From Nitrospinota bacterium (GTDB lineage Bacteria; UBA8248): 16,647 nt of DNA. Made by a program: the position numbers and the translations under genes. The notes under the pieces were generated by a model. That model was not told the DNA's origin, made no database searches, and saw nothing but the letters and a program-made list of their open reading frames with translations. Every line of letters begins with the position of its first letter. Within the stretch, counting starts at the first letter, position 1. The stretch is from assembly GCA_046581755.1 (NCBI GenBank), contig JAYGFR010000249.1, forward strand, positions 1 to 16,647, given 5' to 3'. Below are positions 1-16,647 of this stretch, piece after piece.

Positions 1-1312
1 TGATCCGCAGGGTGGACTCTTTTCCGGTCAACGCCGCCAGATAGGGCCGGGCGATAATCCGGGCCAGATTCTTTCTGTAAAGGAGTTTCACCAATCCGGT
101 AAATGCCAAATTGGCCGAGAATGCATCATCGCCCCGCACTAAGTTTTGATAAGTAAACGTAAGGGCGTTGGATCCCTCGGTCCCAATCGCGGTGGCGAGG
201 GCGCTATATCTTTTCTGGGCGTAGTCATTGACGCCGATGTTCAACTCCTCCAGAGCGTCCGAATCCACCTCAAGCACCAAAACCTCGATGAGCACATGCT
301 GCGGCTTGCGGTCGATCGTCCTGAGCACCCGCTTTATCTTTCGCACCTGGCTTCGCTTGCCCTTGATGATGACGGTGTTCCGGGTTTCCTCGATGCTGAA
401 CAGGACGCCTCCCGCGCCTCCCCCCGGGGCGCCTTCTTCTCCTTCGCCCCCCCCTCCCCCAAATAATTTCGACAAAACCTGATTGGCCGATTTGACGTTC
501 AGGTTGAGGAGTGGGTGTTCAACGGTGATTTCAGGGTCGCTGGGCTTTTTCACGGCCGCTGGGGCCGCTGGGGCCTCGGCTCCCTCTGGAGGCGGCCCGG
601 CCGAGGGTGGCGGAGGGTCTCCATCCGTGGGCGGCGGCACCGCTCCCTCCGCCGCGGGCGGAGTCGCTCCTTCCGCGGGCGAATCCTGGACAAGAAGACC
701 AAGGAACCTTCCCCTCTGGAATCCTGTGGTTGCCCTTTGGAATCTTGTGGAAAATTGCGCGGGCGTGCCGTTGTTGTTGTTGTCTTTCCGGAAACTCTGG
801 GGAGGGCTGGGGGGTTTCTTGGCCGCCGCGGCGGGCCTGTCGGGAACGCCCTCCTCGATGAACAGGACGCCCTCGCTCGAGAACGACGCGGAAAATCCCT
901 GGGAATTCAAAAAAATATTCACCGCGCGCAGGAAAGGCATTTTTTCGAACCGTCCCGACACGAATCCCGTAATTGTTAGGTCATTCAAAAAATATTGGGT
1001 TTTCGATTTGGTCAATAAAATATCGATGACCTTTCCCAGCGGCGCATTGTTCAGGTCGGCGCTGACGAGAAATCCCTTTTTCTTCCCGTCCCGGACGACT
1101 TCGAGACGGCGAATTTTGGCGCCAAGCACGGCTTCGCGCTTCTTCTTGGCTTTGGTCGCGTCTTTTTGGTAAGTCTCGAAAATACCGGCAATATCTTTAT
1201 CGGTGAACAGCAGATTGTTCATTTCGACTTTTTTCTTATTGTTGGCGCACCCGAACGCAACGAGGAGGCCACACAAGAATATCAACTTCGGGAGGTTGTT
1301 TCTCATCATCAT
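1..1312 (-). CDS. Secretin (GspD/PilQ family) with N-terminal lipoprotein signal; partial, 3' end runs off the window
   Basis: Not in the ORF track. Manual translation gives an open frame from ATG 1312 (alternatives 1333/1309/1306) to position 2: MMMRNNLPKLIFLCGLLVAFGC..., an STN-like segment (ADLNNAPLGKVIDILL), a Pro/Ala-rich linker, an N3-like segment (IEETRNTVIIKGKRSQVRKIKRVLRTIDRKPQHVLIEVLVLEV), and the start of the secretin domain (ARIIARPYLAALTGKESTLRI). Confidence 0.88.
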   Translation of the reverse strand, partial: MMMRNNLPKLIFLCGLLVAFGCANNKKKVEMNNLLFTDKDIAGIFETYQKDATKAKKKREAVLGAKIRRLEVVRDGKKKGFLVSADLNNAPLGKVIDILLTKSKTQYFLNDLTITGFVSGRFEKMPFLRAVNIFLNSQGFSASFSSEGVLFIEEGVPDRPAAAAKKPPSPPQSFRKDNNNNGTPAQFSTRFQRATTGFQRGRFLGLLVQDSPAEGATPPAAEGAVPPPTDGDPPPPSAGPPPEGAEAPAAPAAVKKPSDPEITVEHPLLNLNVKSANQVLSKLFGGGGGEGEEGAPGGGAGGVLFSIEETRNTVIIKGKRSQVRKIKRVLRTIDRKPQHVLIEVLVLEVDSDALEELNIGVNDYAQKRYSALATAIGTEGSNALTFTYQNLVRGDDAFSANLAFTGLVKLLYRKNLARIIARPYLAALTGKESTLRI

Positions 1313-1470
1313 CCACCGATGGAGCCTGACCATGGACCCAGCCCATCCCCACGCAGTCGGATAAAACCGATCAGGGAACTTTGGCCGGACATCCTATTTA
1401 CCCTATTCATGTTTAAGCTTTTATAGCCAAGGACCCGGGAAAATGCAATCCCGTATTTTCGCCTCAAACC

Positions 1471-2277
1471 CTAAAATCGCCACATCACGCCCAGGACAAC
1501 GGGGACGCCCAGAATGGGTTCGGTGGAAACCAATCCGCTCACACCGTCCGTCACCTCACGCTCCTGAATCCATTCCAGGCGGACCTCGCCCATGAATCCG
1601 AATTTTCCCCATTTGTATTCGGCGCCCACCCCTCCTTCGCCGTAGAACAAGAGTTTTGAATCGAAAAAATCCACCCGGATGGACTGGGAGGGAGCCTCGG
1701 TAAGGAAGATCCGGGCGGTGATGTCGTCCGTCTGGAGGAGGCCCAAACTTCCCCGTACATAAAAAGATAATTTATCTTTCATGAACGGATACATCTTCAT
1801 GCCGGCATAAATTCCCCATTCGGCGGCATCTTTCATCGACACGCGAATGTTCCCCGCCTGGGTGGCCGTGAGCGACCCGAGGCCCGCGAAATCGATTGTC
1901 GCGGGGCCGTCGATCTGGAACCCGTCGAACGATTTTCCGTTGAGTTGCCGGTAGACGATGCCCGCATGAAGGCCAATCTGGTTCGTGAAGGAGCTCCCGA
2001 ATTCCACGCCCACCCCGCGCTGGGAAAAGGCGTCGTCAAAGGAGGTGGAAAGCGATTTGATCGACGCTGCCGTATTGAGGGTAATGCGGTCGCGCGCATT
2101 GTTGGCCGTGAAGGAGGCGGTGGCGGGTTTAATCAAATCGCCGGACGAGAAAACCGACGATGAAAAATAGGGCTGGACCGTCCCGCCGATTTTCTTCTCC
2201 TCCGCCGCCGGGGCGCGGAGGGGATGGAAGATCGACAGGACCGCCAATAAAAATACCGCCGCTTTAAATCGGTTCAT
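1471..2277 (-). CDS. Outer-membrane beta-barrel protein
   Basis: Likely start ATG 2277 after a GGAG SD (track starts at 2394). Signal peptide MNRFKAAVFLLAVLSIFHPLRAPA, alternating amphipathic beta-strands, and C-terminal VVLGVMWRF (terminal Phe beta-signal). Confidence 0.8.
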   Translation of the reverse strand: MNRFKAAVFLLAVLSIFHPLRAPAAEEKKIGGTVQPYFSSSVFSSGDLIKPATASFTANNARDRITLNTAASIKSLSTSFDDAFSQRGVGVEFGSSFTNQIGLHAGIVYRQLNGKSFDGFQIDGPATIDFAGLGSLTATQAGNIRVSMKDAAEWGIYAGMKMYPFMKDKLSFYVRGSLGLLQTDDITARIFLTEAPSQSIRVDFFDSKLLFYGEGGVGAEYKWGKFGFMGEVRLEWIQEREVTDGVSGLVSTEPILGVPVVLGVMWRF

Positions 2278-2731
2278 CCATTCTCCCGCAAATGAGGTGA
2301 TCTCGCCATTCCGCCCAAAACCAGGACCGCCAATCATCGAACGCGCCTTTAACCCCGCCCGCGCCAAGTTCCCGGGATGGGGCCGAATTTTCACTCATAG
2401 GAGCAAATATGGAAGAGGTTGGATCATAGCCCAAAAATGTGGAAATGAAAAACCTGGCTGCGCGGGGGTTCGGGCGATTTCAGCCAAACCGGCCGGCCGG
2501 CTGAGAATTGACGTGGCCCAATATCCAGCCCCGCGGATAAACCCGGAGCGCCCCGGCATCCCCGCCGGAAAAGAGCGGGTTTTGGGCCCATTCACGGCCA
2601 AGGACCGGCTCCCTGTGAGGGGCGGAGGGAGGTTGATTCCGCCAAATCCGGAGAGATTTTCGGATAAAAAGCCGGGATAAAAGACCGGAGAACCGATTCA
2701 ATCCTGAGGATGCTGGATATCCGGAACACCC

Positions 2732-4051
2732 TTAATAATCGAAAACGGTCGGACCCTCCACCGGCTCCGCAAGCACCCTCAGAGCCTCGCGGGCGGCCCC
2801 GAGGCGCCATTTGCGCTCGGCCTCCGGCTCCCTGGAAGGATCGCCGAAGGGATGGTGGAAATGGCCCGCCTTGGTGTTCACGATGCGGTTGGCCCCGATG
2901 TCGCGGGCGACATTTGGCAGGCAAGTAACGACGACGGTGGGAATGCCCTCCCGCTCCAGAGCCCTGGCCAGCGCAGCCCCGCTGCGCGTGCCCGTCCCTC
3001 ACGTGGCGGGGAGGACGACCCCCGAAACACCCGAAGCCTTGATCTCCTTCGCCCAGGCCCGGCCGATACCGCCCATGGTTTCGAAGGCCCCGCCGTTGCC
3101 GCAGGTACTCAAGAAATCATCGTGCAGCCCGGCGATTTCGCCCTCGCGCTCCAGCTGGCGGAGCGCGTCCACGGCGAGCATCCGGTCGGGGTCCTCGTTG
3201 ACGAAAACCGTGTTGAACCCCCCGTGGATGGAGATGAAGGTCCCGCCGGGGAGCGTATCTTTTCCGGCCAAAGAGTATTTCGCCCAGTTCTCGTTCCGGG
3301 ACCCGGCGAGCCGGTCGGGGTTGCCGGGCGGAACCATCCCGCCTTCGGAGACAATGGCGATGACCGCTTTGCCAAGGTCGGCGATGGGGGCCGGAGGCGG
3401 GATCTTCTCGAGGAGGGGAACATCGAGTTCGGTCTCGAAAGGCTCTCCCGCGATCTTATTGAGGACAAGATCGACGGCGCGCTGGGAGGTCGGCACCTCG
3501 GAGATTTCGTTGTAGCGGATGCCGCGCGGGATGTAGCCCTCCTCCGCCGCGTTCCCGATGGCCTCGCCCCGGGCGAGCTTGAGCCCGAGCCGGAGAGCGC
3601 CCTCGAGCGCCTCCTCCATGCCGGCCGCCGTATCCCCGCAGGGCACCGTGTAGACCCGTTTTCCGCCCGCCCGGACCCCCGGATTCTCGGGATACATCGC
3701 CGTGACGGCGGGGATCCCGGCCTCCTCGGCCGCCGCCCGGCAGATAGCGGCGCAGGCCAGCCCATAGCGCCCGGCGTTGAAGGCGGGACCCGCCAGGATC
3801 AGATCCGGGGAAAACCCCTTTATCCGCTCCATCGCCTCAGCGGCGCACCGCTCCTCCTCTTCGGCGAAGAGACCGTCCCCGCAAAAAACCGTGCCCACGA
3901 CCGCGCCCTCGCCTCCCAAGATTTTATCGATCAGGAGTCCGGGTCCGGCCGGGCCCTCGTGTGAGGTGATGGGATGATCGCTTTTCTCCTCGCCGCCGGC
4001 GCCGGCGAAGAATTGGTTGATGTATTGAACGATTCGGATTTTTCCGCTCAT
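2732..4051 (-). CDS. grdB: Glycine/sarcosine/betaine reductase selenoprotein B family, 439 aa, Sec351
   Basis: ATG 4051 after a GGAG SD. Family motifs RIVQYINQFFAG, AGPAFNAGRYGLAC and MYPENPG. The TGA at 2999-3001 is followed in frame by GTGTRSGAALARALEREGIPTVVVTCLPNVARDIGANRIV...VEGPTVFDY to TAA at 2732-2734, which matches the GrdB C-terminus. Substrate subtype (grdB/grdF/grdH) is unresolved. Confidence 0.93.
2971..2987 (-). promoter_or_regulatory. Putative SECIS hairpin of grdB
   Basis: GCGCAGC-GGG-GCTGCGC, a perfect 7-bp stem starting 11 nt after the UGA, with G in the apical loop. Confidence 0.75.
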
Positions 4052-4142
4052 TTTCGATTCTCCCCGCCTGGTTCCGCCCGCCTGCGGCATGGTCCAAGGT
4101 TGAAGGCGATTTCCGCATAAGCCGCTCCCGCGAGGGCGCGGC

Positions 4143-5426
4143 TCAATAAGCCTTCCCGGTCATCCGGTTCAGGTCCATCGCCCATTCGTTCGCGTAATAG
4201 TCGCTGTCGGCCATGGTGAAGGCCTCTTTGGCGTCGCGCTCCTTGCCCCCGTACAGATGGATGTTCCGGGAGCCGATGACCCGATCCATCGCCGGAGCCT
4301 CGATGCGGTCGCCCTGCATCCCCTTGCTGACAATCGCGTCCGCCTCGGGGACGTGAAAGACAAGGGGAAACTCGCCGGTTCCGGGCCTGCCCACCTCGTA
4401 GATGATGGGAACGGCCCGCACCCCATTCTGCTCGAGCGCCTGCACCGTGAGCCAGTAGTCCACCGTCGAGTTTCCCCCGCCCTCGAAGGCGAGGACGGCC
4501 CCGTCGGCATTCAGCAGCCGGGCGAGCTTGGCGACGTAATGCGCCGAGCGCTCCTTCAGGGCCTGGTTGTCGCGGTGGCCGCGCGTGATGATGGTTCCGG
4601 CGAATTGAAGGTCCACCCCGTGGCGGCGGTAGAGTTCGTAGGCGAGCGGCATGTTGCAATGAATGTAGGTGGGCGCCTTCTGCTGGGTCTTGTAGTTGGC
4701 CCCGACGACGGCGCCGTCGAACATCTCGTTGGGATGAATGAGGGTGGGCAGTGAATCGCCCAGGTCCTTTCCGTACAGGAAGGTCTGGACCATCGAAGCC
4801 TGGTGCATGACCTGATCCACGAAAACCACGCGTGGAAGCGCGGGGTCGGCATCGCCCAACTCGAAGGTCTCCATCCGGACCGGCTCCAGGGACGCCGTGC
4901 ACTCGGCCAGCCGGGAGGCAATTTTCAGGGTGGCGAGCCGCACCGCGTCGTCGTGGGCTTCGTTCGAGACCCCGTCGACCGGCTTGTAGCGCGCGACGAG
5001 ATTCACCGTCTCCGAGTTGGTGCAGTACCTCCCACCCGGGCCGGTCATGTCGATGATACCTTCCCGGTAGGTCATGATGCCGGTCATGGGACCCAGGAAA
5101 TAAGTCGAGCTGATCACGCACATTCCGGACAACTTATGGGTCCGCCCCTGACCCGCCGTCTTCGCCGGCCCGAGAAACCCCGGAAACGCGCACGAGGGGC
5201 CGCTCACCTTGAAAAGCGGTTCTACGGCGTCGAGCACGTTCGTGATGCGGACCGATTCGCCGGGCCTGGCGGTGTGGAAGCTGACGTCATCCAGATTCCC
5301 GTCCCGAAGGGCCAGCTCGCGAAGCTCGGCCGGGTCCACCGTGAGGGTCCTCTCCCGGTAGGCGGTTCGATCCCCCAGGACCACCCGGTTCACCGGGAAA
5401 TACCCCATCTCCAGCCGCATGGACAT
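4143..5426 (-). CDS. grdE: Glycine/sarcosine/betaine reductase component B subunit (GrdE/GrdG/GrdI family), 427 aa
   Basis: Motifs ARPGESVRITNVLDAVEP, EGIIDMTGPG, PTLIHPNEMFDGAVV and EGGGN. GAGG SD overlaps the grdA 3' end, and the gene lies between grdA and grdB. Confidence 0.88.
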   Translation of the reverse strand: MSMRLEMGYFPVNRVVLGDRTAYRERTLTVDPAELRELALRDGNLDDVSFHTARPGESVRITNVLDAVEPLFKVSGPSCAFPGFLGPAKTAGQGRTHKLSGMCVISSTYFLGPMTGIMTYREGIIDMTGPGGRYCTNSETVNLVARYKPVDGVSNEAHDDAVRLATLKIASRLAECTASLEPVRMETFELGDADPALPRVVFVDQVMHQASMVQTFLYGKDLGDSLPTLIHPNEMFDGAVVGANYKTQQKAPTYIHCNMPLAYELYRRHGVDLQFAGTIITRGHRDNQALKERSAHYVAKLARLLNADGAVLAFEGGGNSTVDYWLTVQALEQNGVRAVPIIYEVGRPGTGEFPLVFHVPEADAIVSKGMQGDRIEAPAMDRVIGSRNIHLYGGKERDAKEAFTMADSDYYANEWAMDLNRMTGKAY

Positions 5427-5429
5427 CCG

Positions 5430-5888
5430 CTATCCTCTAATCGCCCCGCGAACCTGGGCCAGATCCTCTTCGATCCGGGGCAGGTCGAGCACCATTTCCA
5501 TCATTTCGAGTTTTTCCGCATAAATGTCCCGGGGAACTTCGCTGCGGACTTTTTCTTCCAGGATATGAAACACCGGGAGTTCCAACGAGACTCCCGCCAA
5601 GGGACCGGCCCAGCTGGGGTCTCCGGTCGTCAGCGTCTCGGCCGCGAGCCGGACGCCCTCACCGGGCATCCCCAGCACCACCACCAGGTTCTTGGCGCCG
5701 AATTTTTCGGCGAGCTCCTTGATGGCGGCCTGGTTTTCCAGGTCCATGGCACCCGCGGAGGTTCAGACGAAGCACTCGGTCTTCTGAAAAACGACCTCGC
5801 CCCCGGCCGCCTCGATGCACTCGGCGATGGCCGGGCCGGGAACCCCGTCCCGCTCTCCCAGGGCAATTACCTTTTTCCCTTTGAACAT
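5430..5888 (-). CDS. grdA: Glycine/sarcosine/betaine reductase selenoprotein A, 152 aa, Sec42
   Basis: ATG 5888 after a [49 protein letters not shown](TGA 5763-5765)[11 protein letters not shown]...[12 protein letters not shown], giving the hallmark CxxU motif. The track shows only the part after the UGA. Confidence 0.95.
5727..5745 (-). promoter_or_regulatory. Candidate SECIS hairpin of grdA
   Basis: GG(A)CCTGG-AAAA-CCAGG-CC; the core stem starts 20 nt after the UGA. Confidence 0.5.
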
Positions 5889-5941
5889 TCGGCACTCCTC
5901 TCGTTCCATCTGGATGATACCGTTCCGTTTCGATGACGCCG

Positions 5942-7354
5942 CTAGGTTTCGATGACGACCGACGCGCCGTCGGAATGCTGGGACATCCGGCCAAGGAACA
6001 AAGAACCCTTCGCCACCACCATCGTACTCCGAAGGTCTCCCCTCCGCATCCCCGCAAGGGCATGGCCGAGATAGGGGACGCCCGCGGGAATGTGCCCCTG
6101 GGTCGGAGCGAACCCCGGCATCCCGCGCTCCTCGACGAAGGAGTCGATATCCTCTCTCCCGATTTCGCCCGCCATGACGGCCAGCGCCGCGAGGGTGCGG
6201 TAGTTGGTCCGCGGAACATCGCCCGCGCCCGCCGGGAGCGTCACCCCGGGGTCGTGGAGCTCGACGGCGTACTTGTCGATATCGCAGATTCGCCGGCCGG
6301 CCCGTGCGAGCGGATCGCGCACCAGCGCCTCGGCCAGCCCCTGCGGGGTGGAAGGCTGTCCCGCCGCGTGGCGGCCGGCGATCTCAAGGTTCACGCGGGG
6401 GCCGTCCCCATCGCCCGTGCCGAGCAAAAAGGCGACCGATCCCAGAACGTCCTCCAAAACGGGCATCTCCTTTTCGATGTGGCGGTGGGCTTTCATCCCC
6501 AGCTTGGCCAGCGAGCCACCGCCGACGATGGCGACGTTGCGCACGACCCCCGCCTGGATGAGGGCCGCGCCGTGGATCAAGGCGACGACGGGCGCCGCGC
6601 AAAACGATTTGATGTCCGTCCCGGCGGCGTTCACGCAGCCGGCCATCTCGGCGATGGCCTTGGCGAGGTTGCCGCCCCCCCGGTTGTAGCGGTCGCCGAC
6701 GGCCTCCTCAGAGCAGCTGATCACGTATTCGAGCTCATCGGGCGCAGTCCCGGCCCCCTCGAGAAGATGCCGCAGCACATAGGCGCCGCTCGCCTTTGCC
6801 GCCAGATTTTCGAGGAGAATGCGCGCACCCAGCGCCTCGTCGGTTTCGTGATCCCGCCTGGCGCAGCCGATGAGCGCATCGCCCCGGTAAAGCGGAAGGG
6901 CCTCCCCCGATTCGACGAGGCGGAGGATGTCCTCCCTCCCGGACGCCTTCGGCGGCACGGCGCTTTCCAACAAAGGGACGGCAAGCGAGGCGCCCTCCGC
7001 CCCGAGGGGCCGCTCGAACATGGTGAGACCGAACAGATCCGCCGCCGCGAGGAGGGCGTAGAACGTCTCCTGACCGAGAATCTCTCCGAACGCGCCCCGG
7101 GCGGATGCGCCCCCGGCGGGGTGGGCATGCCAGGGCAGGAGAACCTCCCTCAACCGCTCGGGCGCGATGTTGCCGATGAACGCCTGGTTCGGCGGGTAAG
7201 CCACCGCCTCATCGAACTGCCTGAGGCGCTTCGAGAGAGCCCGCGAGAAAGAATCGCCCTGGGCGGCGATCTCGCGGAAACACTTCGACCCGTAGCGCAC
7301 CAAATCGGGCACATGAACAAGAACGTTGGCCGCCGCACGCAACACCGGGGTCAT
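5942..7354 (-). CDS. grdC: Glycine/sarcosine/betaine reductase component C subunit beta (FabH-like), 470 aa
   Basis: ATG 7354 after a GGAGAGGTGG SD. Motifs [68 protein letters not shown] and [10 protein letters not shown]. Confidence 0.93.
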
Positions 7355-7397
7355 AAAACCACCTCTCCAACAGCACCGCACGATAAGAATGGCCGGA

Positions 7398-7425
7398 ATT
7401 ATGCGGCAACAGCACCCTATTTCAA
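7398..7425 (-). promoter_or_regulatory. Putative sigma70-type promoter of grdC
   Basis: TTGAAA-N16-CATAAT, about 45 nt upstream of the grdC start. A near-identical copy lies at 10794-10821. Confidence 0.55.
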
Positions 7426-7519
7426 AGCTCCGGCCTTTTCGAGGATTCGCGCGATATCCCTGGTATCCGCGCTGGCGGGTGTATGTCGTCAGAACATTTT
7501 GGACGACAAGCGCCTATCA

Positions 7520-7585
7520 CTAAGAGACACATGAGTTGTTGCGAAAGCGGCTAGGCCGCCATGTTGAGGACACTTCCTTGCTCAT
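7520..7585 (-). CDS. Small ORF MSKEVSSTWRPSRFRNNSCVS (21 aa): peptide or gene remnant
   Basis: AAGGAG SD 6 nt before ATG 7585, TAG at 7520-7522, downstream of the sigma54 site. No recognisable homology. Confidence 0.3.
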   Translation of the reverse strand: MSKEVSSTWRPSRFRNNSCVS

Positions 7586-7752
7586 CTCACGCTCCTTCCA
7601 AAGATGAATCGGTCAGAAAATGTCTCTTGGCGTATTACCCCGAATGGTCCGCCAGGTTCTCAATCCATACATCCCTTCTTCGCCCGCCATTTAATTCATT
7701 GCAGCGCTCATTTCCTCTTTCAAAAAACTCAACTCAGAACACACCCAAATAG

Positions 7753-7768
7753 AGCAACAGTTATGCCA
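7753..7768 (-). promoter_or_regulatory. Sigma54 (-24/-12) promoter facing the grd operon
   Basis: TGGCAT-AACTG-TTGCT versus consensus TGGCAC-N5-TTGCW, with exact GG-N10-GC spacing, in AT-rich intergenic DNA. Confidence 0.7.
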
Positions 7769-7862
7769 TCTACCTTAATTGTTGTCTTTTCAATGAAATA
7801 CAATCACTTGCCGCCTAAATGGAGACAGGGATGAAGGTGCTAATCCGTTCGAATTATCATTG

Positions 7863-7882
7863 AATGTATGGAGATGTACATT
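7863..7882. promoter_or_regulatory. Candidate enhancer (UAS) for a sigma54 activator
   Basis: Inverted repeat AATGTA-N8-TACATT containing TGT-N10-ACA, about 100 nt upstream of the -24 box. Confidence 0.45.
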
Positions 7883-8435
7883 TTATGTGTTTTTTTATAG
7901 GGGCCATTTCCAGAGTCTTTTTACTGGTCAAGGAAGGAGCGCGAATGGAGCGGCAGGAGTTGCGTGGAAATTCAGGTGGAGGGGAATTTTGGAAAAAACC
8001 ACATGAGCCTCTCCCCCCGGATTGGAGGTGGAGTCCACCTCCACCCGCCGAACATGGCTCAAACGGGGCAAGGGAGAGGGTTGGGGTCGTTCCGGCGGGA
8101 ACGAAGGGTTTTGTCTTTGCCGTTGCAATAAAAGGGAAAACGACCCCCTAAAACACTTTTTCCGATTCTACGTTTGCGGTTTCTCTCGGTGGCGACCCCC
8201 CCGGCGGACGCCGCCACCCCGGAGTATAAGGAGCGGGGGATATACGGGAGCGGCGGGTCAACCTTTGATATCCGGCTCAGTAGGAGCGCAGGAGATGGGG
8301 AAATTCTTCTCAATCCGCATGGACCGTTTCTGGCGGGCGGGCTACCTGCCCACTCCGAAAGACAAATAAAGAAATCTTTCATAAAATCGAACGACTGAAT
8401 TTTTTTATGTGAATTCGTATTTGGAGCGGGGCGGC

Positions 8436-9218
8436 ATGGCCAGGATTCGAGAGCGGCCCATATTCATCTACCACCAGATTGGCGACTACCCGGCCGATCT
8501 GATGCAGTATGGCGTCACCCCGGCGGCGTTCCGCTCCCACCTCGACGCGCTCGAAGAACTCAACCTCGAAGCGATTCCGCTGGACCGGATGCTCGCCCAG
8601 ATGAAAGGGGAGGCCCCCTTCTCCCCCCGCGCGGTTTCCCTCACCTTCGATGGCGGATTCCGGGACGCCGCCGAAAATGCGCTCCCCATTCTGACCGAAA
8701 GAAACATCAAAACCACGTTTTTCATCCCGACCGAATACGTGGGAAAAGAGCACGCCCTTTACCGCGCAAACCTCCCCTGCATGGACTGGGGCCAGATCAG
8801 GGAACTCCTGGCGGCGGGGATGACGATCGGCTCGCTGGGAAGATACGGAGCCAGGTTGACCGAGATAAAGCCATCCGAATGGCGCGAGGACGCGCGCACC
8901 GCCCGCCGGACGCTCGAAGACAAGCTGGGCGCCCCGGTCCGCTACCACGCCTACCGCGAGACGTTTCCGAACCGGCGGCTTCGAAAATACTTCATCGAGG
9001 AAGGCTTCGAGGGCGTTTTGACGATGTGCCCGACCCTCCGGCGGTCCGACCTCTACCGCATCGGGCGGATACAGATGGACGACGAGGCCCCCAACGTCTT
9101 TCAGAGCAAAGCCTCGAACCTCTAACTATTTTTCAAGGACAGGCGCGCCTGGCGGCTCATCCGGAAATTCAAGATTGACCGCCTGATGCACCGCATATAC
9201 GAGAGGTTCGAAAAATAA
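8436..9218 (+). CDS. Polysaccharide deacetylase (NodB/CE4-like) family protein with degenerate active site; internal TAA at 9123-9125, possibly pseudogenised
   Basis: ATG 8436 after GGAG. Motifs IFIYHQIG, VSLTFDGGFRD, TTFFIPT and MDWGQIREL...GMTIGS. After the TAA the frame continues LFFKDRRAWRLIRKFKIDRLMHRIYERFEK to TAA at 9216-9218. Confidence 0.75.
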
Positions 9219-9313
9219 ACCCCCGCCCCCGCTCATCGCCTTGATGCGGCCGGGTGTATGCCGGTTTCCGCCCCGGACAACGGTCATTTTGAGGGTTCTG
9301 CCCGAGGGGCATT

Positions 9314-9328
9314 TCCGATAATATCGGA
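9314..9328. promoter_or_regulatory. Palindromic candidate operator upstream of the VOC gene
   Basis: TCCGATA-A-TATCGGA, a perfect 7-1-7 inverted repeat overlapping a GATAAT -10-like hexamer. Confidence 0.35.
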
Positions 9329-9376
9329 CCATCCGGAAGCTGCCTGGGAAATTCCGGTGTTAAAGGAGTCAAGAAG

Positions 9377-9829
9377 GTGAAAGCAAACAAAATCGGGCAT
9401 GTGCACTTGAACGTCCGTAACCTGGAAAACGCCGAGCGCTTTTATACCGAAGTTTTCGGGTTCCGCGTCACCGAACGAATCCGGGATACTTTTGTCTTCC
9501 TTTCATTGGGGGACCACCACCACGATCTGGCCTTAAGAAATGTGGGTGCGAATGCGCCCATCCCGCCCGATCTTTCCGTGGGCATGTACCATTTCGCGAT
9601 TGAAGTAGAAAACCGAAAAATCCTGGCCGAGGTATGCAAGAAGCTTCAGGAGATGGGCGTTTCCATGGGAAGTTCAGACCATGGCATCTCCCATGCGCTG
9701 TATTTTCGCGATCCGGAAGGAAACGAGGTGGAAGCCTATGTCGACATGCGAAACCGAAACGATGAGCAAACCAACGGCGCACCGAAACCGCTTGATTTAA
9801 ACGAACTGCTGTCCCACCTCGACTCTTAA
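9377..9829 (+). CDS. VOC family protein (glyoxalase/bleomycin resistance/extradiol dioxygenase)
   Basis: GTG start after AGGAG. Motifs IGHVHLNVRNLE..ERFY..VFGF, HHHDLAL, GMYHFAIEV and LYFRDPEGNEVE. Confidence 0.92.
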   Translation: MKANKIGHVHLNVRNLENAERFYTEVFGFRVTERIRDTFVFLSLGDHHHDLALRNVGANAPIPPDLSVGMYHFAIEVENRKILAEVCKKLQEMGVSMGSSDHGISHALYFRDPEGNEVEAYVDMRNRNDEQTNGAPKPLDLNELLSHLDS

Positions 9830-9933
9830 AAAAGCGAGTATCCCCCACTCATCCCCTAGGATGGTTTTACGCCGTTTTTGTCTGTCTAATGAATGTTCAT
9901 CGAACACTTCCCAACCGGACTGAAAATGAAAAA

Positions 9934-10755
9934 TCAATGGATCTCCGCCGGGGCGTTCCGGCCATGAAACCCCTGCTTCGTGTTGGCCCGGATGAATTTC
10001 GCGATAGCCGAAATCACCTCTTCTTCTATCCTGAAAAACGTGTGGGGCGTTTCCGGGGAGCAGGGACGGCGGCCGGCGTCCTCTCCTCCGGCGAAAGATT
10101 TCGCCTTCGCGTTCGGGGAGGAAGCCGCCGCCCTTACGATTTCGATTGCACCCACCGGCGGAGTGCCGGGGCAAGCGTCATCATTATGAGCGATTGCGAG
10201 AAGGGGCACCTGAATCCTGTCCAAATTCAAATCCAGGATTCCCCGGCCGCCTACGGGCGGTCTCGTCGAACTCGACAAGAGCACCACGCCGGCGATATCT
10301 CGATGGCCCCGGACCGCATAGGAGGCCGCGGAATAGGTGCCCATGCTGATCCCGACCACCCAGACCGACAATTTGGTTTTTTTCTTCATCCAGGCGACGA
10401 CGGCGGCGATGTCCTTCGCGTGGGCTTCGCTTTTCCGAAACAGAGGGTGCATGCCGCCGAGGAACCCCCTCTGGTCGGAAGGCGCATCGATCAGGGAAAA
10501 GGCCAGGCCGTTTTCCGCGAACCGGTCCCGGCTGGTGTTGATAAATCCCCGCCCGCCCGGAAATTGCAAATCGGGCGTTCCGCCTCCCCCCTCGAAGAGG
10601 ACGACCGCGGCGAAGGCGTTTTTCGGCTCGACAACGAGAAAATCCACCGAAGCGCCCGGCCGCACCTTTAACGACACAATCCCGCCATTTGCGGCAATCG
10701 CAGAAGAAAAAACCAGCGCCGTGGCGAGAAAGATTTTCAGGACCGCGCGCGTCAT
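9934..10755 (-). CDS. Secreted alpha/beta hydrolase
   Basis: GGAGGGG SD, signal peptide, nucleophile elbow GISMG, candidate Asp (HNDDAC) and His (TPHTFF). Confidence 0.85.
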   Translation of the reverse strand: MTRAVLKIFLATALVFSSAIAANGGIVSLKVRPGASVDFLVVEPKNAFAAVVLFEGGGGTPDLQFPGGRGFINTSRDRFAENGLAFSLIDAPSDQRGFLGGMHPLFRKSEAHAKDIAAVVAWMKKKTKLSVWVVGISMGTYSAASYAVRGHRDIAGVVLLSSSTRPPVGGRGILDLNLDRIQVPLLAIAHNDDACPGTPPVGAIEIVRAAASSPNAKAKSFAGGEDAGRRPCSPETPHTFFRIEEEVISAIAKFIRANTKQGFHGRNAPAEIH

Positions 10756-10793
10756 CGCCCCCTCCGGAAGATTTTCGATTCCTACCGCCTGGA

Positions 10794-10821
10794 ATTATGC
10801 GGCAACACTCTCCCTTTTCAA
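10794..10821 (-). promoter_or_regulatory. Putative sigma70-type promoter, similar to the grdC promoter
   Basis: TTGAAA-N16-CATAAT, about 40 nt upstream of ATG 10755. Confidence 0.55.
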
Positions 10822-11065
10822 AATTTCGCCAATTCACCCCTTCCCCGGCGGCGCCTCCCCGCCGACAGCCATAAACTCCGTAAAAAGAACCCTCTCGGGC
10901 GCCCATTCCGGCCAAAATCACGGCCAGCAGGCGGTTCTCTCCTCATCGGGGCGCAACGATCCCTCTTCGGACTCAACACCGCTTGCAGCTCCGCGTCACC
11001 CATGGCCGCCGGGCCGGAGCGGGTCCAGGGCCGGAGCGGGCGGCCGGGTTCCCAATCCCGCCGGG

Positions 11066-12481
11066 CTAGCGGGCTTCGTTCAGGGCGGCCCGCCCGCCGG
11101 CCCGGCCGCGATCGATGAAACACCCGAAACCGGGTTTTTTCTCTAAAACTCCATCGCGCACCACCACTTCGCCCCGCACCAGGGTCATCTCGATTCTGCC
11201 CGTCAGCGCTCTGCCCTCTAAAAGCGAGTAGTCGGAGTGGGTGTGCTGGTCCGCCGCGCGGACAACCGTTTCCCCCTCCGGGTCGATGACGGCGATGTCG
11301 GCGTCCGCGCCCGGATGGAGGTTTCCTTTCCGGGGGTGGAGGCCGAGAACCCGGGCTGGGAATTCGCTCGCGACCTGAACGAGCCGATCCAGGGAGATGC
11401 GCCCGGCGGCGGCGCCCTCGCTATAGAGGACGGGCAGAAGGGTCTCGATCCCCGGCGCGCCGAAGGGGGAGTCGATGAAGGACGCCTCTTCTTTTTGGGC
11501 CCGGGTGTAGGGGGAGTGATCGCTCCCGATCAGGTCGATGCTGCCCTTCCGGACGCCCTCCCAGAGGGCGTCGATGTCCGGCTGGGAGCGGAGGGGCGGG
11601 GCCACCTTGGCGATCGCCCCCCACTCGGCCACGGCATCGTCGGTGATCGTGAGGTACTGGGGGCAGGTCTCGGCGGCGAGGTCCCTGCCCTCGGCCTGGG
11701 CGCGCCTGACCTCGGCCAGGGCGGCGGCCGATGTGACGTGGACGATGTAGAGCGGGCACCCAGCCAGGGCGGCCAGATGGGCTGAGCGGGCGACGGCCTC
11801 GGCCTCGATCCCGGGGGGGCGCGACCGCCGGAGGTACTCCGCCCCGTCGATTCCCTCGGCGATGGCTTTGTCCTCGAGATAATCGACCACCGGCCCGTTT
11901 TCGGCATGGACCAGCACGATCCCCCCGCAGGCGGCGGCGCGCTCCATGGCGGCGTAGGTGTACTCGTCCGGGATGCACCGGCCCCGGCCCCGTTTGCGGT
12001 AGCCCATCATGACCTTGAAGGAGGTGACGCCGGCGTCCACGGCCTTGGGGATTTCGGCCAGATAGCCGAAGTCCTCGAAGATCCAGGCGTGGAGGGAGAA
12101 ATCGGCCACGCACCCCGCCTCGCCCTCCTCGCGGCAGCGGCGGAGGGCGCCGAGCATGGATTCGTCCTCCTCGCCGGTGGCGAAGGCGACCAGGGTTGTG
12201 ACGCCGCCGTGGACGCCGCTGCGCGAGACATCGCCCAGGGTGTCGCACTGAGAGGAAAAGGTCCGGAAGTGGACGTGGGGATCGACCGCGCCGGGGAGGA
12301 TCAGCTTGCCCGTCAAATCCATCACCTCTCCGGCGGGAGGGGCATCCCCGGCCGCGCCGGTCCAGGCCACCCGGCCATCGCGGATGCCGAGGGCGGCGGC
12401 GCGGGAGCCGCCGCCGAGAACGTACGTGCCACCGATGAGGAGCAGGTCGAGGGGAGGGTTTCCAGGGCCTTGGGCCATCAT
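11066..12481 (-). CDS. Cyclic amidohydrolase (dihydropyrimidinase/hydantoinase/allantoinase-like), 471 aa
   Basis: ATG 12481 after AAGGAG (track start 12625 is probably too long). Binuclear-site motifs PGAVDPHVHF, SFKVMMGY, VHAEN, IVHVTS, ETCPQYL, PPLR and GSDHSP. Confidence 0.9.
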   Translation of the reverse strand: MMAQGPGNPPLDLLLIGGTYVLGGGSRAAALGIRDGRVAWTGAAGDAPPAGEVMDLTGKLILPGAVDPHVHFRTFSSQCDTLGDVSRSGVHGGVTTLVAFATGEEDESMLGALRRCREEGEAGCVADFSLHAWIFEDFGYLAEIPKAVDAGVTSFKVMMGYRKRGRGRCIPDEYTYAAMERAAACGGIVLVHAENGPVVDYLEDKAIAEGIDGAEYLRRSRPPGIEAEAVARSAHLAALAGCPLYIVHVTSAAALAEVRRAQAEGRDLAAETCPQYLTITDDAVAEWGAIAKVAPPLRSQPDIDALWEGVRKGSIDLIGSDHSPYTRAQKEEASFIDSPFGAPGIETLLPVLYSEGAAAGRISLDRLVQVASEFPARVLGLHPRKGNLHPGADADIAVIDPEGETVVRAADQHTHSDYSLLEGRALTGRIEMTLVRGEVVVRDGVLEKKPGFGCFIDRGRAGGRAALNEAR

Positions 12482-12794
12482 GCGCACTCCTTCATGGAAG
12501 TCATCGTATGAATCCCTTCGCGGAGGAACCGCGGGAATTATATGGGATAGGGGCCAAAAGGCAGAACCGCAAAATGAAGGATTCGCCAGGCACAGCCTTG
12601 AGAAAGGCCAATGGAGCGCACGCATTTGCGCCGATGGCTATCTTGTCACCCGAGCGCACAAGCGCCGCCGCCTCCTCGGGCGAGCAAACATTTGCCCGGG
12701 GATGAAGACTCTTGATAGAAACTGCACGGCCCGCAGTCATCTACGAATTCCCCTGTCAGTGGCAAACGGTAATTTCGGCCGAAATCAAGGTATT

Positions 12795-12863
12795 CATGGC
12801 GAATGTGTAATTTAGCTTGATTCAAGTCTTTCGTCACCTTGCGGCGAATGGGAATTCGCCATG
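12795..12863. repeat. Small intergenic element with 10-bp terminal inverted repeats; related partial copy at 16007-16055
   Basis: CATGGCGAAT (12795-12804) ... ATTCGCCATG (12854-12863), with an internal hairpin GGCGAAT-GGGA-ATTCGCC. Confidence 0.45.
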
Positions 12864-12924
12864 CACGGGACGAGGATCCATTTTTCGTGGAGCACACCGA
12901 ACCAATCGACTCACGTTCACCTCT

Positions 12925-14322
12925 TTATTTTGCGTAGAAATCCGCCTTGCTTAGATACCCGCTCCAGGCAAACCAGTATGCGATGTGGCCGGGCAGGCGT
13001 GTCAGGGTTTCCCCCTTTGGGCCCTTTAGGGCCGCTTCCGTGATGGTCCATATGGCGCCTTTGGAGGAAAGCTGGTTCGGCCCGGGTCCTTTCTTGAAGA
13101 CGCGGCCTCCAGAGCGGTAGGCGCGCACCGTGCGGCTCGTGGCGCCGCCCACCAGAACGATTTCGAGAATCCCAACGCGGTCGTTGAGCACCCTGCCACC
13201 CTCGAAGGCGCTTAGCGGCCAGGCTTTTTGGACGCCCGTCATCCGCAGGCCGAAGACATAATCCTTCGGCCGGAGCCGCGCGTCCAGGGTGAGGGCCGGA
13301 AACATCAGGTCGGGGCTTGCGAAGTAGGTGCCGTAGGGCAAGCCCGGTGAATAGTTTCGATCATATCCGGTTCGAAGCGAGAGCACCTTGGTTTTGGGAT
13401 GCCGCGCGCGCCACTCGTCCCAAGTAGCGATCACCACCGGCAAAATCTTCAACCTGATTCCGGAGCCTGTCAGTTTGCCCACCACTGGACGGCCCGTGAA
13501 CTGGTTCCAAAGCGAGTGGGTCTGGCGGTCGTACATGAGCTTGTTGGAGCGGTAGAGAAAGCCGGAAGACCCGAAGACAAAAGATTTGCTTCTTCCTTTC
13601 ACACGCGTACCGAAAAGGATCCCCGATCCGCACAGAGTTCAGTAGGCAAGAGAAACCGGCACGCCTCCGATCACGTCGTTGAACATCTCATGCCAGTCCA
13701 TGAAACGCAGCGGATAGGCGTGCACGTCACCGTTAATCTCGACGCCGAAGACGAGTTCCTCTTTGGTGAGATAGTCCGCTTCGGCCGCGGGGATTAACTC
13801 CGGGTTGGTCAAGGCCGGAATCCCGTCTTTCTTCACCCCGCCCCAGACGATCTCTTCGAGGCGGATCTCGTGTTTCACGCCGGGACGGAGGAAAACGCGA
13901 AAATTGGGATCGATTCGCGCGAAGAGGTCGGCTTGGAATCGATCGAAACCCTCGAAGGATTTGACCTCTGGATGGGCCTGCTACCAGAGCATCCAGTCGT
14001 TCCAATCGGGGCCGTAATTCGCGCCGGTGATCGCCTTGAGCACCCCGGTGTTTTTCGCCCGATCGCCCGGAACGTAGCGCAGGGCCATGATCAGGGCGGC
14101 GGCTACGTCCGGCTTGCCCCGGCGGGCCATCCAGGCGCGCGCGTTATCGCGAACCCAGGGAGGCGCTGAGATCAGCGAGACCGCGAATTTGCCGGTATCG
14201 CTCATCGATCCGGAAGAAGCCGACTCTCCCAGCGCTTGAGGTGCGGCGGGAAGGAAGAACAGAAAAAGCGCAAGCAACAACGACGTAGCCCGACTCACCG
14301 GCGTTCCCCCGAATTCAACCAT
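12925..14322 (-). CDS. DUF3179-family selenoprotein (UxxC), probably exported; in-frame TAG at 13981-13983, so probably a pseudogene or base-call error
   Basis: Three track ORFs (13981-14322, 13639-13878, 12925-13602) share one frame. Signal peptide...DWMLW-(TAG)-QAHPEV...GGVKKDGIPAL...AYPLRFMDWHEMFND...SLAY-(TGA 13639-13641)-TLCGSG...FGSSGFLYRSNKLMYDRQTHSLWNQ...AYWFAW. The start may be GTG 14298. Confidence 0.85.
13617..13629 (-). promoter_or_regulatory. Putative SECIS hairpin of the DUF3179 gene
   Basis: GGATC-GGG-GATCC starting 9 nt after the UGA, with the same C-GGG-G apex as the grdB hairpin. Confidence 0.55.
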
Positions 14323-14746
14323 GAATGAGGGGATGGTATTCTATTCATGCGGGTATTGGAATCTGGGGATGATCCTGGCCAGCCAACGAAATCAATTTCT
14401 CCAGAATATCTTAGAAGAGCGGGCCGGCCAGGCGCAGCCTGCACCCGTATCCCGGTCCAGCGAAACGAAAACCTTGTGCCCGTTCCAGGGAAGGGGGATT
14501 CGGGGACGAGCCTGCTTGACGGGCATGTTGGCCTCCGAAAAAGGTCTTGCTGCTGGATCTCGGAGGCTATCATCAATGCTGGATATTTAAGAGATTTCGG
14601 CCGGGCAAACCCACCGTGAAACTCACTGGACCAGGACAGGGATGCCCGCGCATACTCGTGATGGAAATCGAAATCGGGTTTAAAGGCTGGCATGGCGCTG
14701 CCGCCTATGCGGCAAAATCAAATTTTTGCGGGGCACAAAGACCAAT

Positions 14747-15988
14747 TTGAACTATCTTGCATTCGTCATTGGGAACTTCCGGTTCCTTGCCTTCGGCTTT
14801 CTCCTCTCGTTTTTTTCCAGTTTCGGACAGACCTACGTTATCTCGGTCTTCAACCCGGACATCCGGGCACAATTTGGCCTCTCCCACGGCGATTTCGGCA
14901 TTGTATTCGCCATCGCCACCGTGGGCAGTGCCCTTTGCCTGATCTGGTTCGGGCGCATGATCGACCAGACTGATCTTCGTAGATATACAATGACGGTGCT
15001 GGGAGGGCTAGTTGCTGCGTGCCTGTTCATGGCAGCGGCGCCAACGACGTTCTTTCTTTTTCTTGCCCTGTTCGCGCTTCGTCTCACGGGGCAAGGCCTC
15101 ATGGTCCACACGGCGGCCACCACCATGGCGCGCTATTTCGAGGGAGCCCGCGGCAAAGCGGTGAGCCTGGTCTCTTTCGGAAGCCCGTTGGGCCAAGGGC
15201 TTCTGGCGATTGCGGCGTTGGCGATTTCGAAATCGGTGGGCTGGCGGTGGACCTGGGCCGCGTTTGCGGCGCTGGTCGTCGTGGGGGTCGTCCCCCTCGC
15301 CCTCTGGTTGCTCCGGGGGCAAAAAGAGCGGCACCAAAGCTATATCGAGCGGGCCGCCGCGCAGATTTCCCCGGAGCGCGGGGTGACGCTCAGGTGGTCG
15401 CGCAGGGAAGTCTTGAAGGACGTTCGCTTCTACCTCATTCTTCCCGTGTTACTCGCACCCTCCTACATCTCGACGGGTTTTTTCTTCCACATGGCCCACC
15501 TCGTCGAATCAAAGGGGTGGAGCCTGACGGATTTTACGGAAGCCTATTTCCTGTACACGGTGGTCCTCGGTGCCGTGTCCCTGATAACGGGGCCGATCGT
15601 CGATCGGATCGGGGCGGTGCGGCTCCTGCCCTACTATATGATCCCGCAAGGGCTGGCGATGTTGGCCATAGCGGGTTCCGATCATCCGGGCGCCGCCGTT
15701 ATTTTCATGCTGGCGAGCGGCGTGACGGTGGGGTTGCGCGTCACCATCGGCGGGGCCATCTGGGCGGAGATCTATGGGGTCGCCCACCTGGGAGGGATAC
15801 GTGCCCTGGCGACCGCGTTCATGGTGTTTTCTACGGCGCTTGCTCCGGTCACAATGGGTTGGTGGATCGATTGGGGCGTGACGATGGAGTCGATCGCACT
15901 GGGTTGTATCGTCTACGCCGTTCTATCGTCCCTCCTGTCGTGGTTCGCCCTTCGATTCGGGTACGAAAAAATGCCTGCCGCGGGGTAG
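14747..15988 (+). CDS. MFS transporter
   Basis: About 12 hydrophobic segments, motif-A-like GRMIDQTDLR and GPIVDRIGAVR, and FFSSFGQT. Start is TTG 14747 or TTG 14726. Confidence 0.92.
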   Translation: MNYLAFVIGNFRFLAFGFLLSFFSSFGQTYVISVFNPDIRAQFGLSHGDFGIVFAIATVGSALCLIWFGRMIDQTDLRRYTMTVLGGLVAACLFMAAAPTTFFLFLALFALRLTGQGLMVHTAATTMARYFEGARGKAVSLVSFGSPLGQGLLAIAALAISKSVGWRWTWAAFAALVVVGVVPLALWLLRGQKERHQSYIERAAAQISPERGVTLRWSRREVLKDVRFYLILPVLLAPSYISTGFFFHMAHLVESKGWSLTDFTEAYFLYTVVLGAVSLITGPIVDRIGAVRLLPYYMIPQGLAMLAIAGSDHPGAAVIFMLASGVTVGLRVTIGGAIWAEIYGVAHLGGIRALATAFMVFSTALAPVTMGWWIDWGVTMESIALGCIVYAVLSSLLSWFALRFGYEKMPAAG

Positions 15989-16006
15989 CGTCAGCCCGGG
16001 ACGCGT

Positions 16007-16055
16007 GTGCATGGCGAATTAATAATTCCAGCTAAAAATCAGGTCTTTCGCCGCC
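16007..16055. repeat. Diverged partial copy of the 12795 element
   Basis: GTGCATGGCGAATT (16007-16020) is the exact reverse complement of 12853-12866, and the following bases align with 12805-12838. Confidence 0.4.
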
Positions 16056-16157
16056 AACTGGCGATACCCGGTATGGCCGCTAAAGCCCCGATGAATTAAA
16101 TCGGAACCCTTCCTGGCACCCTATCCACCTGCCGTTTCAAAAGATATTTCCGAATCT

Positions 16158-16463
16158 TCATCTGCTTGCTCCGGCAAGTTCCAGAATATGAATAATATTG
16201 GAATATCCTTTTTGGACCGCGAGTCCAAGAAGTGTGGTTCCCGCACCATCGGCCAAATTGGCCCGGGCACCGGCCTTGAGCAATGCTCGAACAATTGCCT
16301 CGTGGCGTGGTCCGCCGTCACCAAGAACAATTGCTTCAATAAGAGCGGTCCATCCAAGGTTGTTGACATGGTCAAGCGGCGCTTTTCCCGCAATTAGCGT
16401 CTCCACCACTTCTACATGTCCGAGATGCGCCGCTGCGATAAGTGCGGTTCTTTGGTACGGGCT
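16158..16463 (-). pseudogene. 5'-truncated ankyrin-repeat protein
   Basis: SPYQRTALIAAAHLGHVEVVETLIAGKAPLDHVNNLGWTALIEAIVLGDGG...NLADGAGTTLLGLAVQKGY (three ankyrin repeats). Upstream of 16463 the frame enters AT-rich sequence and hits an in-frame TAA without an ATG. Confidence 0.75.
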
Positions 16464-16647
16464 CGAATCTAAGTTTGCAAGACTATTATATTCGATGATT
16501 TACGTACATTCCCTGCAGTCTATTTATTCGGATACCCGCACAATAACCCTCACGCCAGTGGCCTCCTGAGTCCCTCCCAGGCTCTCATCTTTTGCCAGAA
16601 ACGGAATTGATTGTTCTTCCTGGAATTTTTGCTAACTACTATTATTT

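Follow-up and report, generated by a model that had tools for sequence, protein, structure and literature searches.

What reaction is carried out by a Grd-type reductase operon that encodes two selenoproteins and lacks grdD? Such an operon lies in a 16,647-nucleotide contig (JAYGFR010000249.1) of a Nitrospinota bacterium, the whole of which is referred to here as the window. An earlier note on this DNA had taken it for a distinct Grd subfamily that either cleaves a different substrate of the carboxymethyl-X type or runs a different overall reaction; of these two options, the second is the better supported by the analysis presented here.

A two-selenoprotein operon of the Grd superfamily

The four-gene, two-selenoprotein operon is a member of the Grd superfamily (Table 1). 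Its minus-strand genes, separated by gaps of 53, 3 and 91 nt and including two with an in-frame UGA, are arranged as previously described, and the order grdC-grdA-grdE-grdB is found in 18 of the 18 family loci long enough to hold four genes (23 loci in all, the other five ending at contig ends). Both grdB and grdC are present in 30 of the 42 genomes of the host family. The host lives in the sea and has an enzyme of oxygen respiration, a heme-copper oxidase being present in 5/5 genomes; its own genome, in 400 contigs, is 96.5% complete. The in-frame UGAs are not a product of chance, as indicated by the single TGA that every one of the 30 top family matches to GrdB contains, the conserved gene order, and the tRNA-Sec and SelA encoded in the host genome. 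The predicted hairpin of grdA has a core stem at about 5739-5726 and an outer pairing that differs among relatives; in that predicted for grdB, the replacement of a Cys codon (TGC) by a Ser codon (AGC) is offset by a compensating change in the opposite arm. No Rfam match was found. Four sigma-70-like promoter matches were counted in the region, with 1.3 expected. Pieces of the operon were found in contigs of 4/4 marine RNA runs; because neighbouring genes were covered too and DNA carry-over is possible, this does not establish transcription.

Table 1. Features of the grd locus, in window coordinates.
Feature	Position	Strand	Basis
grdC, short type, 470 aa	5942..7354	-	NF040746, 575 bits (cut-off 450); thiolase/FabH fold
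grdA, selenoprotein A, 152 aa	5430..5888	-	NF040748, 212 bits (cut-off 130); C39-x-x-U42 intact
grdE-like component B subunit, 427 aa	4143..5426	-	PF09338, 359 bits; lacks both pyruvoyl-site cysteines
grdB-like component B selenoprotein, 439 aa	2732..4051	-	TIGR01918, 419 bits (cut-off 65); UGTGTRS, IHGGFNT, STCGNGG (Cys317)
Codon of GrdC Cys252	6599..6601	-	Aligned with FabH catalytic cysteine; invariant in 49/49 GrdC rows
In-frame UGA of grdA, Sec42 (CFVU)	5763..5765	-	Reading frame, RNA folding
In-frame UGA of grdB, Sec351 (ATUGTGTRS)	2999..3001	-	Kept in relatives
Predicted SECIS-like hairpin after grdA UGA	5706..5756	-	RNA folding of window and relatives; prediction only
Predicted SECIS hairpin after grdB UGA	2963..2990	-	RNA folding; distance as in clostridial grdB
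Sigma-70-like promoter match	7398..7425	-	10/12, 44 nt upstream of grdC; consensus match only

Among the family grd loci surveyed there is no conserved neighbour pointing to a substrate, and the four genes travel as a lone cassette. A hydantoinase-like gene (11066-12478), considered as a substrate supplier, is near grd in three loci, but it is missing from genus g9 and occurs also in grd-less genomes (G003, G030, G031), and was rejected as a fixed partner. Genes of the MmgE/PrpD-like, SDR, acyl-CoA dehydrogenase and transporter types occur beside grd only locally.

Component B forms a clade of its own

Alignments confirm that the signature cysteines have been lost from both component B subunits, GrdE having GANY-KTQQK instead of SGNCVSACDK or SGNCVAPCDK and GrdB having UGTGTRS instead of UGTCTRC, where the glycine-type reference is that of Acetoanaerobium noterae and both Peptoclostridium acidaminophilum references are of the sarcosine type. 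The bit scores fall below the profile cut-offs of the glycine (TIGR01917, 399 versus 602), sarcosine (NF040794 for GrdF, 423 versus 800; NF040793 for GrdG, 261 versus 780), betaine (NF040795 for GrdH, 358 versus 775) and fluoroacetate (NF053623 for FarE, 142 versus 675) types. Of the glycine-reductase features, UxxCxxC, pyruvoyl Cys242 and the published motif AHGGxD..TxGNxTxV are all missing, nor is the sarcosine motif IHGGYDR..TTGTGT matched by GrdB (motifs from PMC9751293). Joining component B to GrdB (p=1e-7), GrdF (p=1.3e-5), GrdH (p=0.0039) or FarB/FarE (p=0.0006) is rejected in every case by approximately unbiased (AU) tests. Component B is thus a clade of its own, outside the characterised glycine, sarcosine, betaine and fluoroacetate clades, and the idea of a distinct subfamily is borne out, on quick, unrooted trees in which its own family was thinned and PrdA/PrdB were left out, and which would fit either a loss or a gain of GrdD.

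Two features stressed in the earlier note have precedents. Cysteine loss in component B is known from the fluoroacetate reductase FarB/FarE of Synergistota (PMC10838667) and so is not the novel part of this system, and Grd systems are common in diderms (Synergistota, Desulfobacterota, Cloacimonadota). Like FarB/FarE (NF053623; loci L166-L176, which are Synergistota genomes above the FarE cut-off rather than strain MFA1 itself), component B here lacks the canonical cysteines in both subunits, carries the Asn of HxG[FY]N and would need no Schiff base. Unlike FarB/FarE, it belongs to a separate clade, has UGTGTRS where FarB has UGTSSR[CG], and has a short GrdC of its own, whereas for FarB/FarE the proposed downstream partner is a canonical A/C system. 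The betaine (GrdH/GrdI; L140, NF040795 803 bits) and sarcosine (GrdF/GrdG of P. acidaminophilum; L134/L138, NF040794 855 bits) enzymes share family and fold with it, but have retained UGTCTRC as well as the Asp of HxG[FY]D, and they work with GrdC-GrdD. The A, B, E and C subunits are homologous to those of the A. noterae glycine reductase (L135/L137, TIGR01917 946 bits), both systems have Sec in B and, within CxxU, in A, and a predicted SECIS hairpin occupies the same place; the system described here differs in the C-A-E-B order, 40% identity in B, the missing pyruvoyl Cys, CxxC after Sec, local trx genes and GrdD, a GrdC with new basic residues and without a tail of about 35 residues, and a host with a heme-copper oxidase and without AckA/Pta.

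In a set of 132 GrdB rows, Cys317 (STCGN) and the first Cys of UxxCxxC never occur together: 41 rows have only the former, 72 only the latter and 19 neither, with too few pairs for significance in an independent-pairs test. As a lead, Cys317 might be a stand-in for the first UxxCxxC cysteine.

The substrate

The substrate is probably not glycine. Onium compounds such as glycine betaine, dimethylsulfonioacetate or arsenobetaine are common in the sea. An onium substrate, as proposed in the earlier note, would fit the report that betaine reductase GrdI is likewise not a pyruvoyl proprotein (PMC10838667). Nothing in our analysis points to such a compound, which we consider possible yet unlikely: the grouping with GrdH is rejected (AU p=0.0039; 358 bits against 775), the Asp of GrdH HAGFD is replaced by Asn, as in FarB, and the conserved neighbours include no BCCT transporter. 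In the sister clade, the surroundings are carboxylate-binding proteins, which we take to be TctC-like by sequence pattern rather than by a family scan. An uncharged leaving group, such as the halide of a haloacetate or the thiolate of a thioether, is slightly favoured over an onium compound. The GrdB model (pLDDT 93) gave only generic alpha/beta matches in fold searches (best Z 10.6), which say nothing on substrate, and neither GrdB nor GrdC as single queries had a sequence match in the PDB.

Component C is the novel part

GrdC, which had been thought to look conventional, passes its profile and keeps the Cys, Asn384 and TQGH motif of canonical GrdC, yet it is the most altered part of the system, and it is in component C that the novelty lies. 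A literature search found no paper on a GrdD-less Grd variant. The GrdC model (pLDDT 91) matches FabH and thiolases (best Z 22.0, rmsd 4.3, 278 aligned residues), a fold also common to the acyltransferases and condensing enzymes OleA, PqsC and PhlA. It resembles this superfamily in fold, in the position of the nucleophilic Cys and in an N-x-R stretch (N384-x-R386, aligned with the QANIR stretch of FabH, N247-x-R249), and its invariant His421 falls in the area of the second catalytic loop. Cys252 is just as invariant in GrdD-linked GrdCs. The identity to the superfamily is 10-18%, with large insertions, and the acetyl donor of GrdC would be carboxymethyl-selenoprotein A.

The end of GrdC past position 470 has 0-15 residues in 26/27 GrdD-less rows (the exception, L206, has a long C-terminus) as opposed to 33-44 in 22/22 GrdD-linked rows, and the C-terminal helix of GrdD-partnered GrdCs is missing here. 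Natural GrdC-GrdD fusions lack both this helix and the N-terminal helix of GrdD, and the two helices are weakly similar (E=4.6e-4). Together with their co-occurrence, this suggests that the tail could be a docking element for GrdD; a predicted complex of canonical GrdC tail and GrdD (2+2 copies, L115) scored 0.02, which speaks neither for nor against such docking. GrdD-less GrdCs also have K/R24 (25 of the 25 rows covered), R27 (24/25) and R222, Y223 and K288 (27/27 each), as opposed to T24, no R27, mostly M222/N223, and N288 (22/22) in GrdD-linked rows, and the basic residues K24, R27, R222 and K288 are common to the GrdC studied here and to GrdD-less GrdCs of other phyla. By alignment with FabH, R222/Y223 are in a loop adjoining the active site and K288 comes in the expected loop, though facing a gap, while K24/R27 fall outside the aligned region. 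Since in a quick tree a single branch separates GrdD-linked from GrdD-less GrdCs, the tail, the residues and the absence of GrdD count as a single evolutionary change, and some of this pattern may simply reflect lineage.

Fate of the acetyl group

The absence of grdD, first noticed at the locus, holds for the whole host genome: no GrdD over the cut-off was found in 42 family genomes, five of which have the operon and are assembled as one contig, in a search whose positive controls scored 581 and 508 bits. As AckA and Pta (0/42 each), PduL-type Pta (0/5) and Xsc over its cut-off (0/5) were not found either, acetyl phosphate would have no usual outlet. Among 401 genomes sampled from the phylum to which another genome (G043) belongs, 21 have GrdC, seven with GrdD and the long tail and 14 without; AckA is present in 8/14 of the latter, and its loss is therefore not a rule for the GrdD-less type. 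Five Chloroflexota/Acidobacteriota genomes have GrdC (5/5), no GrdD (0/5) and no AckA (0/5). The absence of thioredoxin genes holds for the locus and fails for the genome, where thioredoxin and thioredoxin reductase homologues lie on other contigs (C94, C246, C351); related loci (L177, L181, L127) have a Trx gene between grdA and grdC.

We give an even chance to the reading that this GrdD-less reductase turns a carboxymethyl compound (X-CH2-COO-) into acetyl-CoA, not acetyl phosphate, with housekeeping thioredoxin as reductant. Judging from the chemistry of the family, Sec351 of GrdB would displace X without a pyruvoyl Schiff base, and the carboxymethyl group would pass to Sec42 of GrdA, as its intact CxxU suggests. 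GrdC would then cleave the C-Se bond, leaving an acetyl thioester on Cys252, the position of which is observed. The new step would be the transfer of the acetyl group to CoA, held in a thiolase-fold tunnel that may be lined by K24, R27 and K288. Housekeeping thioredoxin and thioredoxin reductase, encoded elsewhere in the genome, would re-reduce GrdA. In balance, acetyl-CoA would be gained and NADPH spent, with no ATP, which would suit a heterotroph that respires, not one that lives by Stickland fermentation.

Alternatively, GrdC may hydrolyse the acetyl thioester to acetate, to be re-activated by Acs, so that the pathway serves substrate cleavage or detoxification and keeps no acyl energy. Acylphosphatase (34/42 family genomes) and Acs (over its cut-off in 5/5 genomes) would permit a path through acetate, GrdD, AckA and Pta are missing, and fluoroacetate reduction is a case of Grd chemistry serving dehalogenation (PMC10838667). 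Hydrolysis would, however, leave the invariant new basic residues unexplained and waste NADPH and two ATP equivalents. For haloacetates, simple hydrolases would suffice. We regard this reading as decidedly unlikely. Acetyl phosphate could also be made by the short GrdC alone, its new basic residues (R222) binding phosphate, or with PlsX, a homologue of GrdD, in place of the latter. The position of the R222/Y223 loop, the PlsX of the host, the acylphosphatase of 34/42 family genomes and the AckA of 8/14 GrdD-less genomes in another phylum are in favour, yet AckA and Pta are absent from all 42 family genomes, and genus g9, with the operon in 4/4 genomes, has acylphosphatase in 0/4. The host PlsX, moreover, resides in a plsX-fabH lipid operon, aligns with the GrdD model over positions 136-227 only and lacks the N-terminal helix and GMGCxGP motif of GrdD, and two complete Dehalococcoidia records with GrdC have no GrdD/PlsX-level match at all, all of which makes acetyl phosphate an improbable product.

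That the acetyl-enzyme enters a FabH/thiolase-type condensation with acyl-CoA or another acceptor to give a beta-keto product would agree with the shared fold and with His421, but no ACP, thiolase or biosynthetic gene is a conserved neighbour of this lone cassette, and we consider it very improbable. Least credible of all, and largely refuted, is the view that this is a standard glycine or sarcosine reductase whose GrdD has diverged or is missing from the assembly: the database names of relatives (glycine, sarcosine or betaine reductase) are family-level transfers, the fragmented state of the host genome (96.5% complete, 400 contigs) is answered by the single-contig genomes that also lack GrdD, the pyruvoyl cysteine is missing, the AU tests reject GrdB (p=1e-7) and GrdF, and the motifs of PMC9751293 are unmatched.

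Implications

At its widest, the acetyl-CoA reading would define a second, widespread Grd class, for which we see somewhat less than an even chance, in which one thiolase-fold subunit replaces GrdC-GrdD, GrdC and not GrdD forms the thioester, and haloacetates, thioethers or other X-acetates are converted to acetyl-CoA with NADPH and no ATP. This would give respiring bacteria of sea and soil an unrecognised, selenium-dependent way into central metabolism. The route by which protein C converts carboxymethyl-selenoprotein A to an acetyl thioester is still described as unresolved (PMC10298544). A natural one-subunit protein C offers a simpler system for testing this step, and it predicts the subunit responsible. 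The tail length of GrdC, together with K288/R222, provides a simple sequence test for the GrdD-less class. If the product is acetyl-CoA, annotations as glycine/betaine fermentation or as a reductive glycine route to acetyl phosphate would be wrong in many environmental genomes, on a scale indicated by the 14 of 21 GrdC-bearing genomes without GrdD in one phylum sample, and metabolic engineers would have an interest in such a way of turning C2 acids into acetyl-CoA without ATP.

Results

All four minus-strand genes that the earlier note had read as a Grd operon are present in the window in the same direction, separated by gaps of 53, 3 and 91 nt, and the feature is real. Family scans identify GrdC (NF040746, 575 bits against a cut-off of 450), GrdA (NF040748, 212 bits against 130), a subunit of the GrdE family (PF09338) and a selenoprotein of the GrdB family (TIGR01918). 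Exactly one TGA lies in grdB in each of the best 30 family matches to GrdB, and the grdA TGA is found in every relative whose sequence spans the position. The window's genome encodes both tRNA-Sec and SelA, and a hairpin 3' of the grdB UGA is placed as in its clostridial counterpart, the Cys-to-Ser codon being offset by a compensating change on the opposite arm. From these observations we infer that selenocysteine is incorporated at both UGAs.

Features of the window and of related loci
Feature	Location	Strand	Remarks
secretin-like gene	1-1333	-	runs off contig end
outer-membrane beta-barrel-like gene	1471-2277	-	no family match
grdB	2732-4051	-	
grdE	4143-5426	-	
grdA	5430-5888	-	
grdC	5942-7354	-	
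hydantoinase/dihydropyrimidinase-like amidohydrolase	11066-12478	-	under curated cut-offs
likely third selenoprotein of the window	12925-13878	-	ORF through TGA at about 13637-13639, context LAYUTLCGSG (UxxC)
second grdE-grdB pair, window's genome	L001:1490-4197 (G000:C60)		UGTSTRS, SHGGYD, in-frame TGA
selA and likely selB	G000:C136:1964-6415		selA, then elongation-factor-like gene (638 aa)
second GrdD-less cassette	L047:6435-14743		regulator-grdA-grdC-grdE-grdB, UGSGTRS
ORF pairs upstream of a Grd cluster	L181:2699-5685		two pairs, short + 340-350 aa

Close relatives go by Nitrospinota, Nitrospinaceae or Tectomicrobia in their records, a group that is probably UBA8248 of GTDB. All five genomes tested encode Acs as well as a heme-copper oxidase subunit I, and the secretin-like and beta-barrel-like genes fit a diderm host. 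In the host family sample of 42 genomes, GrdB was found in 30 and GrdC likewise in 30. The C-A-E-B order is kept in 18/23 loci, that is, in all those showing four genes, and comparison of the family loci revealed no constant neighbour other than the four grd genes. The space between grdE and grdB is a hotspot for insertions, with inserts of 0.7-2 kb in 7/22 loci (L056, L058, L064, L065, L068, L071, L072), some holding small ORFs that are PIN-domain-like by appearance. An orthologue of the amidohydrolase gene lies directly 3' of grdB in G022 and G027, and its distribution does not track grd.

The absence of grdD reported earlier is not confined to the locus: none of the 42 family genomes (0/42) gave a match over the cut-off in a search that scored genuine GrdD at 581 and 508 bits. 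The 40 weak hits, none above 35 bits, are confined to the PlsX-like middle part of the model, and the one in the window's genome is PlsX itself, within a plsX-fabH operon. Kohlstock and colleagues reportedly assigned phosphorolysis to GrdD Cys359, which fits the invariance of GMGCxGP in 13 GrdD rows; the motif is absent from the window genome's PlsX. AckA and Pta were each found in 0/42 family genomes (controls 9/14 and 10/14) and PduL-type Pta in 0/5 genomes searched. Acylphosphatase is encoded in 34/42, and is absent from a genus (g9) in which the operon is kept. A route other than the canonical GrdD one is very likely.

The earlier description of GrdC as conventional does not hold. After GSLFL, GrdC has 16-19 residues in rows from genomes or loci without GrdD, whereas GrdD-linked rows have 49-56, the extra part being an amphipathic helix similar to one that starts GrdD. 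In natural GrdC-GrdD fusions (L089, L099; 864-865 aa, Clostridiales MAGs) both terminal helices are missing. In a wider set, the tail is short in 26/27 GrdD-less rows (own family thinned to 5; L177 and L181 counted GrdD-less by locus only) and long in 22/22 GrdD-linked rows (two of them cut fusions). K/R24, R27, R222, Y223 and K288 are common to GrdD-less rows and not found in GrdD-linked ones. In the GrdC tree the whole split falls on a single branch (99 SH-aLRT), which implies one evolutionary event, in either direction. P0162, a 526-aa protein of the window's clade with GrdC and GrdA Pfam domains, is a possible GrdC-GrdA fusion or read-through.

GrdC over the cut-off without GrdD or AckA was also found in five genomes of Chloroflexota and Acidobacteriota. 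The phylum of G043 (Desulfovibrionaceae by its record) was sampled with 401 genomes, and GrdC is encoded in 21; 7/21 have GrdD, all long-tailed and AckA-bearing, and 14/21 do not, with AckA still in 8/14. Thus tail and GrdD co-occur, and loss of AckA is not general. Three family genomes (G021 and G027, loci L047 and L048; also G024) hold a second, near-identical GrdD-less cassette whose GrdC is short, with genes for a TctC/B/A-like transporter after it; at about 50% identity to the window's operon, it was probably acquired separately. In Dehalococcoidia/Chloroflexota loci (L112, L114, L117, L119-L123), at least three grdB-grdE paralogues (UGTCNRC) lie in tandem alongside a single short GrdC, which suggests many substrates feeding one A/C system. 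The ORF pairs of L181, without an NCBIfam match at 1e-30, resemble split UGSC-type selenoproteins.

Alignment bears out that component B lacks its signature cysteines (GrdE GANY-KTQQK against SGNCVSACDK; GrdB UGTGTRS against UGTCTRC). The pyruvoyl group comes from the second GrdE cysteine, which is lost here (peptide 242-266 in PMC9908766). In trees run against references whose labels were verified with curated models, window GrdB and GrdE each fall in their own supported clade; the sister clade comes from metagenomes and from organisms that their records name as Burkholderiales and Dehalococcoidia. TctC-like proteins are encoded next to sister-clade operons (L177, L181). AU tests (40 rows, quick trees, LG+G4) reject a grouping of window GrdB with FarB (p=0.0006), betaine GrdH (0.0039), sarcosine GrdF (1.3e-5) or glycine GrdB (1e-7). 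Component B does not show the glycine and sarcosine motifs given in PMC9751293. In the window's genome, the second grdE-grdB pair, without grdA or grdC and with an acyl-CoA dehydrogenase-like gene after it, likely shares the window's GrdA and GrdC; the pair clusters loosely with FarB and further types that lack CxxC. In Bacillota loci L096, L100 and L105, grdB-grdE pairs with the motif SSUATGTRC precede a gene resembling aldehyde dehydrogenases.

Discussion

The cysteine losses are not novel, since fluoroacetate reductase, a diderm enzyme with a non-amine substrate, already pairs a FarB without CxxC with a FarE without both cysteines (PMC10838667). A CxxC-less GrdB had been taken as a likely pseudogene (PMC6778437); for the window type, its conservation in several genera and phyla speaks against this. 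The substrate is very probably neither glycine nor sarcosine. The position that follows HxG[FY] holds Asp in the references for glycine, sarcosine and betaine reductase but Asn in FarB and in 33/33 window-type rows, which would lean, on sequence, towards an uncharged leaving group. Such a group (halide, thiolate, ether) is our tentative suggestion; an onium substrate is unlikely, and an N-substituted glycine rather improbable.

In the mechanism that we propose, Sec351 of GrdB would cleave X-CH2-COO- reductively, the carboxymethyl group would pass to Sec42 of GrdA, and GrdC would carry acetyl on Cys252 and release it to CoA. Thioredoxin would be the re-reductant: a thioredoxin system, earlier thought to be lacking, is represented by thioredoxin and thioredoxin reductase homologues on contigs C94, C246 and C351, and a thioredoxin gene lies within related Grd operons. 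GrdC has a predicted thiolase/FabH fold (pLDDT 91, fold search), in which Cys252 takes the aligned position of the FabH nucleophile and N384-x-R386 matches the QANIR stretch of FabH. K24 and R27 lie just past strand 1, where FabH has a W-x-x-x-R segment, and K288 lies in the loop bearing DRR in FabH but opposite an alignment gap. FabH Arg36, Arg151 and Asn247 touch the CoA nucleotide. The same residues position substrate at the tunnel mouth (PMC10054515). Whether acetyl-CoA is the product seems to us evenly balanced.

In the open literature we found no description of a GrdD-less Grd system or of acetyl-CoA release by GrdC, though members of the class may figure in the supplementary tree of PMC9751293. 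The separate Grd subfamily of the earlier note stands, and its emphasis on component B shifts: above those cysteine losses, the most unusual aspect is the one-subunit component C together with a likely change of product.
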